Shown one piece after another: positions 1-64,000 of a DNA stretch of 64,000 nucleotides (the first letter of the stretch is position 1; every line of letters begins with the position of its first letter). Position numbers and translations under genes: made by a program. Source of the stretch: a virus; the IMG/VR virus record IMGVR_UViG_3300045988_180454, positions 1 to 64,000 of that record, one strand, 5' to 3'. The notes beneath the pieces were generated by a model. It made no database searches and was not told the DNA's origin. It was given only the letters and a program-made list of their open reading frames with translations.

Positions 1-62
1 TTTCGCCAGACAATTCTTGCATTTTATAAGAATCTCCTTAGAGAAGTAGTGAGTGGTGCCGA

Positions 63-494
63 TTATTGATTATCAATAAGATCAGCAGCCATAAGGCAAG
101 ACAATTGATAGGTAGCAGAGTCGATATAAGCTTGGGCAATCTCTGTGATAGACTCTGCTTCATCTCCCCAGTCGATTAGTTCTAGCTGGGAAAATACCTC
201 CCAATGTTCACCAATGAAAACTATCATTTGTGACGCACTGATTGACCGAATCTGTAGCAGATAATCTACACCTTCATGCATGGCTTGCTGCAAATCTTCT
301 TCCGTGATAGTTTCGTCTTTGAAACAAGATTCGGTGAGGATACCCTTAGCTTCAGATTCGCTGATACCCAGGCCCCAAAGCATGTGAAGTGTTTCTGTGC
401 AAAAGTATTGACCCCACTCCCATTTTGACGTGCTGGTGATTTTGGTCACAAGTGCCTCAAAATCGGTTTTGGTGATAGAAAATTCAGGTAGCAT
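63..494 (-). CDS. hypothetical protein (143 aa)
   Basis: ORF 63..656 trimmed to the internal ATG at 494. That ATG has GGGAGA about 6 nt upstream and avoids a 76-nt overlap with the upstream gene. No motif recognised. Confidence 0.6.
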   Translation of the reverse strand: MLPEFSITKTDFEALVTKITSTSKWEWGQYFCTETLHMLWGLGISESEAKGILTESCFKDETITEEDLQQAMHEGVDYLLQIRSISASQMIVFIGEHWEVFSQLELIDWGDEAESITEIAQAYIDSATYQLSCLMAADLIDNQ

Positions 495-580
495 GTGAGT
501 CTCCCTATAGATCGTGAGTGATGGTAGCGACCAACCGCGGGGCCGGTCACTCAACCACCCCCGATTTGGGGGTGTGGGGA

Positions 581-889
581 TTATTCCCCTTGGACTAGGC
601 GATGAACAAATTTTGCCTGGTGAACAATCACCATTGAGATAATTTTGTCTCGACAATTATTCCATGCATGCAGTGCATGCAGCTGAAACGCTAGACTTGA
701 CTCAATGGTTTTGCCTTCCAAACGTTCCAGATCTTTCTTAGGATAGCCTAAATCCTCTAGTAGCATAAGTGCTAGATCACTGTCGCTATGGCGATACTCA
801 AAATCGTACAGCACACTTGCAGCTTCAAGAAACGTGTCTAGTTCTTTAGGCCAAACTAGTTTTTTGGGTTCAGGTTGGTTGATTTGCAT
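581..889 (-). CDS. hypothetical protein (102 aa)
   Basis: ATG at 889 is preceded by CAGAAAGGAAG, an extended SD. It is the first gene leftward of the divergent intergenic block. Confidence 0.65.
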   Translation of the reverse strand: MQINQPEPKKLVWPKELDTFLEAASVLYDFEYRHSDSDLALMLLEDLGYPKKDLERLEGKTIESSLAFQLHALHAWNNCRDKIISMVIVHQAKFVHRLVQGE

Positions 890-1184
890 GATGAAACTTC
901 CTTTCTGTGTATGTGATATAGATCATGCGTTTATGTGAGGTCTGTCACCCGTAGCAGTTCCACTATTGAGTTTTCAAATAGCACATCTTCTAAGTCTCTT
1001 GCGGTAGCACATATACTATGTCGGCTTTCGCACTCTAACCGCGGGGGGATCAGAGAAGTTTTTTTTGTTTGTATCAGCTGGTGAGGATTTTTTGTTTTCT
1101 CTCTTGCTGATGACTCCACTGTAGCGCGCGCTAGCGGGGGAATGCAAGTTCAAATCTATGTGTTCTGTATCACACATCATTTCC

Positions 1185-1460
1185 CCTGGTCAGAGTAGGT
1201 TTTTGTTACTGCAAGTCCGCTACTAGGTTGCACGCAACCGCCGATTTTTGTGTCGTTTTTTGTGTTTTTGAGGTTTTTGTACATCTACAGTGACGAAAAT
1301 CGACGCAAAACAGCAGGTCAAAGCACATTTTTGAAAACCCTTGACACACATACATAACACAAAAACTTGGCAAACATGCAGGTCAGAGTAGGTTTTTAAA
1401 CGTTTTTATGTGTTTATGTGACGTAAATAGACATAAAACACCAGGTCAGGGGCTATTTTT
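1185..1460 (+). promoter_or_regulatory. four plus-oriented copies of the ~20-nt motif SCAGGTCAGAGTAGGTTTTT
   Basis: Copies read directly: 1185-1204 CCTGGTCAGAGTAGGTTTTT, 1313-1332 GCAGGTCAAAGCACATTTTT, 1378-1397 GCAGGTCAGAGTAGGTTTTT, 1441-1460 CCAGGTCAGGGGCTATTTTT. A weaker variant lies near 1062 (GATCAGAGAAGTTTTTTTT). TAGGTT fits the actinobacterial -10 pattern TANNNT. Confidence 0.55.
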
Positions 1461-1479
1461 GTGTGTTTTTATCGCTTTT

Positions 1480-1670
1480 TGGCCGGCTATAGCATCTAGA
1501 TGCTGATCTAGCCGCTAGCGCATAGCGGCTAGCACCCCCCCCGCTAGCCGGATTCTCTCTATATACAGCCCCTAGCAGCGCGCTAGGGGCGATTGAGCAG
1601 GCGTTTTAGGCTTATCCCTCCCTAGGGCGATTTTCTATGCCCTAGGCACCCGCTAGCCTAGGGGCGTTTC
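1480..1670. repeat. CTAG-core palindrome cluster (GCTAGC, CCTAGG, TCTAGA)
   Basis: About 11 CTAG tetramers in about 190 bp by eye. Includes the perfect 14-bp palindrome AGCATCTAGATGCT (1491-1504), GCCGCTA-N5-TAGCGGC and CCCCTAGC-N5-GCTAGGGG. Confidence 0.75.
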
Positions 1671-1896
1671 ATCACACTGACGATAAACAAAACGCCTTAG
1701 GGTAGCCTTGCCTTTGTTTTGGTCTGCTATTTACTAGGTGCCAAGTTGTTAGTGGGCATAGAGATATTAGGTCATGGAAAAGATTAGGGGGCACAAAAGG
1801 TTTTGAAGTATGAAAAGTTTGGGGTATCTCATTTTTTACCACTTGACAATTAGGTGGGTAAAATATCTTAGGCTGCATGTGTGAAGCCAAGGGGAA

Positions 1897-1922
1897 CCTA
1901 ACTAAGCCTTGCCTTAGTTAGG
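1897..1922. repeat. 10-bp inverted repeat CCTAACTAAG-N6-CTTAGTTAGG
   Basis: Arms at 1897-1906 and 1913-1922 are exact reverse complements. It is embedded in CCTTAG/AACCT word-rich DNA, and a second palindrome TAACCTT-G-AAGGTTA lies near 2041-2056. Confidence 0.7.
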
Positions 1923-2059
1923 ATAGCCTTAGTAAGGGCAAGCTTACTTGAGGGTCAACCTCAACCTTCAACCTCACCCTTAATGTTTGGGGGCAAAACC
2001 TTAAAGTTCGGGTTGAAACTGCACATATGCTACATTCAACGTAACCTTGAAGGTTAGGG

Positions 2060-2320
2060 CTGCAAGTTTGCTACTGAGACCTGTTTTCATGTAGCAAGTG
2101 TGCAGCAGATAGCACCTTTGCAGCACATCGGTATCGCCATGAGGTGCAAAGGTGGTCCGCCTGGTCGTGGTCCGGGTCCGTCCGCTCACCCCAACCGCTC
2201 CGCCGGTGACGCACCTCACTCTCTCGCGGCTGGACGTAGGTGGGCGGGTCCGGTACCCTGGAGGGTATGCAGGAAGGACTAAAGTGCAAGCTTCCCTACT
2301 TCGATGCGGTAGGACAACAG
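2060..2320 (+). other. hairpin-rich, locally GC-rich leader upstream of the first rightward gene (possible structured RNA)
   Basis: Inverted repeats: TTGCTAC/GTAGCAA (about 2066/2091) and CACCTTTGCA/TGCAAAGGTG (2113-2122/2145-2154). GTCCGTCCGC (2177-2186) pairs with GCGGCTGGAC (2227-2236) around a C-rich loop. Positions 2151-2270 are about 72% GC by hand count against roughly mid-40s% flanks. The ORFs overlapping in 3 frames have R/T/P-rich non-protein-like translations. Confidence 0.45.
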
Positions 2321-2578
2321 ATGCCACGCATCCCGATAGGTGCAGGTGAGTTCGCAGAGATAGACGAGTACGTAAGTAGCATCAGAGAGCTGATCGCTTC
2401 AATGATTAACGAGGTGAACTTTGTCCTCGTATCCGAACATCTCGACGGCTCACACTTCTTCGAGAAGGTGGCTATTGGCGATGAGTTCTTGACTAGGCAC
2501 GGGATTTACTCAACCTGTTCTTTCTGGTACCGTGAGCGTCACTCCAATCAAGGTAAGCGAGAACTCTTGGAGTCTTAA
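2321..2578 (+). CDS. hypothetical protein (start uncertain)
   Basis: ORF 2240..2578 trimmed to ATG 2321, which has AGGA 6 nt upstream. The upstream part of the ORF lies in the GC-rich hairpin island. Confidence 0.5.
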   Translation: MPRIPIGAGEFAEIDEYVSSIRELIASMINEVNFVLVSEHLDGSHFFEKVAIGDEFLTRHGIYSTCSFWYRERHSNQGKRELLES

Positions 2579-2780
2579 CTGGGAGTACAATAAAGACAAC
2601 CGCGTACCGTACAACTTCTGTTACCACCTTGGTGTTATCCATGACCTGAAGCGTGACAGCTTGGAAGAATGGAAAGAGCTTGGGGACTTCATCGAGGAGA
2701 ACAACCTGTTTCCCCTGATGGTGAGCTGCACTTTTCACAAGCGGTTGCCGCTCGACCAGGTGCGAAATGTCCGCCCATAA
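2532..2780 (+). CDS. hypothetical protein (82 aa)
   Basis: GTG start with no SD, overlapping the previous ORF by 47 nt. The translation is protein-like (WEYNKDNRVPYNF...). It may be coupled to, or a frame-shifted continuation of, 2321..2578. Confidence 0.5.
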   Translation: MSVTPIKVSENSWSLNWEYNKDNRVPYNFCYHLGVIHDLKRDSLEEWKELGDFIEENNLFPLMVSCTFHKRLPLDQVRNVRP

Positions 2781-2827
2781 GTGCGCCCATCTGCATATAT
2801 AAAGTGCGCCCATATGTCCGCCCATAC
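2768..2827 (+). repeat. A-B-B-A set of direct repeats around an AT-rich TATATAA core
   Basis: ATGTCCGCCCATA occurs at 2768-2780 and 2815-2827. AGTGCGCCCAT occurs at 2781-2791 and 2804-2814. They flank CTGCATATATAA. Confidence 0.7.
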
Positions 2828-2843
2828 GAATAGAAAGAACATT

Positions 2844-3503
2844 ATGCTTCCCCCAATCTTATACTGTGGTGCAACCGAAAACCTACAAGACGTTTTAGAT
2901 GATGATTGGATCATAGGTATTTTAAGCCATGACTTCGCACTCATCCTAGTTGATGAGATAGAAGTCATTGAAGAAGAACTCAACACCGACACCAAGTATC
3001 GAGAAGAGTTCCTAAAGGCAAAGAACATGCAGCGCATTCAATCTTTCGGTTCCATCTGTAACATTCCCGCTGGTAAGAATGAAACAATTGAAATCGGAGT
3101 GATCCGGTACGGCAAAGGTTCTTGGGGACTTCAAGCCTACTTTATTATCCCAGAAGAAGATATTGTAGATGAGAGCCTAGAGTTTAGTCCGACCGAAGAA
3201 GAATGGGAAGACTTGTTTAAAAGCTTTCCCATTGATGCTAAGTATTCCAAGCCTAAGGTAAAAGAAAAAGTCTTTGAAGCAGTACAAGTCATCAATGCCG
3301 AAGATAAAAAGCGATTTGTTGAGCAATTCAATCGAACACTTCCTCGCTACCTAGTAGATTGGGAGCACCCAAATGTTTTTCATGACGAAAATTACCTGAT
3401 GAGAGTAGCATTCAGGAAGACCAATGATAACCGCTGGAGCATCAGCCCTCGTTTCATTATCGCTTTGGAGCGGGTATTACAAGACATAGAGGAAGAAAAA
3501 TAA
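2844..3503 (+). CDS. hypothetical protein (219 aa)
   Basis: ORF 2781..3503 trimmed to ATG 2844 because the upstream part overlaps the repeat set. Acidic protein with no motif recognised. Confidence 0.6.
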   Translation: MLPPILYCGATENLQDVLDDDWIIGILSHDFALILVDEIEVIEEELNTDTKYREEFLKAKNMQRIQSFGSICNIPAGKNETIEIGVIRYGKGSWGLQAYFIIPEEDIVDESLEFSPTEEEWEDLFKSFPIDAKYSKPKVKEKVFEAVQVINAEDKKRFVEQFNRTLPRYLVDWEHPNVFHDENYLMRVAFRKTNDNRWSISPRFIIALERVLQDIEEEK

Positions 3504-3925
3504 TGAGTGATGAAGTAAATAAACACAACAATGAATCATACCTGGAGCTAAAACAGAACTTGAAGGATCTGAAAAGCCTACTGAAAGATGCTTGGCGCCA
3601 CATCAAGAAAGAAGATCTTTCCGAAGAGTATTCACATCTTATCTTTGAGGTCACACCTGGGTATCTTGGGACCATAGCCAAGATGTTTAACGTTCCCGAG
3701 GAACATAAAGATAAGTTCGTTAATCTCTCCATTGTGGTGCCGAAGAGCCAAGAGATCACTTCTTTAGGATATATTACAGGTCGGTATAGCAAGGAAGAGT
3801 TAGACTTTACCCCGTCCGAATTACACACCGAGCTGCGGAATATCCATGAAGCGGGTGCCTTGAAGCTTATTCGACGGGTAGATTTAGGGACCAACTTTGA
3901 CCCTAAGACAGGTGAGATGAAGTGA
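3503..3925 (+). CDS. hypothetical protein (140 aa)
   Basis: TAATG stop-start overlap with the upstream gene. Coherent ORF. Confidence 0.7.
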   Translation: MSDEVNKHNNESYLELKQNLKDLKSLLKDAWRHIKKEDLSEEYSHLIFEVTPGYLGTIAKMFNVPEEHKDKFVNLSIVVPKSQEITSLGYITGRYSKEELDFTPSELHTELRNIHEAGALKLIRRVDLGTNFDPKTGEMK

Positions 3926-4416
3926 GTCAGCTTAGCTTTAACTATGATGAACTCGTTTTCATGATTGAGAAAGGACACGTTTCTGACTCACAAATAGAAA
4001 AGATCAAGCGCACCATAGGTGAGAATGTTTTTTACATTAAGAAAGTCAAAGACGAATTATCTTTGATAAACACTTGGTCATACGAAAAATTTGTACCTGA
4101 ACACCAAGAGTTTGCTGAACTAAAACTCAGCAAACTAGGGCTTGGTCTAGGGGAATCAGCAGGGGCAATAGGGAGAGCATCAAAGTATATATATCCCATT
4201 CTTCATCTTACGTTACCCGAAAAAGACAGGTGGTGTTTCAGATTTATGATGCCAGATAGTTTAAGGAAGAAATATATTGAAAGGGGATACCAGTTCTCTG
4301 AATTTGTTTTAAATAGGGAAGCTCAAATAAAGTTCAACTTCTGGAGTAATCCTTGGGGCGATGATCCTAGTGGATTGGAGGCATACTATGCATGGAAAAG
4401 GCATAACCACTTTTAA
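3922..4416 (+). CDS. hypothetical protein (164 aa)
   Basis: GTGA stop-start overlap. Coherent ORF. Confidence 0.7.
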   Translation: MSQLSFNYDELVFMIEKGHVSDSQIEKIKRTIGENVFYIKKVKDELSLINTWSYEKFVPEHQEFAELKLSKLGLGLGESAGAIGRASKYIYPILHLTLPEKDRWCFRFMMPDSLRKKYIERGYQFSEFVLNREAQIKFNFWSNPWGDDPSGLEAYYAWKRHNHF

Positions 4417-4816
4417 GACTTCACCTAGGCAGTTCTGCAAGATCGAAAAGATCTTCGTATACGCCAACGCCTACCAGCTTCGCAACAAGGTGCTAGCTCA
4501 GATTGAGCAGGGGAGACCAGTCAAGCTAGGGAAAGGGTTTGATCCAGATCTTGATGGTCGCCTTAGCTGCTCGCTACAGGAAGTGCGTCGCTGGTACGTG
4601 CAGCACGGTGTGCCTGTGGTGTACTTTTTTGTGCAAAACCCCTTTGTGTTCAGGAGTGATTGGGATAATCCCCACAAGGAAATAAACTATTACCAAGAGA
4701 TCTTCCCGTTCAACAGCACCCAAAGCGTGGTGATTGTATATAAAGGACAGTGGTTAGAGCGAGGATCCATCAACGTGATTCGGCTACACACGGAGGGTCC
4801 CTATGCCACAGATTGA
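4388..4816 (+). CDS. hypothetical protein (142 aa)
   Basis: ORF 4361..4816 trimmed to ATG 4388, which has GGAGG 7 nt upstream. Confidence 0.65.
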   Translation: MHGKGITTFKTSPRQFCKIEKIFVYANAYQLRNKVLAQIEQGRPVKLGKGFDPDLDGRLSCSLQEVRRWYVQHGVPVVYFFVQNPFVFRSDWDNPHKEINYYQEIFPFNSTQSVVIVYKGQWLERGSINVIRLHTEGPYATD

Positions 4817-5297
4817 TTTTGAAAAGCTTACGGAAAAGATTGACAAGTTTACCCCTTTATGGTTCGACGAGTTTACCAAAGTGAGCAAGCTTGTTGATGA
4901 AGCGGAGCAAGAGGGGAAGCTGATTGACATCTATGCTAGTGCCAGCACCGTTGAGCTGTTGCAGTATGTCATTGCAGACGAGGAAGGCGAAATCAACGCG
5001 AGACAGGAGACAAACAAGCTGATCTATGCTCTACGCACCTTAGAGCGCCAAGGTTACGTCCTGGACTACACCAGAAGCCGTTCAATTTGGCTTAAACCTC
5101 CAAGGCTTTACCGCAACGATCTTTACACTACTTTCCATTGGAAAGACAGTGGTAACCCTTACTCTTTTGAAGCGTACTTTTCGGTTCCAACAGGGCTAGC
5201 TTTTCCCCTTATCTCTCTAGGGTACGGGTTATTGAAGCCTGGTCAACATAAGATCTTTGACAGTAAAGCTTCAATGCGTTCTGGTTATGAGGAGTAA
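4803..5297 (+). CDS. hypothetical protein (164 aa)
   Basis: ATG preceded by GGAGGG. Coherent ORF. Confidence 0.7.
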   Translation: MPQIDFEKLTEKIDKFTPLWFDEFTKVSKLVDEAEQEGKLIDIYASASTVELLQYVIADEEGEINARQETNKLIYALRTLERQGYVLDYTRSRSIWLKPPRLYRNDLYTTFHWKDSGNPYSFEAYFSVPTGLAFPLISLGYGLLKPGQHKIFDSKASMRSGYEE

Positions 5298-5300
5298 ACT

Positions 5301-5723
5301 ATGCGGTTCTTCTTGCCAAAGACTGACCCTGATGTTTGCAAATATCAACCTGATATCGTTAGGAATGAAGGCCCTGACTTTACGTTCCACAACTTTGACG
5401 CATTCACAAGTGCTGAGCCGGACCTAAACACCAAAGAGCGAGAAGGCAGGGAAATACATATCTACCCTGCCTCACATAACCTAGACCGAATACAAGATTT
5501 CTTTTATTGCGGAGTAGATATCGGTGGAAGCAGTCGTCTACAGTTTTTCTTTGACTACCTGAAGTTTTTAGATAGAGGGAATGCTTTTTATGTTGTTGTT
5601 CACGAAGAGTACCGGAAGCCTCCGTTTTTCTGGAGACGTCCATGGGTAGAAATCAGCTCAGCAGATCATTTCTCTTGCAACTTTAATGCTAATTTTCGCT
5701 ACCGTATTCCATCAAAGCTGTAA
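5301..5723 (+). CDS. hypothetical protein (140 aa)
   Basis: ATG preceded by GAGGAG. Coherent ORF. Confidence 0.7.
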   Translation: MRFFLPKTDPDVCKYQPDIVRNEGPDFTFHNFDAFTSAEPDLNTKEREGREIHIYPASHNLDRIQDFFYCGVDIGGSSRLQFFFDYLKFLDRGNAFYVVVHEEYRKPPFFWRRPWVEISSADHFSCNFNANFRYRIPSKL

Positions 5724-5828
5724 CTAAGCGTATAATATAAAGCAAGCTTCCCATATAGAAATACAGGAAGCCAGATACTGTTTCTCCACATGGAAGATCA
5801 GCTACCACAATTATAACAGAAAGGAAGC

Positions 5829-6718
5829 ATGATGTTAACCCCCGTGACGGGTATTCTTTTGCGGATTTCCAGTATGAAGGGGAAAAGCTTATTGACCAGC
5901 GCAAGCGTTTTCCCATCACATCTCGCAAACTCAACCGTAAAGAGACAGAGAGAATCTGCAATGATTTATTCTCTCGCTACCATAAGTACGGTGTCTCTAA
6001 AGAAGACATCTCGCAGGTGATTTACTATGCCGAACACCCATGCGGAAACTTCTATCATGAAGGACGTATTACTTTTGGTACCGGAGTGAACATTCATGGA
6101 GGAGCGCTTTCTGGAGAAGGAATGCTCTCTAATGTTTCGATGCATCAGGCCACTATTAAGGAAAGACGAAGCTCCGAATCAAGCATCGTTTATTTCATCG
6201 CCAATTCAGATATCGGCTCTACGATGTTCTTTCTTGAACCAGGCTCAGTGATTATAGACTCTCATGTTGGCTGCTCAACTATTATAAATAGGAAAAATGC
6301 TATTCGCTTCGGCACATTAACCTTTGTAACATTAAAAGGTGATAATGAGATTAGCTCAAGCGATATTGAAAACTGTTTAATTGTAGACTCTGACATCCAT
6401 GCGTCCCGGGTTAAAGGTTTTAGTGAATCACTTATCATAGCGAATGCGGCTATTCGTTTTCAGAATGACGTTTTTGAAATCTGTCGATACCATTTAGAAA
6501 CAAAAAGGAAAGAAGGGGGACTTTTGTATCGGACAAAAGGCAAGGGGGTTGCCTTTTTTACCCCGGATTATGGGGTGAAAATTCTTGCAAATAAACATCG
6601 TACTTCAAAGATTACTTACTATATTGAGAAGTTATATGAAGGGAGCGCAAAAAAGCGAAATGAGTTAATTACTGGGGCACAAGACTTTATTGAAAAAGTG
6701 TTTGATGAGTCACAATGA
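5829..6718 (+). CDS. repeat-rich (beta-helix-like) protein whose full length needs a -1 shift at the C5 run 5839-5843; minimal uninterrupted ORF is 6017..6718
   Basis: The frame of 6017..6718 is open back to 5759 and reads protein-like (RDGYSFADFQYEGEKLIDQRKRF...SKEDISQVIYYAEHP). It has no ATG, GTG or TTG before 6017. The only strong start is ATG 5829 behind CAGAAAGGAAG, one frame away. The two frames meet at ACC CCC G. Confidence 0.5.
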
Positions 6719-6719
6719 C

Positions 6720-6748
6720 TTGCGAGGGGACATACACATACATATACT
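6720..6748 (+). promoter_or_regulatory. candidate sigma-A type promoter (TTGCGA-17-TATACT)
   Basis: -35 at 6720-6725 and -10 at 6743-6748. Followed by GGGGG and the short leader ATACAGAAAGGAAG before ATG 6771. Confidence 0.45.
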
Positions 6749-6770
6749 GGGGGATACAGAAAGGAAGTGA

Positions 6771-7112
6771 ATGATGACTGACTGGAAGTTCCCCCAGGCA
6801 GGCTATCATAGAGCACGTAAGCAATATGTTTGTTGTATGTGTGACTGTAATATTGAGCCTGGGGAGAGGTATTGTCGCATTGTTGATATTGACCGCGGGA
6901 AATATGTTGTCGATAGGTATTGTGCCCCATGCAATCTCGCTCTTGAGAACTACATTACAGATCATGAAATTACCGAAGATGATTTTCTCCCTGACGCATC
7001 AGAGCTGCATAGTTACCTAAGTGAAAATCTTGCAGGCAAGGATAAAATTTATCAAGATCTTTTGTCTAAGTGTCTTAATCGGCTCAGCAAGAAGCTGGGA
7101 TGGGATGAATAA
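6771..7112 (+). CDS. Cys-rich (zinc-ribbon-like) small protein
   Basis: Contains CCMCDC...YCRI...RYCAPC. ATG preceded by AAGGAAG. Confidence 0.65.
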   Translation: MMTDWKFPQAGYHRARKQYVCCMCDCNIEPGERYCRIVDIDRGKYVVDRYCAPCNLALENYITDHEITEDDFLPDASELHSYLSENLAGKDKIYQDLLSKCLNRLSKKLGWDE

Positions 7113-7452
7113 TGGCTTTATTATCAGATAAAATTATCCATAAATCCCGTAAAGAAGCGCTTTGCGGTGTCTGTGCCGTGGTAATGCCGAAAGGTACCCA
7201 CAGCGGGTTACAAAATGGATTGACGAAGATGCTTGTTGCTACTGCGTGATGCGGATTTGCCTGTCTTGTGATGGACTGGATTATGTAGATCGAATCAATG
7301 ATGCCTGGTCTTCAGAAGAAGGAGCCCCGCTTGATAGTGGAGGTTTCATTAAGTCTGCTGTTCGCTTTGATTCAGATGCTATGCAAAACTATCTCCTAGA
7401 TACAGTTTCAGAAGAAACAGATGATCGTTACCAAGCCGGCCTACGAAGGTGA
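7112..7452 (+). CDS. paralog of 6771..7112 split over two frames (7112..7250 and 7162..7452)
   Basis: HKSRKEALC (7112 frame) aligns to HRARKQYVC of the upstream protein. CLCRGNAERY...CCYC...CLSC (7162 frame, TTG start, no SD) aligns to CMCDCNIEPGERY...YCAPC. Joining the two frames needs a -1 change near 7150-7170. Confidence 0.4.
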
Positions 7453-7510
7453 CTTACACTCAACACTGGCAACAACTGGTTAGCCAGTTGGGACAAAAAG
7501 GAAGAAGAAA

Positions 7511-7846
7511 ATGAACCAGAAGACAATTGGCTACGCCTATTTTAGGGCTTTAAAAGCACGATTCCGCAACCGCTACAAGAAGTACAAAAAGCAGCTACAA
7601 TACGGCAAATGCCACCGTCCAATTTCTCGATCGTACATTGAAGAACCGCTACTTACTTTGGAAGAGTATTTCCCCTTCTTCCCCCGGTTAGAAGGCGATA
7701 CGAACCCTCCGCAGAAGGATTACGCGGGCTTTGCTGACGGCATTGAGAAGATCGGTTTTCCACCCGGCTACAAAGAAGGCGAAGTGGTAGAGCGGATGCG
7801 GAAAGCAATGGACAGTTTACCTGCTTTTGAAAACAAACCTGAGTAA
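7511..7846 (+). CDS. hypothetical protein (111 aa)
   Basis: ATG preceded by AAAGGAAGAAG. Basic N-terminus. Confidence 0.7.
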   Translation: MNQKTIGYAYFRALKARFRNRYKKYKKQLQYGKCHRPISRSYIEEPLLTLEEYFPFFPRLEGDTNPPQKDYAGFADGIEKIGFPPGYKEGEVVERMRKAMDSLPAFENKPE

Positions 7847-7850
7847 TGCA

Positions 7851-8144
7851 ATGTCTCATTATAACAGCGGCTGGTGTTTACTAAGTACTCTAAAAGAAAT
7901 TGAGATGATAGAAGATTATTTCGCTCAGTTAAGGGTTTGTAAGCACCAGAAGAAAGCGATAAAGCTAGCTAAAGATATCTCAAGAATGAATAGCTTTCTT
8001 GGACATTGTTATCATTCTCACAATGCCAAGCCTCGGATTTGCGCTCACTGTGAGGAATTAGTTCGTAGCTATTCCCAAAACATTGAGTCAAGACTTGCCT
8101 GGTGGCATAAAGAACTGGAGTTGAAACCTTATGTCAGATTATGA
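7851..8144 (+). CDS. hypothetical Cys/His-containing protein (97 aa)
   Basis: ORF 7827..8144 trimmed to ATG 7851, just after the upstream stop. Confidence 0.6.
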   Translation: MSHYNSGWCLLSTLKEIEMIEDYFAQLRVCKHQKKAIKLAKDISRMNSFLGHCYHSHNAKPRICAHCEELVRSYSQNIESRLAWWHKELELKPYVRL

Positions 8145-8424
8145 TGAGTTTCTTGAAGAAGAGCTGGAGCGCCTTTTTAATCTTGCTATTTTACGGGCTG
8201 AAGATGCTTGTTATCAAGACGATCAAATTCTCTCCCCCTTATCCGTAGGGCTTTTAATGTTAAGCCTTCTAGTAGAGAGAAGGGACAACGCCGAAAAACA
8301 CATGAAAAAGCCTTACCTTTCTGATAAGAAGCTTGTTCGTATGCTAGAAGAAGCACGACATTCAATTGACACTGCCCTGAGTACACATATCAAAAACCGA
8401 AAGGAAGCTGAAGGCAATGTGTAA
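8131..8424 (+). CDS. hypothetical protein (97 aa), paralog of 8943..9245
   Basis: The C-terminal KKPYLSDKKLVRMLEEARHSIDTAL aligns with SKPLLSNSETVRLIEEVRFAFNLVI of the other copy. Confidence 0.65.
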   Translation: MSDYDEFLEEELERLFNLAILRAEDACYQDDQILSPLSVGLLMLSLLVERRDNAEKHMKKPYLSDKKLVRMLEEARHSIDTALSTHIKNRKEAEGNV

Positions 8425-8950
8425 CCATGGGTTCCTTGAAGAAGATAACGAACCCCAAGAACTGCTAACTATGCGTCGCATCAGGAAATTCATAAATAAG
8501 CAGTTTCGTGAGACCGAGCAAATGCTGCAAGATACTCAAAAAGAGTTTTTAAAAGAAAATCATATTGACTCCTATTCTGAGCTCCCTTTGGATTGGGCAG
8601 TAGATATCCTTGAGCGGATCGGCGATGAGTTTTCTTTGTCTATTAAAGATTTCATCCGTGATCTAGAACTAGAAGAAGAGGAGGCAATAATGAAAACGCC
8701 AACTGTTAGTCTTGAGTCGGTAAAGTCATTTTTTAGTACAACCCAATTTCAGGTAAATCACCAAGTTGGGAAATTGGGTTTGGATCTGGTGGAAGACGGT
8801 CGCTATCCCAATGGGGAAATCCCTGTGGATTGGTTTACTAACTTCATGACACGAATCAAAGGAGATTTCAGCAAGGCCGTGGATGATTTTGTTGCTGATA
8901 TGTGCGCTCAAGCCGAGAAGGAGAAAAAGAAGGGATCAGAAAATGCCTAA
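8417..8950 (+). CDS. acidic hypothetical protein with an internal ~30-aa duplication
   Basis: ELPLDWAVDILERIGDEFSLSIKDFIRDL is repeated as EIPVDWFTNFMTRIKGDFSKAVDDFVADM. Confidence 0.7.
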   Translation: MCNHGFLEEDNEPQELLTMRRIRKFINKQFRETEQMLQDTQKEFLKENHIDSYSELPLDWAVDILERIGDEFSLSIKDFIRDLELEEEEAIMKTPTVSLESVKSFFSTTQFQVNHQVGKLGLDLVEDGRYPNGEIPVDWFTNFMTRIKGDFSKAVDDFVADMCAQAEKEKKKGSENA

Positions 8951-9245
8951 AACAATAATTGAACTCTGTACAGATACCATGAGAAGAAGTTTTGCTGCTG
9001 CCTTGGCTCAAACGAGATTAAATAATTCGCCAAAGTCTCAAATTTTTAGTCTGCTTGGTGGCGGAATCTCTTCTTTACAGCGATTGTTATATAACGATGA
9101 AGATAGCATCAAAGAAAACAGCAAGCCGTTATTGTCAAACAGTGAAACAGTTCGTCTGATTGAAGAGGTTCGTTTCGCCTTTAACCTGGTGATTGACGGA
9201 CAGCTGGAATTACTCAGGGATGAGAGAGAAGGGGAGGAATTATGA
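8943..9245 (+). CDS. hypothetical protein (100 aa), paralog of 8131..8424
   Basis: ORF 8883..9245 trimmed to ATG 8943, which overlaps the upstream stop by 8 nt. Confidence 0.6.
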   Translation: MPKTIIELCTDTMRRSFAAALAQTRLNNSPKSQIFSLLGGGISSLQRLLYNDEDSIKENSKPLLSNSETVRLIEEVRFAFNLVIDGQLELLRDEREGEEL

Positions 9246-9787
9246 GTGACCAAGAAGAATGGTTAGGTGAATCAGCTGAATACTGGAAGCAGCATGCTGA
9301 CAGCGCTCGGCATATGATGAGTTTGGTTGCAAGTCTTGAAAATTTGTTCTCATGTCGCTTCTCGCTCACCAGTGGTGGTGACTACTCTGACTTGTCCTCA
9401 GCTTTAGAAAAAAGTGTTTTCAATGAACTGGGGGACATAAATATCCGAGGCATGCGAGAATATATTGATGCTATAAAGCCAAAGCTTCGTATGACAAGTA
9501 ATTGCCATCATGACGAAAATAAAGAACCTGTGCCTCAAGCCTGCGTGTATCAGTGGCGACTGTCTGATTACATCGAGGTAACAGAGCATATGATTGCGGC
9601 TTCTCGTTTATTTTTGAAGCTAGAGGATCCTATGCTCTTTGGCCGCAAAGATATTATGGATAAGATCAATGAATACCTGGAAGTAATTGAGAAGTTCAAT
9701 TGTCTTCCTGCTTTTGAATACACCGATAAGTTTGCTAGAAGAGCAAGGATCAAACTAAAGGACATGGGATATAAGGAGGTAAAATGA
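9242..9787 (+). CDS. hypothetical protein (181 aa)
   Basis: ATGA overlap with the upstream gene. Coherent ORF. Confidence 0.7.
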   Translation: MSDQEEWLGESAEYWKQHADSARHMMSLVASLENLFSCRFSLTSGGDYSDLSSALEKSVFNELGDINIRGMREYIDAIKPKLRMTSNCHHDENKEPVPQACVYQWRLSDYIEVTEHMIAASRLFLKLEDPMLFGRKDIMDKINEYLEVIEKFNCLPAFEYTDKFARRARIKLKDMGYKEVK

Positions 9788-10257
9788 TTCTCGACATGAC
9801 CTGTGGTGGGAAAAGCACCTGGTTTAATAAGCACCCAGAAGATACGGTGTTCCTAGATAAAAGAGTGGAGAAGCTTACTCTTTGTGATAATCGAGAAATC
9901 GAAGTAAGGCCTGACGTTCAAGCGGATTTTTGTCAACTTCCCTTCGCCGACAATAGTTTTCATCTCGTGCTATTTGATCCGCCTCATCTAGAACGCCTAG
10001 GCGACACAAGCTGGATGTATGCAAAGTATGGAGCGCTTCTTCCTGATTGGAGAGACGTGCTAACTCAGGGCTTCTCGGAAGCGTTTCGGGTGCTCAAACC
10101 AAGCTGCGCTTTGGTGTTTAAGTGGAATGAGATTCAGATTCCAGTAAAAGAAATCACGGCCTTATCACCTTATCCACCCATGTTTGGTCACAGAAGTGGT
10201 AAGGTAAGTAAAACGCATTGGCTGACTTTTGTAAAACCGGGAACCCTAGATGAATAA
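9784..10257 (+). CDS. small SAM-dependent DNA methyltransferase (N6-A/N4-C type)
   Basis: LDMTCGG fits motif I and LFDPPH fits the DPPY-type motif IV. ATGA overlap with the upstream gene. Confidence 0.6.
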   Translation: MILDMTCGGKSTWFNKHPEDTVFLDKRVEKLTLCDNREIEVRPDVQADFCQLPFADNSFHLVLFDPPHLERLGDTSWMYAKYGALLPDWRDVLTQGFSEAFRVLKPSCALVFKWNEIQIPVKEITALSPYPPMFGHRSGKVSKTHWLTFVKPGTLDE

Positions 10258-10870
10258 CGAACAATACGAAGAGTTTATGAAGCTAGCTCAAGAGCAGAAA
10301 CAGATTGCAAAAGATCTAGCTCAAACAGCGGAGGAGCTGGATTCCTATATGTCGTATTACCGTGCCACCGGCGTAGGCAAAGGCTTTGCGGGAATGTTCT
10401 ACTCTGACGCAGAAAAAAGCCGTCTCTCTACTCTAGGCAGTTATTTTTCTGAGGAGATTGATAAGCTTCATCAAGCGATCAAGGAAATGAACGATGCTTA
10501 CTTGAAAATTCGCCTGGATATTCCCGAGCTGCACCAATCAGAATTGAAATCTTTGAGGGCAAAGGCACTCACTCTTCAGAAAGAAATTGCGTCCCAAGAA
10601 GCCTTACTGAAATTGGATGCAAGAAAGCGAAATTCCCAGGTAACGTTTAGCGTAATGTTTTTTGTTTGGCTTGGCGTTATTGGTTGGTACTTGGGATCCG
10701 TGATTATGTGCTTGATTGTCGCTAGCCTATTTCTGTTATACGGGTCTTGGGTAGCGTCACTCATTTTCTCTCCTGCTTTACAACAACAGCACAAAGAGTT
10801 AGAGGCAAATAAGGCAGAATTACAAGACAATGCTGCACGACAAGCAGAGCTGAGTTTGGAGATGTACTAA
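10250..10870 (+). CDS. coiled-coil / TM-hairpin / coiled-coil membrane protein (206 aa)
   Basis: Long heptad-like N-terminus, then hydrophobic VTFSVMFFVWLGVIGWYLGSVIMCLIVASLFLLYGSWVASLIF, then a charged C-terminal helix. Confidence 0.7.
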   Translation: MNNEQYEEFMKLAQEQKQIAKDLAQTAEELDSYMSYYRATGVGKGFAGMFYSDAEKSRLSTLGSYFSEEIDKLHQAIKEMNDAYLKIRLDIPELHQSELKSLRAKALTLQKEIASQEALLKLDARKRNSQVTFSVMFFVWLGVIGWYLGSVIMCLIVASLFLLYGSWVASLIFSPALQQQHKELEANKAELQDNAARQAELSLEMY

Positions 10871-11211
10871 TGTTATCGCCTGAGCTCAACGCAATGTTAA
10901 CTAAAAAGAGCGATATTGAAGAACGGATCATTGCCCTTAAAGCTGAGCGCAAAGCGATTATTGGTTACTATATTCTTTGGACAGGTTTATGTATTCCTGT
11001 ATTGGGTGTCTCGTGGTTGTTTACTGTAGTCTTGGGACATACCGGAATTATTCTCCTTGGAATAGTTTGCTGCACAGTTTGGATATTAATGGTTTATGTT
11101 GGATCTGACGAGGTTCATAGAGAACTTTTTGATAACATCGAGGCAATGAGCAAGAACAAGGGCTTACTCAAGAAAGTAGAGAATCAAATTGAGGATTGGG
11201 TGACGAGATAG
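10870..11211 (+). CDS. coiled-coil / TM membrane protein (113 aa)
   Basis: TAATG overlap with the upstream gene. Hydrophobic core YYILWTGLCIPVLGVSWLFTVVLGHTGIILLGIVCCTVWILMVYV is flanked by charged helices. Confidence 0.7.
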   Translation: MLSPELNAMLTKKSDIEERIIALKAERKAIIGYYILWTGLCIPVLGVSWLFTVVLGHTGIILLGIVCCTVWILMVYVGSDEVHRELFDNIEAMSKNKGLLKKVENQIEDWVTR

Positions 11212-11212
11212 G

Positions 11213-11899
11213 ATGAGTGAAGAAGAAAAACAAGTCGAGGCCCAACTCTTAACTCAGCTTCGCATACTCACAAGCAATCTCGAAACTGTATCTGACAAAG
11301 CAGATTATCTTGCAGAAAATCAAATTTCTTATGCAGATTTTGTTCATTCTGCTAGTTATTGGCCTATGGATTATCGTAGGTTAGCAAATCTAGAAGATTA
11401 TCGTCGGGAAATTACATTAACTGGCAAGTCGGCGGAAGCCGCGTTAGATCGAATATCTTCTATTGTTTATCAGACCAGAGGCATCATGTCGAATTTAAAG
11501 GAAGTTGTCGATAAACTTCCTGGGGTACAAAAAAGAAAGGAAAACCTGGAACGTATGAAGGAGACGAAAGAGCTAGATGAACGAGAGTTAGAGCTGAAGA
11601 AAGCCATTGTCTCAAAGCAGTCCGAAATAGAGAGAACACAGAAAGGGATGAAAAGGATCCTGGGTTTCTCTTTTGTTACAATCCCCGTTTTTACCGCTGT
11701 CGGAATCCTTTTTCCTGCGGTGTGGGTGTTGTGCGTCACAACTATTTTTGTGGGGATTATCACACTGTTTCTTGCCTTTGTTATGCTCTCGGGTCTCGCA
11801 AAAGACGGTATAATAGATACCGGAAAGCTAGAAAAAGATAAAGTAGAGCTAGATTGGGTGCAAACCAAAAAAGCTCAGTTGTTTTTGGAGTCAAACTAA
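11213..11899 (+). CDS. coiled-coil / TM membrane protein (228 aa)
   Basis: About 150 aa of charged helical N-terminus, then FSFVTIPVFTAVGILFPAVWVLCVTTIFVGIITLFLAFVMLSGL. Confidence 0.7.
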   Translation: MSEEEKQVEAQLLTQLRILTSNLETVSDKADYLAENQISYADFVHSASYWPMDYRRLANLEDYRREITLTGKSAEAALDRISSIVYQTRGIMSNLKEVVDKLPGVQKRKENLERMKETKELDERELELKKAIVSKQSEIERTQKGMKRILGFSFVTIPVFTAVGILFPAVWVLCVTTIFVGIITLFLAFVMLSGLAKDGIIDTGKLEKDKVELDWVQTKKAQLFLESN

Positions 11900-12246
11900 T
11901 GAAAAACACTGAACAAGAGCTCTTTCAGTTAGAGGAAGAAGCGATAAAGCTTCGGACGGCAATTGAAAACAAAAATCTTGAACTCAAAGACCTGAAAAAG
12001 AAAACTGTATATGCAGCAGTATTCTATGCAGTAATCACCGCTGTTTGTTTTAATTCCGCTTGGCACCAGACCTCAGATCTCAAAGCAGCGGGGCTTATCG
12101 CTTGCGGGATGCTGTTTCTTGGTATGTTCGGCACATGCCTTACCGACCGGAAAGACGAACTTAGCCTCAAGAAAGGAATCAATCACATTGAGGCAAAGCT
12201 AGAGCAAAACCAAAAGAAGCAAGCTGACTTGCTGTTGGGACTGTAA
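11899..12246 (+). CDS. coiled-coil / TM membrane protein (115 aa)
   Basis: ORF 11854..12246 trimmed to ATG 11899 (TAATG overlap). Two hydrophobic segments lie between charged helices. Confidence 0.65.
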   Translation: MKNTEQELFQLEEEAIKLRTAIENKNLELKDLKKKTVYAAVFYAVITAVCFNSAWHQTSDLKAAGLIACGMLFLGMFGTCLTDRKDELSLKKGINHIEAKLEQNQKKQADLLLGL

Positions 12247-12248
12247 AA

Positions 12249-12401
12249 ATGATTTTAACCATTATCAACATTGCAATGTTATGTGTCGCCTGTACCTTGT
12301 CCTTCCTGTCGGCGAAGACCCTTCGGGAAACATCTTATGTTAATAGACGAATAGCTGAGCTAGAAAGGCTCAAGAAAGCTTTGGAGGCGAAAGGTGAGTG
12401 A
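12249..12401 (+). CDS. small TM + coiled-coil protein (50 aa; below the ORF-track cutoff)
   Basis: Read by hand: MILTIINIAMLCVACTLSFLSAKTLRETSYVNRRIAELERLKKALEAKGE. It starts 2 nt after the upstream stop. Confidence 0.5.
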   Translation: MILTIINIAMLCVACTLSFLSAKTLRETSYVNRRIAELERLKKALEAKGE

Positions 12402-12585
12402 TACCTTATCCACTGTGATTTTCGCCTCCCTTGCAGGTCTATTTGTTGTCAATTACTACGTCGCTAAAAAGGATTATCAGAAAAGTGTTCAAAAAGATCA
12501 AGAAATGGTGCAAGAATTACTACGATGCATTCGTGAGTTTGATTCGTCACATCACCAAGCGGGAAACCCCGAAGCATCTTCCTGA
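12394..12585 (+). CDS. small single-TM protein (63 aa)
   Basis: GTG start overlapping the upstream stop. Hydrophobic segment TVIFASLAGLFVVNYYV. Confidence 0.55.
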   Translation: MSDTLSTVIFASLAGLFVVNYYVAKKDYQKSVQKDQEMVQELLRCIREFDSSHHQAGNPEASS

Positions 12586-12630
12586 GTTCCCAGTAGAAAA
12601 GTGGCTTGCGTTACAATCCGCTCAAGTTGC

Positions 12631-12660
12631 TTGACAACGATGATCTAGAAACCTTACAAT
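12631..12660 (+). promoter_or_regulatory. strong sigma-70/sigma-A type promoter (TTGACA-18-TACAAT)
   Basis: Perfect -35 TTGACA at 12631-12636, an 18-nt spacer, and -10 TACAAT at 12655-12660. No ORF follows. Confidence 0.6.
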
Positions 12661-12666
12661 GAAATC

Positions 12667-12847
12667 ATCTTCTTAACGAAGAGCCCTGGTAGGTTTACAC
12701 GCTACTATCTCCTTTTCACCTATTTTTGCGTTTGGAGTTCAATTCTCCAACAGGGCACGGGTTCAACTCCCCTCGCAGTACAAAATGGCGTTTCTGTGTA
12801 TGTGAACTGAGGTTCAACAAACCCCCGGTAACCCCGGGGGTTTTGTG
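12667..12847 (+). ncRNA. candidate ~180-nt non-coding RNA with a tRNA-like acceptor/T-arm module
   Basis: Bounded by the promoter above and the terminator at 12822-12847, with no ORF over 7 codons. GCCCTG (12683-12688) pairs with CAGGGC (12751-12756). This stem encloses a GTAG-N9-CTAC hairpin and a perfect T-arm-like hairpin TTGGAG-TTCAATT-CTCCAA (12732-12750). A second GGG-TTCAACT-CCC element follows. Confidence 0.45.
12822..12847 (+). terminator. rho-independent terminator
   Basis: CCCCCGG-TAACC-CCGGGGG followed by TTTTGTG. Confidence 0.8.
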
Positions 12848-12861
12848 TTACCATAATCACT

Positions 12862-13098
12862 ATGACTGAAACCAATCCAGAAATGGAAAAAGCACTAGCT
12901 GACGTGCTAAAATTTGTTGATGAGAACACCAAAACCAGTGAGAAGAAACCGTTCTGGCCTGGTGTTATTTTTGCCTTTGTGCTTGTTGCCGTAGGCTATT
13001 TGACGTTTGAATCGTGGTTTGCAATGGGACAATATGTCCTAGCGTCCATGGTTCTTTTGCTCTCTATGGCGCCACTTTTGGTCACAGAAAAGGAATAA
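12862..13098 (+). CDS. small two-TM membrane protein (78 aa)
   Basis: Hydrophobic FWPGVIFAFVLVAVGYLTF and YVLASMVLLLSMAPLLV. There is no SD. CATAAT ends 5 nt before the ATG, so the mRNA may be leaderless. Confidence 0.6.
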   Translation: MTETNPEMEKALADVLKFVDENTKTSEKKPFWPGVIFAFVLVAVGYLTFESWFAMGQYVLASMVLLLSMAPLLVTEKE

Positions 13099-13099
13099 C

Positions 13100-15244
13100 A
13101 TGAAAGAGTATCTTCAACTCAATTCCCAGCTCAATTTGATTGGGTCAGATGGCAAACCGCAGTTCGAGAAAGACAAAAATGCGCTAGAAAACTATATTGA
13201 GACTGAAGTAAAGCCTCGGGACTACTTCTTGGCTCACGGAATGAACTTGAAGGAGAAGTACGACTATCTCAATGAGAATATGTACATTGATAGCGGGGTG
13301 GTATGTAAGTACGGCTCTCAATTTTTCTTTAATTTAGTTACCGAGATTGAAGAAAAGATCGGTCAGTTCGGGTTCTTTGAAACATTCATGTCAGCCTATA
13401 AATTCTATCAGCAATACGCCTTGAAGAGCCGGGACGGCAAATGGTTCTTGGAAAACATTTGTGACCGGATTGTGCTCACCGCAGTGAGCTATTCCAGTAG
13501 TGAAGGTCATGCTAAAGATATGGCTCACTATATGGCTCAGAAGCGCTTTCAGCCTGCCACACCTACCTTCCTGAACGCTGGTCGTGTAGCAGGTGGAGAA
13601 GCGGTGTCGTGCTATCTTTTGCGAGTAGAAGACAACATGGAGTCAATCGGCGCCTCTATCACCAACTCCCTTCAGCTTTCAAAACGCGGAGGTGGGGTCG
13701 CCTTGTTGCTTACCAATCTTCGTGAGGCAGGAGCACCTATCCAAGAGATCGAGAACCGGTCTTCCGGCGTCATTCCGGTCATGAAGCTACTAGAAGATGC
13801 TTTTTCCTACGCCAACCAGCTTGGCGCTCGCCAAGGCGCAGGCGCGGTATATCTCAACGCACACCACCCGGATATCCTAAAGTTCCTAGACACCAAGCGG
13901 GAAAACGCGGATGAGAAGATCCGAATCAAAACCTTGTCACTCGGCGTAGTGATTCCTGATATCACCTTTGAACTAGCCCAGCGGAACGAAGACATGTACC
14001 TGTTCAGTCCGTATGACATCTACAATGTTACGGGTCAGCCACTAAGTGATTTGTCAGTGACGGAACACTATTACGAGTGGGTAGAAAATTCCGACATCAA
14101 GAAGACGAAGATTAGTGCTCGGCGACTTTTCCAAACCCTAGCAGAAATTCAGTTTGAGTCCGGCTATCCGTATATCCTGTTTGAAGACACTGCCAATAAG
14201 TACAATTGGTATCCAGAGCAGGGACGGATTAATATGTCGAACTTGTGCTCTGAAATTCTTCAGGTAAATTCGGCCTCCTCCTTTTTTGATAATGGCGACC
14301 CCAGCTATACAGGTATGGATATCGCTTGTAACCTTGGGTCATTCAACGTTGCAAAAATGATGGAATGCGAGAGTTTCAAGGACTTTCATCAGACAGTAAT
14401 GGCTGCGGTCAAGTTCCTCACTAATGTTTCGGAATCTGTCTCCACTAATCATGATTTCCCGGTACGAAGCATTCGCAACGGTGCCGCTCTTACTTGCTCT
14501 ATTGGCCTAGGTCAAATGAATCTCCATGGGTATCTTATTACCCAGAATATCGAGTACGGTTCTCCAGAAGCAGTAGACTTTTTCCGCCGATACATGGCGC
14601 TTATTGCTTATTGTGCGGAATCTGCATCCATGGAGACGGCTAAGCTGACAGGTAAAGTAGCTTCCCGAGCGGATCAGTGGCAATATATCGAAAAAATAAG
14701 GTTCTATAAGCGAGAAGCATCAAAGCTTCCTCAAGTGGGACAAGGCACGCCTGAGTGGTTTAAAGAAGATGTAGCTGGTCGATTTGAAGAGTTGTTCTAT
14801 CAGGTTAAAGGCAGTCTGTCTGATAATCCGGTAACCAATATGTACCTGCAAGCGATCCCACCGACTGGTTCGATTTCCTATCTCACAAACGCCACCCCTG
14901 GTATCCAGCCAGCGACAGACGTCATCGAGACGCGCAAGGAAGGCAAGACAGGCCGCACCTACGTTCCAACATACGGGGTAAATAAAGACAACTACCAATC
15001 AATTACCACTGCCTACAACCTTGACCAACAGCGAGTAATCGACATGTATGCAGCAGCAACTCCTTGGGTTGACCAGGGGATTTCCGCTGTTCTGTTTTAC
15101 CCCAACACAGCCACTACCCGTGACGTGGTGAAGAACTATATTTATGCTCACAAGCAGGGACTAAAGACCTTATATTACATGCGAGTGCGCCAACAAGCGC
15201 TTCCCGGTACTGAGGTAGCGGAATGCGTAAGCTGTGTTTTATAA
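13100..15244 (+). CDS. nrdE: class Ib ribonucleotide reductase alpha subunit
   Basis: 714 aa with an NrdE-like N-terminus (LNSQLNL...GKPQFEKDK). Catalytic NLCSEI motif, a C-terminal YY pair (LKTLYYMR) and a terminal CxxC (CVSCVL). Confidence 0.93.
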   Translation: MKEYLQLNSQLNLIGSDGKPQFEKDKNALENYIETEVKPRDYFLAHGMNLKEKYDYLNENMYIDSGVVCKYGSQFFFNLVTEIEEKIGQFGFFETFMSAYKFYQQYALKSRDGKWFLENICDRIVLTAVSYSSSEGHAKDMAHYMAQKRFQPATPTFLNAGRVAGGEAVSCYLLRVEDNMESIGASITNSLQLSKRGGGVALLLTNLREAGAPIQEIENRSSGVIPVMKLLEDAFSYANQLGARQGAGAVYLNAHHPDILKFLDTKRENADEKIRIKTLSLGVVIPDITFELAQRNEDMYLFSPYDIYNVTGQPLSDLSVTEHYYEWVENSDIKKTKISARRLFQTLAEIQFESGYPYILFEDTANKYNWYPEQGRINMSNLCSEILQVNSASSFFDNGDPSYTGMDIACNLGSFNVAKMMECESFKDFHQTVMAAVKFLTNVSESVSTNHDFPVRSIRNGAALTCSIGLGQMNLHGYLITQNIEYGSPEAVDFFRRYMALIAYCAESASMETAKLTGKVASRADQWQYIEKIRFYKREASKLPQVGQGTPEWFKEDVAGRFEELFYQVKGSLSDNPVTNMYLQAIPPTGSISYLTNATPGIQPATDVIETRKEGKTGRTYVPTYGVNKDNYQSITTAYNLDQQRVIDMYAAATPWVDQGISAVLFYPNTATTRDVVKNYIYAHKQGLKTLYYMRVRQQALPGTEVAECVSCVL

Positions 15245-15253
15245 CACAATAAG

Positions 15254-15281
15254 TTGTCTAGCCCCCTAGGGTTTGTATAAT
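15254..15281 (+). promoter_or_regulatory. candidate promoter (TTGTCT-16-TATAAT) between nrdE and the inserted ORF
   Basis: -35 at 15254-15259 and -10 at 15276-15281. Followed by GGGGG and the leader CATACATACACACAGAAAGGAAG. Confidence 0.45.
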
Positions 15282-15314
15282 GGGGGCATACATACACACA
15301 GAAAGGAAGAGGAG

Positions 15315-15896
15315 TTGTACCGTTCAAAACAACGGGTTCACTGCGAGTTTCGAGATGATTTCTTTGATAAACTCGATGAAATCCTTAATACATCAAATCA
15401 AAAACTAACAGTACCTCAAAAAGCAAAGCTCATCGCTGCACCTGGTTTTTCTGTTGCCACAGCTAAGGATCAGCTTTACTATCGGGGGAAGAAGAGTCCA
15501 TCAACTCAAAGGGTAGTATCACTCATGAATGTCACCCAGATGGACTTTGAAGAGGTAGTTTCTTACGTTTATATGGGTAACCCTCGCGTTCAGGCAAATG
15601 AGTCAAATGAGCCTAAGTTAGTGCCTCCATATGCCCCCGGCGGAAAATACTGTGCTTTCCGTCCCTGGGTGTTCCCGTATCTCCGCCGAAACCTACACTA
15701 TGCTAACTGGGAGGTTTTCACCAAGATTGTTGGTTTTGATTACAACACAGTAAACGTGCCCTCCCAGCGGGTGCCTATTCTTGAATCGGTGATTTACATT
15801 CTTGAGTTACTAAAGAAGATTGGAATGAAGAGCGTTAAGTTCCAAGACATCATCGTTATGGAACCAGATGTATTGCCTGAGGCAAAGGCAAGCTAG
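15315..15896 (+). CDS. hypothetical protein inserted between nrdE and nrdF (193 aa)
   Basis: ORF 15273..15896 trimmed to TTG 15315, directly behind GAAAGGAAGAGGAG. No nuclease motif (HNH, GIY-YIG, LAGLIDADG) recognised. Confidence 0.55.
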   Translation: MYRSKQRVHCEFRDDFFDKLDEILNTSNQKLTVPQKAKLIAAPGFSVATAKDQLYYRGKKSPSTQRVVSLMNVTQMDFEEVVSYVYMGNPRVQANESNEPKLVPPYAPGGKYCAFRPWVFPYLRRNLHYANWEVFTKIVGFDYNTVNVPSQRVPILESVIYILELLKKIGMKSVKFQDIIVMEPDVLPEAKAS

Positions 15897-15909
15897 AAAG
15901 GAAGAAAAA

Positions 15910-16875
15910 ATGGCTTTTACAGCCGTTGATTGGAATAATCTCAAAGATCCACTTGATCTTGACGTATGGAATCGGATGACTGGTAATTTCTGGTTGCCAG
16001 AGAAGATTCCGCTTAGCAATGACCTGCCTTCGTGGAGTACGGTTCCTCGGGAGGAACAGCTTGCGCTAGAGCGTGCTTTCGCGGGGCTCACGGTGCTAGA
16101 TACGATCCAAAGCGAGGTCGGTGCTCACGCTGTCGGCACCTACGCACACAGCCACCATGAAGAAGCTTGTATGGCGTTTATTGGTGGTATGGAAGCTATT
16201 CACGCTCGGTCTTATAGCTCAATCTTTACGACGCTCAACAGCACTGAGCAGATCGAAGCGGCTTTTGATTTTGCGCACACTAACGCAAATCTTCAAGCGC
16301 AAGCCCGGCTTATCGTTGAGTATTACAAATCCCATGCGGGGGACCTGGAAAGTCGAGAATTTTTCTGCCGAACCGCAAGCGTATTCCTAGAAAGTTTCCT
16401 GTTCTACTCGGGTTTTTATCCAGCCTTGCGGCTTTGTGCAGAGGGGAAGTGTACAAATACCGCAGACATTATCCGGCTTATTATGCGTGACGAGGGCATT
16501 CACGGATACTACATTGGCCTGAAAGCGAAAGCCCTTTTTGACACCCTGCCTCAAGATCGAAAAGAACTTCTCGCAGGACGTGCGTTGTTGTTGGTTCGTA
16601 AACTCTATGAACTTCAAGTAGATTACGTACATGATTTGTATGCTGATACCACATGGGAAGAAGACGCTCTAAAGTATTCCGCGTACAATGCCAACAAAGC
16701 CTTAACCAATCTTGGTCTTCCTGTCGAGTTTAAGCCTGAAGAGGTAGATGTGTCGCCTGCTATCTTGGCGCAGATGACGCTGGAAACCAATGAAACTCAT
16801 GACTTTTTCTCTGGGTCTGGGTCTTCGTATATCCTTGCAAAAACAGAAGAATTGAGTGATGATGACTGGAATTGA
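15910..16875 (+). CDS. nrdF: class Ib ribonucleotide reductase beta subunit
   Basis: ORF trimmed to ATG 15910 behind GAAAGGAAG. Di-iron ligand motifs GGMEAIHARSY and MRDEGIHG, plus FYSGFY. Confidence 0.93.
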   Translation: MAFTAVDWNNLKDPLDLDVWNRMTGNFWLPEKIPLSNDLPSWSTVPREEQLALERAFAGLTVLDTIQSEVGAHAVGTYAHSHHEEACMAFIGGMEAIHARSYSSIFTTLNSTEQIEAAFDFAHTNANLQAQARLIVEYYKSHAGDLESREFFCRTASVFLESFLFYSGFYPALRLCAEGKCTNTADIIRLIMRDEGIHGYYIGLKAKALFDTLPQDRKELLAGRALLLVRKLYELQVDYVHDLYADTTWEEDALKYSAYNANKALTNLGLPVEFKPEEVDVSPAILAQMTLETNETHDFFSGSGSSYILAKTEELSDDDWN

Positions 16876-17119
16876 TAACCCAAATGTGGTAAAAGGCAAG
16901 AGTCTAGAGATTATTCCTTGGGAGGGGCAGAAGGTTATTCTGCATAACCTAGCGTCAACCAAGGCGGTGAAGGAAATGAAAGCCCGCGGGTTTCTTTGGC
17001 AAGATAAAAAACCTGACGGTACACCGTTTTACTATTTTGATTTTGCCTACGGCACCGAAGAGATTTTGGTGAGTGTACTACACGGCCTCGGCTTCCAGAA
17101 GTGGCGAAAGGATAAATAA
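16856..17119 (+). CDS. hypothetical protein (87 aa)
   Basis: Overlaps the nrdF end by 20 nt, and its stop overlaps the next start (TAATG). Confidence 0.55.
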   Translation: MMMTGIDNPNVVKGKSLEIIPWEGQKVILHNLASTKAVKEMKARGFLWQDKKPDGTPFYYFDFAYGTEEILVSVLHGLGFQKWRKDK

Positions 17120-18666
17120 TGTTAGCCCCGTTTCAAAAGGACGGGGTGTCTTTTTTAACCAAAAGGCAAGGTGGCTTACTTGCTGACCAACCTGGGACAG
17201 GAAAGACACTCCAGATGATCGAGACAATAAAAAGCTTAGTTAACCAAGGAGATATTCTTGTCCTAGCGCCAAAGGTGGCAGCTGATGTTTCTTGGCCAGA
17301 AGAGCTAGCGAAGTGGTCGGACGATGAGGTTGTCGTTATTACAGGCGGGAAGGCTAAAAAGGAAAAGCTTCTTCAGCAAGTTGTTTCATCGAAGCCGCAG
17401 GGTCGTAGGTGGATTGTGGCCAATTTTGAGACAGCGAGAGTCCGGTATCTCCGTGGGAATCCGGTAATGAAAACCAAGCCTTACTACGAAGAGCACTTCA
17501 AGGATCTTTTCAAGATCTACCCAAGAGCACTTATCATTGATGAGTCGCACCTCGTTCTTCCAACGAACAAAACCAAGCTTTATAAACAGACCTTGGTGCG
17601 TCGTGGGATTATGATGTTGGCTAAAAAGTCTCTATATCGCTTTGCTGTCTCTGGTACCCCTGTTCGGGGGAGGCTAGAAAACCTCTGGGGCACCTTAGAT
17701 TTTCTATCTAATTCAAAAATTGAGTCCTATTGGACGTGGGTAGACCGGTGGTTTATTACAAGACCAAAAGAGATCTATACGAAGTCTAAAGCGGTACAGA
17801 CAACAGAAATCATTGGATTAAACCCCCTTCTTAAAGAAGACTTCGCTAAGCAACTAGACGGAGTGATGATTCGCCGTAAGAAGCTTGATGTGTTCCCAGA
17901 GCTTCCGCCAAAGCGTTATGCTGGTTCAACTCTGCATGGTGTTGTTGGTCACTGGATTGATTTAACGCCAAGTCAGAAAAGGTTTTATAAGCAAATGAAG
18001 GGGTTGGCATTAACCCGGCTTACCTCTGGAACCCTTGTTGCTCAGGGGATTTTGGCTGAACTCACGAGGCTAAAGCAGTTCGCTAGCGTTTCGGGTGATG
18101 TCGCTTATTCTGTAGATGGTGCAACTATTTTTAATCCTGCTCTTCCTTCTAATAAGTTTGATTGGCTCATAGACTTTCTCACTGAGCGTGGCATTATTGA
18201 CCAGCCAGAGGCGGAATCAAAAGAGGACGGCAAGGTAGTTATCGCTAGTCAGTTTAGTCAAGTGCTTGATCTTTTTGAGAAGGCCTTACTTGATAAATAT
18301 GGTGTCAAATGTTGGAAGATCACGGGGGAAGTTTCATCTAAGAAACGAAGCGAAGGGGTAGAAGATTTCCAGAAAGAGGATTCGGGGCTTCGAGTGATGT
18401 TACTCAACACCAAGTCCGGCGGTGTCGCGCTCACGCTTGACCGTGCCGATGAGCTGGTGATCTTGGATGAGACTTTTATTCCTGATGACCAAGAACAGGT
18501 AGAGGATCGGATTCACCGGGTGAGTCGGATTCACAATGTGATTGTGCACTACGTACGGTCAAAGGGCACAATTGAGGAGACCATTGCGAAAAAGGTTCAA
18601 AAGCGGGAAGAGCTACAAAAACAAATCTTAGATGGGAGCTATGATGTCAAGCAGCTATTTACCTAA
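17119..18666 (+). CDS. SNF2-family (DEAD/DEAH-like) helicase
   Basis: Motif I DQPGTGKT, motif II IIDESH, and C-terminal helicase motifs DETFIPDDQEQVEDRIHRVSR. Confidence 0.85.
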   Translation: MLAPFQKDGVSFLTKRQGGLLADQPGTGKTLQMIETIKSLVNQGDILVLAPKVAADVSWPEELAKWSDDEVVVITGGKAKKEKLLQQVVSSKPQGRRWIVANFETARVRYLRGNPVMKTKPYYEEHFKDLFKIYPRALIIDESHLVLPTNKTKLYKQTLVRRGIMMLAKKSLYRFAVSGTPVRGRLENLWGTLDFLSNSKIESYWTWVDRWFITRPKEIYTKSKAVQTTEIIGLNPLLKEDFAKQLDGVMIRRKKLDVFPELPPKRYAGSTLHGVVGHWIDLTPSQKRFYKQMKGLALTRLTSGTLVAQGILAELTRLKQFASVSGDVAYSVDGATIFNPALPSNKFDWLIDFLTERGIIDQPEAESKEDGKVVIASQFSQVLDLFEKALLDKYGVKCWKITGEVSSKKRSEGVEDFQKEDSGLRVMLLNTKSGGVALTLDRADELVILDETFIPDDQEQVEDRIHRVSRIHNVIVHYVRSKGTIEETIAKKVQKREELQKQILDGSYDVKQLFT

Positions 18667-19738
18667 AACGGTTTCCCACTCCTCAAAAAGGCGGTTTAAG
18701 GAGTGTCCTTGGTCTTATTTCCAGCGGTACGTGAATGGTGTTGAGTCTGTTTACAAGAATCAGCTTCCGCTTTTCTTTGGATCTGGAATCCACGAGGCGC
18801 TGGAGAAGTGGTATATCCCGGGCTCAGATCGTGGTATGCACCCTGTCGATGGCTGGGTAAGTTTTTTCACTTCTCAGACGGAAAATCCTGAGTATGCAGA
18901 GCTTTTCCGGGATCAGGATAGGATGAATCAGCAGCTTGATCTTGGCGTTAACATGCTTGAAGGTTATTTACACCACTGGGGTGAAGATAAGTATATCTAT
19001 GTTATTGCCAATGAACAGCGATTTAAATGGAACATCCCTTACGTAGGGCCTAATAACCAACAACTTCAACGCGATCTTATCGGCGCTGTTGACCTGGTGT
19101 ATCAAGATATGGATAACTATGGACGCTTCACAGTCATGGAACACAAGACTGCTTCCAAACTAGGAAGCGAGAACACCCAGTATCTCCCTCTTGATGAGCA
19201 AGCAACACTTTATCTCGCGGTGGTAACTAAAATGTTCCGTGACCAAGGGATTTTGCGTCCTGATGAGTTTGTCCAGGTGATCGTCTATAATTATCTACGT
19301 AAAGAAGCTCAAGATTTAACAGACGTTGATGCTGAAGGCGTCGCGCACAAGAAGCCAGAAAGGAAGCATTATGAGCAAGAATTACTTGGCGTCCCCTGGT
19401 TAACAGAGGAAAAAATCAAAAGCTCTTCGCTTGCAGAGCTCAAAGGTTTAGCTGAGGAACATGAAGTAGTTGTTTTCGGTGACCCGAAGAAGGTGCAGCC
19501 GGCACCTCGCTTCGTGCGTAAGACGACATCAAGGACGAAGCAGGAGATCAAAGACTTTATTTATCGACTACAAAGCGACCTGACGCTTATGCGCTATGTA
19601 GAAGAAGGCATTTTGGCTCCCACGAAGTCGCCAAGTAGTGCCTGTTGTCGATGTGAGCTTCGAGAGCTTTGTAAGCTAGATGAGCAAGGACGGCTGGATA
19701 TGGAAAAGTTACCAAATCTTTATAAAAGGCGGTGGTGA
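18644..19738 (+). CDS. PD-(D/E)XK nuclease, Cas4/RecB-like
   Basis: GAVDLVY and VMEHKT fit the D...ExK core. One N-terminal Cys (KECPW) plus C-terminal CCRCELRELC suggest a Cas4-like Fe-S cluster. Start chosen 5 nt after GGGAG; 18632 and 18641 are alternatives. Confidence 0.7.
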   Translation: MSSSYLPKTVSHSSKRRFKECPWSYFQRYVNGVESVYKNQLPLFFGSGIHEALEKWYIPGSDRGMHPVDGWVSFFTSQTENPEYAELFRDQDRMNQQLDLGVNMLEGYLHHWGEDKYIYVIANEQRFKWNIPYVGPNNQQLQRDLIGAVDLVYQDMDNYGRFTVMEHKTASKLGSENTQYLPLDEQATLYLAVVTKMFRDQGILRPDEFVQVIVYNYLRKEAQDLTDVDAEGVAHKKPERKHYEQELLGVPWLTEEKIKSSSLAELKGLAEEHEVVVFGDPKKVQPAPRFVRKTTSRTKQEIKDFIYRLQSDLTLMRYVEEGILAPTKSPSSACCRCELRELCKLDEQGRLDMEKLPNLYKRRW

Positions 19739-20055
19739 TGGAACGCAGGTATATTTATATCGACTGGGATAATTTATCCCGAAGGTTTATTGAGGACACT
19801 TATTTTCCTTATTGTGTAGTACTTTTTTACGACTCTCCAAAGAATATCCTCGCAGAGGAGAATTTGTTTTGCTGGGTAGGCAAGGTTGGAGAAGACCAGT
19901 ACTATATGAAATCCCAAGAAATGGTGGCTAAAGATATCGTTGCTTGGCTTCACCAGCGGGGATATGGAGTAGATGTTCAAGGTCCCGAATCAGAAGAAGT
20001 AAGAACAGTCATGACACAATACGAGGTGGTAATTTATGAGCGACCAGTTCCTTGA
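19738..20055 (+). CDS. hypothetical protein (105 aa)
   Basis: TGATG overlap with the upstream stop. GTG alternatives at 19732 and 19735. Confidence 0.6.
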   Translation: MERRYIYIDWDNLSRRFIEDTYFPYCVVLFYDSPKNILAEENLFCWVGKVGEDQYYMKSQEMVAKDIVAWLHQRGYGVDVQGPESEEVRTVMTQYEVVIYERPVP

Positions 20056-20767
20056 TAGCTTAGAGACAGCAGAGTCTGTGAGCGAAAAGGTTAACATCTT
20101 GGTGTATGGTCCACCTGCTGTTGGTAAGACCTTTTTTGCGGGTAGCGGGGCTAATGATGGTAAGGGTGTTTTAATTTTATCTATTGAAAATGGACTGAAC
20201 GCCATTAGCCGACCGGGCAATAAAACAAAAATCAAGCGGATAGAAACGTACCCTAAGCTTTTGGAAGCAGTGGAGTGGGTGCAGAAAAACCCTTACGTTT
20301 TCGATTGGGTTATTGTAGATTCGCTTTCTCGGGTGCAGTCAAAGCTTATTTGGCCGTGGATTGCCGAGAACCGCAAAGCGAATCGGGACAAACTTAATCG
20401 TGAGCTGCAAGAATACAATACTGCGTTTCTCCACACCGAAAAACTCATTGATGACCTTTGCTATAGTAAAGCAAATGTTATTTTCTTGGCGACGGATACA
20501 TCTTTAAAAGAAGACTCTCGCATCATTTGCCCTGACATTGATGGTCGCAAGGGAAAAATGCCGGATTACCTTATGGGTCGCATGGATCTTGCGTTCTATG
20601 TTTCTATCGCACAAAATAATCAAGGTGAAATCATACGAAAGTTTGATAGTACACCCCATGAATTTATCCGCACCCAGGATAAGCTGGGGCTTTATCCTAA
20701 GCCTGTGGCAAATCTCACACTTGAACGACTCACAAATGACATGCAAGCTAAATATGGGGTAGACTAG
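20036..20767 (+). CDS. AAA/RecA-like ATPase (Sak4-type recombination ATPase candidate)
   Basis: Walker A VYGPPAVGKT and Walker B-like WVIVDSL. GAGGTGG SD upstream. Confidence 0.7.
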   Translation: MSDQFLDSLETAESVSEKVNILVYGPPAVGKTFFAGSGANDGKGVLILSIENGLNAISRPGNKTKIKRIETYPKLLEAVEWVQKNPYVFDWVIVDSLSRVQSKLIWPWIAENRKANRDKLNRELQEYNTAFLHTEKLIDDLCYSKANVIFLATDTSLKEDSRIICPDIDGRKGKMPDYLMGRMDLAFYVSIAQNNQGEIIRKFDSTPHEFIRTQDKLGLYPKPVANLTLERLTNDMQAKYGVD

Positions 20768-20771
20768 AACA

Positions 20772-21374
20772 ATGCTGAAATTCAACATTCCTAACAGCCG
20801 TCCTTCCTTGGAAGACCTCAAGAAGGCTCGGGAAAATACCGGTGGTTACAGTGGTCCCACCCCGCAACCTGGCAAATATGACACTCGTCTTGTCCAGTTG
20901 AATCTTACTGAATCTCGCTCAGGCAATTTGATGTTCAAGGCTCGGCTCGCTATTGAGGATTATGAAGCCCAAGGCGCATATAAAGGTTTTGTCTTTACCC
21001 ATTATGTGGTGATTCCTTATAACCCATCTGCAAACGGGTTCTCTCTTCAGCTCAATAACCTTGATGACTTCATGAAAGCGATCAGCTTTGGTAAAGACAA
21101 AGCTGATGAATGCTATATCGCTTTAGAAAAGAACGATTATGTGGCCGGTGAAAACAGTGAAACCGATGGTCAGCTTTCCGAGTTTGCGGGAAATAAGATT
21201 GGCGATTTCATTAAAATTGTGGTTGTCTCTGGCCTTCAGGACGACACCCGAGACCCAGAAAAGCAATGGGCACGAGTGAAGTATATCGACGTGGCTGCAA
21301 CCAAAGCGCTTCAAGACGGCAATCCGCCTGAAGAAGACGGATTTGCAGAGCTTGGAGATATGGAGTTGATGTAA
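20772..21374 (+). CDS. hypothetical protein (possible DUF669-type ssDNA-binding partner of the ATPase)
   Basis: The call rests only on position after the AAA ATPase and on size (200 aa, acidic C-terminus). Function is inference. Confidence 0.35.
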   Translation: MLKFNIPNSRPSLEDLKKARENTGGYSGPTPQPGKYDTRLVQLNLTESRSGNLMFKARLAIEDYEAQGAYKGFVFTHYVVIPYNPSANGFSLQLNNLDDFMKAISFGKDKADECYIALEKNDYVAGENSETDGQLSEFAGNKIGDFIKIVVVSGLQDDTRDPEKQWARVKYIDVAATKALQDGNPPEEDGFAELGDMELM

Positions 21375-21375
21375 G

Positions 21376-21642
21376 TTGGTAGAAGTTGACATTTATTCTC
21401 TGCCTCGCTGCACTCAATGCGAGAAAGCAAAGCGATTTATCAAGAATTATCAAGGGGAGCTGAAGGTTTCTGATCGAGGTTTTTTATCAAATCACCCAGA
21501 TATCATTGCTTCAAAGCATATTCAGCAAGCCCCTTATATCTTTATCCGCCACTTAGCTAGCGGGAACACCTATGATCTTACGGGATTTGACCAAGCCAAG
21601 CTTGAATATGCCTTGTCAGACGGCGATGACCAAGCCTGGTAG
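21376..21642 (+). CDS. nrdH: NrdH-like glutaredoxin
   Basis: VDIYSLPRCTQCEKAKRFI carries the CxxC redox motif in the NrdH-typical N-terminal position. 88 aa with a TTG start. Confidence 0.7.
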   Translation: MVEVDIYSLPRCTQCEKAKRFIKNYQGELKVSDRGFLSNHPDIIASKHIQQAPYIFIRHLASGNTYDLTGFDQAKLEYALSDGDDQAW

Positions 21643-21644
21643 TT

Positions 21645-21673
21645 TTGTAAGATAAACATAACAATGTTATAAT
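21645..21673 (+). promoter_or_regulatory. candidate promoter (TTGTAA-17-TATAAT)
   Basis: -35 at 21645-21650 and -10 at 21668-21673, located upstream of the hairpin at 21682-21731. Confidence 0.4.
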
Positions 21674-21681
21674 AATGTTGT

Positions 21682-21731
21682 ACTCACTAGCTGATCTTTC
21701 TTCCTTTCTGTTTTAGCTAGTGAGTTTTTTT
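21682..21731 (+). terminator. hairpin plus T-run directly upstream of dnaE (terminator or attenuator)
   Basis: ACTCACTAGCT (21682-21692) pairs with AGCTAGTGAGT (21715-21725) and is followed by TTTTTTT. The 22-nt loop contains CTTCCTTTCTG, the reverse complement of the SD word. Confidence 0.6.
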
Positions 21732-21744
21732 ATTGGAGTCAAAA

Positions 21745-24700
21745 ATGGATTTTGTTTCACTGCATGGACACACCTCCTTTAGTTTCGGCGACGGTCACGG
21801 CTCACCAGACCAGCACGTTAAGCGAGTAAAAGAGCTAGGAATGTCGGCATTAGCAGTTACAGAGCACGGCAACGTTTCCAGCCATGTTCAGCTAGAGAAA
21901 GCATGCAAGAAGCACGGAATCAAACCTATTTTTGGCGTAGAAGCTTATGTGGCCCCACCTAATGAAAAACATAAATTTCACCAAACAATCCTTGCCATGA
22001 ATCAGCAAGGCTATCGACAACTCAATGAGCTGGTTACTCGCTCTTATCATGAAGGCTTTTATTTCAAGCCAACGATGCATCCTGAGTGGCTGCTAGATGA
22101 AAAGCTTACCTCTGACCTTATTGTCCTTTCTGGTTGCGCTGACTCGTGGCTTTCATGCACTCTGACAGGCGGGAAGAGTATTACAGATGTTCCCCGCTTG
22201 GACAATTTAACTAATCCCTCAGAAGCGGATAAGCAGCTGTATCTCAGCCGCTATCCTCTTGGTGTTGAGCTAGCTAAGCGGTTTCAGGAGTGTTACGGCG
22301 ACCGATATTATATTGAGCTTCAGCCCTTCTCTTTTTATATGCGCACACGGGTTTTAAACTCTATGAATGTTCGGATAGGAAAACAGCTAGATATCCCTCT
22401 GGTGGCCACAGCTGATGTTCACTATCCTTTTCCTGAAGATTGGGAGACTCAGGTTTACCTGAACGCTATCGCGTGGAATCAGACCCCTAGCAGTCTCACA
22501 GAGCGCCGAAATTACCAGCGGGATCCTCAAGCCTACCCGCGGTCTGAAAAAGAGCTATACGGTCGCTTAGTAGCTGCGGCTGTGCCAAGTGATGTAGCAC
22601 GTGAAGCGATTACAATTACCCCGCAGATCACTGAGCGCTGCGACGTCACCTTGCCGAAGAATGACCCTATCCGGTTCCAAACAGGTTGGACGGTAGAACA
22701 AGCAGAAACCCGGCTCATCAAAGAGCTACAAGACGGCTTGCTTCGGCGAGTAAAACAATCAGATACTTTTACTACTCACTATAAAGAAAACAGGCAAGCC
22801 TATATTGACCGCATCAAAAAAGAGTTTGCAGTTATTAAAGCAAAAGGTTTCTGTGATTACTTCCTTATCAATCAAGATGTGATTGGTTGGGCTAAGAAGG
22901 AAGGGATTGTAGTTGGTCCAGCCCGCGGCTCAGCTGCTGGTTCATTGGTTTGTTATCTGCTTGGCATTACAGAAATTAATCCAATGGTATTTCCACAAAT
23001 GCTGTTTGAACGCTTCCTTGACCCTGGACGCGAAGATGCGCCTGACATTGATACGGATTACGAAGACGCAAAACGAGACCAAGTTTTTGATTATGCGAGG
23101 TCTCGTTACGGGCAGGAAAACGTCGGCAATATCGGAAATTTCTCTCGCTATCGAGGGAAAATGGCTATTAAAGATGTGGCAAGAGTCACAGGTGTTCGCA
23201 TTGATGTAGCAGATAAATATAATAGCTATATTGAGCAGCTGCCGTTTGGTGACCCTCGTGAATTTGAAACAGCGAAAATCGCTTCAGAGAATTTTGAAGA
23301 AGCTAAGGCAATCATTGATAGCCACCCAGGCTTAGAGAAGGCATTTGAGATTGAAGGCGATATGAAGACGCTCTCTATCCATGCCGCAGGGATGGTTTTA
23401 AGCAACAAACCAATTAAAGAGACATGTGCTTTATATCACTCAACCAAGTCTAGTGGGGTAGACACGGAGGTTATTGCTTTTGATAAACGTGACGCAGCTT
23501 ACCTCAACCTTCTCAAACTTGACTGCCTAGGGCTTTCCACGCTCACACTTATCTCAAAAGCAATTGAGGGAGCCCCCGATTTCACCATCAATGACCTATA
23601 CAGTCTTCCCCTTGATAACGTCACAGTGCTGAAATCCTTTGCCAATGATGACCTCAATGGAATCTTTCAGTTTGAAGGTCGGTCTACCCGCGCTATTGTA
23701 AATCAGCTATTCTGGGATCGTCCAGACGCTTATCCAGATATTAACCAATTAGCAGACATTAATGCTCTAAGCCGGCCTGGGGCATTATCTTCAGGTATGA
23801 CAGCGGAATATATTCGCGTAGCGCGCGGTGCCGAGCCACGTAGCTACCACCCGGTTGTTGATAAAATCCTTGGCTCTACCAATGGGTGCTTGGTGTACCA
23901 AGAACAAGTGATGCAGATCGGTAAAGAATTTGGCGGGCTATCCGATCACGAGATTGGACGATTACGTAAGATCATTGGCTCTAAGCAGTCAGGCGGAGCT
24001 TTTGATGAGTTTAAGGCCAAGTTTTTATCTGGTGCAAAAGAGAATTGGGGAGCAGACGAAGCCCTCGCTTTAGAGATTTGGGACTACATGGCCGCGTCAG
24101 CGGGTTATCTTTTTAACGTGGCACATGCAGTAAGCTATGCGGTTATTGCTTACTGGTCAATGTATTTGAAGCGAAATTACCCAGCGAGTTTTTACGCTGG
24201 TGCGCTTATTATTGCCAGTCAAAAAGGCAAGGTAAAAGGGAAAGTCAATCCTGTCCGTCCTATCTTGCTTGACGCTAAGGCACACAACATTGATATCCTC
24301 CCACCTCATCCTGCTTATAGTGGCTACACTTGGACTGCCTCAGAGCGATCAGTGAGAGCCGGGTTCCTGCAACTTCCAAAGGTGGGTCCCAAGATTGCTA
24401 GCGCAATGCGGGATGCGCTAAATTCTAGTCCTGATGTTGCTTCTTGGGAGCGCTATATGTACGAAGTGAAAGGCTTTGGAAAGAAGACTGTAGAGGCTAT
24501 TCATGCTTGGCTAGATGATAACGATGATCCTTTCGGCGTCGAGTTTGACGAAAATCTTTATCAAATTGTTACAGAAAAGATCAATAATTGGGAACTAGAC
24601 CTACCAGCGCTCACACTTGATTCTAAAAACTTAAATGCTCAGCTCGGGAATCAGCTGGTCACAACAATTTTACGAGTCGAAGGCCTGAAACGAATCTTTG

Positions 24701-24939
24701 TGGATACAGATGGAATGGATTCACCCCATCTCAACCTCAAGGCGAAACTAACCTGTATTACTAGCAAAGGCAAGGAGGTTGCGGTAAACGTTTCTCGCTA
24801 TCAGTATCGCTCTTTAGCAAGAGAGCTGAAACACTATAATGATGATAAAGAGTTTCTTGTCTGTGTGACAGGAACAACCAGTTTTGAATACGGATTAGCC
24901 ATTCAAGGAAAGGATTTAACCTTTGTCCAACTCAATTAG
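21745..24939 (+). CDS. dnaE: DNA polymerase III alpha subunit (DnaE-type replicative polymerase)
   Basis: PHP motif HGHTSFSFGDGHG, GPARGSAAGSLVCYLLGIT, and the PDIDTD catalytic aspartates. ATG 21745 lies 7 nt after GGAG. Confidence 0.92.
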   Translation: MDFVSLHGHTSFSFGDGHGSPDQHVKRVKELGMSALAVTEHGNVSSHVQLEKACKKHGIKPIFGVEAYVAPPNEKHKFHQTILAMNQQGYRQLNELVTRSYHEGFYFKPTMHPEWLLDEKLTSDLIVLSGCADSWLSCTLTGGKSITDVPRLDNLTNPSEADKQLYLSRYPLGVELAKRFQECYGDRYYIELQPFSFYMRTRVLNSMNVRIGKQLDIPLVATADVHYPFPEDWETQVYLNAIAWNQTPSSLTERRNYQRDPQAYPRSEKELYGRLVAAAVPSDVAREAITITPQITERCDVTLPKNDPIRFQTGWTVEQAETRLIKELQDGLLRRVKQSDTFTTHYKENRQAYIDRIKKEFAVIKAKGFCDYFLINQDVIGWAKKEGIVVGPARGSAAGSLVCYLLGITEINPMVFPQMLFERFLDPGREDAPDIDTDYEDAKRDQVFDYARSRYGQENVGNIGNFSRYRGKMAIKDVARVTGVRIDVADKYNSYIEQLPFGDPREFETAKIASENFEEAKAIIDSHPGLEKAFEIEGDMKTLSIHAAGMVLSNKPIKETCALYHSTKSSGVDTEVIAFDKRDAAYLNLLKLDCLGLSTLTLISKAIEGAPDFTINDLYSLPLDNVTVLKSFANDDLNGIFQFEGRSTRAIVNQLFWDRPDAYPDINQLADINALSRPGALSSGMTAEYIRVARGAEPRSYHPVVDKILGSTNGCLVYQEQVMQIGKEFGGLSDHEIGRLRKIIGSKQSGGAFDEFKAKFLSGAKENWGADEALALEIWDYMAASAGYLFNVAHAVSYAVIAYWSMYLKRNYPASFYAGALIIASQKGKVKGKVNPVRPILLDAKAHNIDILPPHPAYSGYTWTASERSVRAGFLQLPKVGPKIASAMRDALNSSPDVASWERYMYEVKGFGKKTVEAIHAWLDDNDDPFGVEFDENLYQIVTEKINNWELDLPALTLDSKNLNAQLGNQLVTTILRVEGLKRIFVDTDGMDSPHLNLKAKLTCITSKGKEVAVNVSRYQYRSLARELKHYNDDKEFLVCVTGTTSFEYGLAIQGKDLTFVQLN

Positions 24940-25534
24940 GCATATTGAATTTGATTTCTCCAAAGAAGATCTTTGGGAGCTAATAAGGGACAATAAGTTG
25001 CGATTTAAGCCCCAAGAAGATGATTTTATTGCAGCAGTTGATCCGGGTGGAGTAACTGGAATCGCTGTTGCGTGTCTGAAAGACGAGCCGAAAGACTTTT
25101 CTGATATTTATTGGCTAGCGACATCGCAATATGATTTCCGAGAGTTTCAGACTACAGAAGATCTATTCACCGCAGAAGATGAATTTGTGCACCGATTTTT
25201 TGACTTCCTTGAAACCTGGCCTATTGCTGATGATTTTGATTACGGGTTTGTGCACATCATCGTTGAGGATTTTATTCTTCGCCAAGGCGGAATGGGGAGA
25301 GAGCTGCTTTCTCCGGTCAGAATTGCATCGAAGATTCAATATGCAGAAAAATTTCATGACCACGAGTATTACCCATGGACAGATCTTATGTATCAGTCTC
25401 CCAGCTCTATTAAAACTACCTGCACACCAGAAAGGATGAAAGCGTGGGGATTCCCAGAACTCAATCATTCACAGCGACACAGTTTCGATGCTTTGCGCCA
25501 TATCGCCTTTCAGGTCCGCTCATTGATGGTGTAG
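24923..25534 (+). CDS. RuvC-like Holliday junction resolvase
   Basis: AAVDPGGVTGIAV (first catalytic Asp), IIVEDF (Glu), and HSFDALRH (C-terminal acidic/His pair). The TTG start is uncertain. Confidence 0.6.
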   Translation: MSNSIRHIEFDFSKEDLWELIRDNKLRFKPQEDDFIAAVDPGGVTGIAVACLKDEPKDFSDIYWLATSQYDFREFQTTEDLFTAEDEFVHRFFDFLETWPIADDFDYGFVHIIVEDFILRQGGMGRELLSPVRIASKIQYAEKFHDHEYYPWTDLMYQSPSSIKTTCTPERMKAWGFPELNHSQRHSFDALRHIAFQVRSLMV

Positions 25535-26100
25535 AAAAACCAGGGGAAAAATTCTATCTTTGCAAGAAAGATATCTTTCAACTCTTAGGTGTTCCTCTTA
25601 CCCCGCAGGATCAAAACAATCTCGTCCAGAGAGCACGAAGAAGAAAACCTCCCATACCCACCCATTATTGGTATTCCTCCCATCACCGAATGAGCTTGGA
25701 AGAATCCCTCGCTTTTCTTGAGAGAATCAAGGGATATCCTAAATTTCAAAACCTAGACTTTGGTTGGCAAAAAGAGCTGATAATCAACGCCTGTTGTGAT
25801 TTAAAAGACACCTATCCGCTCAACGCTTTGTTGATTTATCTTGGTTTGTCTAGCTCATCAGGGATTCCTGGAAGCAAAAGGGATTTTTCTTCCCAGTATG
25901 CTAAAATGCCTTGTATACCTAAAAGCCTGACCCAGCGAATTTACCCCTGGATCAGAAGTACATATCTCGTAGATAAGGCTGTAGCAGATGAGATCAGCCT
26001 CCGGAAAGACAAAGGTGAAGAGCTTCACATGATAATTGCTAGTCTTGAGACTCCGCTTATGCTAAACTTGAGCTCAAGAAAAGGAGATATCAATGCTTAA
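25444..26100 (+). CDS. hypothetical protein (start uncertain)
   Basis: GTG 25444 overlaps the upstream gene by 91 nt. There is no ATG until well inside the ORF. A basic patch RARRRKPPIP is present. Confidence 0.5.
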   Translation: MGIPRTQSFTATQFRCFAPYRLSGPLIDGVEKPGEKFYLCKKDIFQLLGVPLTPQDQNNLVQRARRRKPPIPTHYWYSSHHRMSLEESLAFLERIKGYPKFQNLDFGWQKELIINACCDLKDTYPLNALLIYLGLSSSSGIPGSKRDFSSQYAKMPCIPKSLTQRIYPWIRSTYLVDKAVADEISLRKDKGEELHMIIASLETPLMLNLSSRKGDINA

Positions 26101-28690
26101 CACATTTGAGGTTCGTGACCAATACTTTACCGCTGGGTGGCCAGTAGTATTCCCAATTCCTGTGGGTAAAAAGTTTCCGCCACCAGGGGGCGTGACAGGA
26201 AAAGGTAATCAGCCAACCCATCAGGATGTCGAAAAAGTCTGGCAAAACAAACCTGCTAACTCCAATTTAGCGCTCCGTATGCGAAGCAACCACCCAGACT
26301 TTGACGTTATCGCCATTGATATTGACAACTACGGCGATAAAGTCGGCTTACAAACCATAAAAAAATTAGAACAAGAGCTTGGTGAAGAGTTCCCTTGGTA
26401 CGCTCCGTTTAGTACTCGTCGTGACCCACAAATTGGTACTGGTCAATACTTCTTTAAGGTACCGAAAGGCTTAGAGTTCCACGGGCAATTAGGCCCAGAT
26501 ATTGATATTATTCAAGATAATCACCGCTATTCTATGGTGTACCCGTCCGTAGTAGATGGTGACCAATATCAGTGGTATTACATGGGTAACCCCGCTCCTA
26601 TTCCTCGCTTAGAGAGCCTGCCTTGGCTCCCTGAACCTTGGCGAAACGTTGCCCTTAAAGGTGCCGCTCAGCCTGCAATTAGCACGGCAAAGGCTGTTAC
26701 CAAAGGGGCACCTCGTGGGACAGAATACCGCGTAGCAATTAACTGGCTGCGCAACAACACATTCGGTTTTGGGGGTGACCAAAAATCCAGCCCTGAAATG
26801 CTAGCTCTTACCGGGCCTGATTTTGAAGAAGCCCTCACCGGTGGTGCACATGACGCCATGCTCAAAGCGGTGTACAAAGCGCTTCATCTAGCTATGGATG
26901 GTAAGGCAGGACTCAAGCTTGCCCTTATGGAAATCCGTGACGCTTTTATTGAAGAGGTTTGTTTTAATCGCTCAGAAGGCCGGCGAGATCGGGAAACGGC
27001 CGAAGAAGAGTTCAAGCGCGCCGTTGTGAACGAGGTTGACAAACTCTCATCCCAAAAAGCAGAAGGCGAAAAGTTCCTGGTAGATACGGTAAAGGAAAAC
27101 CCCTATCGCCTTGGCGCAACCAGCGAAGCAATCCTTGAAGGCCGAGACATCATCCTGGAGAAAGGTATTGACGCTCGGAACTTCCAGAACACAGATCGTT
27201 TCGTTGCTGAAACATTCATTAACTTCTGGCAAGGGGATGTGTTGGCCACCCGGGATAAGGGAGGCCAAGAGTTCGTTGTTTGGAACCCTAAAACTCGTCG
27301 CTGTGAATGGAAAGCTCTAGAAGAGATGTACTTCTACCTCTACGTGGCCACTTCTGAGCGGCTACGGTACGAGGGGCATAAATTACTTCAAGAATCTATC
27401 TACAAACAGGAACACGAACCGAACACCAAGAAGAAGCGGGGGGAAGTCCGAGAATCAGAAGAGCTGCAAAAGCAGGCTCAAGTCATCTTTAAGATCGCTG
27501 ATTCAATCGAATCAACCACCAGAGCAAGCCGAATCCTGAAACAAGTTCACGCTATTTCTAAAGCTCAAACAAAGATTCAAGAGTTTAATGCTAAATGGAA
27601 CCTGTTGGGTTTGCCGGGGGGTAAGGTTCTTGATTTTGACAAGCTTCGGGATAACCCAGAAGAGGCTATCCGCTTAGCAACAATGCAGGACAAGCTTACG
27701 CTTACTACCGCGGTAGAGTACAAGCCTCAAGCTCAATCTGACGTGGTTGATAGCTGGATTACCCGGGTTGTTCCAGATATGAAGACTCGAAAGCTGCTGC
27801 AAAAGATCCTCGGCTACCAGCTGCTTGGTGGTAACCCAGAAAAGCTTTTTGTGGTGCTTGCTGGTCCCACCAACACCGGTAAAACAACGCTGGTTGAGGC
27901 TTGTGCAGCCGCTCTTGGTGAGTACGCAGGTATGTCTAATGCGCAGAAGATCCTTGGCTCAGATCGTGGCGGACCTTCACCTGAGCACATTACTGCTCTC
28001 AACTTCCGTATGCTTGGCTTCTCAGAGCTAGGCGAGGAGAACAATATTTCCTCCTCCGCTCTTAAGAGGCTCACCGGTAACGATACTCAACGGCACCGGA
28101 ACCTGCACTCTAACGAGATGATCGAGGCACGTCCGGCCTATACCCCTATTGCTTCGCTCAACACTATTCCTACAATCCGGGGTGCTGACGACGCCTTAGC
28201 CAAGCGCATTATCGCTATCCCATTTGAGCAACAACTTCCATCCCGACAGGTTCCTTTTGAGGAAGATATTATCAAGAACCCTATCCATCAGGAAGCCTTG
28301 TTGGCTTGGATGGTTGAGGGCTTAAAGATGTATCTCACAGAGGGTCTTGACCGGGAAGATATGCCTGAAGAGATCAAGGCAACCACGAAAGAGTTTAACG
28401 CCGGCGTTGATTTGCTCAATGAATTTAAGGACGAAGAACTCGTCCAAGAGGAAGGTTTGGAAGTAGAAGAATCCGCTCTTTGGGATCACTACGAAAAGTG
28501 GTGTAAGAAGTACAATGTCGACGCTAAAGATTATGGCAATCTTCGTAATTTCCGAAAGCGGTTCCGTGCTTTAGGCTTTAAAATCTTGCGGACAAAGCGT
28601 GCTGGAATCAACCGGTATTTCTATCGAGGATTAGGAATCCAAGGACAGGATATTTCTGGTCCGGTGGTGCCGACAATAATGTCACGGTGA
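26093..28690 (+). CDS. bifunctional primase-polymerase / D5-like SF3 helicase
   Basis: N-terminal prim-pol motifs (VIAIDIDNYGDK, HRYSMVYPS) and a C-terminal P-loop VVLAGPTNTGKTT with D5-type spacing. 865 aa. Confidence 0.8.
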   Translation: MLNTFEVRDQYFTAGWPVVFPIPVGKKFPPPGGVTGKGNQPTHQDVEKVWQNKPANSNLALRMRSNHPDFDVIAIDIDNYGDKVGLQTIKKLEQELGEEFPWYAPFSTRRDPQIGTGQYFFKVPKGLEFHGQLGPDIDIIQDNHRYSMVYPSVVDGDQYQWYYMGNPAPIPRLESLPWLPEPWRNVALKGAAQPAISTAKAVTKGAPRGTEYRVAINWLRNNTFGFGGDQKSSPEMLALTGPDFEEALTGGAHDAMLKAVYKALHLAMDGKAGLKLALMEIRDAFIEEVCFNRSEGRRDRETAEEEFKRAVVNEVDKLSSQKAEGEKFLVDTVKENPYRLGATSEAILEGRDIILEKGIDARNFQNTDRFVAETFINFWQGDVLATRDKGGQEFVVWNPKTRRCEWKALEEMYFYLYVATSERLRYEGHKLLQESIYKQEHEPNTKKKRGEVRESEELQKQAQVIFKIADSIESTTRASRILKQVHAISKAQTKIQEFNAKWNLLGLPGGKVLDFDKLRDNPEEAIRLATMQDKLTLTTAVEYKPQAQSDVVDSWITRVVPDMKTRKLLQKILGYQLLGGNPEKLFVVLAGPTNTGKTTLVEACAAALGEYAGMSNAQKILGSDRGGPSPEHITALNFRMLGFSELGEENNISSSALKRLTGNDTQRHRNLHSNEMIEARPAYTPIASLNTIPTIRGADDALAKRIIAIPFEQQLPSRQVPFEEDIIKNPIHQEALLAWMVEGLKMYLTEGLDREDMPEEIKATTKEFNAGVDLLNEFKDEELVQEEGLEVEESALWDHYEKWCKKYNVDAKDYGNLRNFRKRFRALGFKILRTKRAGINRYFYRGLGIQGQDISGPVVPTIMSR

Positions 28691-28720
28691 TGAAATTCAG
28701 TGATGTAAAGACATAGGAAA

Positions 28721-28740
28721 ACCCCGGAGAAATCCGGGGT
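28721..28740. terminator. convergent (bidirectional) terminator between the two arms
   Basis: ACCCCGGA-GAAA-TCCGGGGT. The T-run lies on the minus-strand side (TTTTCC), and TTTTTT lies further downstream on the plus side. Confidence 0.75.
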
Positions 28741-28754
28741 TCAAGGGAGATTTT

Positions 28755-29216
28755 TTAGTCCTCCTTCTTCGCCTTGTTCTTCTTGATCGTCTCTCGTAGT
28801 GCTTCGACGGTTACCTTAGCGTCAGCTTTGGCGTCGACATCGGGATGCGAAGCCGGACTAGGCGCCTGAGGCTTCGGCGGTTCCGAGGTTACGACAGCTT
28901 CCTTCACCACGTCTGCAACCGGAGGCGTGAGGGTGTGGGTAATTTCGTTTGCAGTTGCCTGGGAGAGACCGTTCTTGGTGAGCCGTGCAGCAATGGAAGC
29001 ACCGATAGCCGCAACAGCGGTGGTGATAAGCGCACGGAAGTCAAACGTGTCACTAGCCGGTACAGTGGCTGCCAAGGCAACCAGACCAGAGATAACACCG
29101 CCTGCTAGGGAGTTAATGGTGTTGGCATAGCGCCGATAGAACGGTTGGTTTTCGACGAACTCACCAATTGCATCACCGATGGTATTGTAAACCTCAGCAT
29201 TATAATTCTTAGACAA
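28755..29216 (-). CDS. holin-like two-TM protein
   Basis: Hydrophobic LAGGVISGLVALAATV and ALITTAVAAIGASIAARL with a charged C-terminus KKNKAKKED. Lies directly downstream of the endolysin. Confidence 0.6.
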   Translation of the reverse strand: MSKNYNAEVYNTIGDAIGEFVENQPFYRRYANTINSLAGGVISGLVALAATVPASDTFDFRALITTAVAAIGASIAARLTKNGLSQATANEITHTLTPPVADVVKEAVVTSEPPKPQAPSPASHPDVDAKADAKVTVEALRETIKKNKAKKED

Positions 29217-30606
29217 GAGGGATTCCTAACTCTATCTTACGTTGACGAATAACCTTATCTGGGTCTTCGTCGAGGATCTTTAGTAGCTGACGAAGCATAG
29301 CCTCAATATGGAAGCTGCGCTCATCATTGAAAAGCATATAGCTACTTGCAGGGAAACTCACATTTGGATTTACCCTGGAGGTGTAACTTTCGCTCAAAGC
29401 AATATCTCCTAAAATATCGTCACTGGATGAAACTTTGTTGGCGGAATACGCATAACCTTTTGGCGGAATGAGGGTTGCTAACTGCTCATGACTGATCCAA
29501 TACTCGTATGGCCAAAAACCAGAATCTGCAATCGCGTAGTGCTTCACGCCGTTGTCAATGGCATAACCCACCACAGCAATATAGTGGTAAATTTCACCAC
29601 CACCATAGCTAGGGGTGGTGCTGCCACGAGTACCAATAGGATAGTTACTCGGTGGAGCAACGATATTGGCTATCGCTGCGTAGCCTGCGTCAATGGATCC
29701 GGTAATGTCTTCCCAAAGCTTCTGCTTCTGATTCCATGTGGGCGGATCATTTGGCATATCGCTAAAGGTATAGTTGCCACCCTGAATCAGGCTATTGAGT
29801 ACCGGGATAAACTGACCGATGTAATCGGTCCCGTTAAACGTGGTGTTTAACCACGTTGCTAGCTCGCTCTCGGCGTAAAGGATCTTCGTTGCCGTCCAAA
29901 CAACAGTTTGTGTCGAGGCCGGACCACAATAATAACCTGTGTCTTGAGGCAAATAGCCATGGTTATAGTCAAGAACTTTTTCTACATTTTTGGGCAAATA
30001 TTCCTCCTCTGGCAACAAAGCGTCGCCGAAAATTAAAGCGTTATCGAACCGCATTTGGCGATCAGTAATCCCGTTGGTGCCACCATTTATCGCTTTTGTT
30101 GCAGCAATAAAGTTGTCGTAACGGTCAACGCCATTAAGGTTAGGATCGGCCGCACCATCTGCGTACTGGTTAAGCTTTGGCCTGGCCACCGTCCAGTACC
30201 AGACTGCACCTAAAAATCCGTATTCTTCACCCGAAAGCAGAGTGGGATTATCGACAAAGTAGGTGCTGGAAGGCACGTAGCCTTGGGCAAATGCCCATTG
30301 ACTTAGGTTCTTGTAGTTTGCACGTCCAGTAATTTGGATTGGTCCACGTCCTTTGTAGCGAACCCCATCTCCTGGATACACATTGCCGAGGTCACCTCGC
30401 CACTCGTACTCTTCTCCTGAAGCGTATTCTTCCATCGCAGATAGTCCGACGGATTCGTGACCTAACTGAGCGCAAAACATTGCGGCTCTTGGTATCGTTG
30501 TGCAGCCGGCCTGAGCGAGAGCCTTGTTAAAAGCAGGCGTCAGCTTGCGGTATTCATCAACCGACATGGCCCAATTCATCACTCGGGCTAAAACTTCAGG
30601 CTGCAA
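29209..30606 (-). CDS. endolysin: GH19 glycosidase domain plus cysteine-peptidase (C39-like) domain
   Basis: CAQLGHESVGLSAMEE...YKGRGPIQITGRANY is a GH19 signature. GYYCGPASTQTV is a papain-like/C39-like catalytic Cys context. Confidence 0.8.
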   Translation of the reverse strand: MQPEVLARVMNWAMSVDEYRKLTPAFNKALAQAGCTTIPRAAMFCAQLGHESVGLSAMEEYASGEEYEWRGDLGNVYPGDGVRYKGRGPIQITGRANYKNLSQWAFAQGYVPSSTYFVDNPTLLSGEEYGFLGAVWYWTVARPKLNQYADGAADPNLNGVDRYDNFIAATKAINGGTNGITDRQMRFDNALIFGDALLPEEEYLPKNVEKVLDYNHGYLPQDTGYYCGPASTQTVVWTATKILYAESELATWLNTTFNGTDYIGQFIPVLNSLIQGGNYTFSDMPNDPPTWNQKQKLWEDITGSIDAGYAAIANIVAPPSNYPIGTRGSTTPSYGGGEIYHYIAVVGYAIDNGVKHYAIADSGFWPYEYWISHEQLATLIPPKGYAYSANKVSSSDDILGDIALSESYTSRVNPNVSFPASSYMLFNDERSFHIEAMLRQLLKILDEDPDKVIRQRKIELGIPLV

Positions 30607-30608
30607 TT

Positions 30609-31643
30609 TTAAGGACGCCTCCTTAGACGTTTCTCATAATCTGAATTATCTTTCATAATTTTATCATTTTCATCACGAGTTGTCGAATTGTTTTGAGCAG
30701 CTACTTTTGGAGTAAGAAGTACAGCAGTAAGCGCATTGAGGTTGAGCCCCCCAAGCCAACTTCGATATTCATTTGATCGAACCCAAAGACGAACCGAATA
30801 ACCAGGCTCAGGGATAACTATCGCCTCTACCAACTGCAAGGTAGCTGATACAGGTGCATGCATATGACAATCACGATGCTCTCGTTTTTCATCGCTCTTG
30901 TTATACACGGAGAGTTCAGCCCAGGTCATACGGTTATTGTTTGGAACACCAAAACCTGTTGATGGGGTGTCTGTAGTGGCCCTGGCCGAGACCAACCAAG
31001 TCCCCGCTTCCTCAAAAACCACTCTGCGATTTGTTGCGTCCAACCTTGCACCTTTTGAGGGACCGAACTGCTGATTAAAAGGAATAAGCCGCTCAAGCTG
31101 TTGTGAGATAGGAATTCCTGTTCCGAAAAAGTCTTGAACTAAACCAAGAAACCCGCTGTTTGCAAAAATATTTGTATCACTAAAAACAGAAATATAACCG
31201 TCAGGAAGTAAGTCAAACCGGTTCCGAATATCAGCATCAAGCGAGGATAATTGATTATTAAACCGCTCATTATTCGTCCGCATTTGCGCTTCAATATTTG
31301 GAATCGTTTCTGTCTCAACCTTGTGGATTTTTTGCCGATTCGCTGTAACATCTGCCCTGGTTGCATCAACTACTTTCGTTGTTTTATCAATATTATCATT
31401 TGCCTTAGTGACATTTGTCACAATCCCGCCGATAAGAGTATTAGAATCAGGCACTGCCTTTACAGTAAACGCGCCTGATTCAGCCTGCTTTTCAGCATCG
31501 GTGCGGGTATCCGGGGCAATGCCTCCTGGAGTGGTGATAATGAGATCATCAGTATTGAGCTGAGTAGGGGACTGTTGTGCATGCTCGGCTGGAGAATCCC
31601 AGGTATCATTATTCCAGTGTGGATGGTTTATAATCTTCGCCAT
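30609..31643 (-). CDS. hypothetical protein, probable minor tail / fibre component
   Basis: 344 aa located between the tail genes and the lysis genes. No motif recognised. Confidence 0.4.
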   Translation of the reverse strand: MAKIINHPHWNNDTWDSPAEHAQQSPTQLNTDDLIITTPGGIAPDTRTDAEKQAESGAFTVKAVPDSNTLIGGIVTNVTKANDNIDKTTKVVDATRADVTANRQKIHKVETETIPNIEAQMRTNNERFNNQLSSLDADIRNRFDLLPDGYISVFSDTNIFANSGFLGLVQDFFGTGIPISQQLERLIPFNQQFGPSKGARLDATNRRVVFEEAGTWLVSARATTDTPSTGFGVPNNNRMTWAELSVYNKSDEKREHRDCHMHAPVSATLQLVEAIVIPEPGYSVRLWVRSNEYRSWLGGLNLNALTAVLLTPKVAAQNNSTTRDENDKIMKDNSDYEKRLRRRP

Positions 31644-32007
31644 CGTCTAATATCCCTTTCGTAATTTCTTCATCTAGATCATCTAGCATCTGCACCAATC
31701 TTTGCACCCGCGGATTCTCCTCAATCGCCGAAGCAGCAAGAGAGTTCCGCAGGACTCGAATGAGTTCAGAAGCAACCCGCTGCCAACGAACAAAATAGCG
31801 ATTCGTTTCTTCCAGTTCTTCGCTTGCTTGTTTGAGCTGAACCAGCTCTTTTTCTAACGATTTATACGACTTGAAACCGGGCTTATTCACCTGAAATTTA
31901 ATCCTCTGTCGGAGTACAGAAAGCAAAACTGTCAAAGCCAGTACTATACTGACTATCTGACCTGCTGTTGTTGAAGTATCTAGATGCCCGAAGTCAACCG
32001 GTATCAC
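31609..32007 (-). CDS. single-TM + coiled-coil membrane protein
   Basis: ORF trimmed to GTG 32007 (GAGGGGG 5 nt upstream, GTGA overlap). TM segment IVSIVLALTVLLSVL. Confidence 0.55.
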   Translation of the reverse strand: MIPVDFGHLDTSTTAGQIVSIVLALTVLLSVLRQRIKFQVNKPGFKSYKSLEKELVQLKQASEELEETNRYFVRWQRVASELIRVLRNSLAASAIEENPRVQRLVQMLDDLDEEITKGILDDGEDYKPSTLE

Positions 32008-32429
32008 TGCACCCCCTCGAAAAACCACACTTGGGAAATTGTTACATGTAAAGCAGCGATGAACATTGCCAACAACCCAACTCCAAAAAAGAAGTTATAG
32101 GAAAGAAACATTCCGCCAACACACCATAGTAACCCAAAGACACCCCAAACACCAGCGCTAACTATGTGAGCTAGATTGACTTTCTGAAGAATCTTAGCCC
32201 GCCATGTGAGATAAGCAGCACAGACTGGGAAAATAATATCCCAAATATCAATGCCAAAGAAGGAAGGCATGATGACAGGTATCGGACGAGGGATCGAAGT
32301 AAGCCCAATATGTGGATGAGCAGTCAAAAACATCAATCCGAAGCCCAACATCATAAACGCCAAGATGTAAGAACAGCGTTGAAGCGCAGCAATAGTTGAT
32401 TCTCCATGAAGGCCTTTTTGATTATCCAA
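32004..32429 (-). CDS. four-TM membrane protein
   Basis: 141 aa, almost entirely hydrophobic, with about 4 predicted spans by eye. Confidence 0.6.
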   Translation of the reverse strand: MDNQKGLHGESTIAALQRCSYILAFMMLGFGLMFLTAHPHIGLTSIPRPIPVIMPSFFGIDIWDIIFPVCAAYLTWRAKILQKVNLAHIVSAGVWGVFGLLWCVGGMFLSYNFFFGVGLLAMFIAALHVTISQVWFFEGVQ

Positions 32430-32937
32430 GGACTACTACAGCTCCGTTCGATTTCCGAATCTTTAACTTATTATCATGAAAATACATCACGCAACCGTTC
32501 GCTGGGGGTTGCGGTTCAGCTACGGATTCAAAATAAACCGGAAGAGTAAACTTACCAGGCACCACTTCGGAACCCCCACCAAACAAGCTTTCGATGGTAA
32601 CCCACCCACCACGGGTATAAAAGAAACCGGTTTTGGTTGGTTTATTAATTGCAAAGTAGCCATTGACTTCTTGATTTAGCGCCTTAAGCTGACGCGCCTG
32701 GGCTCGCAACTTCTCCATCGCTTGGAGGTCGGTAGGCTCATCAATAACGATGTCGGGACGAAGCGGCTTACCAGCCGGACCAGGGGGTCCCTGGTCACCC
32801 TTGGGACCAGTAGGAAGCGGAATATTAAGCTGATTATCTTCCATCAAAAGCGCCATGCGGCCTGTCTTCAAGAAGTCTAAAGCATCGGCCTCGGTGGTAA
32901 ACTCTAGCCGCGCCACTAAATCACGAACAGTTGCCAA
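32422..32937 (-). CDS. minor tail protein with a collagen-like G-X-Y stretch
   Basis: GPKGDQGPPGPAGKP. Confidence 0.6.
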   Translation of the reverse strand: MATVRDLVARLEFTTEADALDFLKTGRMALLMEDNQLNIPLPTGPKGDQGPPGPAGKPLRPDIVIDEPTDLQAMEKLRAQARQLKALNQEVNGYFAINKPTKTGFFYTRGGWVTIESLFGGGSEVVPGKFTLPVYFESVAEPQPPANGCVMYFHDNKLKIRKSNGAVVVLG

Positions 32938-32948
32938 AATAATTCTCC

Positions 32949-34724
32949 TTAATCTGAGTTGAAAGCGGACTCGATTGCTCGGGTGAAGCGGGCATTAGCA
33001 CGAGACTGAATGGCCCAGGGTTCTTCAGGACGATCTGTTTCACCCAATTTAATTTCAAAGCGAACCCCATTTGAACGATTAGAACTTAAGGTGATCTGTT
33101 TTACTCGCTCTGGAAATATCTTTCCGTCCGGGGACTCCCAAGCAACGGGATCAAGTACATCAAAGTCTTCAAAAATACGGAAAGGTAAAAAGCTAGCAGA
33201 ATCCCCGGTAAAGTTCGCTGTCTTGTAACCCATTGCTGAATAGCGCTGCATACGCAGTGCTTGGGCTGCATTTGCACTATATGCGGTTGAGCCCTTTCCG
33301 CCGTAGTCCTCAAAGAGTGCGAAGTCGCCAAGGAACTTCCGGTGCTCTTTGTCCTCTGCGCGCTGGTAAGCAAAAAAAATATCGTCCAACTTCCCGGTCA
33401 ACCAGCTTAGAAATAAATCAAATGCCACACCGATAAGCTTTAACGCCTGTTGAATTAAGGTACGAACAATGAGCTTGATTCCCTGGTTTAAGAACTCGTT
33501 TGACTTACCACCCGTGATAGAGCTAGTGCTTGTTGGTGCATAAGCACTGATTTCAAATTGAGACCAATGCTGCTCACTATTGCGGAAAATTGGCCAAGTA
33601 ACGTTGTACCGCCTACCATCTGTGCCAAAAAAGGATTTAAGGAAATCCGTGTTTTCTGTCGCGTCAAGGCTAGGTGGCATGTCGTACCGTCCAAACAGCC
33701 CGCGCAAATAAACTCTCGCTGTTTCGGTGAGGTTAGACCAAAAGTCACGATAGGTTGGATCCGTTCGAGACCGGTCTTTATCAATGAAATCAATGACCAC
33801 GCAAGGGCGACTCAAAAACAATCCGGGCGGGGAAATATCTCGTCCAGGAACGAAAAAGTAAACATTGGGGAGGATATTATAATCTTTACAACATTCAGCA
33901 CTAAGCTCTGCTAATGTATCCATTTGCGCCACAAGGGTAGTAAGTGGCGCAGTATCCGCTGTCTTTTTTGTTGGCACTACAACAACTGGATGCATAAAAT
34001 CTTGAAGATTACGCCAATTGGCTTCATTTTCTTGATACTCATGAGCAGCAATTGCCTGGTCAAGATCAAAAATTAATCGCTTAGAGGGGACCTGCAAACG
34101 GAAAGCAGCCTTAATACAGTATTGTTTTATTAGCCAAATAGCCGGGCCTGAAGCCATATCTCGCTTAGGCACTTGAGATTTTAAAGCCATAAAAGGACTT
34201 GGCCACGCAAGCATGTATTTAAGCCAGATTTTGTCGTGGTCGCACTCTACTTTGAGTTCTGATTGCGGGCCAGAGCCTGACCAACCTACGCGAGAAACCC
34301 GACCTGTCCATGTCTTAATAATATAGCCGGCTCGGGAAACAATAAAGTGCACCAAGCAAACCTGAATATTGGTGCGAAGAAAGTGTTTAGCCCAAGAACT
34401 TGTACCCGCCAAAGTAAAGCTGCTTGCGTCGGTTGCGTCAACCTCTGAGGTCCAAGTCACATCCGCTTCTACATAATCTTCGACGTTACCAAGCCACCGT
34501 CCTTGTCCGTCCCGAATTTCAATCGTAAGCTTGTATTCGTCTTCTCGCTCTTTGGCTGGGCGGTAAAATTCAGGAAGTTCCTCGAACCGTTCAGTTTCTC
34601 GCCAAGGCTCAGAGCCATAGTTAATAGGCAGTCCACCACGGGCTTGCCCTGGCTGAAGATTTAAATAGCGATTATAATCTATGTCCACGAAATATACTCC
34701 GGTGTAAAGCTGAGGTAGGGCCAC
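32949..34724 (-). CDS. minor tail protein (591 aa)
   Basis: Second gene after the tape measure, so called by position and size. The GTG start is uncertain (34688 is an alternative). Confidence 0.6.
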   Translation of the reverse strand: MALPQLYTGVYFVDIDYNRYLNLQPGQARGGLPINYGSEPWRETERFEELPEFYRPAKEREDEYKLTIEIRDGQGRWLGNVEDYVEADVTWTSEVDATDASSFTLAGTSSWAKHFLRTNIQVCLVHFIVSRAGYIIKTWTGRVSRVGWSGSGPQSELKVECDHDKIWLKYMLAWPSPFMALKSQVPKRDMASGPAIWLIKQYCIKAAFRLQVPSKRLIFDLDQAIAAHEYQENEANWRNLQDFMHPVVVVPTKKTADTAPLTTLVAQMDTLAELSAECCKDYNILPNVYFFVPGRDISPPGLFLSRPCVVIDFIDKDRSRTDPTYRDFWSNLTETARVYLRGLFGRYDMPPSLDATENTDFLKSFFGTDGRRYNVTWPIFRNSEQHWSQFEISAYAPTSTSSITGGKSNEFLNQGIKLIVRTLIQQALKLIGVAFDLFLSWLTGKLDDIFFAYQRAEDKEHRKFLGDFALFEDYGGKGSTAYSANAAQALRMQRYSAMGYKTANFTGDSASFLPFRIFEDFDVLDPVAWESPDGKIFPERVKQITLSSNRSNGVRFEIKLGETDRPEEPWAIQSRANARFTRAIESAFNSD

Positions 34725-35587
34725 TTACTCTTCGGCCGGTCATTGCCAACCTCATTAAGGTTACGAATTGTCACTTTGTTAATGGTTTGCGGCTCAAGAC
34801 AGTATAAAGGACGATTGCCAACCATAGACGGCCAGAGATTTTCAATCCGTCCGTTTTTTCGCTTGCAGGTAAAAGATAACGCTTTCTGGTCATAGTCAAG
34901 TTTTGCCACGTCTCCATCCGCTAGATTTGGAGTTCGGAAGGTTGGTTGTTCATAACCTAAGGACAGTTCCCATTGTCCAAAACCAGGGAGGAATATTTCT
35001 GGGAAAACCTGGGGTGCTGTCGAAGGGTTGTAAAAGTGAGCCTTGTATACCCCACCCCCTTTTGGTTTCAAAACCTTCTTCTCTCGGAAACCATAGAAGT
35101 AAGGACTGTCCGAAGTCCACCCCCATTCTAGGGTAGTGACCCCTCGAAGTCCTGGGTCTTTGTCATAAGTTGCCGAACCTGCGTTTTCCGCTGCATAAGC
35201 GGAAAGATAACGATGCTCACCGGTGTTGGTAAAAAACCACAGCCGACCAGGCGCACCTTCAGGATGGTTCAAGAACCAGCGATCCTTCGCTCGGCGCATC
35301 TCTTCTACGGAGTCGCCAAAAATATTGACGCTGCACTTTAGGCTGCGACGAGTGGCCACCGAAGAAACAAAGCGAGAGCCTGGGGTGTTGGCGTCAGTAT
35401 CATAACGAAACTCCCTTGTGGGAAATTCTAATCCATCAATGCCATTTGCCAGTTCAACCCCTAGATTACGATGGTTGAATTTATCCCCAGAGATAAAGAA
35501 CTTATCTCCGTTTATCCACTCTGTACCATCCCACCTCGGCGGACCCTGGTACACAATGATTACCGGAAGAAGATTCCTATGTGTCAA
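34679..35587 (-). CDS. minor tail protein (distal tail protein position)
   Basis: First gene downstream of the tape measure. 302 aa. Confidence 0.6.
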   Translation of the reverse strand: MTHRNLLPVIIVYQGPPRWDGTEWINGDKFFISGDKFNHRNLGVELANGIDGLEFPTREFRYDTDANTPGSRFVSSVATRRSLKCSVNIFGDSVEEMRRAKDRWFLNHPEGAPGRLWFFTNTGEHRYLSAYAAENAGSATYDKDPGLRGVTTLEWGWTSDSPYFYGFREKKVLKPKGGGVYKAHFYNPSTAPQVFPEIFLPGFGQWELSLGYEQPTFRTPNLADGDVAKLDYDQKALSFTCKRKNGRIENLWPSMVGNRPLYCLEPQTINKVTIRNLNEVGNDRPKSKWPYLSFTPEYISWT

Positions 35588-35595
35588 CCTTTATC

Positions 35596-38500
35596 CTATC
35601 GAACTCGTACTACAGAACGGCGCTGCTTAGAGTGAAGATAGTCCAGCTCTTGGCGAAGTTCTGCCTTGCTAATACCCGTATTAATAGTGCCAACCAGCGG
35701 AGCTTCCCGACCGGCCTTCCAGCTACCAGAAAGCGCAACCTCTAGGCTGGAAGCTATCGCACCAGGAATAAAGCTCTCTAAATCAGATTCGAGCTGCTTA
35801 TTATTCTTCTCTGCAATCACAGCTGAATTGTGAGCTAGACCACTTGGGTCACCTGCTGCGGCTGCCTGCCATGCCGGGATTGCCGCCTGTACATCATTGT
35901 TAGTATCTACAACAATATTATACATCTCAACAAGCGCATTAGCTAAACCACCAAGTCCGACTGATTCACCAACCTTTTGAACAGTGGCTTTCCCAATTTT
36001 TTCCTCACGGGTTTCCTCATGAGCATAGGGATTGTTGCCGTCAGCTGATAAGACCTTGTAGCCGTAGTAATATTCGCCGGTCTCTTTTAGCTTGTTGATC
36101 CGTTCGTCTTCTTCTTTTTCTTCCTTCTCTCGCTTCTTATCCTCAGCTTCTTCCTGCTTCTTGATCTGCTCATCTTCGGCCTTCCACTTGGCCTTGAGAG
36201 CATCGTTCTCAGCCTTGTGCTCAGCAGAAATCGCCTCGTTTTCAGCCTTGTGCTGTGCCGAAATAGCGTCGTTCTCGGCTTCGCGCTGCTCGCGGAGTGC
36301 GTCGTTTTCGGCGTCAGTCTTTTCCTCTAACGCCTTCTTCTCATCATCAGTGAGCTTCTTCCGGTCACCCTGAAGCTGTTTGCGTTCCTCACGCCGCTGG
36401 TTACGTCGCTCTTTAGACTCTTGACGACGTTCAGCCGCGCGTTCTTTACGCTCTTCTTTACGCTGCTCAGAACGGGCTTCGCGTTCTTTCTTACGCTGCT
36501 CTTGAATCCCTTCCCGAATCTTCTTACGCTCTTCAGCCCGTGCCTCGCGCTCTTTCTTCCGCTGTTCTTTACGGGCCTCCCGCTCTTTTTGCTTCTTCTC
36601 GTCCTGCTCTTTATCAAGCTTCTTCTTAGCTTCTTCTTCCGCCTTGAGATAAGCCTGAGGATCATAGTTGGCGATGCGGACAGCCTCGTCAGCCTTCTTC
36701 CAATGCCGTTCAGCCTTTTCTACTTCCTTCTTATCCTGCTTCTTGAGCTTTTCAAGATCGACAGGATCAAGCTTGACTTTCTTTTCAGCATGGTTCCGGT
36801 AGTCAACGAGGATCTTGTCAGATTGCGCATCAATCCACTTATCACGATCTCGGTCAAGGTCGCTACGTAGGCCTTTAAGCTCTTTAACCAGAAGCTTGAA
36901 ATTGCTGTCAAAATCAAACGGCTTCTTCTTAGCTTCATCAATATATGAAGGAAGCATACGATAGACAAGAATATCAAAAGCCCGAGTTTGAGCAGGCGAT
37001 AGAACCCGCTCAGGTTCAAGCGTGTACTTCGGCATGTAGCCAACACCGACAGCATGCCCGCCTTTATCGTAGCCGCCTTTGCCCCGCCCCCAACGAGTGG
37101 TGAGGTCATCCCCGTAACGGGCCTTATAGTATCGCAGAGCTGCAACCATGTTGGCCATTGGATCTCGGCGATCGTTAGGAAGCGACGGATCTCGATAGGC
37201 TTCAAAAGTAGAGGGGATAATTTGCAAAAGACCAACACCAGCTGCATCACCTGTTCCGTTCACATCCACGATGCGCTGGGCAGTCCCAGCGTCACCACTT
37301 GATTCATCCATGATCTGTTCAAGCATCGCTTGTACCTGTCGCGGGTCATCTGCATTAAATCCGACGCGACGCATTGCTGCCTTAGCCATCTCACGCCAAG
37401 ACTCAGCATTCCCCGCGACACCAGCGGAGCCACCAAAAGCTTTCGCTTTATCTAAAGCAAAATCTTTTACCCCGGATAGCATCTTCATGGCGAGGCCGGC
37501 TTGCAAGTCCTTCCAGCCGTTACCACCAAGTTTTTCCTTGATAAGATTCTCTAGCGGATCAAGAATAGCGGTAATTGCATGCATCACCTGCTGAAGTACA
37601 AGGTTGACGAACCCACCACCTCCCCGGCCACCGGAGACAAACTCACCCAAGAACTCTTTGAGTGTATAAGTGTGGTTGAACATTCCGTTGTCGGAACCGA
37701 TAGCTAGTCCACCAATTTGCACGCCGTTGCTGCCGCCGGATTCAATGTTTACGCCATCAATGGTGCCTGCCATGTGTCCATTTGTGCCGCCGCCTTGGCC
37801 AGAAAGTACACCAATGGTGACGCGACCACTGAGACCTGGCACATAACCAAAGCTTTCAAAGTTAGATTCGGTATTGAAAATCCGTCCGCCGCGGAGGTCT
37901 CCGCCATTGAGGAACTGGGTGATACCAGACCAAATGCCGGAACAGTCCCAGCTAGGATTGCCGGTACCACCGTACTGGTACGGCTTGCCATGCTCAGGCT
38001 TGAGCTCACGGAACAGCTCAGCAATTCGCTTATCAAGGTCAATGGTGCCACCCTTCTTGTAGGCTGCACCTTGCCCCAGCATCCGCCGGACAGCACCAAC
38101 CCCGCCTTCTCGTGCGGTCTTATTCATCGCCTCGACAGCAGCGGGTCCGCCGACAGCTTGTGTCCATTCCGGGCGCATAATGGCCTCGCCACCAGAGAGA
38201 TACAACCAGCCAAGATACGGATTATAATATTTGTGAACATCTGTGCCAGGTGTATAACCAGGAAGCACGCCGCCTGAGGCATACTTAGAAGCATAGCTGA
38301 ACTTCTCAAGCTTTTTATCGTCCATGCCAAGGAATCCAGCGACTTTATTCCAAAGCGCGACAATCCCGTCGTTATAAACGGTATTGACTAAGAACTCCAC
38401 AGGATCCGAGAAAATCTTCTTTAAGCCGTTCCAAATGCCCTTAATCATGTCAACCGCTTTACGGAAAACATTCTCAAGACCTTCTACAGGCTTGGTGATA

Positions 38501-41500
38501 AGGTTGTCGATCACCCATGAAATAAATTCACCAACGCCCTTCATTACGGCTTTCCAAATGTCAACCATAGGGATAATGACGTTGTTGACAAGCCATCCAA
38601 AGATCCCGCCAAGAACTTTGCAGGCACCAGCGATAAGTTCAAGAGCTGGGGCAATAATGGTTTTCACCGCAAACTCAATCACTGAGCTAATCACTGGCCA
38701 AACTGCCTGAATAAATCCCACAAAGGCTTTGATGACCGGGGTTACAAAGTCAACAATTGCTTTAGCAATTGCCACAATGGTATCAATAAGTGGTGGGATA
38801 AGTGGCTTCAACCAGTTAATAGCATCAACCAGCATCCGTCCAAGAAGATCAATTACTTCCTTGATTGGATCAACAAGTGGGATACAAGCAGCGAGTAACC
38901 GTCCGAACCCATCCGAAATCATCGGGATTACAGGGGCTAAAGCATCTAGTACCTTGAGAATTGCATCGCCTAATACCTGGGCTAATGGCTCAAGAGATTG
39001 TACTAGTTGAGCAATGACACTATCATGCCCGGTAAATAGTGGTGCGATAACCTCAAGAGCTTTCGCTGCAATCTGCCCTAATAGATCCATTACTGTTTGA
39101 ACCACAGGCATAAGCTGCGAAATTAGGTTAATAGAGGAAGTGATAATTGGCTCAAGGGCAATAAAGATTGCTGATAAGCCTTGCCCCACAGATTCAAGAA
39201 CTGGCTTGAGAGCTTCCATGGCAGGTCCCAGCGCGTTCATGATTGGAGTCAGCGCCTGACCTAAACCTTGGACAGCGATAGAAAGACCTGAAACAATTCC
39301 TTCAATAAGCGGAGCAAGTGCTGCACCAAGCCCTTGTAGTGCAGGGCCTAAAGCTGCAAATGCATCGCCAAGCATTTGTCCAATGCGTGGAGCAATATCC
39401 ATGAGTGGCTGTAGGCCAGAAGCTAGAGCATCTAACGCAACCTTGATCCCAGGGATAGCTGCTGCTGCTACCTGTGCTAAAGCAGAGCCAATAGAGGTTG
39501 CAATAGTCAGGATCGGCTCAATGAGAGTAGCAAGTTCACGCGCTGCATTGCTTGCTTGTTGGAAGAATCCAACAAGCGCTTGGAAACCAGGGGTACCCTC
39601 CGCCGTCAAGTCTTTGAGCTTCTGCGCTCCTTCAGCTAGGCCAGCAAGCATACCTCCGCCACCTTCGCTGGAGGCTTTAAGAATATTACCAATAACCCCG
39701 AATATCCCACCGAAAATATCTTTCAGCAGGGAAGCATTCTTCTGTGCGCTCTGGATGATAGAGTCAAACTTTGACATCCCTGTTGAAGGGTCAATTTGCT
39801 TCAGTCCTTCAGCCCAGTCACGGAACCGCTGGGAAAGATCGGCAAAGTAAGTACCGATACCGCCAAGATACTTCGCGGATTGTTCACCAAGAGACCCAAG
39901 AGCTGCAATAACGTTAGCCAACACTGGCTGCATATTATTCGCCATCTCGGTAGCGCCTTGCATGATCGTCTGCAATCCGGTTCGCGCTTGATCGGTTTGC
40001 AGTTCAGCAAAAGCCCCCTTGAATGCACCATTCCAAGCTGTTGCAATACCCTTAAGACCCTCACCAAACGTCGGCAAAAGATTCTGTAAGGTCTTCCCCA
40101 TCTCGGGGCCTAGATCCTGCAAGAGGTTTTCTTGCGTAGCCTTCTTGATATCGTCCCACATCGGCTTGAACTCACGAAGGGAGCGAGCAACACCTTGGAC
40201 GGAAGGAGAAAGCTTCTCAATAGCCTTCTCAAACTCTTCAGGGCTTTCAGCCGAGAAGGCCGCCTTCACGCCTTCTTTCACGCCATCTAAACCAATCTTG
40301 AGCGCAGCAAAGCTAATGCCAGCGGCCATAAGTAACCCTGGGGCAATGAGGGCCGCGCCACCAGCAACAGAAATCAGGGCGTTTGCTAGGGACATCACCA
40401 TACCAATTGCAGCTTGCCCTGCCATAGCGCCTAGTCCAGCGCCTACCGCCATAAGAGCAGGCATAATGGCTTGGAACAAAATACCGCCAATCTTAGCGAA
40501 CATCCCCACAGCCATTCGTGCAAAACCTGCAACATACTGCCCTAACCGAGCAAAGCCCCGCTTTAAAATACCAAACACGGCTTTTGATTTGGCGGCCCAG
40601 CGTCCAAAAGCTCCAATCAGTGGTGCCGTAAAACGCTTAGCCGTAGCAATTAGAGAACTGAACAGCCCTCGGATTTTTCCGAAAACAGCTCGGAAAGGAC
40701 GGAGGATAAAACTGCCTATCCGTCCAAAGAACGCAAAGAAGCGGGCTAGTTTAGCCCGAGCAGACCGCACAAACGTCGTTACGTGCTGTCCGAGGGCGGT
40801 AAACATGCGACCTAGCGCCGGAAGGTGCCTGAATGCTTCTAAGGACAGGAGAGCAAAAACTCCTGCAATTTTCGATGCCATCGGAGCAAGGGCACGAGGT
40901 AGACCTTGAATAAGGGGATTGGCAACCAATGAAGCAAACCAGTTGGAAAGACGACTTAACCCCTTGTATGCATCAAAAAATGCAGCTTCTAAAACTTGCC
41001 CAAGCAACGGGCCTATATTTGAGAGACCACTTTTTACAAAACCTAAAACAGTTTTCCCTACTCCAGATAGCTTATTGAGTGCAACACGGGCTTTAAAGAC
41101 CGCTGTGTGAAAGCTGGTGACTATTGCATTGCCAAGGCTTACAAAAGCATCCAGCATAAATTTCGCTTCACGCTTAGAGACGTGAACCAGATTTGCCCCA
41201 AACTGCTTCGTCGCAAGGCTGAGTTTATTAAATGCGTGGTAAATTGTATTAAGTTGAGGGAAAGTGGTTCGCCGAAGTGTGTGGAAAGCCGCTTTTGCAG
41301 CACCGGAAAACTTCTGGAATTTCGCTTTGAGCTTGTCTAGATCTTTCCCAGCCGATGCAGCCCCTCGTTTAAGGCCTTGCCAAAATTCCTCTAGGGTCTC
41401 AGTCTTCTCTATAAACTTGCCGAATTTCTCAAACGGCTCTTTCATCTTCCGACCGACCTTGACAATCATATTGACGTAAGGGTCATAGATCTGTCGGATA

Positions 41501-42174
41501 CCCGCCTCCCATTGGGAGGACATCACGCTCAGGAGTTTTGGAACAAAGTTCAGAGAGTTCCATTCTGTCTCAAACTTTTTAATATCTGGAACAGGAAGCG
41601 GGACGTCTGGGGCCTGAATAATAGGCTGCTTCGGAATAACAACTGGCCTCTGAACCTCTCGCTGTGGCATAACCTCTTCAGGACGGGGAATGTGGTCAAC
41701 ATCTGTCTTCACTGTCCATTTGAGATCGACATTATCGTACTCTTGTTTGAGTTGCCGAAGTTCTAACTCGGCTTGCTTTTTGTGGACAAACACATCAAAA
41801 TCAAGCCGATCATTTTCTTCTTTAAGATTTTCCAGCTGTTCATTGACATGCTCTAGAGCAGATTTTTCCAGCTCTACCTTGATCTCAATAGATTCATCAG
41901 ATAATTCTTCGCGGAAGCGCTGGAGGTCTCGTTTAAACTCTTGTTGACCCATAAGCAGCAGGTCAACCTCGATAATTTCCCCATCAAGATCAGCTATTTC
42001 TTGTTTAATGAGGTCAAGGTCAACGGTGAAGTCATTTTCCTCAAGCTTTAATGGGACGGCAATCTCGCTAACATCCTTACGAGCTTTAGCAAGAATTGCA
42101 CGAAGCTTAGTGTGAAATTCGTCTGCGTTCGGGAAGATCCGAATCGCGCCTTCACCAATTGGGATTGCTGCCAT
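35596..42174 (-). CDS. tape measure protein (2192 aa) with embedded NlpC/P60 and SLT lytic domains
   Basis: Largest ORF, located after the frameshifted chaperones. The centre is Ala/Gly/Leu-rich and helical. See the sub-features for domains. Confidence 0.92.
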   Translation of the reverse strand: MAAIPIGEGAIRIFPNADEFHTKLRAILAKARKDVSEIAVPLKLEENDFTVDLDLIKQEIADLDGEIIEVDLLLMGQQEFKRDLQRFREELSDESIEIKVELEKSALEHVNEQLENLKEENDRLDFDVFVHKKQAELELRQLKQEYDNVDLKWTVKTDVDHIPRPEEVMPQREVQRPVVIPKQPIIQAPDVPLPVPDIKKFETEWNSLNFVPKLLSVMSSQWEAGIRQIYDPYVNMIVKVGRKMKEPFEKFGKFIEKTETLEEFWQGLKRGAASAGKDLDKLKAKFQKFSGAAKAAFHTLRRTTFPQLNTIYHAFNKLSLATKQFGANLVHVSKREAKFMLDAFVSLGNAIVTSFHTAVFKARVALNKLSGVGKTVLGFVKSGLSNIGPLLGQVLEAAFFDAYKGLSRLSNWFASLVANPLIQGLPRALAPMASKIAGVFALLSLEAFRHLPALGRMFTALGQHVTTFVRSARAKLARFFAFFGRIGSFILRPFRAVFGKIRGLFSSLIATAKRFTAPLIGAFGRWAAKSKAVFGILKRGFARLGQYVAGFARMAVGMFAKIGGILFQAIMPALMAVGAGLGAMAGQAAIGMVMSLANALISVAGGAALIAPGLLMAAGISFAALKIGLDGVKEGVKAAFSAESPEEFEKAIEKLSPSVQGVARSLREFKPMWDDIKKATQENLLQDLGPEMGKTLQNLLPTFGEGLKGIATAWNGAFKGAFAELQTDQARTGLQTIMQGATEMANNMQPVLANVIAALGSLGEQSAKYLGGIGTYFADLSQRFRDWAEGLKQIDPSTGMSKFDSIIQSAQKNASLLKDIFGGIFGVIGNILKASSEGGGGMLAGLAEGAQKLKDLTAEGTPGFQALVGFFQQASNAARELATLIEPILTIATSIGSALAQVAAAAIPGIKVALDALASGLQPLMDIAPRIGQMLGDAFAALGPALQGLGAALAPLIEGIVSGLSIAVQGLGQALTPIMNALGPAMEALKPVLESVGQGLSAIFIALEPIITSSINLISQLMPVVQTVMDLLGQIAAKALEVIAPLFTGHDSVIAQLVQSLEPLAQVLGDAILKVLDALAPVIPMISDGFGRLLAACIPLVDPIKEVIDLLGRMLVDAINWLKPLIPPLIDTIVAIAKAIVDFVTPVIKAFVGFIQAVWPVISSVIEFAVKTIIAPALELIAGACKVLGGIFGWLVNNVIIPMVDIWKAVMKGVGEFISWVIDNLITKPVEGLENVFRKAVDMIKGIWNGLKKIFSDPVEFLVNTVYNDGIVALWNKVAGFLGMDDKKLEKFSYASKYASGGVLPGYTPGTDVHKYYNPYLGWLYLSGGEAIMRPEWTQAVGGPAAVEAMNKTAREGGVGAVRRMLGQGAAYKKGGTIDLDKRIAELFRELKPEHGKPYQYGGTGNPSWDCSGIWSGITQFLNGGDLRGGRIFNTESNFESFGYVPGLSGRVTIGVLSGQGGGTNGHMAGTIDGVNIESGGSNGVQIGGLAIGSDNGMFNHTYTLKEFLGEFVSGGRGGGGFVNLVLQQVMHAITAILDPLENLIKEKLGGNGWKDLQAGLAMKMLSGVKDFALDKAKAFGGSAGVAGNAESWREMAKAAMRRVGFNADDPRQVQAMLEQIMDESSGDAGTAQRIVDVNGTGDAAGVGLLQIIPSTFEAYRDPSLPNDRRDPMANMVAALRYYKARYGDDLTTRWGRGKGGYDKGGHAVGVGYMPKYTLEPERVLSPAQTRAFDILVYRMLPSYIDEAKKKPFDFDSNFKLLVKELKGLRSDLDRDRDKWIDAQSDKILVDYRNHAEKKVKLDPVDLEKLKKQDKKEVEKAERHWKKADEAVRIANYDPQAYLKAEEEAKKKLDKEQDEKKQKEREARKEQRKKEREARAEERKKIREGIQEQRKKEREARSEQRKEERKERAAERRQESKERRNQRREERKQLQGDRKKLTDDEKKALEEKTDAENDALREQREAENDAISAQHKAENEAISAEHKAENDALKAKWKAEDEQIKKQEEAEDKKREKEEKEEDERINKLKETGEYYYGYKVLSADGNNPYAHEETREEKIGKATVQKVGESVGLGGLANALVEMYNIVVDTNNDVQAAIPAWQAAAAGDPSGLAHNSAVIAEKNNKQLESDLESFIPGAIASSLEVALSGSWKAGREAPLVGTINTGISKAELRQELDYLHSKQRRSVVRVR
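36090..36660 (-). other. ER/K-rich charged repeat tract inside the tape measure
   Basis: Repeats EQRKKEREAR(K/A/S)E x3-4 followed by (A/S)(Q/E)HKAENEAIS-type units. Confidence 0.8.
37080..37400 (-). other. SLT lytic transglycosylase domain of the tape measure
   Basis: IMDESSGD (catalytic Glu codon at 37303-37305), GLLQIIPSTFEAY. Confidence 0.75.
37700..38040 (-). other. NlpC/P60 endopeptidase domain of the tape measure
   Basis: GKPYQYGGTGNPSWDCSGIW (Cys codon at 37942-37944), downstream GHMAG. Confidence 0.75.
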
Positions 42175-42224
42175 GAGTCAAATAGAAAACTTTCTTAGGT
42201 TAGATTAATAATAGTTATATTCTA

Positions 42225-43090
42225 TCAGAAACCTAACTCTCGCTCAATAGAGCGCTTTTCTTCTTCCTCGAATTGTTCTAGCCGCTTATCCAGCAGCTTT
42301 TCAAACATTGGCTTCGGTCTTGGGGTCGGCTTGAAATCCATAGAAGCCTTAGAATCAACCAACCCGATTAAAGTTTTCCTTAAAAGGGTTAAATTATCAT
42401 TGACCTGAGCTAACAGCTCCGAGTCGAGGGAAAATCCCTCCGCCGAAATATTCTGAGACTCTTCTATATCAGTAGAGATATTTGTAACAGAGGGCTTTCT
42501 GGACTCGTATATTTGCCGAAGCTCAATTTCGCTTAACGCTTCTAGGCGCTCTAAGGCAAGATCTTTGTCGTTTGCGATTGCCGCTTTCGTTTTTGAGTGC
42601 GGCGGTAGGCTTGCCATATAAGACAAAAAGAATTTATAAGACAACCCAGGACGCAGACTATCACACAGGTCCATGTGATAAATGGTACGGAAATCATAAA
42701 GTAATTCATCTCCGTAACGATCAACCAGAGTTTTTACTGTTCGGTATCTTTTGGGTCTTCGACGGAAAGGCCCCAGCCTTGATAGATCTTCTCAAGAACC
42801 TTACTGATAGTCTCAACGCCTTGTCCATGAAGACCCCGCTTAAACTTTCGAGCCAGAACCGGATCCTCACTGCAAATCACATCAATGATTTGATCGAAGC
42901 TGGAACGTTCGGCTAACTCAAAGATTCGGGTAAGGCCAATGCCGTCAGGGCAAGGAACCTTAAGAGTTGTTGTACCTACCTGCTGACCTGCTGCATTGAT
43001 GACCGGCCAGTTATTGATTACTGCTGTCTTGCGTTCAATCTCTAGAGGCTTTGTTTCTTTGACGATATCGTCGAAATTAATCCCTGACAT
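42225..43090 (-). CDS. tail assembly chaperone, -1 frameshift fusion product (about 288 aa)
   Basis: The frame of 42225..42674 is open upstream through the slippery site and lies -1 relative to 42734..43090. Confidence 0.75.
42734..43090 (-). CDS. tail assembly chaperone (short product, 118 aa)
   Basis: Located immediately upstream of the tape measure module. Contains the slippery heptamer 12 nt before its stop. Confidence 0.8.
   Translation of the reverse strand: MSGINFDDIVKETKPLEIERKTAVINNWPVINAAGQQVGTTTLKVPCPDGIGLTRIFELAERSSFDQIIDVICSEDPVLARKFKRGLHGQGVETISKVLEKIYQGWGLSVEDPKDTEQ
42749..42755 (-). promoter_or_regulatory. -1 programmed frameshift slippery heptamer C CCA AAA
   Basis: In zero frame GAC CCA AAA GAT, which fits X XXY YYZ. 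The -1 frame then reads AGA TAC CGA ACA GTA AAA... with no stop until 42225. Confidence 0.75.
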
Positions 43091-44365
43091 TTAAGTAACA
43101 TCCTTTCCTACGTAAGTCCCACTAAAGAACCATTGATTACCTTTTGATGTGGCATTATTAAATTTGTATAAAACAACTTTGCCGTCCTGCTGTATGCGGA
43201 CCGAAATTCCGAAGGTCTGTATTCCTTTCCCTGGTTCATCATAGAGTGCTACAGGAATGAAGGGGGCACCAAAGCGGGGGAGAGCCCAATCTGGCAAAGT
43301 CTTTTTAGCAAGCTCTTGTTCTATGTTGTTAAAATTGTTTGATGCACAGTCAACAGCAACAATTTGCCCGATCCGGTTAAATTGAATCTCTCCGATCCAA
43401 AAAGTATCTGTATAATGCTGATTAATCAACCTTTTTACTGACCGAACAGAGGTTACCGCATTAGGTACTTCAAGACTGAGATTCTGAGGGACCTCTATTT
43501 GCCCCCCTGTGACCCGTTGCACTAGGTTCCCCTCATTCATACTCACGAAATACCCAACGGGACCTGTCAACTTATGGGTTATCCGAGCATCAATATGAGG
43601 GGTGATGTCCGTTTTATTAAAATAGTTTTGCTTTAGATAACCAAGATTTACAACGTCATTATCTACCGCCGGAGGAATAAGTACTTTAAACCCACCGCCG
43701 GTTGAGCGTCGAGGAATCCAAGCTCCACCACGAGGCTGATTGCCGTTAGGCTCAATAACGTCAGCTATTGCTTTTAACTTTTCGCCTGTTTGGGGAAGTG
43801 TTTTATATCCCTCTGGTCCCTGCTGTAAGTTTCGCTCGGCGAGAGCATTAATTTCGCCGAGAGCAGAAGTTTTAGTAGTTGTAATTTCGCCTTGAGCAGC
43901 ATTTTTCTGAGTTCCAATTTCGGTTTTTGCTTGAGCAAGAAGATCTCTCGCTGTTTGAATATCTGTATTCTTGGCGGAAACAGTATTCAAAAACGCCTTG
44001 ACCTGTCGGTCATATTCAGCCAGTTGAGTATTCAGCTTGTCAAACTCTGGCTTATACTGACTTGCCTGAACCAAGATTGGGCGATTCTGATTCCAAAACT
44101 CAATGGTTTCAGCAAAAGTTCGTGCATATTGATCTAGCTTCACAATTGCCTCAGAAAGCTTATCGCTCTCTGAACTCTGCGACGCTTTGATTGCTGCAAG
44201 CTCATCTCGAAGAGCGGAAATGCCCTGATAAGTCTGCAGAATACTTAAAAGGTCCCGCTTGTCTGAAATAACTTCGGACACATCGGCGCGGAAATCCGAT
44301 AGTGACCAACCGTCTTGAGGCTTTTGTTTAGCCTCAAGTGCGGCTAAGCGTTTTTCTATAGACAA
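43091..44365 (-). CDS. coiled-coil fibre-like protein between the major tail protein and the chaperones
   Basis: About 200 aa of N-terminal coiled coil, then NDVVNLGYLKQNY, resembling the D-A-V-N-x-x-Y-L motif common in tail fibre proteins. Confidence 0.45.
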   Translation of the reverse strand: MSIEKRLAALEAKQKPQDGWSLSDFRADVSEVISDKRDLLSILQTYQGISALRDELAAIKASQSSESDKLSEAIVKLDQYARTFAETIEFWNQNRPILVQASQYKPEFDKLNTQLAEYDRQVKAFLNTVSAKNTDIQTARDLLAQAKTEIGTQKNAAQGEITTTKTSALGEINALAERNLQQGPEGYKTLPQTGEKLKAIADVIEPNGNQPRGGAWIPRRSTGGGFKVLIPPAVDNDVVNLGYLKQNYFNKTDITPHIDARITHKLTGPVGYFVSMNEGNLVQRVTGGQIEVPQNLSLEVPNAVTSVRSVKRLINQHYTDTFWIGEIQFNRIGQIVAVDCASNNFNNIEQELAKKTLPDWALPRFGAPFIPVALYDEPGKGIQTFGISVRIQQDGKVVLYKFNNATSKGNQWFFSGTYVGKDVT

Positions 44366-44395
44366 GCGAAACCTTTCTGTTTTAGAAACCTAATA

Positions 44396-45343
44396 TTAGG
44401 ATTCTACTTCAAAACCCATAAGCGGCGCAAGTTCCTTCCAGCCAAGACCACCATAAACGAAGCGGAGGGAATAATCCAGCTCGTCATCACGGCTAGCCTC
44501 AAGAGTGACACCGTACTTCACTTCCTTCTCAGCAGAGAAGGCGAGTTCGTCAGGGTCGGACACCTTGGTCTTCGGAGCATCAAAGATCATAAAAATGGGC
44601 TTTGCCTCGGTGCCATCACGGAAAATAAACAGCGCACGACGATAAACCGTCTCAGGAAGATTCGGCTTGATAATCTGAGTCTGCGTATTCTTCTTGACCT
44701 TGACATCAGTAAGGTCAATTCCGTAGTACATGGCAAGAGTAATCTTCTTGGTCTCCTGCATCTCGAACTTCGCAGACATCGTATCCTTGGTGATGTCAGA
44801 ACGAGTGGGTTCAGCTGCGCCGTAGCTTTCTACCTCGCTCTTGTCGGTAGAGCGGGTAAAGGACACACCGGCGTCCTTAGAAGTCCAGCCAACAGATTCA
44901 TAGCCTAGCTTAGCTAGGTTAATAATCTTACCCTCGTCGGTGAAGATGGTCTCCGGGACCTGCACGGTCATCGGGGCCACCAGGACAATACAGGTAAGAC
45001 CCTTGCGGATCAGATTACCCTTGGCGTTCTGGAGATCGCTAAAGGTTTCAATAGCTTCTAGGACAGCGGAAGCATTGACCACCGTGAAGTTCTGACCCGA
45101 GTCCTTACCGGTCGTAGCTGTATCATCCACCGTAAGGGTCGTAGCCGTAACCTCAATAGTGAACGGACCACCAGAAGCCCCGGTCACCTTAGCCGAAGAC
45201 TCACCAGAGAGCTTACGCACCTCAGCCTGGATCTTCGCAGCGGTAAGCGGGTGAGCGATTTCACCAGTGGTGGTGCCGCCAACCACCAGCTTAATAGAGC
45301 CGGCGAGGGTGCCGGTCGGAAGAGTTAACGTAAACTTAGTCAA
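44396..45343 (-). CDS. major tail protein
   Basis: 315 aa, located between the connector set and the chaperone/tape measure genes. Confidence 0.7.
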   Translation of the reverse strand: MTKFTLTLPTGTLAGSIKLVVGGTTTGEIAHPLTAAKIQAEVRKLSGESSAKVTGASGGPFTIEVTATTLTVDDTATTGKDSGQNFTVVNASAVLEAIETFSDLQNAKGNLIRKGLTCIVLVAPMTVQVPETIFTDEGKIINLAKLGYESVGWTSKDAGVSFTRSTDKSEVESYGAAEPTRSDITKDTMSAKFEMQETKKITLAMYYGIDLTDVKVKKNTQTQIIKPNLPETVYRRALFIFRDGTEAKPIFMIFDAPKTKVSDPDELAFSAEKEVKYGVTLEASRDDELDYSLRFVYGGLGWKELAPLMGFEVES

Positions 45344-45356
45344 CTACTTTCTCCTA

Positions 45357-45794
45357 TCATATCCATTTCACGCGAGCGTGAATCTCAAAACTTTTATCTA
45401 ATTCGATTTCATCATCTAGCAGGGGATCTTCTCGGTCGGGGCCGGTAAGCACCACTGCAAAATCCACCAAAAAACCCGCTAACTCGGTGCCTGGTGAGGC
45501 AAGAATCCGCTTCGTTGCTTCATCACACAAAGCTTGTGCGCGCTTGAAATCCTTGGCGAAAAATTTAATTTGTAGCCCCATGATGTCGGTGTACGAATCC
45601 GAGAGATAACCAAGCCGACGGCGGATTAAGATGTAATCAAAATCTTTCATCCGATAGGTTTTGCCACTTCCTGTCATCTCTTCGTACCGATCTAGCACGT
45701 GAGCACGCGATCCACCGATCTGTCCTTCACCGACAAGATCGTGCAGTAGCTCATACATCATGGCTTCAAGGTCTGGCAATATATAGTTATCCAC
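45357..45794 (-). CDS. tail terminator / head-tail connector protein
   Basis: Fourth of four small ORFs (145-153 aa) between the capsid-associated genes and the major tail protein. Called by position. Confidence 0.55.
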   Translation of the reverse strand: MDNYILPDLEAMMYELLHDLVGEGQIGGSRAHVLDRYEEMTGSGKTYRMKDFDYILIRRRLGYLSDSYTDIMGLQIKFFAKDFKRAQALCDEATKRILASPGTELAGFLVDFAVVLTGPDREDPLLDDEIELDKSFEIHARVKWI

Positions 45795-46227
45795 GAGTAC
45801 CTGCCGACTGAATCGCTTTTGTGATTGCTAGGCGTCGCTTTTCCAGCTGGGTGACAGCCGGGATAAACCGCTCTGGCACGGTTGAGTAAATCTCGTAAGT
45901 CTGACGATCGTGCTTCGCGCCGCTTGGCACACGACGGCGAACTCGAATCGTATCCTTGAGGTGATACCGTCCAGGATGGTCATCACTGGTACCGATGTTG
46001 TACTTCAGTGCCTGGGAAACCATCTCTGCTTTAGCACGAAGAACGCGATTGAGAGGTTTGCTTCGCAAAAGCACTTTTCGCATCCCCCAATAATCAGAGA
46101 AGTATAAAATGCCTTTCCGCTGACCAGACGCTTGTTTACGAAGACGATTTTGATTAAACACATTCGCCTTCTTAGTCTTGTCGAAAGCAGGTATCCTAGC
46201 CAACGGTTCGATCCACCCGCTTCCCAT
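45787..46227 (-). CDS. head-tail connector (neck) protein
   Basis: Called by position. 146 aa and basic. Confidence 0.55.
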   Translation of the reverse strand: MGSGWIEPLARIPAFDKTKKANVFNQNRLRKQASGQRKGILYFSDYWGMRKVLLRSKPLNRVLRAKAEMVSQALKYNIGTSDDHPGRYHLKDTIRVRRRVPSGAKHDRQTYEIYSTVPERFIPAVTQLEKRRLAITKAIQSAGTRG

Positions 46228-46642
46228 TCATCCGAGCAATCATGACTTCTTTCCCTGCGGTCATACCAGACCACGGGGAAACCCAATCCATGTCACCTTG
46301 GCCTTCAACAATGTAGACTTGTTTTTTCCCAGAATTATCCGTGAAAACCACATAGTCGTCGGTGACGACATCCTCTTCAATACCGCAGTAAAGAGACTTG
46401 CCTGTATAAGTTGTTTTGTTATAAAAAGGACTTGCGTCTTTGACCTGGGTAAGACGAGGACAAACTATTGCTTGATGAATTACATGGCTCTTGACCAATC
46501 CTACTAATGCAGCAGGCATGGACTCCTCAAGATCGTCCTTCGGAGGGGTGTTTACAGAAAACTGATTCTTACGCTTACGCCAGATTTCTACATCACCTGT
46601 ATAATCCGCCGTGCGGGTCAGTGCATCTAAAATCCGTACCAC
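46196..46642 (-). CDS. head-tail connector (head closure) protein
   Basis: Called by position. 148 aa. Confidence 0.55.
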   Translation of the reverse strand: MVRILDALTRTADYTGDVEIWRKRKNQFSVNTPPKDDLEESMPAALVGLVKSHVIHQAIVCPRLTQVKDASPFYNKTTYTGKSLYCGIEEDVVTDDYVVFTDNSGKKQVYIVEGQGDMDWVSPWSGMTAGKEVMIARMNGKRVDRTVG

Positions 46643-47088
46643 CGCCTCGGCTGAGCCTTAGGCCACTTATCCATCAAATTGGTTGTAAACATCAGACCTG
46701 AGGTATCAGTCTTCACCGACCGAACAGTATTGGTATCAGGTGCAAGAATTGCCTCAAGGGCCGTGAGATCCCTTGCTAGAAACAAGTTCTTGAAAGAATC
46801 TTCCGAATCAAACTTGCTATAAGCAAAGGGGCCGATAGTTTCAGCTGAGAAACCATCTGGATTATTCACCCGCTTTCGTACTGCCTCGGCGACCATGGCG
46901 GTTACGAAAACCCGCAACGGGGAGTTCTCGCCATCTGTATCCCAACGGCCCTTGAGCGTGGGATACCAACCACACAGCCGGGCCGAAATGTTCTCGGCAT
47001 AGGCTGTGACGAGTTTGGTCCGCTGCTCAGACGAAGGGCCCTTCAAGAAAGGCTCTACGTCATTAGCAGTTACGAAGCTGAAACCCAA
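46627..47088 (-). CDS. head-tail adaptor protein
   Basis: Called by position. 153 aa. Confidence 0.55.
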   Translation of the reverse strand: MGFSFVTANDVEPFLKGPSSEQRTKLVTAYAENISARLCGWYPTLKGRWDTDGENSPLRVFVTAMVAEAVRKRVNNPDGFSAETIGPFAYSKFDSEDSFKNLFLARDLTALEAILAPDTNTVRSVKTDTSGLMFTTNLMDKWPKAQPRRWYGF

Positions 47089-48138
47089 TTACTCACTTTC
47101 CTTAAATAGCTCTGGACGAACAGACTTGATGTACTCGACAATTTCGTCACGAGACAAAGACTTATCTACTTCCACACCGATCTTCTCAGCAAACTTCCGC
47201 CATGTGGCTAAGGCTGCTTTAGGGCGAGGAGGGGTAGGCAAATCTTCTTCGGAAGTTTCCTCTTCAGAATCTTGGTCCGGTTCGGATTCGGAAACGGTCT
47301 CGGAAGGTGCTTCCTCGCTCTCTGGAGTTGAAGGTTGCGGATCTTCAGCATGAGCTTCAGGCTCTACCTGCGACTCTTCCTCCTTAGGTGTTGAAGACTC
47401 TTCAGGAGAAGATTCTGGCTGAACCTCTTCAGAATGAGAATCAAGTTCCTTAGGAGTCTCCTGCGGATTCTCTACCTCAGATTTTGGCTCAGACGAAGGC
47501 TCTCCTTGAGGATTATCTTTATGTTCCTCAGCTTCCTTAGCCTTCATTTCTGCCTCCAGTTCATCATTGCTTGGAATGTGAACAGGGGGCTGCTCAGGAG
47601 CAGGCTCTGAATCCTCAGGGGGGATTTCACCAGGCTTTGGTTGATGACTCAGATCAGGCTCCGCCACCTGCGGAATATCACTTAGACGCGGTGGAACGTA
47701 CCATAAATCCTTCTGATACTGCTCCATGATCTCATCCTCGGTCTTCTTATACCGATCAGGAACATCATTTCGCTTATTCAGCTCAAGCTGCCATTCACGC
47801 CGTGCTTGAGCCAGGGCATGCCGGTCACCTAAAACACCAACATACATAATTGCCGACCAGGCTTGAGCCACAGTTTCCGGGGACACCTTATCAGGGACCC
47901 CTGGTTCTGAAATCGGGAAGATAGGAACATCATCGGCAAACGCATAGTAAATATGCTGACCGATTTTGTCCTCGGCCCACTCAGGGACTAATTCCCAAAC
48001 ATCAAAGAATCGGAGGCCTTGGTTGACCTCATCCCGAACAAGAGTTGGTAGCACAAACCGGAAACTCGGCATAGGGATGTTCTTATTTAGCTTGTGCAGC
48101 TTCCCATCCGAGACTGGCACTTGATCCTGGTCAGTCAA
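47089..48138 (-). CDS. hypothetical capsid-associated protein with an acidic P/E/S-rich linker and a helical C-terminal module
   Basis: About 170 aa N-domain, then about 120 aa of low complexity (EPEAHAEDPQPSTPESEEAPSETVSESEPDQDSEEETSEED). It ends with KSLSRDEIVEYIKSV, which is HeH/SAP-like. Confidence 0.5.
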   Translation of the reverse strand: MTDQDQVPVSDGKLHKLNKNIPMPSFRFVLPTLVRDEVNQGLRFFDVWELVPEWAEDKIGQHIYYAFADDVPIFPISEPGVPDKVSPETVAQAWSAIMYVGVLGDRHALAQARREWQLELNKRNDVPDRYKKTEDEIMEQYQKDLWYVPPRLSDIPQVAEPDLSHQPKPGEIPPEDSEPAPEQPPVHIPSNDELEAEMKAKEAEEHKDNPQGEPSSEPKSEVENPQETPKELDSHSEEVQPESSPEESSTPKEEESQVEPEAHAEDPQPSTPESEEAPSETVSESEPDQDSEEETSEEDLPTPPRPKAALATWRKFAEKIGVEVDKSLSRDEIVEYIKSVRPELFKESE

Positions 48139-49254
48139 TTAAATCACCTTCGCGGTAAAGATGTAGTTCGGCTTGAAGCAAACCGGAAGCATGATAGCAT
48201 CAGCCATCACTTCCAGCCCGACCGGGAAGGTGTTATTGTTAATAACACCAGCCACAAGACCGGGGGCACCGATGCCACCGCTGCTACCAACACCCAAAGC
48301 CTCAGAGCTCAGAGTCTCACCCCAATAGGTGCGACCCAAAGTGGAAGATTCAGGTTTAGCCGGATCTGCGCTCTTTGTGGTTAGCAAAATGGTGTCCTGC
48401 GGACAGAGCTGCTTAGTCTCCACCTGACCAGTGTGCAGATTATCAATCTTGAACCGAGAGGTGGTCGCCGTCTGGACACCGGGAATCTCAAAGATTTCCG
48501 ACATCAACCGCTCAAGGCGGGTACGGTTCGTCCGAGCATAAGCCGGATCATTGGTACCAATATAAATGCCTTGTGCAAGCAAGTTCGCCTGCTTGGCCAC
48601 CGTGGGATGGTTAGCAATAGCGCGCATAACCTTCTCAGGGGCATGCATCACCTCGGGATAGAACCCGTTTTCCTCGCGGTAAAGCTCTTTCCAGTCATAA
48701 ATCTGATCCAGCGGGTTAGCAGTAGGATCAGTAAAGAGCTTCGGAGCGGTAATCTTAAACTCCGGCTTCCGACCGAAGTTAATAACCTGGGTCGGTGCGT
48801 TCGGCATTTGCAACTCGACTTTATCGTTATACAAAATGTTTGCACGCTGCACAGCCGCAGTCATTGCAATAGCCTTAGCAGCACGCTTCACATAAGATTC
48901 GATAGCTGGAGAAGCAATATCCTTCTTGCTGTTGCGAATCTCGTACAGGGTCTTTTCATCAAAGACATAGTTACGAGAAATCAAAGCAAGCTGGAAGTAT
49001 CCCTTTTGCGTCTCACCGAACCGCTCAGAGGTTGCGGTACCGGAGAACGTACGGAAGTTAGCGACAACAATGTCGTCGATTTCCGGGCCATACTCGACAG
49101 CAGCCCGAATATCAGAAACTTCTTCGCTGGGGAAGAGCTCTGCGAAAGAATCCGGGTTTTGAAGATCAAAAAGTGCCTGCTCACGGCGGGCAATAGTGGT
49201 AAGAACTTCCGGGTCCCAATAATCCCGGTTAACTACACCGTCTAGTACTGGCAT
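48139..49254 (-). CDS. major capsid protein
   Basis: 371 aa, located downstream of the scaffold and a small head protein. Confidence 0.75.
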   Translation of the reverse strand: MPVLDGVVNRDYWDPEVLTTIARREQALFDLQNPDSFAELFPSEEVSDIRAAVEYGPEIDDIVVANFRTFSGTATSERFGETQKGYFQLALISRNYVFDEKTLYEIRNSKKDIASPAIESYVKRAAKAIAMTAAVQRANILYNDKVELQMPNAPTQVINFGRKPEFKITAPKLFTDPTANPLDQIYDWKELYREENGFYPEVMHAPEKVMRAIANHPTVAKQANLLAQGIYIGTNDPAYARTNRTRLERLMSEIFEIPGVQTATTSRFKIDNLHTGQVETKQLCPQDTILLTTKSADPAKPESSTLGRTYWGETLSSEALGVGSSGGIGAPGLVAGVINNNTFPVGLEVMADAIMLPVCFKPNYIFTAKVI

Positions 49255-49257
49255 TTA

Positions 49258-49719
49258 TTACACTCCGTTCGGTTCGATGTAGACGATCCGGGAAGGCACG
49301 TCGTCCTTTTCCGGTTTGTAAGCCGGAAGCCAAACGCTATAAATCGTGCCGCGTACAGCAATGCCGGTCTGAATATTTTCGTAAAAATTAAACTGACGAT
49401 CCTGAATCTCGTGGACGCCGAGGGTAAAGCCATCTACCTTCTTACCGGCTGCCTTCGCAGCTGCGTCAAACATTTTGTAGACGTCGCCGTCTTTGTACAC
49501 CGGAATGCCAGATTTAAGATAGCGAGATACGCGGTGGGCACCTTCCGCTTTCACTTCAGCGGTGATTTCGAGGATGCCATTGACACCCTTATTCAGCTCC
49601 CACGGGTCCGCCATCCAGCGGCGATCGTCAATGTCTTGAATGACCTTACCTTTGACGATCCCAAGATTGCTATTAACGGTTGCCAATAGCTTTCTCTCCT
49701 TACTGTATGTATTTGCCAA
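49258..49719 (-). CDS. small head protein (decoration or cement candidate)
   Basis: 153 aa, located between the scaffold and the capsid gene. The function call is positional only. Confidence 0.35.
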   Translation of the reverse strand: MANTYSKERKLLATVNSNLGIVKGKVIQDIDDRRWMADPWELNKGVNGILEITAEVKAEGAHRVSRYLKSGIPVYKDGDVYKMFDAAAKAAGKKVDGFTLGVHEIQDRQFNFYENIQTGIAVRGTIYSVWLPAYKPEKDDVPSRIVYIEPNGV

Positions 49720-50194
49720 GCCCGTTATCGGAGCCTAGCTGTTGTTTGTTGTTGCTCTTGGGTGGTTGCGAAGTTGCAATACCCTTAAGCTGTGAAACCA
49801 GTTTATTAATTTGTTCCTTGTCAGGTTCACCTTTATCATTGATAAGTTTATCATAACTAATAAAGTTATGTAAAGTTTCAACAGTGGAATTGTCCAGGCC
49901 ATTTGCAGAAGCAGCATTAACAAACTGTGCCTTGACCAACAAAGTCTGAGCTTCACTCATAAGCTTAGCTGCGGAATCATCTACGTTACCTTCAGCTTTT
50001 TTTTGGCTATTCTCAGCCTTTTGCTCTTCTTGAGCGGGTTCCTGAGAAGCAGCTTCCTTCTCCTCAGCCTTCACTTCAGGCTGCTCTTCCTGTTTTTGTT
50101 CCTCGACTTCTTCCTGCTTGGTGCCGTTCATTGCGCCAAGCATTTCAGTCATGAGACCCAAGAACTTCTCGGCCTGATCCTGTGATAGTGCCAT
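49700..50194 (-). CDS. scaffolding protein
   Basis: 164 aa, highly acidic and helical (QEEVEEQKQEEQPEVKAEEKE). Located upstream of the capsid gene. Confidence 0.65.
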   Translation of the reverse strand: MALSQDQAEKFLGLMTEMLGAMNGTKQEEVEEQKQEEQPEVKAEEKEAASQEPAQEEQKAENSQKKAEGNVDDSAAKLMSEAQTLLVKAQFVNAASANGLDNSTVETLHNFISYDKLINDKGEPDKEQINKLVSQLKGIATSQPPKSNNKQQLGSDNGLGKYIQ

Positions 50195-50199
50195 CTTAT

Positions 50200-51576
50200 T
50201 TATCCTTTCGCGCCAATGTATTCTACGTATTCTTCCTCGCCTGGTTTCGCATTGGCACTAACCAGGGTTGGTCCGTATTCTGGGTGGTCAACAACCTTAA
50301 ATCGTCCACGCTTCAGCAACTTCCCGCTTGTTGAACCCCCAACCTCGTTATAAAAAACCTCCAGATCCTCATCATTAATTGCCTGACCAGGGTCAATAAT
50401 CTTCCCGTCCACTTCGACAATCTCTGCCACCTCGCAGTGACAATTGGCATGGATCGGCAATAAATCTTCCCTCGTGTACATCATCGTCGAGGCAACCACG
50501 CAAAGACCACAAGATTCACCGCTTTTAGAAAGCTCAGGATGAATCACTCGCCGGTAGCCTTTCACCTTGTTCTTTGGCATACGTTTCATTGCTTCATGGT
50601 GCGTATTTCGGCTGGCAGCTTGAACGTCTTGGCTTACCATACGTTCTACTCGCTCTTCAGCTTTTTGTTCAGCCCATGTACGAATGATTTGCTGTTCGTC
50701 TCGGGGACTGAGGAAGGGGACAGTTTCGGAAGACGAATCTTCAGGTTTACGCTGGGTAATTTGATCTGCGGAGGGTTTGGAAACATCTTTTGATCCAAGC
50801 TTGGAAGCTTGATCCTGACGCTTCGATAAGTCGGGCGAGCCTGATTGCTTTGCTGCCTTCTCAACTCCCTGATCCTGGTTGCTGCGCGTTGGTTGTGCGT
50901 AGTCTCCGCCTTGAGTTTTGCCTTCTTGGCCGGTGGTTTTAAGCCTTTTTTCTGCCTGCTCAATTAACTCTTCCCAATTTTCCTTTCTGACTTCTCCCTT
51001 TGGCTGTTTCGCATCAGGGGTAATGTAGTGTAGCGGTTTGGTCGGCAAGACGTCTGCCTTCTCATACGACACCAAAAGCCGTTTAATCACAGGATCGTCT
51101 TTCTTCCTGCGAACATTTTTCCAATATTCATCGGCAATGCGTGCGTAAGCCGTTTCCAAATCGGTATTCCGAGACTTCGGAATCACCTCAAGGCTAGGGA
51201 GAGCCGCGGAAAAGGTTAAACCCATTGCCCTGGTGCGGGCAGTGGTTGCCGACCAGGTGACCATCTGAGATTGCCGAATGGCGGAGGTCACAATGGCTGC
51301 GGCTGACTTTGCAAAAGTTTGAATCCCCGTCCTCGTAGCTAGGTTAGCCGTCCGCAAAATAGCCACAATCTGATTCGTGGCTGCGTCAATAATCCGCTGC
51401 TTGGCTGCTGCTACCGCCGTTGTAATAGCCGCTACCTGAGCGATAGAGAGCTCTTCTTGTTGCTCTGGGGTTAACTGTTCCCCCGGGGCCACTAACGGCA
51501 TGTCTGCAATGCTCGGTTGCGGAGGTAGGTAGTGCGGATTATAGAAACTATCAATTGGCGCTGTCATCAGCTTCAC
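50200..51576 (-). CDS. MuF / SPP1 gp7-like minor head (morphogenesis) protein
   Basis: Follows the portal gene. The C-terminal CGLCV...HANCHCEV resembles the CxxC...HxxCxC signature of the family. Confidence 0.6.
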   Translation of the reverse strand: MKLMTAPIDSFYNPHYLPPQPSIADMPLVAPGEQLTPEQQEELSIAQVAAITTAVAAAKQRIIDAATNQIVAILRTANLATRTGIQTFAKSAAAIVTSAIRQSQMVTWSATTARTRAMGLTFSAALPSLEVIPKSRNTDLETAYARIADEYWKNVRRKKDDPVIKRLLVSYEKADVLPTKPLHYITPDAKQPKGEVRKENWEELIEQAEKRLKTTGQEGKTQGGDYAQPTRSNQDQGVEKAAKQSGSPDLSKRQDQASKLGSKDVSKPSADQITQRKPEDSSSETVPFLSPRDEQQIIRTWAEQKAEERVERMVSQDVQAASRNTHHEAMKRMPKNKVKGYRRVIHPELSKSGESCGLCVVASTMMYTREDLLPIHANCHCEVAEIVEVDGKIIDPGQAINDEDLEVFYNEVGGSTSGKLLKRGRFKVVDHPEYGPTLVSANAKPGEEEYVEYIGAKG

Positions 51577-53173
51577 CTCGCTTCTGAGCTATCACATCAG
51601 CTGATTGATTCTGCTGCTTAAGCGCATTATCGTCCTGCTGAGTCATTGAGTTAGCTTGCTTAGCGCGGGTAAGGGGTGTACCTTGATTCGACTGACCAAT
51701 AACCTGATTCCAAAGCGCCTCGTCGCGGATCTCCACTTGCGCACGAGTAATTTGTTCTGGTGTGAAATGTAACCCTTCTCGAAGCGCCGTGGAAATAGCA
51801 ACTCCATTCGCCACCAAAGTAGCAAAAGCTGCTGTCTTCTCTGTGAGAGTATAGGTTTGCAGCGGACCCCAGATAGGCTCAAGCTTATTGATATCGGCGC
51901 GCTCTTTCTCGCCGTTGAGTTCTAGCAGTAGTGAGACGTGCCGTTTCCAGGCTGGGGCAAATCGCTTTCGGCGGTCTTCCACCTTGGCGGTGGAGTTTTC
52001 CCGCGCTGCGTCAGCACCCGCTGAAGACTGATTCAGACTGTCTGAGAAGTAGGACATTGGGGTGTACGTCAACGACGCTAGGTCTTGAACGTCCTGCTTG
52101 GCGGCTTGCAAGAACTCTTGGAAGCTTGTTTGTGCTGATTCCTGGAAATTGCTTTCCTTCGGAAGCATCCAATTAATGCCAATTCCGTTTTTGAAAACGT
52201 TATCGTAGTCAATCGGGCGGCCTTCTCGGTCAAATTCCTTGAAGTTGCCGATAAACACTCGTTGGCGGAACGCCTGCATAGTAGCAATTAGTAATCGGTG
52301 TGCCACCATGTGGTTGATACGGTCAATGAGGGAGGTGTGTTCCTCAAACTCAGCTCTCGCGTCTTTGTTTTTCAGCACTGTCACCGGGATTCGGGAAACC
52401 TCTACTGGATCGTATTCTTTCCACCATGTCCAGCCCTGAGAAGCAAAACGATTATACGGCACTTCTGTGTCGTACGCAGTTATCCGACCACGATCTTTCT
52501 TTGCTGACCGTGCCCTGGCTTCTTCAATGGTAAGAGACGGAGTAACCGTGTTGAACTCCTTAACCGCCACCGCCATGTAAACGCCCCCGCCGGCCTCACC
52601 TGTGGCTGGGTCAATTTCACCACGGAGAAAGAGATTGAGAACATCTCGCTGGAGAGCTCGATCACGATACATCACTACCGCTGCAATAGGCTCCCCGTAA
52701 GGGTCTCGCATTACCGCCGCGTTTGTTGGCGGGAATACTTTTTGCCGTTTAGTTCGTGGGTCAATATACAGGTAGCTTTGCCGATAGCCGCAAGCAAGTG
52801 CCATTGCTTCCTGAGCTTGGATCCCCATTTCATCACGGTCAAACAGTTGTGCGATCACTTCATCGCCGTTTTCATCAGACGCTGCTGCGGAGCGGAAACC
52901 CAGGATACCTAAACGGTCAGTGGTGGCCGAGACAATAAGTTTGGCCCAGTTGGTCTGAGCCATGGACTTCAAAATCGGCAAGCCTTCTACTTGGTTTGTT
53001 TCCGGGGTGGAAAAATGATCGAGAAGGTTAGCCCCTGTGAGATAGTCTTGGTTTCGCTCAATATAAGTAGTTCGCTCGGCAATTTCAGCTAATAGTGAGC
53101 TAGCAAAAAAATCCGGGGAGTTACGGTCATCTGTTTTCTGAATCGCTTCGCCGTGTTTAATTCGATACTTCAC
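51551..53173 (-). CDS. portal protein
   Basis: 540 aa, located immediately downstream of the large terminase. Confidence 0.8.
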   Translation of the reverse strand: MKYRIKHGEAIQKTDDRNSPDFFASSLLAEIAERTTYIERNQDYLTGANLLDHFSTPETNQVEGLPILKSMAQTNWAKLIVSATTDRLGILGFRSAAASDENGDEVIAQLFDRDEMGIQAQEAMALACGYRQSYLYIDPRTKRQKVFPPTNAAVMRDPYGEPIAAVVMYRDRALQRDVLNLFLRGEIDPATGEAGGGVYMAVAVKEFNTVTPSLTIEEARARSAKKDRGRITAYDTEVPYNRFASQGWTWWKEYDPVEVSRIPVTVLKNKDARAEFEEHTSLIDRINHMVAHRLLIATMQAFRQRVFIGNFKEFDREGRPIDYDNVFKNGIGINWMLPKESNFQESAQTSFQEFLQAAKQDVQDLASLTYTPMSYFSDSLNQSSAGADAARENSTAKVEDRRKRFAPAWKRHVSLLLELNGEKERADINKLEPIWGPLQTYTLTEKTAAFATLVANGVAISTALREGLHFTPEQITRAQVEIRDEALWNQVIGQSNQGTPLTRAKQANSMTQQDDNALKQQNQSADVIAQKRGEADDSAN

Positions 53174-53177
53174 TTCA

Positions 53178-54866
53178 TTAACCGCCTAACCGAATCGGCA
53201 CCTGCAAAAAGTCCGTCTCAATTTCCGCTGCACCTTTCGCCAAAGCTTGCAGGCGGGCCTCCCAGGACAGCACAGCCGCCATTGCTGCGTCATATTTGAG
53301 CTCTCGCTTAATTTTGGTTAACCGCCACTTCTGGTTGTTTTCGTCATCGTACTGATTTAAAAGGTTTTTCCCTGCATTACCGATATGCCGTTCAAGATCA
53401 GGATTGCCAGTATGAGCTAGGTCACCGGAATCTATAGCTTCTTTATATGAACGCAGTGCATAATACATAGGGTTTGTTTTATTAGTATACCAAAAGATAA
53501 CTTTCTTTTCCCAACGTCCAGCCCAGGCGGACAATTGCTCTTGCCAATAAGGGGGATCGGCAAACATCCAGTAAACCTCGAAGTCTTCAAAAAGCGCCTC
53601 AACGGTCGCTTCAACCTCAGACACCGGAACTTCCCAGTTCCGTGAAGCTGGATCGTCCTTTGGTGGACGCTCCCAGAGACCCACAAGCTGCTGAACACCA
53701 GTATTAATATCGGTAATCACAATCGCTGTTGAGTCCTGAGTCTTAGCGCCGTCGAAGCCAATTGTTATCAGTGCCCCGTGCGGGATGCGAAGCTCTGGAT
53801 CTCCTAGGTCAGCAAATTTCTTTCGATCAAAGGCGTACATAGAGCTTGCAACCCAGCGGTTGCACCAAACCCGCTCAAGGCGGGAACGGTCCGCTCCTTC
53901 CTCGTCCCAAAGCTTCGCGGTAGCCAACAGATCACGCCACGTCGCCGGTCCCGCGGCTTCACGCAACGCCTTCAAGCGCTGAGCAATGGTGTCAAACTTC
54001 GCTAGCTCATCTGAGGTTTGACGATGATAAAAGAACGTGGTGCAGTCATCAATCTTCAAGTGTTTCTTGTTCGCGTTCTTGACGCCTTCTTCAAATTCGC
54101 TCTTTGCAATTGAGTCCTCAGAAGGATGTCCAGCGGTAGTAATTGACAGCTTCCAGGTGCCGAACATACCGAGCTTCGGTAGGCCGTGCACCACCGTAGA
54201 ATAAGCCTTCCGGTTCTGGTCGGAGGTAAACATATGGGTTTCGTCAAACACCACAAAGGTTGGTTTCAAACCTTCGGCGCTTCTTGAAGTAGCAGCTAGA
54301 GGAAGCGCTTTCGAGTTCACTTCACCCTGCACCATAATCCGCTCTTGGGTCACGTCAAACCAATCAGCATCTGGTATTTCCTTCGCAATCTCCATGGCCA
54401 CGCCATAACCAAGGTCAAACAGCAACTCTTTGGTTGGCGCGAAGAAGGGAATATAGGGAGATTGAACAGGAATACCGGGGGCTAACCCGCCGGGCATAGA
54501 GGGATCATACCCATTAAAACGAACCGGTGCCTCGGGATGCAGTTCACAAAGCGCAACAATCGCGCCTAACTCAGTTTTGGCGCAACCTTTAGGGACCGCA
54601 ACATTGACCGAATAGAAGTGCCTGCGACCGGACATGTCGATATATTCATCTTCGTACCTGGATTTATGCCCCTCAGGGAAATACTCGTAAGCACGCATGA
54701 GGATATATCGAAAATCTTCACGGACCTTATAGGGCTGTCCTTGCAACGGGCCTGGCCCGAACACAAAATGACTTTCAATAAAGTCAATGACTTGAGGCCC
54801 TAGGGTTGGCCAAATATCCAGCGTCCCATCTGGCTTTCTCGCTGGTTTAGGGGAAATAATTTCCAA
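53178..54866 (-). CDS. terL: terminase large subunit
   Basis: 562 aa with Walker A-like VAVPKGCAKTE, Walker B FVVFDETH and a C-terminal nuclease-type acidic residues. Located upstream of the portal. Confidence 0.85.
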   Translation of the reverse strand: MEIISPKPARKPDGTLDIWPTLGPQVIDFIESHFVFGPGPLQGQPYKVREDFRYILMRAYEYFPEGHKSRYEDEYIDMSGRRHFYSVNVAVPKGCAKTELGAIVALCELHPEAPVRFNGYDPSMPGGLAPGIPVQSPYIPFFAPTKELLFDLGYGVAMEIAKEIPDADWFDVTQERIMVQGEVNSKALPLAATSRSAEGLKPTFVVFDETHMFTSDQNRKAYSTVVHGLPKLGMFGTWKLSITTAGHPSEDSIAKSEFEEGVKNANKKHLKIDDCTTFFYHRQTSDELAKFDTIAQRLKALREAAGPATWRDLLATAKLWDEEGADRSRLERVWCNRWVASSMYAFDRKKFADLGDPELRIPHGALITIGFDGAKTQDSTAIVITDINTGVQQLVGLWERPPKDDPASRNWEVPVSEVEATVEALFEDFEVYWMFADPPYWQEQLSAWAGRWEKKVIFWYTNKTNPMYYALRSYKEAIDSGDLAHTGNPDLERHIGNAGKNLLNQYDDENNQKWRLTKIKRELKYDAAMAAVLSWEARLQALAKGAAEIETDFLQVPIRLGG

Positions 54867-54868
54867 GG

Positions 54869-55282
54869 CTAAACCTCAAATCCCTGATTCCGCATGCGTC
54901 GACGTTTACGTGCCCGCGCTGACACGGTTGTGTCATTCGGGTCAATAGGTGCAAACCGCTGGTTAAACGCCGTGGTTTTTTGAACGTGGTGCTCATAGCA
55001 AAGCAGCTGTAGATTGTCTAACCGGTTTGCTAAATGCTTTTCGTGAGGTTGGAACTCACTGATTTCTATGATGTGGTCTACTTCTGTTCCTGGTCCGCCA
55101 CAAATAGCACAGCGTCCGTTATAGAGCTCTCGAACCCGCTTACGCAAAGAATCGGTGGTGTGAGATTCTTTTTTCGGCAATGGGTGCTCAGCACATCTGG
55201 TTGTGCCAGGAAGAGCAAGGTTGTGGCAAGAATGATACACTGGGGTCTCTGATTCCCAGGAACAAAAAGTGACTTTCGGCAA
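54869..55282 (-). CDS. HNH endonuclease
   Basis: CAICGG...VDHIIEISEF...NLQLLCYEHHVQKT, which fits HNH with zinc-binding cysteines. Confidence 0.85.
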   Translation of the reverse strand: MPKVTFCSWESETPVYHSCHNLALPGTTRCAEHPLPKKESHTTDSLRKRVRELYNGRCAICGGPGTEVDHIIEISEFQPHEKHLANRLDNLQLLCYEHHVQKTTAFNQRFAPIDPNDTTVSARARKRRRMRNQGFEV

Positions 55283-55284
55283 AA

Positions 55285-55467
55285 TTAAGACATCCGTCCC
55301 GTGGTCTTACGACGGCTCGGCGCCTTCTTTGAACGGTAGGTCTTATTCTTGAGCTGTCGCGCTACAGCGTTTTTAGGGGTGAAATCATGCCCCCACTTGG
55401 AACCGGCCTTACCCTTGCCTTTTTTGTTTTTGTTGAGAGGCTTATTGCCCCGCCCTGATTTTGCCAC
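55285..55467 (-). CDS. very basic 60-aa protein
   Basis: About 40% K/R by eye (MAKSGRGNKPLNKNKKGKGKAGSKW...). GTG start behind AAAGGAA. First gene after the candidate late promoter. Confidence 0.55.
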   Translation of the reverse strand: MAKSGRGNKPLNKNKKGKGKAGSKWGHDFTPKNAVARQLKNKTYRSKKAPSRRKTTGRMS

Positions 55468-55500
55468 AAATAATTCCTTTGCTTTCGATTAATTAAACTT

Positions 55501-55509
55501 ATTATAACA
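55501..55509 (-). promoter_or_regulatory. extended -10 promoter (TGTTATAAT) for the structural operon
   Basis: The minus strand reads TG-T-TATAAT. The -35 is poor (AAGGTT at 17 nt). It sits between a terminator and the first structural-arm gene. Confidence 0.45.
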
Positions 55510-55544
55510 TATGTAGTTTAACCAACCTTAGTTTATTGTGGCAA

Positions 55545-55571
55545 GAAAAATAGGCCCCAGCTTTGGGGCCT
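55545..55571 (-). terminator. rho-independent terminator after thyX-mazG
   Basis: AGGCCCCA-AAGC-TGGGGCCT followed by ATTTTTCTT on the minus strand. Confidence 0.75.
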
Positions 55572-55582
55572 ACAACAACTAT

Positions 55583-56875
55583 TTATTCAGCTAAGCGTTC
55601 AACGGATTCAACCCATTGATTTACCAGGTCTTTGAAATCGGGTGGGACAAAGCCCTCGCCTTTTACAAACTTCCCTGTTTCTGGGTCGGTTTTCCCACCT
55701 TTGAACTTGGTGCGGTTTGATTCGCAAACCCGTTCGAGTGCTGCTGAAAGATCGTAACCGGTATGGGTTTTCACCGCCAAGCCTAAAAGAGTGAAAAGAA
55801 CGTCGCCGAAGGCGTCGTAAAGATCGGTGAGCACTTTTTCTCGGTATTCTTGATCCAACGCAAACTTGGGCTTCGCCATGAGGTTTACCGCTGATTTGAG
55901 TTCGTCTACTTCTTCGAGGAAGAAGTTCAGTGCTGGACGAAGCAGTGCTTCCCGGTCGCCTTCTGCATTCAACAGGATTTTCATATGGTCTGAAATGCTT
56001 GGCGGGATTTGTCCAACCTGCATGTTCCAGTTGCTTACTTCGTTGACGAAACCATCAAAAGCCCAGTTTTGTGATTCCTTATAAGTAGTTGGCGCTTTGG
56101 GGTCTGTGCTTAAGCCTGCGTCTTCAAGAACCTTACCAAAAACCGCACGGTCAAGATTGTAAAGTTCTTCGGCAATAAGTGCGATTACTGACCGGAACTC
56201 CGCATCTACACCTGCATCAGAACGCTTCTGAATAATTTCTGACCAGGTTCGGAAGTTACCTGTAACCACAATTGATGTCGCGGTAGCATTTGGCAATACA
56301 CAGCGAGCTGCTTCCGCTGCTTGTTTTTTAGAAGCCTCCGGGTGATAGCGCATTACCATGTCGAAAAGCTTATTGTACAGGTCTACGCTTTCGTTGGCGA
56401 AGCACTCTAGCTTTGCTTCCATTGATGCTTTAGGTGAAAGCGGAGGATAACTACCGCTATGAGTGAGGGGGAGGTCTTGTAAAGCCGGGGGAAGCACCAT
56501 CTCTAACCCCTTATCTGGGGAAACAAAACGCTGAGACAGTACGCTAAACGACAAGTGGCGGTGGCGCGTAAGCTCTGCCAAGAATGACCGGCTTACACTT
56601 TCAAGAAGGAATGTTGCCGAAGCGTGTTCCATGATGGAGTAGTGGTGTTTTTCATGGATCGTCTTCTCTACGTACTTAGTCGGCGTGTTGGTTTCCTCAT
56701 TTGGACGATCCCAAGACTGGTAGCAGTTCCGTCCCGCAAACTCAATAAGACGGGTTGAATCTGGATCACCTGGTTCATGAGGAAGCACGTGTCCAAAATC
56801 GTAGTTGAACTCTGGATTTAGCCGGGTGAAGGCAAGTAATGTTACTTGCGGAGTCTGAGAGATTCGCACATTCAT
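55583..56875 (-). CDS. thyX: ThyX (flavin-dependent thymidylate synthase) fused to a MazG-like NTP pyrophosphohydrolase domain
   Basis: ThyX signature RHRHLSFSVLSQRF in the N-terminal ~260 aa. The C-terminal ~140 aa carries FFLEEVDELKSAV...LYDAFGDVLFTLLGLAV, a MazG-type EExxE/D helix pair. Confidence 0.8.
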   Translation of the reverse strand: MNVRISQTPQVTLLAFTRLNPEFNYDFGHVLPHEPGDPDSTRLIEFAGRNCYQSWDRPNEETNTPTKYVEKTIHEKHHYSIMEHASATFLLESVSRSFLAELTRHRHLSFSVLSQRFVSPDKGLEMVLPPALQDLPLTHSGSYPPLSPKASMEAKLECFANESVDLYNKLFDMVMRYHPEASKKQAAEAARCVLPNATATSIVVTGNFRTWSEIIQKRSDAGVDAEFRSVIALIAEELYNLDRAVFGKVLEDAGLSTDPKAPTTYKESQNWAFDGFVNEVSNWNMQVGQIPPSISDHMKILLNAEGDREALLRPALNFFLEEVDELKSAVNLMAKPKFALDQEYREKVLTDLYDAFGDVLFTLLGLAVKTHTGYDLSAALERVCESNRTKFKGGKTDPETGKFVKGEGFVPPDFKDLVNQWVESVERLAE

Positions 56876-56876
56876 T

Positions 56877-57215
56877 CTACAGCACCTTGTCCGCTGCGTA
56901 GTCGTAGGAGAAACTGCCTTGGTTGTTCCGTGCTAGCTCACGCCGGCGCTGCTCAACATAAATGTCATTCTTATTCCAGAACGCTTCCATGAACATTGCG
57001 CGCAAAATAGACAGTTGCTGTCGCTTGTCTTCTTCCACTGAAGACGGATCTACCAGGAAGTACTTCGGTAGACCCGGGGAGTACTGAATTTCTTCCTTTG
57101 GTTTGCCTTGAATGAAAGAGGCGATTTCAAGGTCTCGCTGGTCTACGAGTTCGTCGTACTGGTCACGAAGAGCTTGTAGTTCTTCGTCGGTGTATTCTTT
57201 GAGCTTTTTAGCCAC
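56877..57215 (-). CDS. hypothetical protein (112 aa)
   Basis: Tightly packed ORF. Confidence 0.65.
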   Translation of the reverse strand: MAKKLKEYTDEELQALRDQYDELVDQRDLEIASFIQGKPKEEIQYSPGLPKYFLVDPSSVEEDKRQQLSILRAMFMEAFWNKNDIYVEQRRRELARNNQGSFSYDYAADKVL

Positions 57216-57227
57216 AATTCTTCCTTT

Positions 57228-58019
57228 CTAAAATAGTCGGTCTGCCATAGATTCTACCGGATGACCGCTTTGTAAACCTAATGTTTTGCGGATAAAGTTA
57301 ATGCCTTCTGTCTTTACAAAGGTGGTACGGATAGCAATTTTCCTTGCTGTGCGGGGATCAATTCGGTAGCCTTGCTTGACCTCAAAGTATTTCATGTACC
57401 GCTGATATGGCGTGTTGTAGTCATCTCCTCGGGAAATGAAAATGCCGCTATACCGAAGTTGGGCAAACAAGCTGTTTCGTCCAATCCCTAGGACTTTTGC
57501 CGCCTCAGCCATGGTGTAGAGACCTTCGGAGTCACAGAGTGCGTCGAAGGCTTCCGCTTTTGGTTGAAGTACCTTGTTTTCTGCCTCTAGGGCTAGTCGC
57601 TCTTTTTCTGTTGCGAGGGCAAGCTCTAGGATTTCTAGCCGGGACATATCACTTTGGGGGTTAGTCTGGTTCTGCTCTGCCCTGAGTTTGCGTTGCAATT
57701 GCTTCTCAGCTTCGATGAAGTATCGGCGTGCTTGCTTCCCTAGTTCTGAGCGTTGAATCATAGCAATTTCCTTTGCCATATCCAGACTCACAATGTGGTT
57801 GAGTCGGGGACGAGAAGGCATTCCCGCAGGTGGCGTCGAACGCTCATTTTTGAGACAGTAGTCAGTGCCTTCCTCGAAACCGTAAGCAGCCATCCGAGGG
57901 AACCAATCTTTATAATGAGCTCCTATTTGTAGGAACTTATGGAGGTCCCGTCCCATCACGGCTTGCACAGAATCTTCCATCTGCACAATGGGAAGCAGGT
58001 ACTTGATGAGATCAGACAT
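57228..58019 (-). CDS. antirepressor (AntA-like N-domain + KilA-C/ANT C-domain)
   Basis: GRDLHKFLQIGAHYKDWFPRMAAYGFEEGTDY is AntA-type. YTMAEAAKVLGIGRNSLFAQLRYSGIF is KilAC-type. AAAGGAG SD upstream. Confidence 0.75.
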   Translation of the reverse strand: MSDLIKYLLPIVQMEDSVQAVMGRDLHKFLQIGAHYKDWFPRMAAYGFEEGTDYCLKNERSTPPAGMPSRPRLNHIVSLDMAKEIAMIQRSELGKQARRYFIEAEKQLQRKLRAEQNQTNPQSDMSRLEILELALATEKERLALEAENKVLQPKAEAFDALCDSEGLYTMAEAAKVLGIGRNSLFAQLRYSGIFISRGDDYNTPYQRYMKYFEVKQGYRIDPRTARKIAIRTTFVKTEGINFIRKTLGLQSGHPVESMADRLF

Positions 58020-58074
58020 TTTTTGACTCCTTTGTGTTGTCTGATTGGGTGGACAATGTGTCTGGTTATCATTA

Positions 58075-58110
58075 TAGCAAAAACACCTAGACCATAAAGA
58101 TCTAGGTGTT
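58075..58110 (-). terminator. rho-independent terminator upstream of the antirepressor promoter region
   Basis: AACACCTAGA-N9-TCTAGGTGTT followed by TTTTTGC on the minus strand. TATAAT (plus-strand ATTATA, 58071-58076) follows immediately. Confidence 0.65.
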
Positions 58111-58388
58111 CCTACCTGTCAAATAATGTACCGACCAATTCTATGGGAGAGAACCAAGAGTCACCGGAAGTCCAGAAAAAGCCAGAGGCCGGGACTCTTG
58201 ATCGGTTAACTAATATGATAGCAGAAAATCCTTTGAAGAGCAAAACCCCTGGTTATTCCCAATACTCAAAAATGAGTACACGTAGAAAATCCCCCGGGGG
58301 AGTCAAAAACCCCAGGGGATCACCCAATCAATCACTCAATCCCTATAAAAAGAGACCCTGCGTTATCGTAAACGCAAAACCCATTATA

Positions 58389-58667
58389 TCACGATCCTTC
58401 TTGCAGCACAAGAATGGTTCGCTGAAGTAGGGCAATCATAGATTGATTATCTACGACATTGCAGCCTTCAATGGCAAGATCAAAACGATCTTTATACACG
58501 TCACCGTCCGCTTTTGCTTCTTTGTCTCGTAAAACAATAAGCACTCCGCCGACTAGTTCTTGAGACGGGTCTGCATCTGGCCATTGTTCTTCCTGCACTC
58601 TCCGTACTGCCTCTGCACAGGCGGAGTCATCAGTGACGTAGGTTTCATCAGAGATATGTTTTGTCAC
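58389..58667 (-). CDS. hypothetical protein (92 aa)
   Basis: 4-nt overlap with the upstream gene. Confidence 0.6.
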   Translation of the reverse strand: MTKHISDETYVTDDSACAEAVRRVQEEQWPDADPSQELVGGVLIVLRDKEAKADGDVYKDRFDLAIEGCNVVDNQSMIALLQRTILVLQEGS

Positions 58668-59182
58668 GGCAATTCACCTTCTACCTTTCGCATTTCCAGT
58701 TCAATAAGTCCATCGCGGAGGTCTTCGTATTTGTAATACCTATCCTCAAGTTCTTGCAATAATTCCTCAAGATCGTCTTTAGAAACAATGCTGTCAACGA
58801 AAGAGTAGATCCAATCAAAAGGATATTCCACCAAGTACTGGATGACTTCTTCAATGAGGATGCTTGAAGTAACATTTTCCAGATCGGGGAGCACAGGGAG
58901 CACTCTTTCCATATAGAAGTTCCGCAGGCCTGCTTTCTTTTGTTCAAACTGCTCCCAGAGTTGAAAAATATCCTCATCACTTAGGGGAGGTTCTTCTTCC
59001 TCGTGGGATTCAATAATGCTCTTGGGAAGCTTTTTGATTTCTTCATCAATCGCTTCTTGAAGAGAGTCTTTGACTGCAAAAAGCCGGTTGATCCGCTTGG
59101 TTTCTTCGGACTCCTCTTCTAGGGAGAGATATAGGCGTAGCAGCTCTTCATCACTTGGTTGGTTGTACATGTTTAGTCGCAT
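58664..59182 (-). CDS. acidic hypothetical protein (172 aa)
   Basis: ATG preceded by AAGGGAGA. Confidence 0.65.
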   Translation of the reverse strand: MRLNMYNQPSDEELLRLYLSLEEESEETKRINRLFAVKDSLQEAIDEEIKKLPKSIIESHEEEEPPLSDEDIFQLWEQFEQKKAGLRNFYMERVLPVLPDLENVTSSILIEEVIQYLVEYPFDWIYSFVDSIVSKDDLEELLQELEDRYYKYEDLRDGLIELEMRKVEGELP

Positions 59183-59295
59183 TCTCCCTTGTTATCGCTT
59201 TCTTCAAAGGCGTCCTCGAAAAATCTTCCCAGTAATCATCACTGCAAGGATGATTGGACATGAAAGAAGACTTTCTCCGGCTTTTTGAAGAGTTA

Positions 59296-59499
59296 TTAAA
59301 TTGTGTCCTTGTCCTGCGTCGATTGCGCATTGTTGTAGCCTTCCTTTCCTAAAATAGCCTGTTTAAAGGACTCCATTTGGGTTTCAAAGTCCTTTTGTCG
59401 GCGTTCTTCTGCTTCAGCATGAACTTTAAGAAATTCAGCAAAAGAACCAGGCTTGACATGAGTAAATTTTCTCGCTGGTTTATGGCTCATCTTGTTCAA
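59296..59499 (-). CDS. hypothetical protein (67 aa)
   Basis: Overlaps the upstream gene by 20 nt. Confidence 0.5.
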   Translation of the reverse strand: MNKMSHKPARKFTHVKPGSFAEFLKVHAEAEERRQKDFETQMESFKQAILGKEGYNNAQSTQDKDTI

Positions 59500-59881
59500 G
59501 TCCTTCTAGGTAGTCAGACATTGATACCACTTTTTTGTTGACAGCCTCAATGTTTTCTTTCTGACAATCGTGCGCTAGGCAAAGGTAAGAGGCCGCGTCT
59601 AGGCTGTCATCAATGAGTGATTCTGGGTATTCCTCGTAGACACTGCCTAGAAAATCAGGGTCTTGGTCAACGCATTGACTAAAGTCCGTGTTGGCGGTTA
59701 CTCGGGCAATTTTGAAAAGTGCCATCATCCGCGCTACGTCTTCTGGAAGCAGGGTGATATCCGCGTCTTCCCGGGTTGAAAGATACGCCGACCATTGCTT
59801 GGCAATGGCGAGAAAAGTTTTATCGCCGTAGCTTTCGCCTCGGGTTTCTAGAATGCGTTGAATTTCTTTTGCCGTGTCCAC
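59480..59881 (-). CDS. hypothetical all-alpha protein (weak MazG/DUF6378-like resemblance)
   Basis: The N-terminal RGESYGD motif and helical acidic body recall small phage NTP pyrophosphohydrolase-like proteins. This is inference only. Confidence 0.3.
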   Translation of the reverse strand: MDTAKEIQRILETRGESYGDKTFLAIAKQWSAYLSTREDADITLLPEDVARMMALFKIARVTANTDFSQCVDQDPDFLGSVYEEYPESLIDDSLDAASYLCLAHDCQKENIEAVNKKVVSMSDYLEGLEQDEP

Positions 59882-59894
59882 GAGTTTTTCCTTT

Positions 59895-60533
59895 CTATGC
59901 AGACTGCTTTGATTCTAGCATAGTGAGGAATTTTTCGGTGCGGTCACTGATGGTTGTTGCCATGTCCTCAACTTCGGCTTCTGAAGCACAAATGTCCACG
60001 TTGGCTACGTGAGTAATATCTGTGTAGCCTTGTGCCTCCAAAATCTTTTGAGTGTCTTTCACGGCTGCGCAAAAATCCCGACCAAACGTAAGGTTCCCGA
60101 CACCAATAATGAATTGGGGGGTGTCCCGCAAAATAAGTTTTTCTGCTTGCAAAAATTCTTTGAGTGGTTGGGGGATCATGTCGTCTTTCACCCGCCTTCC
60201 GATCGCTGGGTCGTCAACGAACCGTCCGTAGCTGGGAACCAACCACACCACAGAGGAATACATACGCTTTCCGCGGAACTGAGCTGCATCCATGTCGAGG
60301 GATGCGTATTGCTGTACAATTTCAAGCTTGATTCGATCCACCGCCTTGAGGTGTCCCCTTACGCCTTCTTTAAGGGCATTCGTGAGACAAATTCCTTCAA
60401 ACTTAGGAGCAGCCTTAGGGTTCCTTAGCCATAAAGTTTCCTTTAGCTTATCAAAGACTTTTTGAGTGTTACCGGAAAGACTGTAGGCAACAAGAAGATG
60501 GTTCATCCAAGGTTCAGGTTGGTTATTCGGCAT
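59895..60533 (-). CDS. nrdI: NrdI-like flavodoxin with an insertion
   Basis: LLVAYSLSGNTQKV, WLVPSYG and IIGVGNLTFGRDFCAA match NrdI landmarks (VYFSSxSxNT, IVPSYGGG, SGNRNFG). At 212 aa it is longer than the usual ~135 aa. Confidence 0.7.
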   Translation of the reverse strand: MPNNQPEPWMNHLLVAYSLSGNTQKVFDKLKETLWLRNPKAAPKFEGICLTNALKEGVRGHLKAVDRIKLEIVQQYASLDMDAAQFRGKRMYSSVVWLVPSYGRFVDDPAIGRRVKDDMIPQPLKEFLQAEKLILRDTPQFIIGVGNLTFGRDFCAAVKDTQKILEAQGYTDITHVANVDICASEAEVEDMATTISDRTEKFLTMLESKQSA

Positions 60534-60993
60534 CGAGGTTTTCCTTTTCAGTTACTAGTCCTAGTTTGAGTTTTTGAATCATTTCTTTTGCCAACTCCTG
60601 GTCTTCTTCGGATAGGGTGGTGATTCGCTCTTCCAGGTCCCGTACCGCGCGGAGGGAGTCGACGGTGATTCGGCTACAGGCAAAGGGGAAATGGTTGGTC
60701 TTAAACAACTCAATTAAAGCGTTTCCCGCTTCTAGGAATTGCCTTTTGTCTTCCGGGGTGAAAAGCAGCTCTGGTCCGTAGAGGGCCGGGACTAGAGCCT
60801 CACGGAGTTCTTCTGCATCAAAGACTTTTTCTAGAGGCAGAATGATTTGGATTTTGCCTGACTCAAGAAGTTTCTCCGCTAGTTCTTTTTTGACTCGTTT
60901 TACGGACTCTGGATTGGGGAACTCAAAAGTTTCTTGCCTGATTGCGGCGAGTAGCGCTAGGGAGTCTTCGTCTAGTTGGATTTCTAGCTTCAC
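60523..60993 (-). CDS. hypothetical protein (156 aa); first gene of the leftward arm
   Basis: GTG 60993 lies behind ACACAGAAAGGAAAA. A TATAAT (plus-strand ATTATA, 61031-61036) lies upstream. Confidence 0.65.
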   Translation of the reverse strand: MKLEIQLDEDSLALLAAIRQETFEFPNPESVKRVKKELAEKLLESGKIQIILPLEKVFDAEELREALVPALYGPELLFTPEDKRQFLEAGNALIELFKTNHFPFACSRITVDSLRAVRDLEERITTLSEEDQELAKEMIQKLKLGLVTEKENLDAE

Positions 60994-61162
60994 GTATTTT
61001 CCTTTCTGTGTCGTGACTCAATTATATATGACAGGGGAGGGGTTCAAGGTTTTGAGTCAAGATATCTTTGTCACACGTTAAAGCAAAACAAAAACAAAAA
61101 AAATTATGCAGAAAAACTTGAGTTAAGTGAGTTTTTGAGTTAACGGTGTTCAAAACATATCT

Positions 61163-61903
61163 TGACCTGCATAAATACCTAACTCAAATTCAAATCAAAA
61201 GTTGAGTTAGGGTTTTGAGTCAGAAAAAGTTGAGTTGGAGACGTTTAAACACAAAGAAACTCAAAAATTTACCCAAAAAAGTTGAGTTGAGTTGAGTTTT
61301 TGAGTTAAGTCAATGAAACCCACTCTGACCTGCACAAACCCGTAACTCAACTTTAACTCAAAAACTGAGTTGAGTTGAGTTAGGCGAAAAACTGAGTTGA
61401 AATTTAAAGCAAAATAAATCGAAAAATTTGTACAAAAAAGTTGAGTTACTTGAGTTAATTTGAGTTTACCCTATTTGACCTGCGGAAATGCTGACTCAAA
61501 TTCCAACTCAAGTTTTGAGTTGAGTTTTGAGTTGAGGATTGTCCGGGTTTCAGACTTCGGTTGAGCCGCCGGTGAGGCAAGGAAGAGACCGCAACCCACC
61601 GATTATGGCGCTGAAACAGGGTCTCAACTCAAATTCTGACTCAGTTTTCGCAAAAACAGCAAGACTCTGACCTGCATAAATACGTAACTCAAATTCTAAC
61701 TCAAAAAGTTGAGTTGGCCTTTTCGCTGGTCAGGATAGGTTTTTAGGGGCTAACTCAAAAACTCAACTTTTTTGTCGATATTTTATAACTAATAACGCTT
61801 TAACGCTTATTAGTTGTGCACAGCTGTATTTTCTCTATACGCATTATTTTACAATTTAAATTGAGTTATTGAGTTAGAGTAGTGAAAAGGGTATCTGACC
61901 TGG
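61163..61903 (-). promoter_or_regulatory. five minus-oriented copies of the GCAGGTCA motif (plus two plus-oriented copies)
   Basis: TGACCTGC/G on the plus strand at 61163-61170, 61326-61333, 61476-61483, 61668-61675 and 61896-61903. Plus-oriented CTGGTCAGGATAGGTTTTT at 61726-61744 and CCAGGTCAGAAT at 61943-61954. Confidence 0.55.
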
Positions 61904-62045
61904 TAAAACAGTAACTCAATTTCAACTCAACTTTTTATTTTCCCAGGTCAGAATTTGAGTTGAAACTGAGTTAGCAGTTCAGAGGGTATTTTTGAAACAC
62001 GAAAAACCGGGATTTCGGGTTTCCAACTCAAAAAGTTGAGTTAGG

Positions 62046-62095
62046 CAGAAAAAGACGCCTTGACTAAAAAACCGAAAGCGGCTGGTTCAAGGCGT
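62046..62095 (-). terminator. terminator after terS
   Basis: ACGCCTTGA (62055-62063) pairs with TCAAGGCGT (62087-62095). A CTTTTTCTG run follows on the minus strand. The loop is 23 nt and contains a sub-hairpin. Confidence 0.55.
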
Positions 62096-62119
62096 GTGCT
62101 CAAATTTGAGCGGCTGATT

Positions 62120-62644
62120 TTAAGAATATTGGTTGTACAGATTCTGCTGTTGCTTCTCCCACTCCTGAGCGAAAGTGCGGTCATTCGTAGCCGCGGCTCG
62201 GAGTTGTTCGCTGCGCTGCACCGCGGTGTTCCCTTGAGCGATAGTCCAGCGGAGCTTGACACGCGCCTCAGGCGTGAGTCCGAATTGTTTAATGCCGTCC
62301 ATCCAAAGCTTTTGGAATCGTGCTCGGTCGGCGGCCTTGTACATTGGGTTCAAGGATTCCTGGAGGTCTCCAGCGAGAATCACGAGGGTGTGATAGTCTG
62401 CGGCTGTCCATTCGCTCACCATCGGCGAGGTCCAGATCTCTTCCCACCAGCGGAGGACTACCGGGGACCATTTCGTCTCCTCGGCACCGATAAGATCGGC
62501 GGGAAAACCCACGACTTCGCTAGCAGGCGGAAGCTCTGGTAAGCTAGCTAGCAGCTCTTCTCGCGGCCTTTGTGCTAGCATGGTGGTAGCGGCCTTGGCA
62601 CCCTTTTTTGACGGGCCTCCGGGCTTCCTGGGGGGTCCTGGCAT
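62120..62644 (-). CDS. terS: terminase small subunit (P27 family-like)
   Basis: 174 aa with a basic N-terminus. FGLTPEARVKL and a preceding W/Y-rich helical region resemble phage P27-type small terminases. Confidence 0.65.
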   Translation of the reverse strand: MPGPPRKPGGPSKKGAKAATTMLAQRPREELLASLPELPPASEVVGFPADLIGAEETKWSPVVLRWWEEIWTSPMVSEWTAADYHTLVILAGDLQESLNPMYKAADRARFQKLWMDGIKQFGLTPEARVKLRWTIAQGNTAVQRSEQLRAAATNDRTFAQEWEKQQQNLYNQYS

Positions 62645-63718
62645 AGCGATATGGTCCTTTCCTTAGCTGAGCAGGGTCATCAAGGACATTTTACCCCAAT
62701 CCCTCGCAGAGCGAAATGTGCAGCACGCGCCCGGCTCGGCCCCAGATAGGGGGAGGGGGTACCCCTGGGTGAGGTAGAACGGGGGTAATTTGTGGGGGTA
62801 GTCGCTTTGTTTCCCCTGGTGAGTCGCAATATATATACCGCAAATTGGGCATGGGTGGGGGTATATAAGTGGGTTTCTCTGGTTGCATGGGGTTGTCTGA
62901 CCACCTGTTTTTACCGGAAAAACCCGGTTTTTTGCTTGTTTTATCAGTTTCTCTTAAGTCTTGCATGGATTTTGCATGCTATAGGTCAATCTTTTTACGG
63001 TCTATAGCATCAACTAAAAGTTTGATTGTAGCAATAGGTGTGGGTGGTTTTCCCTATCAAGGCCATTTCTTAGGGTAGGCTATGCTCACGTACGGGTGCA
63101 CGCAATCGGTATGGCAATTGAACTATAGGATTGTCCATAGGTGCCGATAGGCATACCGCATCAAAGGGATTGCCTATGTGTGCCTATCCACCATATAGGC
63201 AAGTGTATATAAAGCCGAATATAATAATTCGCAATCGTTTATATAGGCCATGCCTCAATATACCCGGCTAGGGGCTATCCGGGTGGTGCCTACCCCCTAG
63301 GCATGCCATGCAGCATGCCTAGCAGCCATGTGCTAGCGCTATGCCATGGCCTGCTGATCTAGGCCACTCAAAAGCGTATGGCCTAGCAGCCTCATAGACG
63401 CACGAACTCAAAGCCATATAGCCGATCATACCAGCGAGATATAAAGCCGCTGTATCGAGCTGCTAGGCTATCTATATCACATATCCCCTGGTGAGTAGAT
63501 AGTGATATGTGGTGTGGTGCCAGTGGATACCCCTATGATAGCAATGGTACTAATAGGCTATATGTGTGGTGTACTATCAGTATGCCATATGGCATATCCC
63601 TAGGCATGCCAAAACCCTACCTATAGTAGGTACCTATATAGATACCCCTATAGATAGGGTTGGTATATGGATACCCCCTATAGCAGGGGGCATAGAGTAT
63701 GCCTATACGATAGATAGG
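62645..63718. repeat. 1.07-kb ORF-free block of G-runs and ATAGGC / CATGCC / CTAGG / CTATAG words
   Basis: G5 runs at 62745-62895. ATAGGC/GCCTAT at least 9 times between 63070 and 63710. GCATGCC/CTAGC words at 63290-63400. TCCCCTGGTGAGT at 62811 and 63484. Confidence 0.8.
62908..62935 (+). terminator. weak plus-strand hairpin + T-run inside the repeat block
   Basis: ACCGG-AAAAAC-CCGGT followed by TTTTTTGC. The stem is only 5 bp. Confidence 0.3.
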
Positions 63719-64000
63719 TCAGTGGTAGTCAAACATGTGTTCGATACGGTCGATAAGCAGGGGGCTACCGGAATCGGTCAACCAAAAGTTTTTGGCACGG
63801 AAATATTGGTAAAAATCTACCCAGTTTTCCCACCAAAATAATTCGTCTAAAGGCACCCGGTGGGCGTCGTGGTGGATATCAAAGCCGGTTTTGGGGCGAT
63901 AGCCAAATACGTGTTTTTGTGCCATACCACCGGCTAAAAAGCGATTTTGATTGTGGTTATGGCTGACCCACCAAGTGACGCGACCAAAATCCGGGTGGAT
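63719..64000 (-). CDS. hypothetical protein, 5' end outside the window
   Basis: The frame of ORF 63719..63925 stays open to position 64000 (IHPDFGRVTWWVSHNHNQNRFLAGGMAQKH...). Confidence 0.55.
   Translation of the reverse strand: MHPDFGRVTWWVSHNHNQNRFLAGGMAQKHVFGYRPKTGFDIHHDAHRVPLDELFWWENWVDFYQYFRAKNFWLTDSGSPLLIDRIEHMFDYH

Follow-up and report, generated by a model that had tools for sequence, protein, structure and literature searches.

A short oriented motif shared by an actinobacterial phage, unrelated phages and host chromosomes: a candidate docking site for a host architectural protein

Two non-coding blocks of the phage studied here carry twelve copies of an oriented motif, SCWGGTCAGAG-N3-4-(G)TTTT, that we tentatively read from its sequence and distribution as the site at which an architectural protein conserved among the hosts would bind, much as IHF does in coliphages. 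Its presence in unrelated phages, in the attP of mycobacteriophage L5 and in the oriC of Streptomyces makes a docking site for a host protein likelier than a phage-specific promoter or operator. An earlier note on this DNA had suggested that the motif could be a phage-specific promoter class; its specificity to the phage did not hold, given that the same core is found in at least five unrelated phage lineages and in actinobacterial chromosomes, oriC included.

In the window, by which we mean the whole stretch of 64,000 nt that was analysed, four copies lie in block A, all on the plus strand, and eight in block B, five on the minus strand and three on the plus strand. Plus copies start at 1185, 1313, 1378, 1441, 61725 and 61943, and the TGACC of minus copies lies at 61163, 61326, 61476, 61668 and 61896; the earlier note had counted at least 11 copies, with correct coordinates and sequences. 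The twelfth (61974-61993, GCAGTTCAGAGGGTATTTTT) had been overlooked and reads canonical CAGGTCA in all close relatives; a PWM scan also returns it, at 61977, as its top non-training match. A thirteenth lies about 330 nt past the end of the window, antisense within a 232-aa ORF. Allowing up to three mismatches, the 20-mer is matched four times in the window and never in 100 shuffles, while CAGGTCA is matched 20 times against 6.8 expected and CWGGTCAGR 12 times against 1.8 expected. With at most one mismatch CWGGTCAGAG gives 18 matches, ten of which fall inside blocks A and B, 2.5 kb in all; the remaining eight, in the coding arms, are the number predicted by chance. The PWM scan of the coding arms likewise yielded nothing comparable to the copies of blocks A and B, and all strong copies are confined to 1077-1460 and 61151-61993. 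The orientation of the motif had been said to follow mostly the nearest gene arm, which is the case for nine of the twelve copies but not for the three plus copies of block B (B5, B7 and B8), which face the terminase small-subunit gene (TerS) from its 3' side. The copy outside the window does not follow the direction of its arm either.

Block A holds copies A1 to A4. A1 (1185-1204, CCTGGTCAGAGTAGGTTTTT) is unchanged in six relatives except for one G>A and is followed, 22 nt 3' of it, by a hairpin with a T-run behind it (hairpin 1226-1239, plus strand, GGTTGCACGCAACC); the hairpin reads GGTTGTGCACAACC in relatives, a compensatory change from C-G to T-A. A2 (1313-1332, GCAGGTCAAAGCACATTTTT) has a PWM score of 24.9. 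A3 (1378-1397, GCAGGTCAGAGTAGGTTTTT) is the consensus itself, with 0 mismatches, and T-tracts start behind it at 1393, 1403 and 1413; A4 (1441-1460, CCAGGTCAGGGGCTATTTTT) is followed by T5 tracts from 1456, 1466 and 1476. Together with the tracts starting at 1245, 1256, 1265 and 1274, these form a series spaced by about 10 nt among A2-A4 (1240-1485, plus strand), in which curved DNA is predicted. The T-tract region is 91% conserved among relatives, as compared with 81-88% overall, and such phased tracts fit a bent nucleoprotein array. A weak variant at 1077-1096 (plus strand, GCTGGTGAGGATTTTTTGTT, PWM 11.6) is of uncertain membership and lacks the TCA core, as do the sequences of block C. These comprise an exact pair, CCCCTGGTGAGTNG, on the plus strand at 62813-62826 and 63485-63498 (CCCCTGGTGAGTCG and its twin CCCCTGGTGAGTAG), and a third sequence at 62762, and they fall below the PWM cut-off. 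They resemble only copy 1185, as CCCCTGGT[CA]GAGTAG, and by their letters they are a separate repeat, outside the motif family. The claim that all three non-coding blocks share the motif is thus right for A and B, but not for C.

Block B (60994-62119) is non-coding, with 36% GC, and combines copies B1-B8 with 34 TTGAGTT/AACTCAA heptamers in units of about 160 bp. On the minus strand lie B1 (61151-61170, GCAGGTCAAGATATGTTTTG), B2 (61314-61333, GCAGGTCAGAGTGGGTTTCA), B3 (61464-61483, GCAGGTCAAATAGGGTAAAC), B4 (61656-61675, GCAGGTCAGAGTCTTGCTGT) and B6 (61884-61903, CCAGGTCAGATACCCTTTTC); on the plus strand lie B5 (61725-61744, GCTGGTCAGGATAGGTTTTT), B7 (61943-61962, CCAGGTCAGAATTTGAGTTG) and B8, the twelfth copy (PWM 18.8), whose core bears a G>T in the window and reads agCAGGTCAgaggctattttt in relatives. 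B4 is the left arm of an inverted pair with B5, which is directed away from the leftward arm, and B6 and B7 are inverted partners with 39 nt between them and 10 of 11 bases complementary. The copy number of the unit differs among close relatives: the 160-bp unit with B1 is present in two of them (L003, L134) and absent from others (L001, L002, L004-L007). Low GC and 34 heptamers in 1.1 kb might suit an iteron-type origin, an AT-rich region with repeats for an initiator close to replication genes, but the block adjoins TerS and not a primase or polymerase gene. Blocks that resemble it, with other short repeats, are found in L135, Darwin, CL31 and the Streptomyces locus L175, and the companion repeat differs from phage to phage (TTGAGTT here, TGAGCAAA in L135, ACGTGTGGTA near the primase/polymerase gene of CL31). 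There is a GC-skew minimum near the blocks, but it is confounded by the direction of transcription. By analogy we infer that block B, and possibly block A, may be an origin-like or regulatory assembly region heading two gene arms. The stacking of four or five copies without genes between them, which had seemed odd, is no longer so if the copies make up an array of binding sites, or inverted groups such as those present at origins and attachment sites.

Close relatives, taken from IMG/VR and ENA, show which part of the motif is conserved; among GenBank phages no close DNA relative was found. In eight relatives, at 81-88% identity, CWGGTCA never changes, whereas the 3-6 nt behind it drift; the T-run is kept. 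Thus the six nucleotides behind GGTCAGAG in A3 vary in relatives (TAGGTT, TATGTT, GGTGTT) while its core and T-run are kept, and the TAGGGT of B3 reads GGGGGT or AGGGGT. Across IMG/VR, a scan for the exact 17-mer returned four unrelated contigs, consistent with chance, and a scan for a three-copy pattern returned at least 120 unrelated contigs, none of them homologous to the window among the matches listed.

This drift bears directly on the possibility, unlikely in our judgement, that the motif is a promoter-associated element, whose core would occupy about -22 to -13 and directly precede a weak TANNNT -10. It would recruit the host RNA polymerase, either unaided or together with a conserved activator, in the manner of the MotA box or the PafBC -26 element. 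The arrays would then be tandem and divergent promoters serving both arms and short non-coding transcripts. The TANNNT hexamer that had been pointed out behind GGTCA is indeed there in the window, 2-5 nt past GGTCA in 8 of 12 copies, and in all three copies of GTE8, a genome of 66% GC. But the claim does not travel: a TANNNT is found in 6 of the 20 tabulated sites of Darwin, P1201, L135 and BFK20 (7-12 nt from the first G of GGTCA), which is the level of chance given the T-run, and in close relatives it is the hexamer that drifts and not the core. The TTGGCA noticed near copy 1378 exists too (1367-1372, 16 nt 5' of TAGGTT at 1389-1394), but a -35-like hexamer 16-18 nt above the -10 has no conserved position in the 32-site alignment, and no -35 stands at a constant distance in either orientation. 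When scanned with a promoter consensus, the blocks had promoter-like sites no more frequently than shuffles did. On the reverse strand, a -35 made of TGACC or an extended -10 made of TGn works only for phi16 and a few other sites, and none of the alternative sigma-factor consensus sequences compared fits.

The orientation of the copies argues more for a promoter. Across eight phages, 16 of the 18 stand-alone copies (those outside inverted groups) are co-oriented with the next gene, many of them 56-200 nt from its start codon, which also bears out the earlier view of an oriented non-coding cis-element whose direction correlates with transcription. In the divergent blocks of Darwin, P1201 and L135, minus copies face minus genes and plus copies face plus genes, and at the loci L219 and L199 the motif lies 111 and 178 nt 5' of co-oriented integrase genes. 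TerS, for its part, ends in a terminator-like hairpin, so that the leftward arm requires a new promoter somewhere in block B. However, canonical candidates stand between motif and gene, both in L135 and here, where a TATAAT on the minus strand (61021-61026), 28 nt 5' of the GTG (60993) of the first leftward gene, provides this arm with a conventional promoter candidate downstream of every motif copy. In CL31 and phi673 a transcript started at the motif would meet a terminator at once, and a canonical TTGnnn-N17-TACAGT promoter comes after it. The F1 promoter of BFK20, a strong promoter known from C. glutamicum expression systems, maps to 33091-33176, without the motif. Also, no gene is faced by the minus copies of GTE8, by B5, B7 and B8, by the phi16 copy or by about ten host copies (at a tRNA 3' end), and A4 is 800 nt away from the first rightward gene. 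T4 MotA-box middle promoters and the PafBC -26 element (RecA-NDp) are likewise oriented elements that replace the -35 above a weak -10 before operons, but the spacing from motif to TANNNT is variable (2-7 nt), many motif copies do not face a gene, and neither the sequence nor the 8-nt spacing of RecA-NDp matches.

The distribution of the motif among phages points instead to the host. It occurs, always in intergenic position, in the Corynebacterium phages Darwin (7 copies), P1201 (7), BFK20 (2), phi673 (2), phi16 (1) and CL31 (4) and in the Gordonia phage GTE8 (3), to which the five copies of L135 are to be added. BFK20 and the window phage have no detectable protein in common, and yet both have the motif, so that a factor of the host is favoured over one of the phage. 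The cohesive ends of BFK20, phi673, P1201 and phi16 have copies at a distance of 26-170 nt. In the attP of L5, two copies with at most one mismatch (0.02 expected) are interleaved with TGCAACTC arm-type repeats, and one of them directly adjoins the tRNA-Gly core.

This distribution also weighs against the other proposal of the earlier note, a stoperator-like asymmetric operator for a phage-encoded repressor, to which we now give hardly any credence. The stoperators of Cluster A mycobacteriophages occur in tens of copies in intergenic gaps and are bound by the phage repressor. Like them (they are mentioned in PMC5559632), the motif is short, asymmetric, multi-copy and mostly co-oriented with transcription. 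But stoperators are dispersed genome-wide in short gaps and specific to an immunity group, whereas the motif forms two clusters, with no copy in the intergenic gaps of the arms, and is common to phages without common proteins and to host chromosomes. Moreover, a Pfam search of 40 proteins (early and replication-arm ORFs and genes flanking the blocks) found neither a repressor nor an integrase among these products, and the only DNA-binding domain was that of an AntA/KilAC antirepressor.

Host chromosomes extend the picture. The pattern GCAGGTCAGAGNNNGTTTTT matches at least 120 loci in bacterial genomes, and 70 of 80 among the matches listed belong to Actinomycetota; many host matches are orthologous loci (oriC, the flank of tRNA-Pro), so that independent host occurrences are far fewer than the loci matched. 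About 32 among the matches listed are in the oriC of Streptomycetaceae, where the copy lies 6-8 nt from a module made of a DnaA-box pair, a GC cluster and a TAC-repeat unwinding element. In at least ten oriC loci a second, inverted copy is found 372 bp off, across the DnaA-box cluster; inverted groups point inward in the Streptomyces oriC and outward in phages. At L175 and L165 the motif stands amid iterons specific to the element, at L219 and L199 it separates a tRNA from a tyrosine integrase; it is also found just 5' of the -35 of tRNA operon promoters (L193, L218, L148), and at least 26 host copies adjoin tRNA 3' ends.

The copies beside tRNA 3' ends would also be expected of an element acting at the RNA level, where it could belong to an intrinsic terminator, mark a pause site or form a stabilising hairpin; the core would be a stem arm and the T-run a U-tract or loop, and the phage arrays would be bidirectional insulators separating transcription units. 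We regard this as quite improbable for the motif at large, although some copies fit it well. Of 120 host copies among the matches listed, 17 could pair with a complementary arm no more than 70 nt away, where about 1.8 would be expected, and these 17 fold as 15-19-bp hairpins followed by U-runs, with G.U pairs that favour the forward strand and an outer stem that covaries. The order of stop codon, motif and hairpin is observed behind glnA in L156 and L172, and again in CL31 and phi673; in L5 the copy near the tRNA core forms the 5' side of a terminator stem, the hairpin after A1 is the one kept by a compensatory change, and P1201 has a motif-based perfect inverted repeat of 20 bp. The hairpin arms of these host copies and the abutment on terminators in CL31 and phi673 suggest a role at the RNA level, and intrinsic (bidirectional) terminators do resemble the motif in having a T-run behind a GC-rich core, and downstream of tRNA genes the L5 copy and a minority of those in hosts are indeed hairpin arms. 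However, the other 103 of those 120 host copies, and ten of the twelve in the window, lack a partner arm over a distance of 70 nt; in the window only B6 and B7 pair, with a loop of 39 nt. Near-identical 17-mers have a partner in L5 and none in P1201, which means that sequence is conserved, and not structure alone. The distance between the two oriC copies of Streptomyces is also at odds with a hairpin, four to five co-oriented terminators ahead of each arm would block the phage's own transcription, and no rightward transcription unit lies upstream of block A. In the window and 12 host loci, an Rfam and tRNA search found no family and no tRNA.

Alternatively, the motif could mark the junctions of mobile modules, as a terminal inverted repeat or a recombination hot-spot for cassettes moving between actinobacterial phages and integrating elements, with inverted pairs (TGACCTG...CAGGTCA) delimiting miniature elements. 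The similarity between CL31 and phi673, two unrelated phages, begins exactly at the motif; minus-then-plus pairs enclose units of 60-72 bp in the window phage and in P1201; and both the variable copy number of the unit and the proximity of the motif to tRNA-integrase junctions are in line with mobility. We nevertheless find this explanation very unlikely: most copies are singles or co-oriented arrays, target-site duplications are not evident, no transposase is nearby, and mobility does not readily account for a motif conserved throughout a family in oriC, an essential part of the chromosome.

We therefore come back to the host architectural factor as the preferred, if tentative, reading. The unit (T-rich)-S-CWGGTCAGAG-N3-4-(G)TTTT would be bound by a protein, probably DNA-bending, that is conserved across Actinobacteria and supplied by the host and not by the phage; that a protein binds it at all is something we infer. 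The site would be placed wherever a higher-order protein-DNA complex forms, that is, at replication origins, attachment sites, cohesive ends and regions upstream of promoters. In the phage it would form two arrays, A with four co-oriented copies and their T-tracts every ~10 nt, and B with inverted groups and the 34 heptamers, where bending by the host factor could allow the action of phage proteins sitting on the heptamers, or that of RNA polymerase at conventional promoters close by.

The closest comparison is with IHF and Fis sites of E. coli and its phages, which also consist of an asymmetric core, about 13-20 nt long, beside an A/T tract, are common to unrelated phages, plasmids and the chromosome, and are recognised by a host protein, as the motif would be. 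IHF acts in this way at H1, H2 and H' of the lambda attP, at I1 of cos, at its oriC site, at iteron-plasmid origins and at RIP/BIME extragenic elements. The contexts of the motif are the same, from extragenic palindromes and positions upstream of promoters to origins beside initiator boxes: within one host clade, a single site recurs in the chromosome, in integrating elements and in phages unrelated to each other, and it is found in oriC beside DnaA boxes, in the L5 attP with the core on one side and arm-type repeats on the other, at the cos ends of the four phages named above and in the iteron regions of L175 and CL31. Its sequence, however, is unrelated to WATCAANNNNTTR, and a strong co-orientation with transcription is not a known property of IHF sites; that of the stand-alone phage copies is not obviously explained by an architectural site.

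We know of no IHF in Actinobacteria, in which mIHF/sIHF is the functional analogue and the obvious, though unproven, candidate for the factor. When M. tuberculosis is depleted of mIHF, many tRNAs decrease and dnaA and dnaN fall by more than 4-fold (PMC6155035), and these are the same loci where the host copies lie. The protein has been reported as a non-specific DNA binder, whose ChIP-seq peaks yielded no motif (PMC6155035). Another conserved actinobacterial regulator that binds oriC is MtrA, with boxes at the mycobacterial oriC and dnaA; TGACC, on the reverse strand of the motif, is similar to its half-site, GTnAC(C). But the MtrA box consists of two loosely conserved direct repeats, about 11 bp apart with a spacer of 4-5 nt (PMC5650626, PMC6265350), whereas the motif is a single, tightly conserved 10-11-mer; we rejected MtrA since neither the consensus of 32 sites nor the copies in oriC have a second half-site. 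The DnaA box, parS, the LexA, DtxR and GlxR boxes, E. coli Chi and IncP-type nick sites do not fit either, and a Chi-like polar protection is rejected because the cos-proximal copies of BFK20, phi673 and P1201 are wrongly directed. Searching the literature by motif sequence and by topic, we found no description of the motif.

A broader proposal, which we hold with more reserve and consider doubtful though worth stating, is that GCAGGTCAGAG-N3-GTTTTT may be an unrecognised phylum-wide cis-element that docks a conserved nucleoid or architectural protein and assists the origin complex of Streptomycetaceae, the site having been copied into the origins, attP and cos of phages and integrating elements. 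If so, it would possibly be the first high-affinity site for the "non-specific" mIHF/sIHF. Should the motif turn out to be a promoter or terminator signal instead, it would still be of use in engineering Corynebacterium and Streptomyces, as a control element that is portable and host-wide. But if a conserved host protein does read this 20-mer, it would be a missing component of actinobacterial replication initiation, two sites bracketing the DnaA-box cluster of Streptomycetaceae, as well as a component of integration, packaging and replication in the phages of Mycobacterium, Corynebacterium and Gordonia that matter for therapy and as genetic tools. The motif would then offer a simple marker for origins and regulatory hubs in the thousands of actinophages that carry long non-coding blocks without annotation.

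Every motif coordinate in the earlier note proved correct on re-check, and the oriented ~20-nt unit (SCWGGTCAGAG-N3-4-(G)TTTT, core CWGGTCA) is clearly concentrated. With up to three mismatches the 20-mer has four matches in the window against none in 100 shuffles, CAGGTCA has 20 against 6.8 expected, and CWGGTCAGR 12 against 1.8. Allowing one mismatch, CWGGTCAGAG matches 18 times, 10 of these inside blocks A and B, which together span 2.5 kb; the remaining eight are spread over 61 kb of coding sequence, a chance-level number. Block A holds four plus-oriented copies (A1-A4, at 1185, 1313, 1378 and 1441), spaced by 128, 65 and 63 bp, with T5 tracts interleaved at ~10-nt intervals. A PWM scan yielded a twelfth copy, B8 of block B (60994-62119), at 61974-61993 on the plus strand (GCAGTTCAGAGGGTATTTTT), whose site reads canonical CAGGTCA in all close relatives, and a thirteenth lies ~330 nt past the window end, antisense within a 232-aa ORF. 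That orientation follows the nearest gene arm holds for nine of the twelve copies and fails for the three plus copies of block B (B5 at 61725, B7 at 61943, and B8), which face the 3' end of the gene for the terminase small subunit (TerS). Nor is the motif common to all three non-coding blocks, as had been proposed: the sequences of block C lack the TCA core and fail the PWM. Its exact pair CCCCTGGTGAGTNG, at 62813 and 63485, resembles copy 1185 only and is treated here as a repeat distinct from the motif; its CCCCTGGTGAG repeat may be a degenerate motif relative.

The genome is that of a siphophage of ~46% GC, whose nearest named phages by identity of the terminase large subunit (53-59%) are the Corynebacterium phages Darwin, Zion, C3PO and P1201. 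The rightward replication arm encodes ribonucleotide reductase, helicase, exonuclease, polymerase and primase, and the leftward arm structural and lysis genes. On the minus strand (55583-56875) a single 430-aa ORF fuses a ThyX thymidylate synthase and a MazG-like pyrophosphohydrolase, encoded by separate genes in Darwin and P1201. Window positions 63998 and 45 are separated by just ~1.7 kb in IMG/VR relatives (81-88% nucleotide identity), and blocks A, B and C therefore occupy one ~5-kb region, which also contains TerS (62120-62644, minus) and a short operon read leftward. The window, a circular permutation, lacks ~1.7 kb of the genome; in relatives (L004, positions 2899-4643) a short operon joins its ends, extending the minus-strand genes of 63-889. 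One ENA contig terminates 75 nt upstream of TerS and the physical left end of Darwin lies 94 nt upstream of its own TerS, which would place the termini probably in block C, ~75-95 nt upstream of TerS and near 62720-62740. Block C itself (62645-63718) is 1.07 kb of non-coding sequence rich in CTATAG, CCTATAG and ATAGGC repeats. Terminator-like hairpins stand immediately 3' of the TerS stop codon (62050-62112), which leaves TerS as a one-gene unit flanked by two long non-coding blocks.

Block B (36% GC) carries, besides inverted motif groups, 34 TTGAGTT/AACTCAA heptamers in both orientations. They are arranged in ~160-bp units whose number differs among close relatives, many forming AACTCAA-N4-TTGAGTT hairpins, and they resemble iterons that a phage-specific protein would read. 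Only some relatives have the 160-bp unit with copy B1. In block A, a hairpin (GGTTGCACGCAACC plus a T-run, 1226-1239) lies 22 nt after A1. Relatives retain it by a compensatory change from C-G to T-A (GGTTGTGCACAACC), and it may terminate a very short transcript or serve as a palindromic binding site. The second half of the block (1490-1700) is dense in CTAG-bearing repeats (GCTAGC, CCTAGG, CTAGCACCC).

All motif copies are kept across eight close relatives. The CWGGTCA core is invariant and the T-run after the motif is retained, and the 3-6 nt following GGTCAGAG drift (TAGGTT, TATGTT or GGTGTT in A3; TAGGGT or GGGGGT in B3). The motif is not phage-specific, a possibility raised in the earlier note, since the same core and flanks occur in distant and unrelated phages, and the core in host chromosomes as well; 32 sites give the consensus taTTT-n-cg-CAGGTCAGAg-n4-ttTt. 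There are seven copies in Darwin, seven in P1201 (six of them three minus then three plus, between gp12 and gp14), five in a single 1.26-kb gap of the Logan contigs L135 and L136 (only 40% TerS identity), two in BFK20 (one 26 nt inside the left cohesive end), two in phi673, one in the non-coding left-end region of phi16, four in CL31 (three among ACGTGTGGTA repeats directly 3' of the primase/polymerase gene) and three in one 590-bp gap of Gordonia phage GTE8 (66% GC; two minus then one plus). All copies in these phages are intergenic or within doubtful ORFs of less than 80 aa, and CAGGTCAGA is 6- to 15-fold above expectation in most of these genomes. A stoperator-type operator would require dispersed copies and a lineage-specific repressor, and neither holds. 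By tblastn, no protein is detectably common to BFK20 and the window phage, so a common phage-encoded reader is unlikely.

Long repeat-filled non-coding blocks seem to be a family trait, given those of Darwin (NC_042086; 61337-62330, 64894-65608 and 66681-67743), which are full of short tandem arrays: ~12 copies of the 11-mer TATGGGCGCAC and arrays of 8- and 15-nt period. A contig from a bacterial collection (L255), with four motif copies and flanks nearly identical to the Darwin gp06-gp07 block, probably comes from a Darwin-like phage or prophage and was binned with a bacterial assembly. In CL31 (MW582634, 18330-18520), the three motif copies 3' of the primase/polymerase gene are interspersed with six ACGTGTGGTA(A/C) repeats that resemble DnaA boxes; this array, immediately next to the gene, is a likely replication origin.

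Could the motif be a promoter-associated element? Stand-alone copies are co-oriented with the next gene in 16 of 18 cases in eight phages, and in the divergent blocks of Darwin, P1201 and L135 copies face outward to the divergent genes. The proposed TANNNT -10 hexamer after the core is maintained in GTE8 despite its high-GC background, but it occurs in only six of 20 tabulated sites of Darwin, P1201, L135 and BFK20, no more than chance once the T-run is allowed for. Neither strand has a -35 at a fixed distance from the motif in the window blocks or the 32-site alignment. Promoter candidates lie closer to the genes: a perfect TATAAT 28 nt upstream of the window's first leftward gene, TTGACA-N17-TACAAT before the L135 gene, and, in CL31 and phi673, a canonical TTGnnn-N17-TACAGT promoter set between a terminator hairpin and the gene, with the motif between that hairpin and the preceding stop codon. 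Moreover, the GTE8 minus copies, B5, B7 and B8, the phi16 copy and ~10 host copies directed toward tRNA 3' ends face no gene. We consider this explanation doubtful.

The similarity between the unrelated phages CL31 and phi673 starts precisely at the motif. Their common cassette (CL31 20293-20430, phi673 27990-27830) comprises the motif, a CCCCTAAAC hairpin, a TTGnnn-N17-TACAGT promoter and a gene starting with MFSE. This start looks like a mosaic junction. As an explanation of the motif, a mobile-module junction is most improbable. Minus-then-plus groups are inverted repeats by definition, with perfect 20-bp arms in P1201 and a 10/11 arm match in the block B pair at 61894-61953. The arrangement is independent of flanking gene orientation, as in GTE8 and block B, and so belongs to the block as such.

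Scanning bacterial genomes with GCAGGTCAGAGNNNGTTTTT gave at least 120 matches, a count that includes orthologous loci. Among the matches listed, 70 of 80 loci belong to Actinomycetota (Streptomyces, Kitasatospora, Nocardioides, Cellulomonas, Rhodococcus, Mycobacterium, Corynebacterium, Bifidobacterium, Coriobacteriia, Acidimicrobiia), which make up roughly one tenth of the species in the collection. Some 32 among the 120 matches covered are Streptomycetaceae oriC, where the order from dnaA to dnaN is GTGGACAAAAAACCGC-CTCTGACCTGC, 6-8 nt, two DnaA boxes, CCCC and TACTACTAC (unwinding module). At least 10 loci have a second copy in inverted orientation 372 bp off, on the far side of the DnaA-box cluster; in one Streptomyces oriC (L164, 4430-5200) the DnaA boxes between the inverted CAGGTCAGAGG copies span ~360 bp. 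Streptomyces, Kitasatospora and Embleya all keep this arrangement. The inverted groups face outward in phages and inward in Streptomyces oriC. At least 26 host copies adjoin tRNA 3' ends, in both orientations. In two integrated elements (L219, L199) the motif follows tRNA-Met, and a tyrosine integrase begins 111 or 178 nt beyond it. Reverse-oriented copies in Rhodococcus (L193, L218) and Corynebacterium (L148) immediately precede the -35 of tRNA operon promoters. Two host loci have the motif among iterons: eight CTGCGTCAT repeats in L175 and, on a Kribbella chromosome (L165), flanking CTAGCACCC repeats much like those at window 1490-1560.

A role as an RNA 3'-end element would suit the 17 of 120 host matches listed that have a complementary arm within 70 nt (~1.8 expected) and fold as long terminator hairpins, but the other 103 are single, without a partner arm. 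The sequence is thus a lone site in some places and one arm of a hairpin in others, and we regard this role as unlikely. Mycobacteriophage L5 carries the motif in its attP. Its 410-bp int-xis gap contains two copies with at most one mismatch (0.02 expected), CTGGTCAGAGGGTGTTTTC directly after the tRNA-Gly core and CAGGTCAGAAG beside TGCAACTC arm-type repeats, and two more at two mismatches. The copy next to the core also forms the 5' side of a terminator hairpin, and the near-identical P1201 sequence CAGGTCAGAGGGTGTTTTT lacks a partner arm. Along the attP (L5 record 25452-25700), motif copies are interleaved with TGCAACTC arm-type integrase sites. The actinobacterial IHF analogue, mIHF, is needed for intasome formation on the L5 attP region.

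Our tentative preference is that the motif is a putative site of a conserved host DNA-binding or DNA-bending protein, given its invariant core, its T-rich flanks, its coupling in each phage with a short repeat of that phage's own, and its occurrence in phages that have no proteins in common. IHF and Fis sites of E. coli and its phages occupy the same range of contexts: origins, attachment sites, cohesive ends, iteron regions, regions upstream of promoters and extragenic hairpins. The obvious candidate for such a factor is mIHF/sIHF: mIHF depletion lowers many tRNAs, dnaA and dnaN, in a study that reports no binding motif (PMC6155035). An MtrA box was rejected, the single 11-mer not fitting the consensus of two GTnAC(C) direct repeats (PMC5650626; PMC6265350). 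A search of the open-access literature by sequence and topic found no description of the element, which is no proof of novelty. A host-factor site common to chromosome and mobile elements is of a known kind; the motif itself seems new, as does its occurrence in oriC, attP and the control blocks of actinophages. In the window phage, blocks A and B would be nucleoprotein assembly regions heading the two gene arms, with block B the likeliest replication origin.

Follow-up and report, generated by a model that had tools for sequence, protein, structure and literature searches.

What does a phage gain from a non-coding stretch that has a promoter and a terminator at its ends and part of a tRNA in its middle? 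Such a unit of ~185 nt lies on the plus strand at positions 12631-12849 of the window, the 64,000-nucleotide stretch of viral DNA analyzed here, with small membrane-type ORFs and nrdE as its neighbours. An initial annotation had described a tRNA-like acceptor stem and T-arm within it, and every sequence feature listed there is present where it was placed. The unit is delimited by three signals:

12631-12636, plus strand: -35 hexamer TTGACA, the same in 16 of 16 distinct versions of the element.
12655-12660, plus strand: -10 hexamer TACAAT, which reads TAGAAT in variants V3 and V4.
12819-12849, plus strand: intrinsic terminator, with the stem AAACCCCCGG / CCGGGGGUUU, then UUUUGUGUU.

The two hexamers are separated by 18 nt, match 11 of 12 consensus positions and make up the top promoter-like site between 10 and 16 kb of the window. 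On spacing only, transcription is predicted to start at ~12666-12667. Among the 16 versions the spacer occurs as at least four unrelated sequences, with 44-50% identity versus 100% for the -35 hexamer. The terminator has a G+C-rich stem at ~12819-12843, then TTTTGTGTT; across relatives the stem is preserved while its loop and closing pair differ, and in L007 and L029 a G-U pair has become G-C. Judged by these sequence comparisons, promoter and terminator are conserved in relatives as functional signals are, which bears out the proposal of a non-coding unit with transcription signals of its own. The further claim that the segment holds no ORF needs qualification. ORFs of 34-70 aa do overlap it, but no reading frame is conserved: relatives carry indels of 1, 2, 4, 14, 22, and 24 nt within the unit, and coding potential was rejected because indels that are not multiples of three break the frame.

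The unit recurs on over 40 related contigs recovered from oral and human-associated metagenomes, representing 10 distinct cores, and none of the versions read is disrupted. The phage is distantly related to Corynebacterium phages (Zierdtviridae); its clade comprises ~65-kb siphoviruses of the human mouth, and the host is probably Corynebacterium-like. In oral cohorts such as PRJEB6997 its coverage reaches 20-150x. The element is absent from the phages L024-L028, whose NrdE is 55% identical and whose genes stand in the same order, and from Corynebacterium phage Kimchi1738; a covariance model (R1) detected no further copy in these genomes or in the rest of the window. The closest isolated relatives have no such element or gap upstream of the RNR gene, and the region has no DNA match in GenBank phages, where a 111-nt query at E<=10 returned only matches of 19-28 nt, several of them to T-arms of unrelated phage tRNAs.

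Downstream, the terminator ends 13 nt before an ATG at 12862, and the gene order continues with a 78-aa ORF, nrdE, nrdF, and onward. A terminator at this distance from the next gene is also compatible with a cis-acting leader.

One reading of the locus makes it such a leader of the nrd/replication operon, either an attenuator or a processing or stability element, in which the promoter would drive the 78-aa ORF, nrdE, and nrdF, and the mRNA 5' end would be set by RNase P cutting at the tRNA-like fold. No promoter intervenes before the 78-aa ORF, all genes from ~2.2 kb to 28.7 kb lie on one strand, and the stretch from terminator to ATG is 86-95% identical in all variants, as this reading would predict. 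However, a dedicated leader is not needed, because the element-less L024 group and Kimchi1738 run from the upstream genes into nrdE. A conserved antiterminator pairing is absent, the segment ahead of the terminator is the most variable one, Rfam gives no leader or riboswitch match above threshold, and the complementarity in trans described below is left unexplained. Taken together, we consider a cis-acting leader unlikely. Known riboswitch or attenuator leaders (T-box, amino-acid, B12, NrdR-linked) were rejected separately, given only sub-threshold Rfam hits and a pre-terminator segment of variable length and sequence.

After a short leader hairpin, the 5' 75 nt of the RNA (75-81 nt in relatives) form a tRNA-like top half:

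12668-12682, plus strand: 5' leader hairpin UCUUC / 5-nt loop / GAAGA, adjoining the acceptor-like stem; putative RNase P leader.
12683-12688, plus strand: 5' strand of the acceptor-like stem, GCCCUG, partner of CAGGGC at 12751-12756.
12732-12750, plus strand: T-arm with a 6-bp stem UUGGAG/CUCCAA and loop UUCAAUU, following the U54 U55 C56 R57 A58 consensus with closing pair G53-C61.
12751-12757, plus strand: 3' strand of the acceptor-like stem, CAGGGC, plus a discriminator-like A, with CGG next.

The stem of the leader hairpin is invariant while its loop occurs in four sequences (UUAAC, UUUCA, AUAAA, CUUCA), and two versions carry two additional A ahead of G1. The acceptor-like stem is paired in 100% of cells across the 10 distinct sequences, its sixth pair changing from G-C to A-U in L078, and the equivalent of position 8 is a T at 12690. 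Within the T-arm (TGGAG 12733-12737, TTCAATT 12738-12744, CTCCA 12745-12749), the outermost pair of the stem is found as three Watson-Crick types (U-A, A-U, C-G), the third pair, counted from the outside, is either G-C or A-U, and each of the 10 distinct cores has the loop UUCRAUU. The acceptor/T branch totals 12 bp, divided 6 + 6, and has the coaxial length and T-loop of a tRNA. Since CGG comes after the discriminator-like A, no CCA is encoded.

The 75-nt core folds better than its own shuffles (z = -3.6). We defined a composite motif as a 5-bp T-arm stem closed by G-C, a loop TTCRANN, and then 6 nt that complement a 6-mer lying 25-75 nt upstream. The 64-kb window has a single instance, the one described here, and 1 of 200 shuffled windows contained the motif. 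Furthermore, phages bearing the variants differ by 13-18% overall yet keep all helices through compensatory changes. In a model-fitted alignment of the 10 distinct cores, 97.2% of cells pair, versus 40-50% when the partners are slid; double changes occur at four pairs, and none of 500 shuffles reached the observed covariation score. On this comparative evidence the structure is under selection. The acceptor/T-arm module, with its 6 + 6 bp stack, its loop, and its covariation, is genuinely tRNA-like, as the annotation had held.

A normal tRNA is not what this module belongs to, and ARAGORN and Rfam were negative for all variants. ARAGORN found no tRNA or tmRNA genes in the window and 18 related loci; Rfam returned no family at gathering score or E<=10 for two variants, only sub-threshold hits from the terminator hairpin. 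A 7-nt anticodon loop is lacking, with 25-29 nt on a 4-5-bp stem in its place, as is a D-arm in the standard register. The likeness to tRNAs extends to the 12-bp branch, the T-loop consensus, G53-C61, the discriminator base, and the length of 75-81 nt. Unusual tRNAs (8/4, 9/3) also redistribute 12 bp between the two stems (PMC5389517), as the 6/6 division does here, and D-arm-less mitochondrial tRNAs are listed among such unusual cases. A tmRNA was rejected: besides the negative ARAGORN and Rfam results, the third pair is C-G and not G3-U70, and the ~60 nt between the halves hold no conserved frame.

A tRNA top half in a phage genome could also be a relic. The annotation had named a decayed tRNA, in other words a one-time phage tRNA, perhaps of the tRNA-Leu type, now drifting after the loss of its D and anticodon arms, with promoter and terminator as leftovers. 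The 75-nt length and the ends fit a tRNA, the T-arm and acceptor strand match tRNA-Leu genes elsewhere, and the distribution is narrow. A second fragment, GGGTTCAACTCCCCTCGCA (GGGTTCAACYCCCCTCGCA), presumably resembles a tRNA 3' end as well. Decay without function is nonetheless quite improbable in our judgement, given that the helices are maintained by compensation in phages differing by 13-18%, that a 17-nt loop core is conserved, that the promoter hexamers are retained over randomized spacers, and that no broken version occurs among more than 40 contigs.

The same compensation speaks against an attP site or a trace of past integration into a tRNA gene, which we regard as extremely improbable. 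Integrating phages duplicate the part of a tRNA gene that the T-arm and acceptor 3' strand resemble. However, an attP core copying a host tRNA would not change by compensation, whereas the stems here do so between phage variants, and the acceptor stem has both of its strands. None of the ORFs tested showed an integrase domain. A search of 185,579 species genomes for the T-arm plus acceptor 3' strand yielded real tRNA-Leu genes only in unrelated environmental bacteria, along with one copy of the phage itself, and the 23-nt T-arm/acceptor string was in no plausible host genome among them.

What occupies the place of the anticodon arm is the following:

12689-12698, plus strand: junction/linker with invariant UAGGUU, in which GUAG is able to pair with CUAC or CUAU.
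12699-12702, plus strand: 5' strand of helix P3, ACGC, at the anticodon-stem position.
12703-12727, plus strand: C/U-rich loop of 25 nt (25-29 nt in relatives) with the conserved core ACUAUCUCC(C)UUUUCACC.
12728-12731, plus strand: 3' strand of helix P3, GCGU, pairing with ACGC at 12699-12702.

The statement that the RNA has no anticodon arm therefore stands in part. A 7-nt anticodon loop is missing and replaced by the C/U-rich loop, but a short, conserved helix is predicted at this position. P3 (4-5 bp) is present in the minimum-energy folds of V1, V3, and V4 and kept in all variants, as ACGUC/GACGU in V2 and V5 (a coordinated insertion of U and A), GACGU/GCGUC in V3, and GACGC/GCGUU in V4. 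Its support comes from single-sequence folds and a hand-made table, as the alignments, including the model-fitted one, misplace the P3 strands in 3 of 10 sequences. A D-arm-like hairpin may form from GTAG (12689-12692), N9, and CTAC (12702-12705), or in another register with CUAU (12705-12708); RNAalifold favours the GUAG hairpin, and the CUAU register is paired in each of the 10 sequences, G-U having become A-U in V3 and V4. The hairpin cannot nest with P3, so it would be either an alternative fold or part of a pseudoknot.

Pyrimidines dominate from 12706 to 12731. The 17-nt core of the loop stays conserved amid diverging surroundings: it is identical in V1, V3, and V4, it contains one additional C in V2 and V5, and the flanking loop bases differ. 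Its complement in the window points to an mRNA partner:

12706-12717, plus strand: proposed antisense seed UAUCUCCUUUUC, a 12-nt perfect complement of 26078-26089.
26078-26089, plus strand: candidate target GAAAAGGAGAUA, the Shine-Dalgarno region of the primase (Prim-Pol/D5) gene, whose ATG is at 26093.

These 12 nt, at -15 to -4 from the ATG, are the longest complement of the loop on both strands of the 64 kb. An energy ranking with the whole 31-nt loop was uninformative because G-rich sites on the non-coding strand dominate it, and the ranking was restricted to the conserved core and sense strands. With the 17-nt core, the primase site has a duplex energy of -17.5 kcal/mol, which places it second among the 30,619 sense-strand windows and first among start-codon sites, the one better-scoring site being internal to the tape-measure gene. 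When the transcript was shuffled 300 times, a 12-nt match to one of the 171 start regions preceded by an SD arose 12 times, and a second match of at least 12 nt not once. The GUAG/CUAU hairpin, if formed, would sequester the first 3-4 bases of the seed.

RNA and target also vary together. The loop CUCCUUUU (V1, V3) goes with the primase target AAAAGGAG, and the loop CUCCCUUUU goes with the target AAAGGGAG in 19 of the 20 genomes where one locus gave both. Among C-type phages, 24 of 25 primase loci read have GAAAGGGAGAUA, while V3 has GAAAAGGAGAUG. The clades thus differ at a paired position of RNA and target by an exchange of A-U for G-C. V4 lies outside this comparison, as its sole contigs end ahead of the primase gene. 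The covariation amounts to one evolutionary event separating two clades, with an estimated probability of ~0.03-0.05 of arising by chance, and one genome (L082) carries an uncompensated G to A change in its target. Some complementarity to a strong SD is expected, because the seed contains an anti-SD-like CUCC, and its specificity is confined to the AUA and AAAA extensions. The primase leader shows no significant structure of its own, which speaks for an accessible target, and so no internal anti-SD hairpin for the RNA to mimic. The primase start shares bases with the stop of the preceding ORF (ATGCTTAA), and translational coupling could therefore lessen dependence on the SD. As the conserved core of 17 nt exceeds the 12-nt pairing, another partner, possibly of the host, may be the real or an additional target. 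With these limits, an antisense seed against the primase ribosome-binding site, absent from the initial annotation, is the part of our interpretation with the most specific support.

The covarying loop also bears on the second identity proposed for the unit, a tRNA mimic. In that case a CCA-matured acceptor/T-arm minihelix would titrate or divert a host or phage factor that reads the tRNA top half, such as a MenT/AbiEii-type toxin modifying acceptor stems, a tRNA nuclease, EF-Tu, or a synthetase, with the loop of secondary importance. Such enzymes do read exactly the structural module that is best conserved here (12-bp stack, T-loop, discriminator A). Real tRNAs that share the T-arm and 3' acceptor strand are all tRNA-Leu, whose identity is independent of the anticodon, and nucleotidyltransferase toxins acting on tRNA acceptor stems are found in hosts of the inferred order (PMC7450476). 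A decoy for anticodon nucleases is impossible, however, as there is no anticodon loop. No linked defence or counter-defence gene is present and CCA is not encoded, and the mimic leaves unexplained why the most conserved primary sequence is a single-stranded core of 17 nt that co-varies with the primase SD. A mimic is unlikely on this balance.

The unit continues beyond the tRNA-like module into a separate 3' domain:

12759-12771, plus strand: small hairpin GGG-UUCAACU-CCC; the stem is preserved and the loop is 5-7 nt in relatives.
12774-12805, plus strand: 3' domain with a CGCAG...CUGUG helix and the conserved segment UUUCUGUGUAUGUGA (12791-12805).
12807-12820, plus strand: 14-nt variable-number repeat CUGAGGUUCAACAA, one copy.
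902-916, minus strand: possible second target or shared DNA motif, mRNA leader UCACAUACACAGAAA, directly upstream of an SD (GGAAG).

The small hairpin had been taken for a second T-loop-like element, a claim that does not survive the comparison, its loop not being conserved at 7 nt. The unit AACAGGGCACGGGTTCAACTCCCC that holds it is tandemly duplicated in V3, and the 14-nt repeat has no copy in V3, V4, and some V5 versions, one in the window, two in V2, and three in L085. With this 0-3-copy repeat and the 24-nt duplication, the segment between tRNA-like module and terminator is the most variable part of the unit. A 15-mer of the 3' domain (12791-12805) recurs at 902-916, where the SD belongs to the first leftward gene (102 aa, start 889). 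In the V2 and V3 genomes the site has 17 identical bases and shows no covariation with the RNA. Related GT(T)TATGTGA motifs lie at 928-941 and 1407-1423.

These recurrences would suit a regulatory region acting at the DNA level, with GGTTCAAC and TGTGTATGTGA as protein-binding operators and the RNA fold as incidental. The segment of 15-17 nt, TTTCTGTGTATGTGA(TA), is common to the control region at 902-916, the GT(T)TATGTGA motifs recur there, and GGTTCAAC occurs twice within 60 nt. However, GGTTCAAC is not significantly enriched in the window (4 copies versus 1.9 expected; 16 of 100 shuffles reach 4), and its third copy sits within the 14-nt tandem repeat, which is missing from several variants. 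Compensatory base changes in four helices would moreover have no explanation, and we hold operators to be very improbable.

Several known RNAs have a comparable build or action. Phage small RNAs of the C4 and P4 CI type are excised by RNase P from a longer transcript and pair through exposed loops with phage mRNA at or beside the RBS (PMC5320573; PMC5499578); RNase P cuts the P1/P7 C4 RNA, whose loop occludes an RBS (PMC5320573). Together with phi80 M3, they are hairpin-like RNase P substrates without a T-loop equivalent (PMC5499578), in contrast to the full 12-bp acceptor/T stack and canonical T-loop of the RNA described here. Here, too, the loop is complementary to a phage mRNA RBS (12 nt, primase SD), and the target belongs to the P4-type primase family, going by the names the sources give to cluster members. 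P4 CI controls the operon that contains the P4 alpha primase. The comparison of sequences and covariance models gave no match to C4 or CI at gathering score or E<=10. C4 derives in cis from the leader of the very operon under its control, and the phages that encode it are temperate and infect enterobacteria. The present RNA, unlike C4, has its own promoter and terminator 13 kb from the proposed target, in a phage in which no integrase was found and whose host is probably actinobacterial.

The YrlA RNAs of Actinobacteria and mycobacteriophages are similarly non-coding; they possess a tRNA-like domain made up of a T-arm and an acceptor-like stem, and they take no part in decoding. In M. smegmatis, RNase P cleaves YrlA, which also receives CCA in vivo (PMC4201824). 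They differ in lying at most 4 kb from an rsr (Ro60/TROVE) gene on the same strand and in having a D-arm and the Ro-binding motif GNCGAAN0-1G. Our unit has no YrlA match in Rfam, no D-arm, and no TROVE domain or gene among the ORFs scanned; the motif is neither present nor conserved, as the leader reads AACGAAG in V1/V3 and UCAGAAG in V2.

The MHV68 TMERs are viral tRNA-linked small RNAs processed by cellular tRNA enzymes. Engineered tRNA scaffolds replace the anticodon arm with a functional RNA and rely on tRNA enzymes to process and stabilize the product (PMC3753655), and in mascRNA/MALAT1 a functional RNA is joined to a tRNA-like module, with RNase P processing of MALAT1 (PMC4919922). All of these differ from the present case in being synthetic or eukaryotic. 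The literature searched contained no natural bacterial or phage example of a tRNA scaffold, and neither tRNA nor RNase P comes up in a 2025 review of phage sRNAs.

The best explanation, which we put forward tentatively and at somewhat less than even confidence, is a tRNA-scaffolded, trans-acting antisense RNA that would be C4-like in action and stand outside the C4 family, as the sequence comparisons suggest. As part of this explanation, the phage clade most likely built the unit from a tRNA gene. Host RNA polymerase would produce ~185-215 nt from the near-consensus promoter to the intrinsic terminator. Past the leader hairpin, 75-81 nt would fold into a three-way junction, in which covariation supports an acceptor-like stem stacked on the T stem plus a short helix. 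RNase P, RNase Z, the CCA-adding enzyme, and T-loop modification enzymes recognize a 12-bp acceptor/T stack with its T-loop, which makes the module most likely a processing and stabilizing scaffold. RNase P maturation of the 5' end is structurally plausible, given the stack, the T-loop, and the leader hairpin; the cut would fall after that hairpin at G12683, and a 3' cut after A12757. The short helix at the anticodon-stem site would present the pyrimidine-rich loop of 25-29 nt as a single strand, whose core UAUCUCC(C)UUUUC is complementary to the SD region of the primase-helicase mRNA and may pair with it. Such pairing would block 30S binding and thereby limit or time primase synthesis. The 3' domain may, more speculatively, have an action of its own at the leader of the leftward structural operon.

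To our knowledge, phage regulatory RNAs come almost only from enterobacterial and a few Firmicutes phages, and most depend on Hfq; we know of no described phage riboregulator with a true tRNA top half as its body. The fullest version of the proposal is a natural tRNA-scaffold riboregulator in an Hfq-less host, with the anticodon arm swapped for a seed loop against the primase RBS, host tRNA maturation put to use, and possibly a second 3' RNA. This is rather unlikely to hold in every part. If true, phage tRNA genes could be reused as a chassis for antisense regulators, a design that engineers reached independently with the tRNA scaffold. A replication protein would be under post-transcriptional control in actinobacterial-type phages, and one precursor yielding a second 3' RNA that acts on the structural-operon leader would couple replication to late gene expression. 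Seed and target are short and defined, and a natural compensatory allele pair exists. tRNA predictions that "failed" in phage genomes would then merit re-examination.

A non-coding unit with its own promoter and terminator (12631-12849, + strand, about 185 nt) carries a conserved tRNA-like top half and an exposed, conserved loop, and the complementarity of this loop to the Shine-Dalgarno (SD) region of the primase gene covaries among related phages. Every sequence feature that the initial annotation had listed was found in its place.

12631-12660, + strand: promoter, TTGACA (12631-12636), 18 nt and TACAAT (12655-12660), 11 of 12 consensus positions
12668-12682, + strand: leader hairpin UCUUC-UUAAC-GAAGA at the start of the transcript
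12683-12757, + strand: tRNA-like core, 75 nt, in which GCCCUG pairs with CAGGGC
12706-12717, + strand: candidate seed UAUCUCCUUUUC, pairing with GAAAAGGAGAUA
12819-12849, + strand: terminator, a G+C-rich hairpin followed by UUUUGUGUU
26078-26089, + strand: candidate target GAAAAGGAGAUA in the SD region of the Prim-Pol/D5 primase gene (ATG at 26093)

Relatives were sought by flanking proteins, DNA patterns and cluster members. The element was recovered in more than 40 contigs, with 16 distinct full-length versions and 10 distinct tRNA-like cores, from phages that differ by 13-18% overall. Sequence variants are referred to as V1 to V5, the window carrying V1, and loci read from related contigs or genomes have L-numbers. 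The position of the element is constant, between a 63/65-aa ORF and a 78-aa ORF; 13 nt separate the end of the terminator from the ATG of the 78-aa ORF, after which nrdE is the next gene. The element is absent from L024-L028, which have the same gene order and only 55% NrdE identity, and from phage Kimchi1738, and a search with the core-derived covariance model R1 found no other copy in these genomes or elsewhere in the window. It is therefore a clade-specific "moron"-type insertion. Upstream of its early genes, the distant relative L024 (about 65.8 kb, NrdE identity 55%) has a block of AT-rich repeats (3290-3760), six or seven iteron-like copies of AAAACGCGCCCACA at ~4140-4320, and a short promoter-to-terminator unit (~3935-4085) containing ACUCCUUUC; this unit possibly encodes a separate small RNA, not related to the element, whose motif resembles an anti-SD.

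The window covers most of a phage genome of ~65 kb. Early and replication genes lie on the + strand from 2.2 to 28.7 kb and include those for a DNA methyltransferase, the class Ib ribonucleotide reductase (nrdE, nrdF), a SNF2 helicase, a PD-(D/E)XK nuclease, an AAA_24 protein, a DnaE-type polymerase and the Prim-Pol/D5 primase. The minus strand holds the lysis and structural genes (GH19 + C39 lysin, 2192-aa tape measure, major capsid protein) as well as TerL, ThyX and TerS. The ThyX gene and a weak NrdI-like flavodoxin ORF (55583-56875, 59895-60533) are located amid the packaging genes of this strand, distant from nrdE/nrdF, and a 207-aa ORF between nrdE and nrdF (15273-15896) has no family match. 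A 1.35-kb non-coding control region (890-2240) with T-rich runs and GCTAGC/CCTAGG palindromes clustered at ~1480-1680 separates the divergent operons and possibly contains the origin as well as early promoters.

TerL has 58% identity to that of the Corynebacterium vitaeruminis phages Darwin, Zion, C3PO and Kimchi1738 (Zierdtviridae), NrdE shares 51-53% identity with theirs, and the named homologues of the lysin are from Nocardia, Prescottella, Gordonia and Dietzia. The related contigs come from human-associated metagenomes, some with "human.oral.metagenome" in their record names. The host thus probably belongs to the Mycobacteriales and is probably an oral Corynebacterium. One phage contig, L029 (CALIIB010000034.1; cluster members WP_288930250.1 and WP_288930254.1), is both binned and annotated as "uncultured Streptococcus sp."; it is probably mis-binned, since lysin, TerL and NrdE all indicate an actinobacterial (Mycobacteriales-type) host. 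This copy and the G+C content of the phage (46%), which is low for Corynebacterium, make the host assignment uncertain.

The promoter is the best promoter-like site within 10-16 kb. Its TTGACA is invariant among the versions, as is TACAAT apart from two variants with TAGAAT. At least four unrelated sequences serve as the 17-18-nt spacer, whose identity to the window is 44-50% versus 83-100% for the hexamers. In the terminator the stem is kept, the loop varies (UAAC, UAUAG, CUAUA) and the closing pair changes from G-U to G-C. Both signals, which had initially been taken as the unit's own, behave as functional in relatives. Indels of 1, 2, 4, 14, 22 and 24 nt between versions mean that the element has no conserved reading frame. 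The 14-nt unit CTGAGG(T/C)T(C/T)AACAA before the terminator (12807-12820) occurs in zero, one, two or three tandem copies depending on the phage (for example at L085, about 2750-2800, and L022, 3620-3670), and in V3 AACAGGGCACGGGTTCAACTCCCC is duplicated in tandem (24 nt); slippage is tolerated in the 3' domain. No antiterminator is conserved, and the element varies most just in the segment that precedes the terminator; both points speak against a cis-acting leader for the nrd operon, a possible reading that the position of the terminator fits.

Within the core, the T-arm (stem UUGGAG/CUCCAA, loop UUCAAUU) adjoins the 3' strand of the acceptor-like stem exactly as in tRNA, an A occupies the discriminator position directly after that stem, and the T-loop reads UUCRAUU in all versions. 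The acceptor and T stems are split 6 bp + 6 bp, not 7 + 5, with the tRNA acceptor-branch total of 12 bp retained; 8/4 and 9/3 splits exist in natural tRNAs (PMC5389517). A scripted search for the composite motif found a single site in the window, the element itself, and one in 1 of 200 shuffled windows, and the 75-nt core is more stable than its own shuffles (z = -3.6). No normal tRNA was detected by the tRNA-finder and Rfam checks that the initial annotation had suggested: ARAGORN reported neither tRNA nor tmRNA in the whole window, and Rfam gave no match at gathering scores and only sub-threshold, terminator-driven matches at E<=10.

In the model-fitted core alignment (10 distinct sequences), standard pairs make up 97.2% of cells, compared with 40-50% when partners are slid by 1-3 columns, and the observed covariation score was reached in 0 of 500 shuffles. 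Both-sided changes occur at four base pairs of this alignment. In L078, A-U replaces G-C as the sixth acceptor pair; at the outermost T-stem position V1, V3 and V4 have U-A, V2 has A-U and V5 has C-G, and a further T-stem pair is G-C or A-U depending on the version. We are highly confident that the RNA structure of the element is under selection, and the structural conclusions are firm. Stem covariation and promoter conservation contradict a drifting pseudogene and hence, if it is taken as functionless, the earlier suggestion of a decayed tRNA. The proposed attP site was also rejected: no integrase domain was found among the ORFs scanned, both acceptor strands are present, no tRNA in plausible hosts matches, and the stems change between variants. 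Real tRNAs that share the string GAGTTCRATTCTCNNNCAGGGCA (L030-L047) are all tRNA-Leu (anticodons CAA, CAG, TAG or TAA) of very diverse environmental bacteria, suggesting a tRNA-Leu ancestry of the scaffold.

Single-sequence folds of V1, V3 and V4 form a three-way junction. The acceptor stem is followed by a 7-10-nt linker with an invariant UAGGUU, and a helix of 4-6 bp at the anticodon-stem position (P3) adjoins the T stem and encloses a loop of 25-29 nt. The P3 strands differ by lineage (ACGC/GCGU, ACGUC/GACGU, GACGU/GCGUC, GACGC/GCGUU), and one version has a coordinated insertion of U on one strand and A on the other; this evidence is partly a hand table, because for three sequences the alignments put the strands of P3 in the wrong place. 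The initial description of an element with no anticodon arm therefore needs amending, as a short conserved helix occupies that position, but it holds insofar as the loop is far too large to decode. RNAalifold favors the GUAG/CUAC hairpin of the initial annotation over P3; in the GUAG/CUAU register, all 10 sequences pair, with G-U replaced by A-U in V3 and V4. Nesting of this hairpin together with P3 is impossible, and the two are either alternatives or a pseudoknot. V1, V3 and V4 share the loop core ACUAUCUCCUUUUCACC, to which V2 and V5 add one C (CUCCC); the remaining loop is variable. Such a conserved, C/U-rich single-stranded loop with CUCC has the look of a putative antisense seed against SD sequences.

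The longest complement of the loop in the window, on both strands, is 12 nt, and the seed match at the primase gene spans -15 to -4 from the ATG. With a 17-nt core duplex energy of -17.5 kcal/mol, it is the second-best of 30,619 sense-strand windows and the best of the start-codon sites. Across 171 SD-preceded start codons, the best complementary runs of the transcript are 15, 12 and then 9 nt; among 300 transcript shuffles, the best run was at least 12 nt in 12 and at least 15 nt in none, and the second-best was at least 12 nt in none. The target region itself is not significantly structured. A 136-aa ORF (25690-26100), called in only some related contigs, ends inside the primase start (ATGCTTAA overlap), so that the candidate target SD lies within its coding sequence.

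For V3, the RNA and the primase ribosome-binding site were read from two overlapping loci of one contig; 20 further genomes have both in a single locus, and five additional primase loci were read alone from C-type phages, whose loop has C rather than U at the covarying seed position. V1 combines loop CUCCUUUU with target GAAAAGGAGAUA, and V3 the same loop with target GAAAAGGAGAUG, the last pair becoming G-U. Phages with loop CUCCCUUUU have target GAAAGGGAGAUA in 19 of the 20 single-locus genomes and in 24 of 25 C-type primase loci in all, the exception being L082 with GAAAGGAAGAUA. In L082 (about 16045-16075), the primase ribosome-binding site reads GAAAGGAAGATA, which makes both the SD and the duplex with the RNA of that genome weaker; the change may reflect true sequence variation or a misassembly. 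Target A to G opposite RNA U to C gives 11 Watson-Crick pairs and one G-U. The change is a genuine compensatory exchange, yet it is one event between two clades, with a probability by chance estimated at a few per cent. L090 joins a V1-like promoter spacer to a C-type body and C-type target, so recombination takes place within the locus and leaves the RNA-target match intact. A conserved, covarying loop is left unexplained by a tRNA mimic or decoy, a possible alternative in whose favor the top half is the part read by acceptor-directed enzymes and toxins; acceptor-directed toxins occur in the inferred host order (PMC7450476).

The leader of the leftward operon provides a second lead, weaker than the primase. 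The 3' domain segment UUUCUGUGUAUGUGA (12791-12805) is identical to + strand 902-916 and thus complementary to the minus-strand mRNA leader, directly upstream of the SD of a 102-aa gene (start 889) that heads the operon continuing into TerS, TerL and the structural genes. The shared stretch, TTTCTGTGTATGTGA(TA), is 15 nt long in the window and 17 nt in V2 and V3 genomes (e.g. L095:3890-3906; L100-L108), and comparison with transcript shuffles makes the match unlikely by chance. RNA polymorphisms in L103 and L107 are uncompensated at the leader, and about 890-970 is almost invariant among these otherwise 13-18% divergent phages. Similar motifs of the form GT(T)TATGTGA are found repeatedly between 890 and 1430 in the control region (about 907, 928 and 1407), so a shared DNA motif is possible; the stretch may be an RNA target or a protein-binding DNA motif.

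As a specific hypothesis, we tentatively propose a tRNA-scaffolded RNA with the primase SD as its regulatory target. By known biology, RNase P, reading the 12-bp acceptor/T stack and the T-loop, would cut after the leader hairpin, a 3' endonuclease would cut after A12757, and CCA would be added; such processing and CCA addition occur in the tRNA-like YrlA of M. smegmatis (PMC4201824). The scaffold would confer stability in a host without Hfq, and the loop would occlude the primase SD, by which primase synthesis would be lowered or timed. Among RNAs that work in a comparable way, C4 of P1/P7 (about 77 nt) comes closest: it is released by RNase P and occludes a ribosome-binding site with its b' loop (PMC5320573); the P4 CI RNA is similar. 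C4 and P4 CI RNAs have no T-loop equivalent (PMC5499578), whereas the element has a T-loop, and it has no Rfam match to the C4/CI family; the likeness is therefore functional and not one of family membership. Among the riboregulators described from phages or bacteria, we found none whose scaffold is a true tRNA top half, and a 2025 review of phage-derived sRNAs mentions neither tRNA nor RNase P. The element, whose distribution is narrow, would be best filed as a phage-encoded antisense small RNA or, more broadly, as a tRNA-like non-coding RNA.

What the first reader, a model, noticed from the sequence alone, without database searches (positions are those of the whole stretch)
61081..62045. Five-module TGAGTT/AACTCA word array between terS and the leftward arm
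About 960 bp has no credible ORF.

Each of five modules (150-230 bp apart) has the same grammar:
- two to four TTGAGTT copies
- about 20 nt of spacer
- TGACCTGC (cores at 61163, 61326, 61476, 61668, 61896)
- a 10-nt RNAAAYNCNT spacer
- AACTCAA-N4/5-AACTCA
- N4, then one to three more TTGAGTT copies

The words form nested inverted repeats, for example AACTCAA-AAAG-TTGAGTT at 61700 and 62025. Every module can therefore fold as a multi-hairpin.

This density and regularity exceed anything I would expect from ordinary phage promoter or terminator regions. Candidate roles:
- an expanded cosB/pac-like TerS recognition array, since it abuts the isolated terS
- an iteron origin
- tandem promoter-plus-hairpin units producing a family of small RNAs
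Basis: seen in the sequence. Interest (0 to 1): 0.8.

Follow-up and report, generated by a model that had tools for sequence, protein, structure and literature searches.

The report
Cos-box and heptamer array after terS
A 1-kb non-coding stretch of a Corynebacterium phage holds eight copies of a 19-bp box that hundreds of actinobacteriophages carry about 60 bp from their cohesive end, each flanked by a phage-specific 7-bp word, which points to a protein-DNA assembly site whose binding proteins and role are still unknown.

Summary
TTGAGTT/AACTCAA occurs 58 times in the window against 12.8 expected, and 34 copies lie within 925 bp. The five TGACCTG cores sit at the stated coordinates. Twelve independent assemblies of related phages keep the array, so it is not an artefact.

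It is part of a roughly 19-bp box, GCRTWWCCG-CAGGTCAGAG. This box lies 48-69 bp from the right cohesive end in many mycobacterium, Gordonia and Streptomyces phages (637 INPHARED records match). It also flanks attP cores and occurs beside iteron-like repeats on actinobacterial plasmids.

The heptamer is lineage-specific: relatives use TTGCTCA, CTCTCAG or TGTAGTA around the same box. It is also under selection, with 11% variable columns against 27% elsewhere.

My best reading is a DNA-level nucleoprotein array. A common factor, probably host-encoded, binds the boxes and a phage protein binds the words, as in lambda cosB or P1 parS. The most likely role is control of the left-arm early operon. 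A cosB-like packaging role and an origin remain live. Small-RNA genes are unsupported. The function cannot be settled in silico.

The parts
61014..62045 (.). The whole non-coding array: about 42 heptamer words and 8 boxes, lying between the terS terminator and the promoter of the next gene.
   Evidence: It is conserved in 12 distinct relatives.
61160..61178 (-). Box M1 (ggtatttatg-CAGGTCAAGA), pointing with the leftward genes.
   Evidence: The core is mutated to CAGATCA in some relatives.
61323..61341 (-). Box M2 (gggtttgtg-CAGGTCAGAG).
   Evidence: It matches CWGGTCAGRG exactly.
61473..61491 (-). Box M3 (GCATTTCCG-CAGGTCAAAT). Its upstream half is identical to the pan-actinophage consensus.
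61665..61683 (-). Box M4 (cgtatttatg-CAGGTCAGAG).
61893..61911 (-). Box M5 (ctgttttac-CAGGTCAGAT).
61717..61735 (+). Box R1 (ccttttcg-CTGGTCAGGA), in the opposite orientation, pointing toward the terS 3' end.
   Evidence: It is conserved in relatives.
61935..61953 (+). Box R2 (ttattttcc-CAGGTCAGAA), in the opposite orientation.
61966..61984 (+). Box R3. It is degenerate here (CAGTTCAGAG) but reads CAGGTCAGAG in most relatives.
61762..61881 (.). Nearly invariant AT-rich block, closed by inverted word pairs (61750-61767 and 61858-61877) and holding an inner 9-bp inverted repeat, AACTAATAA/TTATTAGTT.
   Evidence: Only 3-10% of its columns vary, against about 27% in the rest of the array. RNA fold z-scores are -5.2 on the - strand and -2.9 on the + strand.
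61540..61625 (.). GC-rich, hypervariable insert between modules 3 and 4.
   Evidence: 45-50% of its columns vary. No fold is conserved across the variants.
61021..61029 (-). Canonical -10 element (ATATATAAT), 28 nt upstream of the GTG at 60993, bracketed by the word variants TGAGTCA (61014-61020) and TGACTCA (61053-61060).
62046..62096 (-). Terminator-like hairpin after terS: stem ACGCCTTGA/TCAAGGCGT followed by TTTTT on the - strand. It isolates terS from the array.
   Evidence: Read directly from the sequence. The scan reports only the inner hairpin (62070-62083), not this outer stem.
62120..62644 (-). Terminase small subunit gene, the first gene of the virion DNA.
   Evidence: Pfam Terminase_7, E = 7.7e-14. 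It is syntenic with gene 1 of Darwin, P1201, Foxboro and Llama.
62710..62735 (.). Inferred cohesive-end cut region. The left end of the virion DNA starts near 62722, where the - strand reads TGCACATTTCGC...
   Evidence: Contig L172 starts exactly there. An adapter-bearing contig (L161) starts at the homologous base. The Darwin and P1201 ends align to it.
62762..62827 (+). Two variant boxes, CCCCTGGGTGAGGTAG and TTTCCCCTGGTGAGTCGC, lying 40-105 nt from the cut. This is the position of the box in other actinophages.
1186..1451 (+). Second cluster of four boxes, at 1186, 1314, 1379 and 1442, pointing into the rightward replication-gene arm. They are flanked by different words (TTTTTGTGT).
60523..60993 (-). 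First gene downstream of the array. It encodes an acidic 156-aa protein with no family match.
   Evidence: pI 4.7. It is not homologous to the first post-array gene in the other lineages compared.

Best explanation
What it is (shown). The region is a non-coding array built from two kinds of short DNA site.
- Eight copies of a roughly 19-bp asymmetric box, GCRTWWCCG-CAGGTCAGAG. Five point with the leftward genes and three point the other way. The box is not special to this phage. It sits about 60 bp from the cohesive end in many actinobacteriophages, flanks attP cores, and lies beside iteron-like repeats on actinobacterial plasmids.
- About 42 copies of the heptamer TTGAGTT/AACTCAA, which bracket each box. 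The heptamer is specific to this phage lineage and is under purifying selection.

How it most likely works (inferred). A factor shared by all those elements binds the boxes. The most plausible candidate is a host architectural or RNA-polymerase-associated protein. A phage-encoded protein binds the heptamers on both sides of each box. Together they fold the DNA into a multi-unit nucleoprotein complex. This is the logic of the IHF site between the R sites of lambda cosB, or between the box A/B repeats of P1 parS.

The role I commit to (about 0.4 of the total). The array is the control hub at the head of the left-arm early operon. It corresponds to the divergent intergenic hubs of Darwin, P1201 and L160. 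In this reading the boxes are oriented, promoter-proximal elements and the heptamers are operators.
For: The box is a shared element.
- A logo from 37 sites in 7 relatives and a logo from 247 sites in IMG/VR give the same consensus.
- The tandem-box pattern found 99 viral loci. My own back-of-envelope estimate, which rests on a guessed size for the collection, was only a handful by chance.
- 637 INPHARED records match a two-box query. Forty-nine of the 60 sampled rows lie 39-267 nt from the right end.
- In the eight phage right ends read base by base, the box nearest the end lies at -48 to -69.
- It lies between HNH and terS in prophage-like contigs.
- It flanks the Adephagia attP core and lies about 50 nt from phiC31 attP.
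- It lies next to an integrase, and in par/rep regions with iteron-like words, on plasmids.

The binder is not tied to one TerS family. Boxes occur next to Terminase_4, Terminase_6, Terminase_7 and unclassified small subunits.

The words are lineage-specific around the same box. Relatives use TTGCTCA(C) in L160, CTCTCAG in Foxboro, TGTAGTA in Darwin and GTGAGTTA in P1201. The TTGAGTT-plus-box grammar is found only in close relatives.

The words are constrained. 26 of 230 word columns vary against 229 of 841 others, Fisher P = 1.3e-7.

Evidence for a role linked to transcription in this family.
- By my hand tally of the sites, 33 of 38 boxes point with the flanking genes. The binomial P is 4e-6.
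- Boxes are arranged back to back in Darwin and P1201.
- The array lies between the terS terminator and a canonical -10 element that is itself bracketed by words.
Against: - No binding protein is identified, and no DNA-binding domain was found in the neighbouring or early ORFs tested.
- The modules contain no sigma-A type promoter.
- A TAnnnT element follows the box in fewer than half of the sites.
- Three boxes in the array point toward terS, where there is no gene.
- In the broad HNH-box-terS set the box mostly points against the flanking genes, 37 against 18. So a simple 'promoter' reading does not generalise.
- The known mycobacterial and Streptomyces IHF-like proteins are reported to bind without sequence specificity (my recollection, not tested here). 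If that is so, the host factor would have to be something else.
- The near-invariance of 61762-61881 is not explained by this model.
Confidence: 0.45

Rival explanations
1. An expanded cosB-like packaging array. TerS binds the heptamers and the box provides the bend, as IHF does between R3 and R2 of lambda cosB. The array would mark the end that is packaged first and deliver terminase to cosN by looping.
For: - The main habitat of the box is the cos region, at a fixed distance from the cut.
- The array lies on the side that would be packaged first (by analogy with lambda), directly after terS.
- A non-coding gap with repeats after terS recurs in L163, L166, Foxboro and P1201.
- The N-terminal 55 residues of TerS do not align with the Darwin protein, which fits lineage-specific words.
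- The R-I-R-like grammar of each module is visible.
Against: - The nearest word is about 680 bp from the cut, and there are no words in the 78 bp between the cut and terS.
- Darwin and L160 have no gap after terS. Their box-and-word arrays lie 3.6-5.5 kb away, beside another gene.
- Darwin has a separate word array next to cos, about 45 copies of CTTAGTTAG, and the window has its own (62800-63700). These are better candidates for terminase sites.
- A second box cluster uses different words.
Confidence: 0.25
2. An origin of replication. The heptamers are iterons for a phage initiator, for example the Prim-Pol/D5-type primase-helicase. The boxes are host-factor sites. The invariant AT-rich block, closed by inverted words, is the unwinding element. 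The cluster at 1186-1451 could be a second cis site, like ori and crr of P4.
For: - The phage encodes its own replisome, including a D5-like primase-helicase.
- Inverted word pairs flank a 120-bp AT-rich block.
- AT-rich stretches lie between the boxes in P1201 and beside them in L160.
- On plasmids the box lies beside iteron-like repeats in par/rep regions.
- Module number varies between relatives, as is known for iteron arrays.
Against: - The array is far from the replication genes.
- Seven-bp words at irregular spacings (5-12 bp) are unlike classical 17-22 bp iterons.
- An unwinding element needs AT richness, not near-identity of sequence.
- GC skew gives no signal that is independent of gene direction.
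Confidence: 0.2
3. Tandem genes for small RNAs. Each module would be a promoter plus hairpins giving a 100-200 nt transcript.
For: - Word inverted repeats give hairpins, some followed by T runs.
- The block 61745-61895 folds with z = -5.2 on the - strand.
- A + strand unit running from box R2/R3 to the terminator-like palindrome at 62097-62112 can be imagined.
Against: - There is no sigma-A promoter in the modules, although perfect TGnTATAAT promoters exist elsewhere in the genome.
- There is no Rfam hit.
- The stems are made of identical words, so no covariation is available. The segments that do vary show no conserved fold.
- The same box works in cos, attP and plasmid contexts, where RNA genes are not expected.
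Confidence: 0.06
4. A decoy for a host regulator. TTGAGT is the half-site of the HspR operator (HAIR, CTTGAGT-N7-ACTCAAG). Many copies on replicating phage DNA could titrate HspR and de-repress chaperone genes.
For: The word equals the HAIR half-site (the HAIR consensus is from my own knowledge). The host is a Corynebacterium, a genus that has HspR.
Against: - No TTGAGT-N5-9-ACTCAA pair exists in the array. All inverted pairs are everted, with 4-nt spacers.
- The preferred base before the word is G or T, not C.
- Relatives use unrelated words in the same grammar.
Confidence: 0.04

Closest known systems
Lambda cosB (R3-I1-R2-R1, beside cosN and the Nu1 gene)
   Same: Short phage-specific repeats in both orientations flank a site for a shared DNA-bending factor. 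The element is next to the small terminase gene and near the cohesive end. In other actinophages the box itself lies at a fixed distance from the cut site.
   Different: - The array lies downstream of terS, 0.6-1.7 kb from the cut, and has eight units rather than one.
- Neither binding protein is identified.
- The box also occurs at attP and on plasmids.
- In relatives the equivalent arrays are kilobases from cos.
P1 parS and iteron origins with an IHF site (pSC101, R6K gamma); heptad arrays bound by omega of pSM19035
   Same: Six- to seven-bp repeats in direct and inverted orientation are arranged around, or next to, a host-factor site. On Streptomyces plasmids the box lies in a parAB/prim-pol intergenic region among iteron-like words.
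   Different: No ParA, ParB, Rep or ribbon-helix-helix gene was found in the window among the ORFs tested. The phage looks lytic. Word spacing is irregular.
phiC31 early promoters with conserved inverted repeats (CIR operators)
   Same: An actinophage-specific conserved motif recurs in intergenic regions, with nearby inverted repeats that serve as operators (role recalled from the literature). Both elements are visible in the phiC31 sequence.
   Different: The sequences are unrelated (CCGGGTTGCCGAC... and CCTACTCACGTGAGTAGG). phiC31 has only one copy of the present box, beside attP.
Stoperators of Cluster A mycobacteriophages and Cluster CA Rhodococcus phages
   Same: These are asymmetric 13-14 bp sites that lie in intergenic DNA and are oriented relative to transcription (PMC13313380).
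   Different: Stoperators are scattered through the genome, are specific to a cluster and are bound by that phage's repressor. The present box is clustered near the genome ends and is shared across many clusters and host genera.
SPP1 pac (repeated short boxes bound by the small terminase G1P)
   Same: An array of short boxes recognised by a terminase small subunit, next to its gene (from my own knowledge).
   Different: SPP1 is a headful (pac) phage. The window phage has cohesive ends and an HNH-terminase pair.

Membership tests
Actinophage cos-proximal box (defined here) | Match to GCRTWWCCG-CAGGTCAGAG. | tested here: met
   Eight copies lie in the array, and M3 matches the upstream half exactly.
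Actinophage cos-proximal box (defined here) | Location 48-69 bp from the cohesive-end cut, next to a C-run/G-run palindrome. | tested here: not met
   The array copies lie 0.6-1.6 kb from the inferred cut at about 62722. Only variant copies (62762-62777 and 62810-62827) sit at the canonical place.
Lambda-type cosB (terminase small-subunit binding region) | Lies directly between cosN and the terS start, within about 200 bp of the cut. | tested here: not met
   The cut-to-terS interval is 78 bp and holds no words and no perfect box. The array lies after the terS stop codon.
Lambda-type cosB (terminase small-subunit binding region) | The repeats are bound by the small terminase subunit. | not testable with these tools
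   This needs EMSA or footprinting with the 62120..62644 protein.
Lambda-type cosB (terminase small-subunit binding region) | Phage-specific repeats flank a host-factor bending site. | tested here: inconclusive
   The grammar fits. That the box is a host-factor site is inferred only from its distribution.
Iteron-type replication origin | Direct repeats of one word next to an AT-rich segment. | tested here: met
   There are 42 words, and an AT-rich block at 61762-61881.
Iteron-type replication origin | Adjacent to or inside the initiator gene, with repeats of 17-22 bp in helical phase. | tested here: not met
   The replication genes lie at 13-29 kb of the window. The words are 7 bp long at spacings of 5-12 bp.
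Iteron-type replication origin | Replication starts there. | not testable with these tools
   This needs marker-frequency analysis or 2D gels.
Sigma-A (sigma-70 type) promoter | A -35/-10 pair, or an extended -10 (TGnTAnnnT), at proper spacing. | tested here: not met
   The scan found none in 60800-62800. TAnnnT follows the box in fewer than half of 37 sites. For comparison, perfect TGnTATAAT lies at 21665, 55509, 58079 and 58391, and TATATAAT at 61021-61029.
Known RNA families or tRNA | A match to an Rfam covariance model or a tRNA model. | tested here: not met
HspR operator (HAIR) | Inverted repeat CTTGAGT-N7-ACTCAAG. | tested here: not met
   There are no TTGAGT-N5-9-ACTCAA pairs. Only everted pairs with 4-nt spacers exist.
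Zierdtviridae-like Corynebacterium phage (genome context) | Synteny from terS through flavodoxin, ThyX, MazG and HNH to TerL and portal, with TerL similarity. | tested here: met
   TerL is 58.6% identical to that of Darwin. Gene order matches. A CRISPR spacer links the phage to a Corynebacterium.

The most novel reading that the evidence does not exclude
The 19-bp box is the recognition site of an as yet unidentified sequence-specific architectural protein of Actinobacteria, a functional counterpart of IHF. Phages would use it at cos, temperate phages at attP, and plasmids at par/rep sites. The window array would be an eightfold amplification of that site, interleaved with sites for a phage protein. 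If so, one factor would link packaging, integration and plasmid maintenance in this phylum, and the array would be a ready-made high-affinity bait for finding it.
Probability: 0.3. Interest if true: 0.8.

Novelty: new variant of a known kind. Interest (0 to 1): 0.6.

Why it matters
If the reading holds, three things follow.

1. A single short box marks the cohesive-end region of a large share of sequenced actinobacteriophages, spanning several clusters and at least seven host genera. I found no description of it in the open-access literature searched. Its fixed distance from the cut makes the cos recognition problem in these phages directly testable in Mycobacterium smegmatis, where phage engineering is routine.

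2. The same box at attP cores and at plasmid par/rep sites points to a shared, probably host-encoded, factor. No sequence-specific equivalent of IHF is known to me in Actinobacteria.

3. The window array, with eight boxes and about 42 lineage-specific words, is a natural amplified version. It could serve as bait to identify both binding proteins. It would also show how a generic architectural site and a phage-specific site are combined into modules that expand and contract by unequal recombination.

Tried and rejected
- **Similarity and model searches.** Rfam at gathering and at E-value thresholds, and ARAGORN, gave nothing. BLASTN of the region against INPHARED gave no match.
- **Pattern scans that gave only chance hits.** An exact 16-mer of the core found 31 single chance hits in IMG/VR and, tellingly, none of the close relatives. 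A 14-base gapped pattern was swamped by chance hits.
- **Sigma-A promoter reading of the core, in either orientation.** Rejected because no -10 lies at a fixed distance.
- **SigF/SigB, ECF and sigma-54-like readings.** I considered these from memory of the consensus sequences. None fits the spacing or the host.
- **Identity with the phiC31 early promoter.** Rejected after reading the phiC31 intergenic regions.
- **HspR/HAIR decoy.** The geometry fails.
- **Chi-like end-protection sites.** Box orientation relative to the nearest genome end is not consistent between the window phage, Darwin, P1201 and Foxboro.
- **A regulator encoded next to the array.** The first downstream gene is acidic and is unrelated between lineages. 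Thirty ORFs of the rightward arm gave no DNA-binding domain.
- **The Darwin gp06 / P1201 gp12 family.** This leftward gene lies next to the arrays in relatives, but it has no homologue in the window.
- **Covariation in the variable inserts.** There is no conserved fold.
- **More distant phages with the same word-and-box grammar.** The search found only the close relatives.
- **Gene calls in high-GC contigs.** I made these with a simple rule based on GC at the third codon position, so the orientation counts from that set are approximate.
Full report
**1. The observation**

The stretch 61000-62100 has 36% G+C against 46% for the window. It has no ORF above 43 aa, no tRNA and no Rfam match.

TTGAGTT occurs 58 times on both strands of the window. 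Shuffles give 12.8 +/- 3.4. Thirty-four exact copies lie in 61118-62042, where about 0.19 are expected. Allowing one mismatch gives 42.

- Three further cores lie on the other strand, at 61726, 61944 and 61975.
- Word variants reach down to 61014.
- There are two non-repetitive inserts.

**2. Genome context**

The window is a tailed phage. TerL is 58.6% identical to that of Corynebacterium phages Darwin, Zion and C3PO (Ceetrepovirus, Zierdtviridae). Gene order is shared with them: terS, a small gene, flavodoxin, then ThyX, MazG, HNH, TerL and portal.

A metagenome contig joins a CRISPR array to the right end of the phage through a matching spacer. The same repeat occurs 12 times in a Corynebacterium MAG, so the host is a Corynebacterium.

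The phage encodes its own DnaE-type polymerase, a Prim-Pol/D5 primase-helicase and a ribonucleotide reductase.

In Darwin, P1201, Foxboro and Llama, terS is gene 1, about 100-300 bp from the physical left end. Contig L172 starts at the base that corresponds to window 22 nt past 62700, namely 62722. An adapter-bearing contig starts at the homologous base, and the Darwin and P1201 ends align there. The cut is therefore near 62722, which is 78 bp upstream of the terS start. The array lies 0.6-1.7 kb inside the left end.

By my reading of the sequence, terS is followed by a good hairpin with a T run on its own strand at 62046-62096 (the scan reports only the inner hairpin at 62070-62083). The next gene (GTG at 60993) has a canonical -10, ATATATAAT, 28 nt upstream. 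That element is bracketed by the word variants TGACTCA and TGAGTCA.

**3. Close relatives**

Thirteen contigs from IMG/VR and from ENA/JGI metagenomes carry terS at 96-100% amino-acid identity. They give 12 distinct array sequences at 88-92% identity to the window. This rules out an assembly artefact.

Word columns vary in 26 of 230 cases against 229 of 841 for other columns, Fisher P = 1.3e-7. Core columns vary in 9 of 49.

Two contigs lack exactly one module, with different breakpoints: L002 lacks 61125-61289 and L175 lacks 61203-61365. Copy number therefore changes by unequal recombination.

Block 61762-61881 is almost invariant (3-10% variable columns). Segments 61562-61681 and 62002-62041 are hypervariable, with no conserved fold.

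**4. The core is a family-wide box and the words are lineage-specific**

Read on the strand of the leftward genes, each core is CAGGTCAGAG preceded by a T-rich stretch and CG. The same box recurs at window 1186, 1314, 1379 and 1442, upstream of the rightward replication arm, with other flanking words.

It recurs in relatives whose TerS is only 29-45% identical:

| Phage or locus | Box positions | Flanking word |
|---|---|---|
| Darwin | 3609-, 3684-, 3842+, 3929+, 65666+, 66940+ | TGTAGTA |
| P1201 | 98+, 5652-, 5682-, 5722-, 5776+, 5970+, 6070+ | GTGAGTTA |
| L160 | six sites at 4.6-5.5 kb | TTGCTCA(C) |
| L163, L166 | in the 1-kb gap after terS | none obvious |
| Foxboro | 31+, 916- | CTCTCAG |

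The TTGAGTT-plus-box grammar occurs only in the close relatives. By my hand tally of these sites, 33 of 38 boxes point with the flanking genes (P = 4e-6). Darwin and P1201 show a back-to-back arrangement at a divergent gene junction.

**5. The box far beyond this family**

A scan of IMG/VR for two boxes 18-48 bp apart returned 99 loci. My rough estimate of the chance expectation was only a few. Most of these loci have 60-72% G+C.

A logo from 247 sites gives GC(A/G)T(T/A)(T/A)CCG-CAGGTCAGAG-G..T. Window box M3 (gcatttccgCAGGTCA) matches the upstream half exactly.

The sites are intergenic. In a sample of ten loci, the flanking genes are an HNH endonuclease (its stop next to the boxes) and a small or large terminase (its start next to them), and many contigs end 10-70 nt from the boxes.

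A 50-nt two-box query found 637 INPHARED records: 544 Mycobacterium, 37 Gordonia, 35 Streptomyces and 6 Corynebacterium phages, plus a few from other host genera. Forty-nine of the 60 rows sampled across the ranking lie 39-267 nt from the right physical end.

Reading the ends base by base gives these positions for the copy nearest the end:

| Phage | Position from right end | Orientation on top strand |
|---|---|---|
| Winky, Enceladus, Dubu | -67 | CAGGTCAGAG |
| Llama | -59 | reverse |
| Gaia (four copies) | -61 | reverse |
| Malithi | -63 | reverse |
| Annalisa | -69 | reverse |
| Bernal13 | -48 | reverse |

In most of these ends the box lies next to a C-run/G-run palindrome. The window phage has variant boxes at the same place, CCCCTGGGTGAGGTAG at 62762-62777 and TTTCCCCTGGTGAGTCGC at 62810-62827.

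**6. The box is not confined to cos**

- In Adephagia, two copies flank the attP core, which is the 3' end of tmRNA.
- phiC31 has one copy, about 50 nt from attP.
- On Arthrobacter FB24 plasmid 2 it lies 73 nt from an integrase gene.
- On a Streptomyces linear plasmid it lies in the parAB/prim-pol intergenic region, among repeated words.
- On pGBA1 it lies next to CGTGCCTTA repeats.
- The small terminase genes next to boxes belong to Terminase_4, Terminase_6, Terminase_7 and unclassified families.

From this distribution I infer that the box is bound by something common to all these elements. A host protein is the simplest candidate. This step is inference; nothing here shows binding.

**7. 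Promoter reading**

The genome has perfect extended -10 promoters (TGnTATAAT) pointing with genes at 21665, 55509, 58079 and 58391. The modules have none. A TAnnnT follows the box in fewer than half of 37 sites.

In the broad HNH-box-terS set the box mostly points against both genes (37 against 18). That count rests on a crude gene caller. So the box is not a plain sigma-A promoter, and its orientation rule differs between phage groups. Within the window's own family, however, orientation does follow gene direction.

**8. Synthesis**

Shown:
- The array is real, conserved and non-coding.
- It is made of a pan-actinophage box plus a selected, lineage-specific heptamer.
- Modules are gained and lost.
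- The usual home of the box is the cos region, and it also occurs at attP and on plasmids.

Inferred:
- The box is a docking or bending site for a shared factor.
- The heptamers are sites for a phage protein.
- Together they form a looped complex, like the I1/R sites of lambda cosB or IHF with box A/B in P1 parS.

For the role, I rank the options as follows.
- Control of the left-arm early operon, about 0.4. The support is its position between a terminator and a promoter bracketed by words, its homology of position and grammar with the divergent hubs of Darwin, P1201 and L160, and box orientation within the family.
- A cosB-like packaging function, about 0.25.
- An origin, about 0.2. The AT-rich invariant block closed by inverted words folds with z = -5.2 and -2.9.
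- Small-RNA genes and an HspR decoy are unlikely. No HAIR-type pairs exist.

**9. Literature**

Full-text searches for the motif string, for the phage family names and for mycobacteriophage cos sequences found no description of the box. This covers only the open-access library searched, so it does not prove novelty.

Noticed in passing
window 62800-63700: About 900 bp of non-coding DNA next to the right cohesive end, dense in CTATAGG/CCTATAG-type words and short palindromes. It is a second, different word array.
   Followed up: partly
window 1186-1480: Four boxes 63-128 bp apart, pointing into the replication-gene arm. They are interleaved with TTTTTGTGT/ACACAAAAA words and with repeats of GTGACG-N9-GAC.
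   Followed up: partly
window 1480-1700: A run of GCTAGC/CTAGCGG palindromic words in non-coding DNA. Its meaning is unknown.
   Followed up: no
window 1890-1960; L168 (Darwin) record positions 67100-67650; L280 (Winky) and L284 (Enceladus) right ends: The word CCTTAGTTAGG/CCTAACTAAG in the window is the same word that Darwin repeats about 45 times within 600 bp of its right end. Related CCTAAG/GCTAAGG words crowd the right ends of Winky and Enceladus around their boxes. This may be a second widespread end-associated word.
   Followed up: partly
window 21665 (+), 55509 (-), 58079 (-), 58391 (-), 61021-61029 (-): Near-perfect extended -10 promoters (TGnTATAAT, or TATATAAT), all pointing with the genes. 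They lie upstream of the DNA polymerase, HNH/TerL, Ant and the first gene after the array. This is a promoter class distinct from the box.
   Followed up: partly
L171 1-115; L177: A CRISPR array (repeat GGAACTACCTCCGCATGCGCGGAGAAT) is assembled directly onto the phage's right-end non-coding DNA through a spacer that matches window about 62990-63025. The repeat occurs 12 times in a Corynebacterium sp. MAG. This gives the host genus.
   Followed up: yes
window 1-45 and 63998-64000; L004 2898-4644: In relatives the two ends of the window are joined by about 1.7 kb that the window lacks. So the genome is roughly 65-66 kb and the window is not the whole phage.
   Followed up: partly
window 55583-56875 (-): ThyX thymidylate synthase fused to a MazG-like pyrophosphohydrolase in a single 430-aa ORF. 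These are separate genes in Darwin and P1201.
   Followed up: no
L169 (P1201) 6310-7090 and 1440-1550: Seven tandem copies of a 109-bp unit, annotated as three 4.8-kDa ORFs, lie downstream of the P1201 boxes. About 14 copies of CAAGACAG lie just upstream of gp5. A similar ACAGCAAGAC precedes window box M4, and CCAGCAAAC recurs upstream of the cos boxes of several mycobacteriophages.
   Followed up: no
L282 (Adephagia) record positions about 32300-32420: The attP core (the 3' end of tmRNA) is flanked by two boxes. The second box forms the stem of a terminator-like hairpin with an inverted partial copy.
   Followed up: partly
L176 (Foxboro) 1304-1729: The first gene after the post-terS gap in Foxboro encodes a basic protein (pI 10.1) with an RGRP AT-hook-like motif. 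In L166 the first genes carry Bro-N domains. So the gene next to the array differs in every lineage.
   Followed up: no
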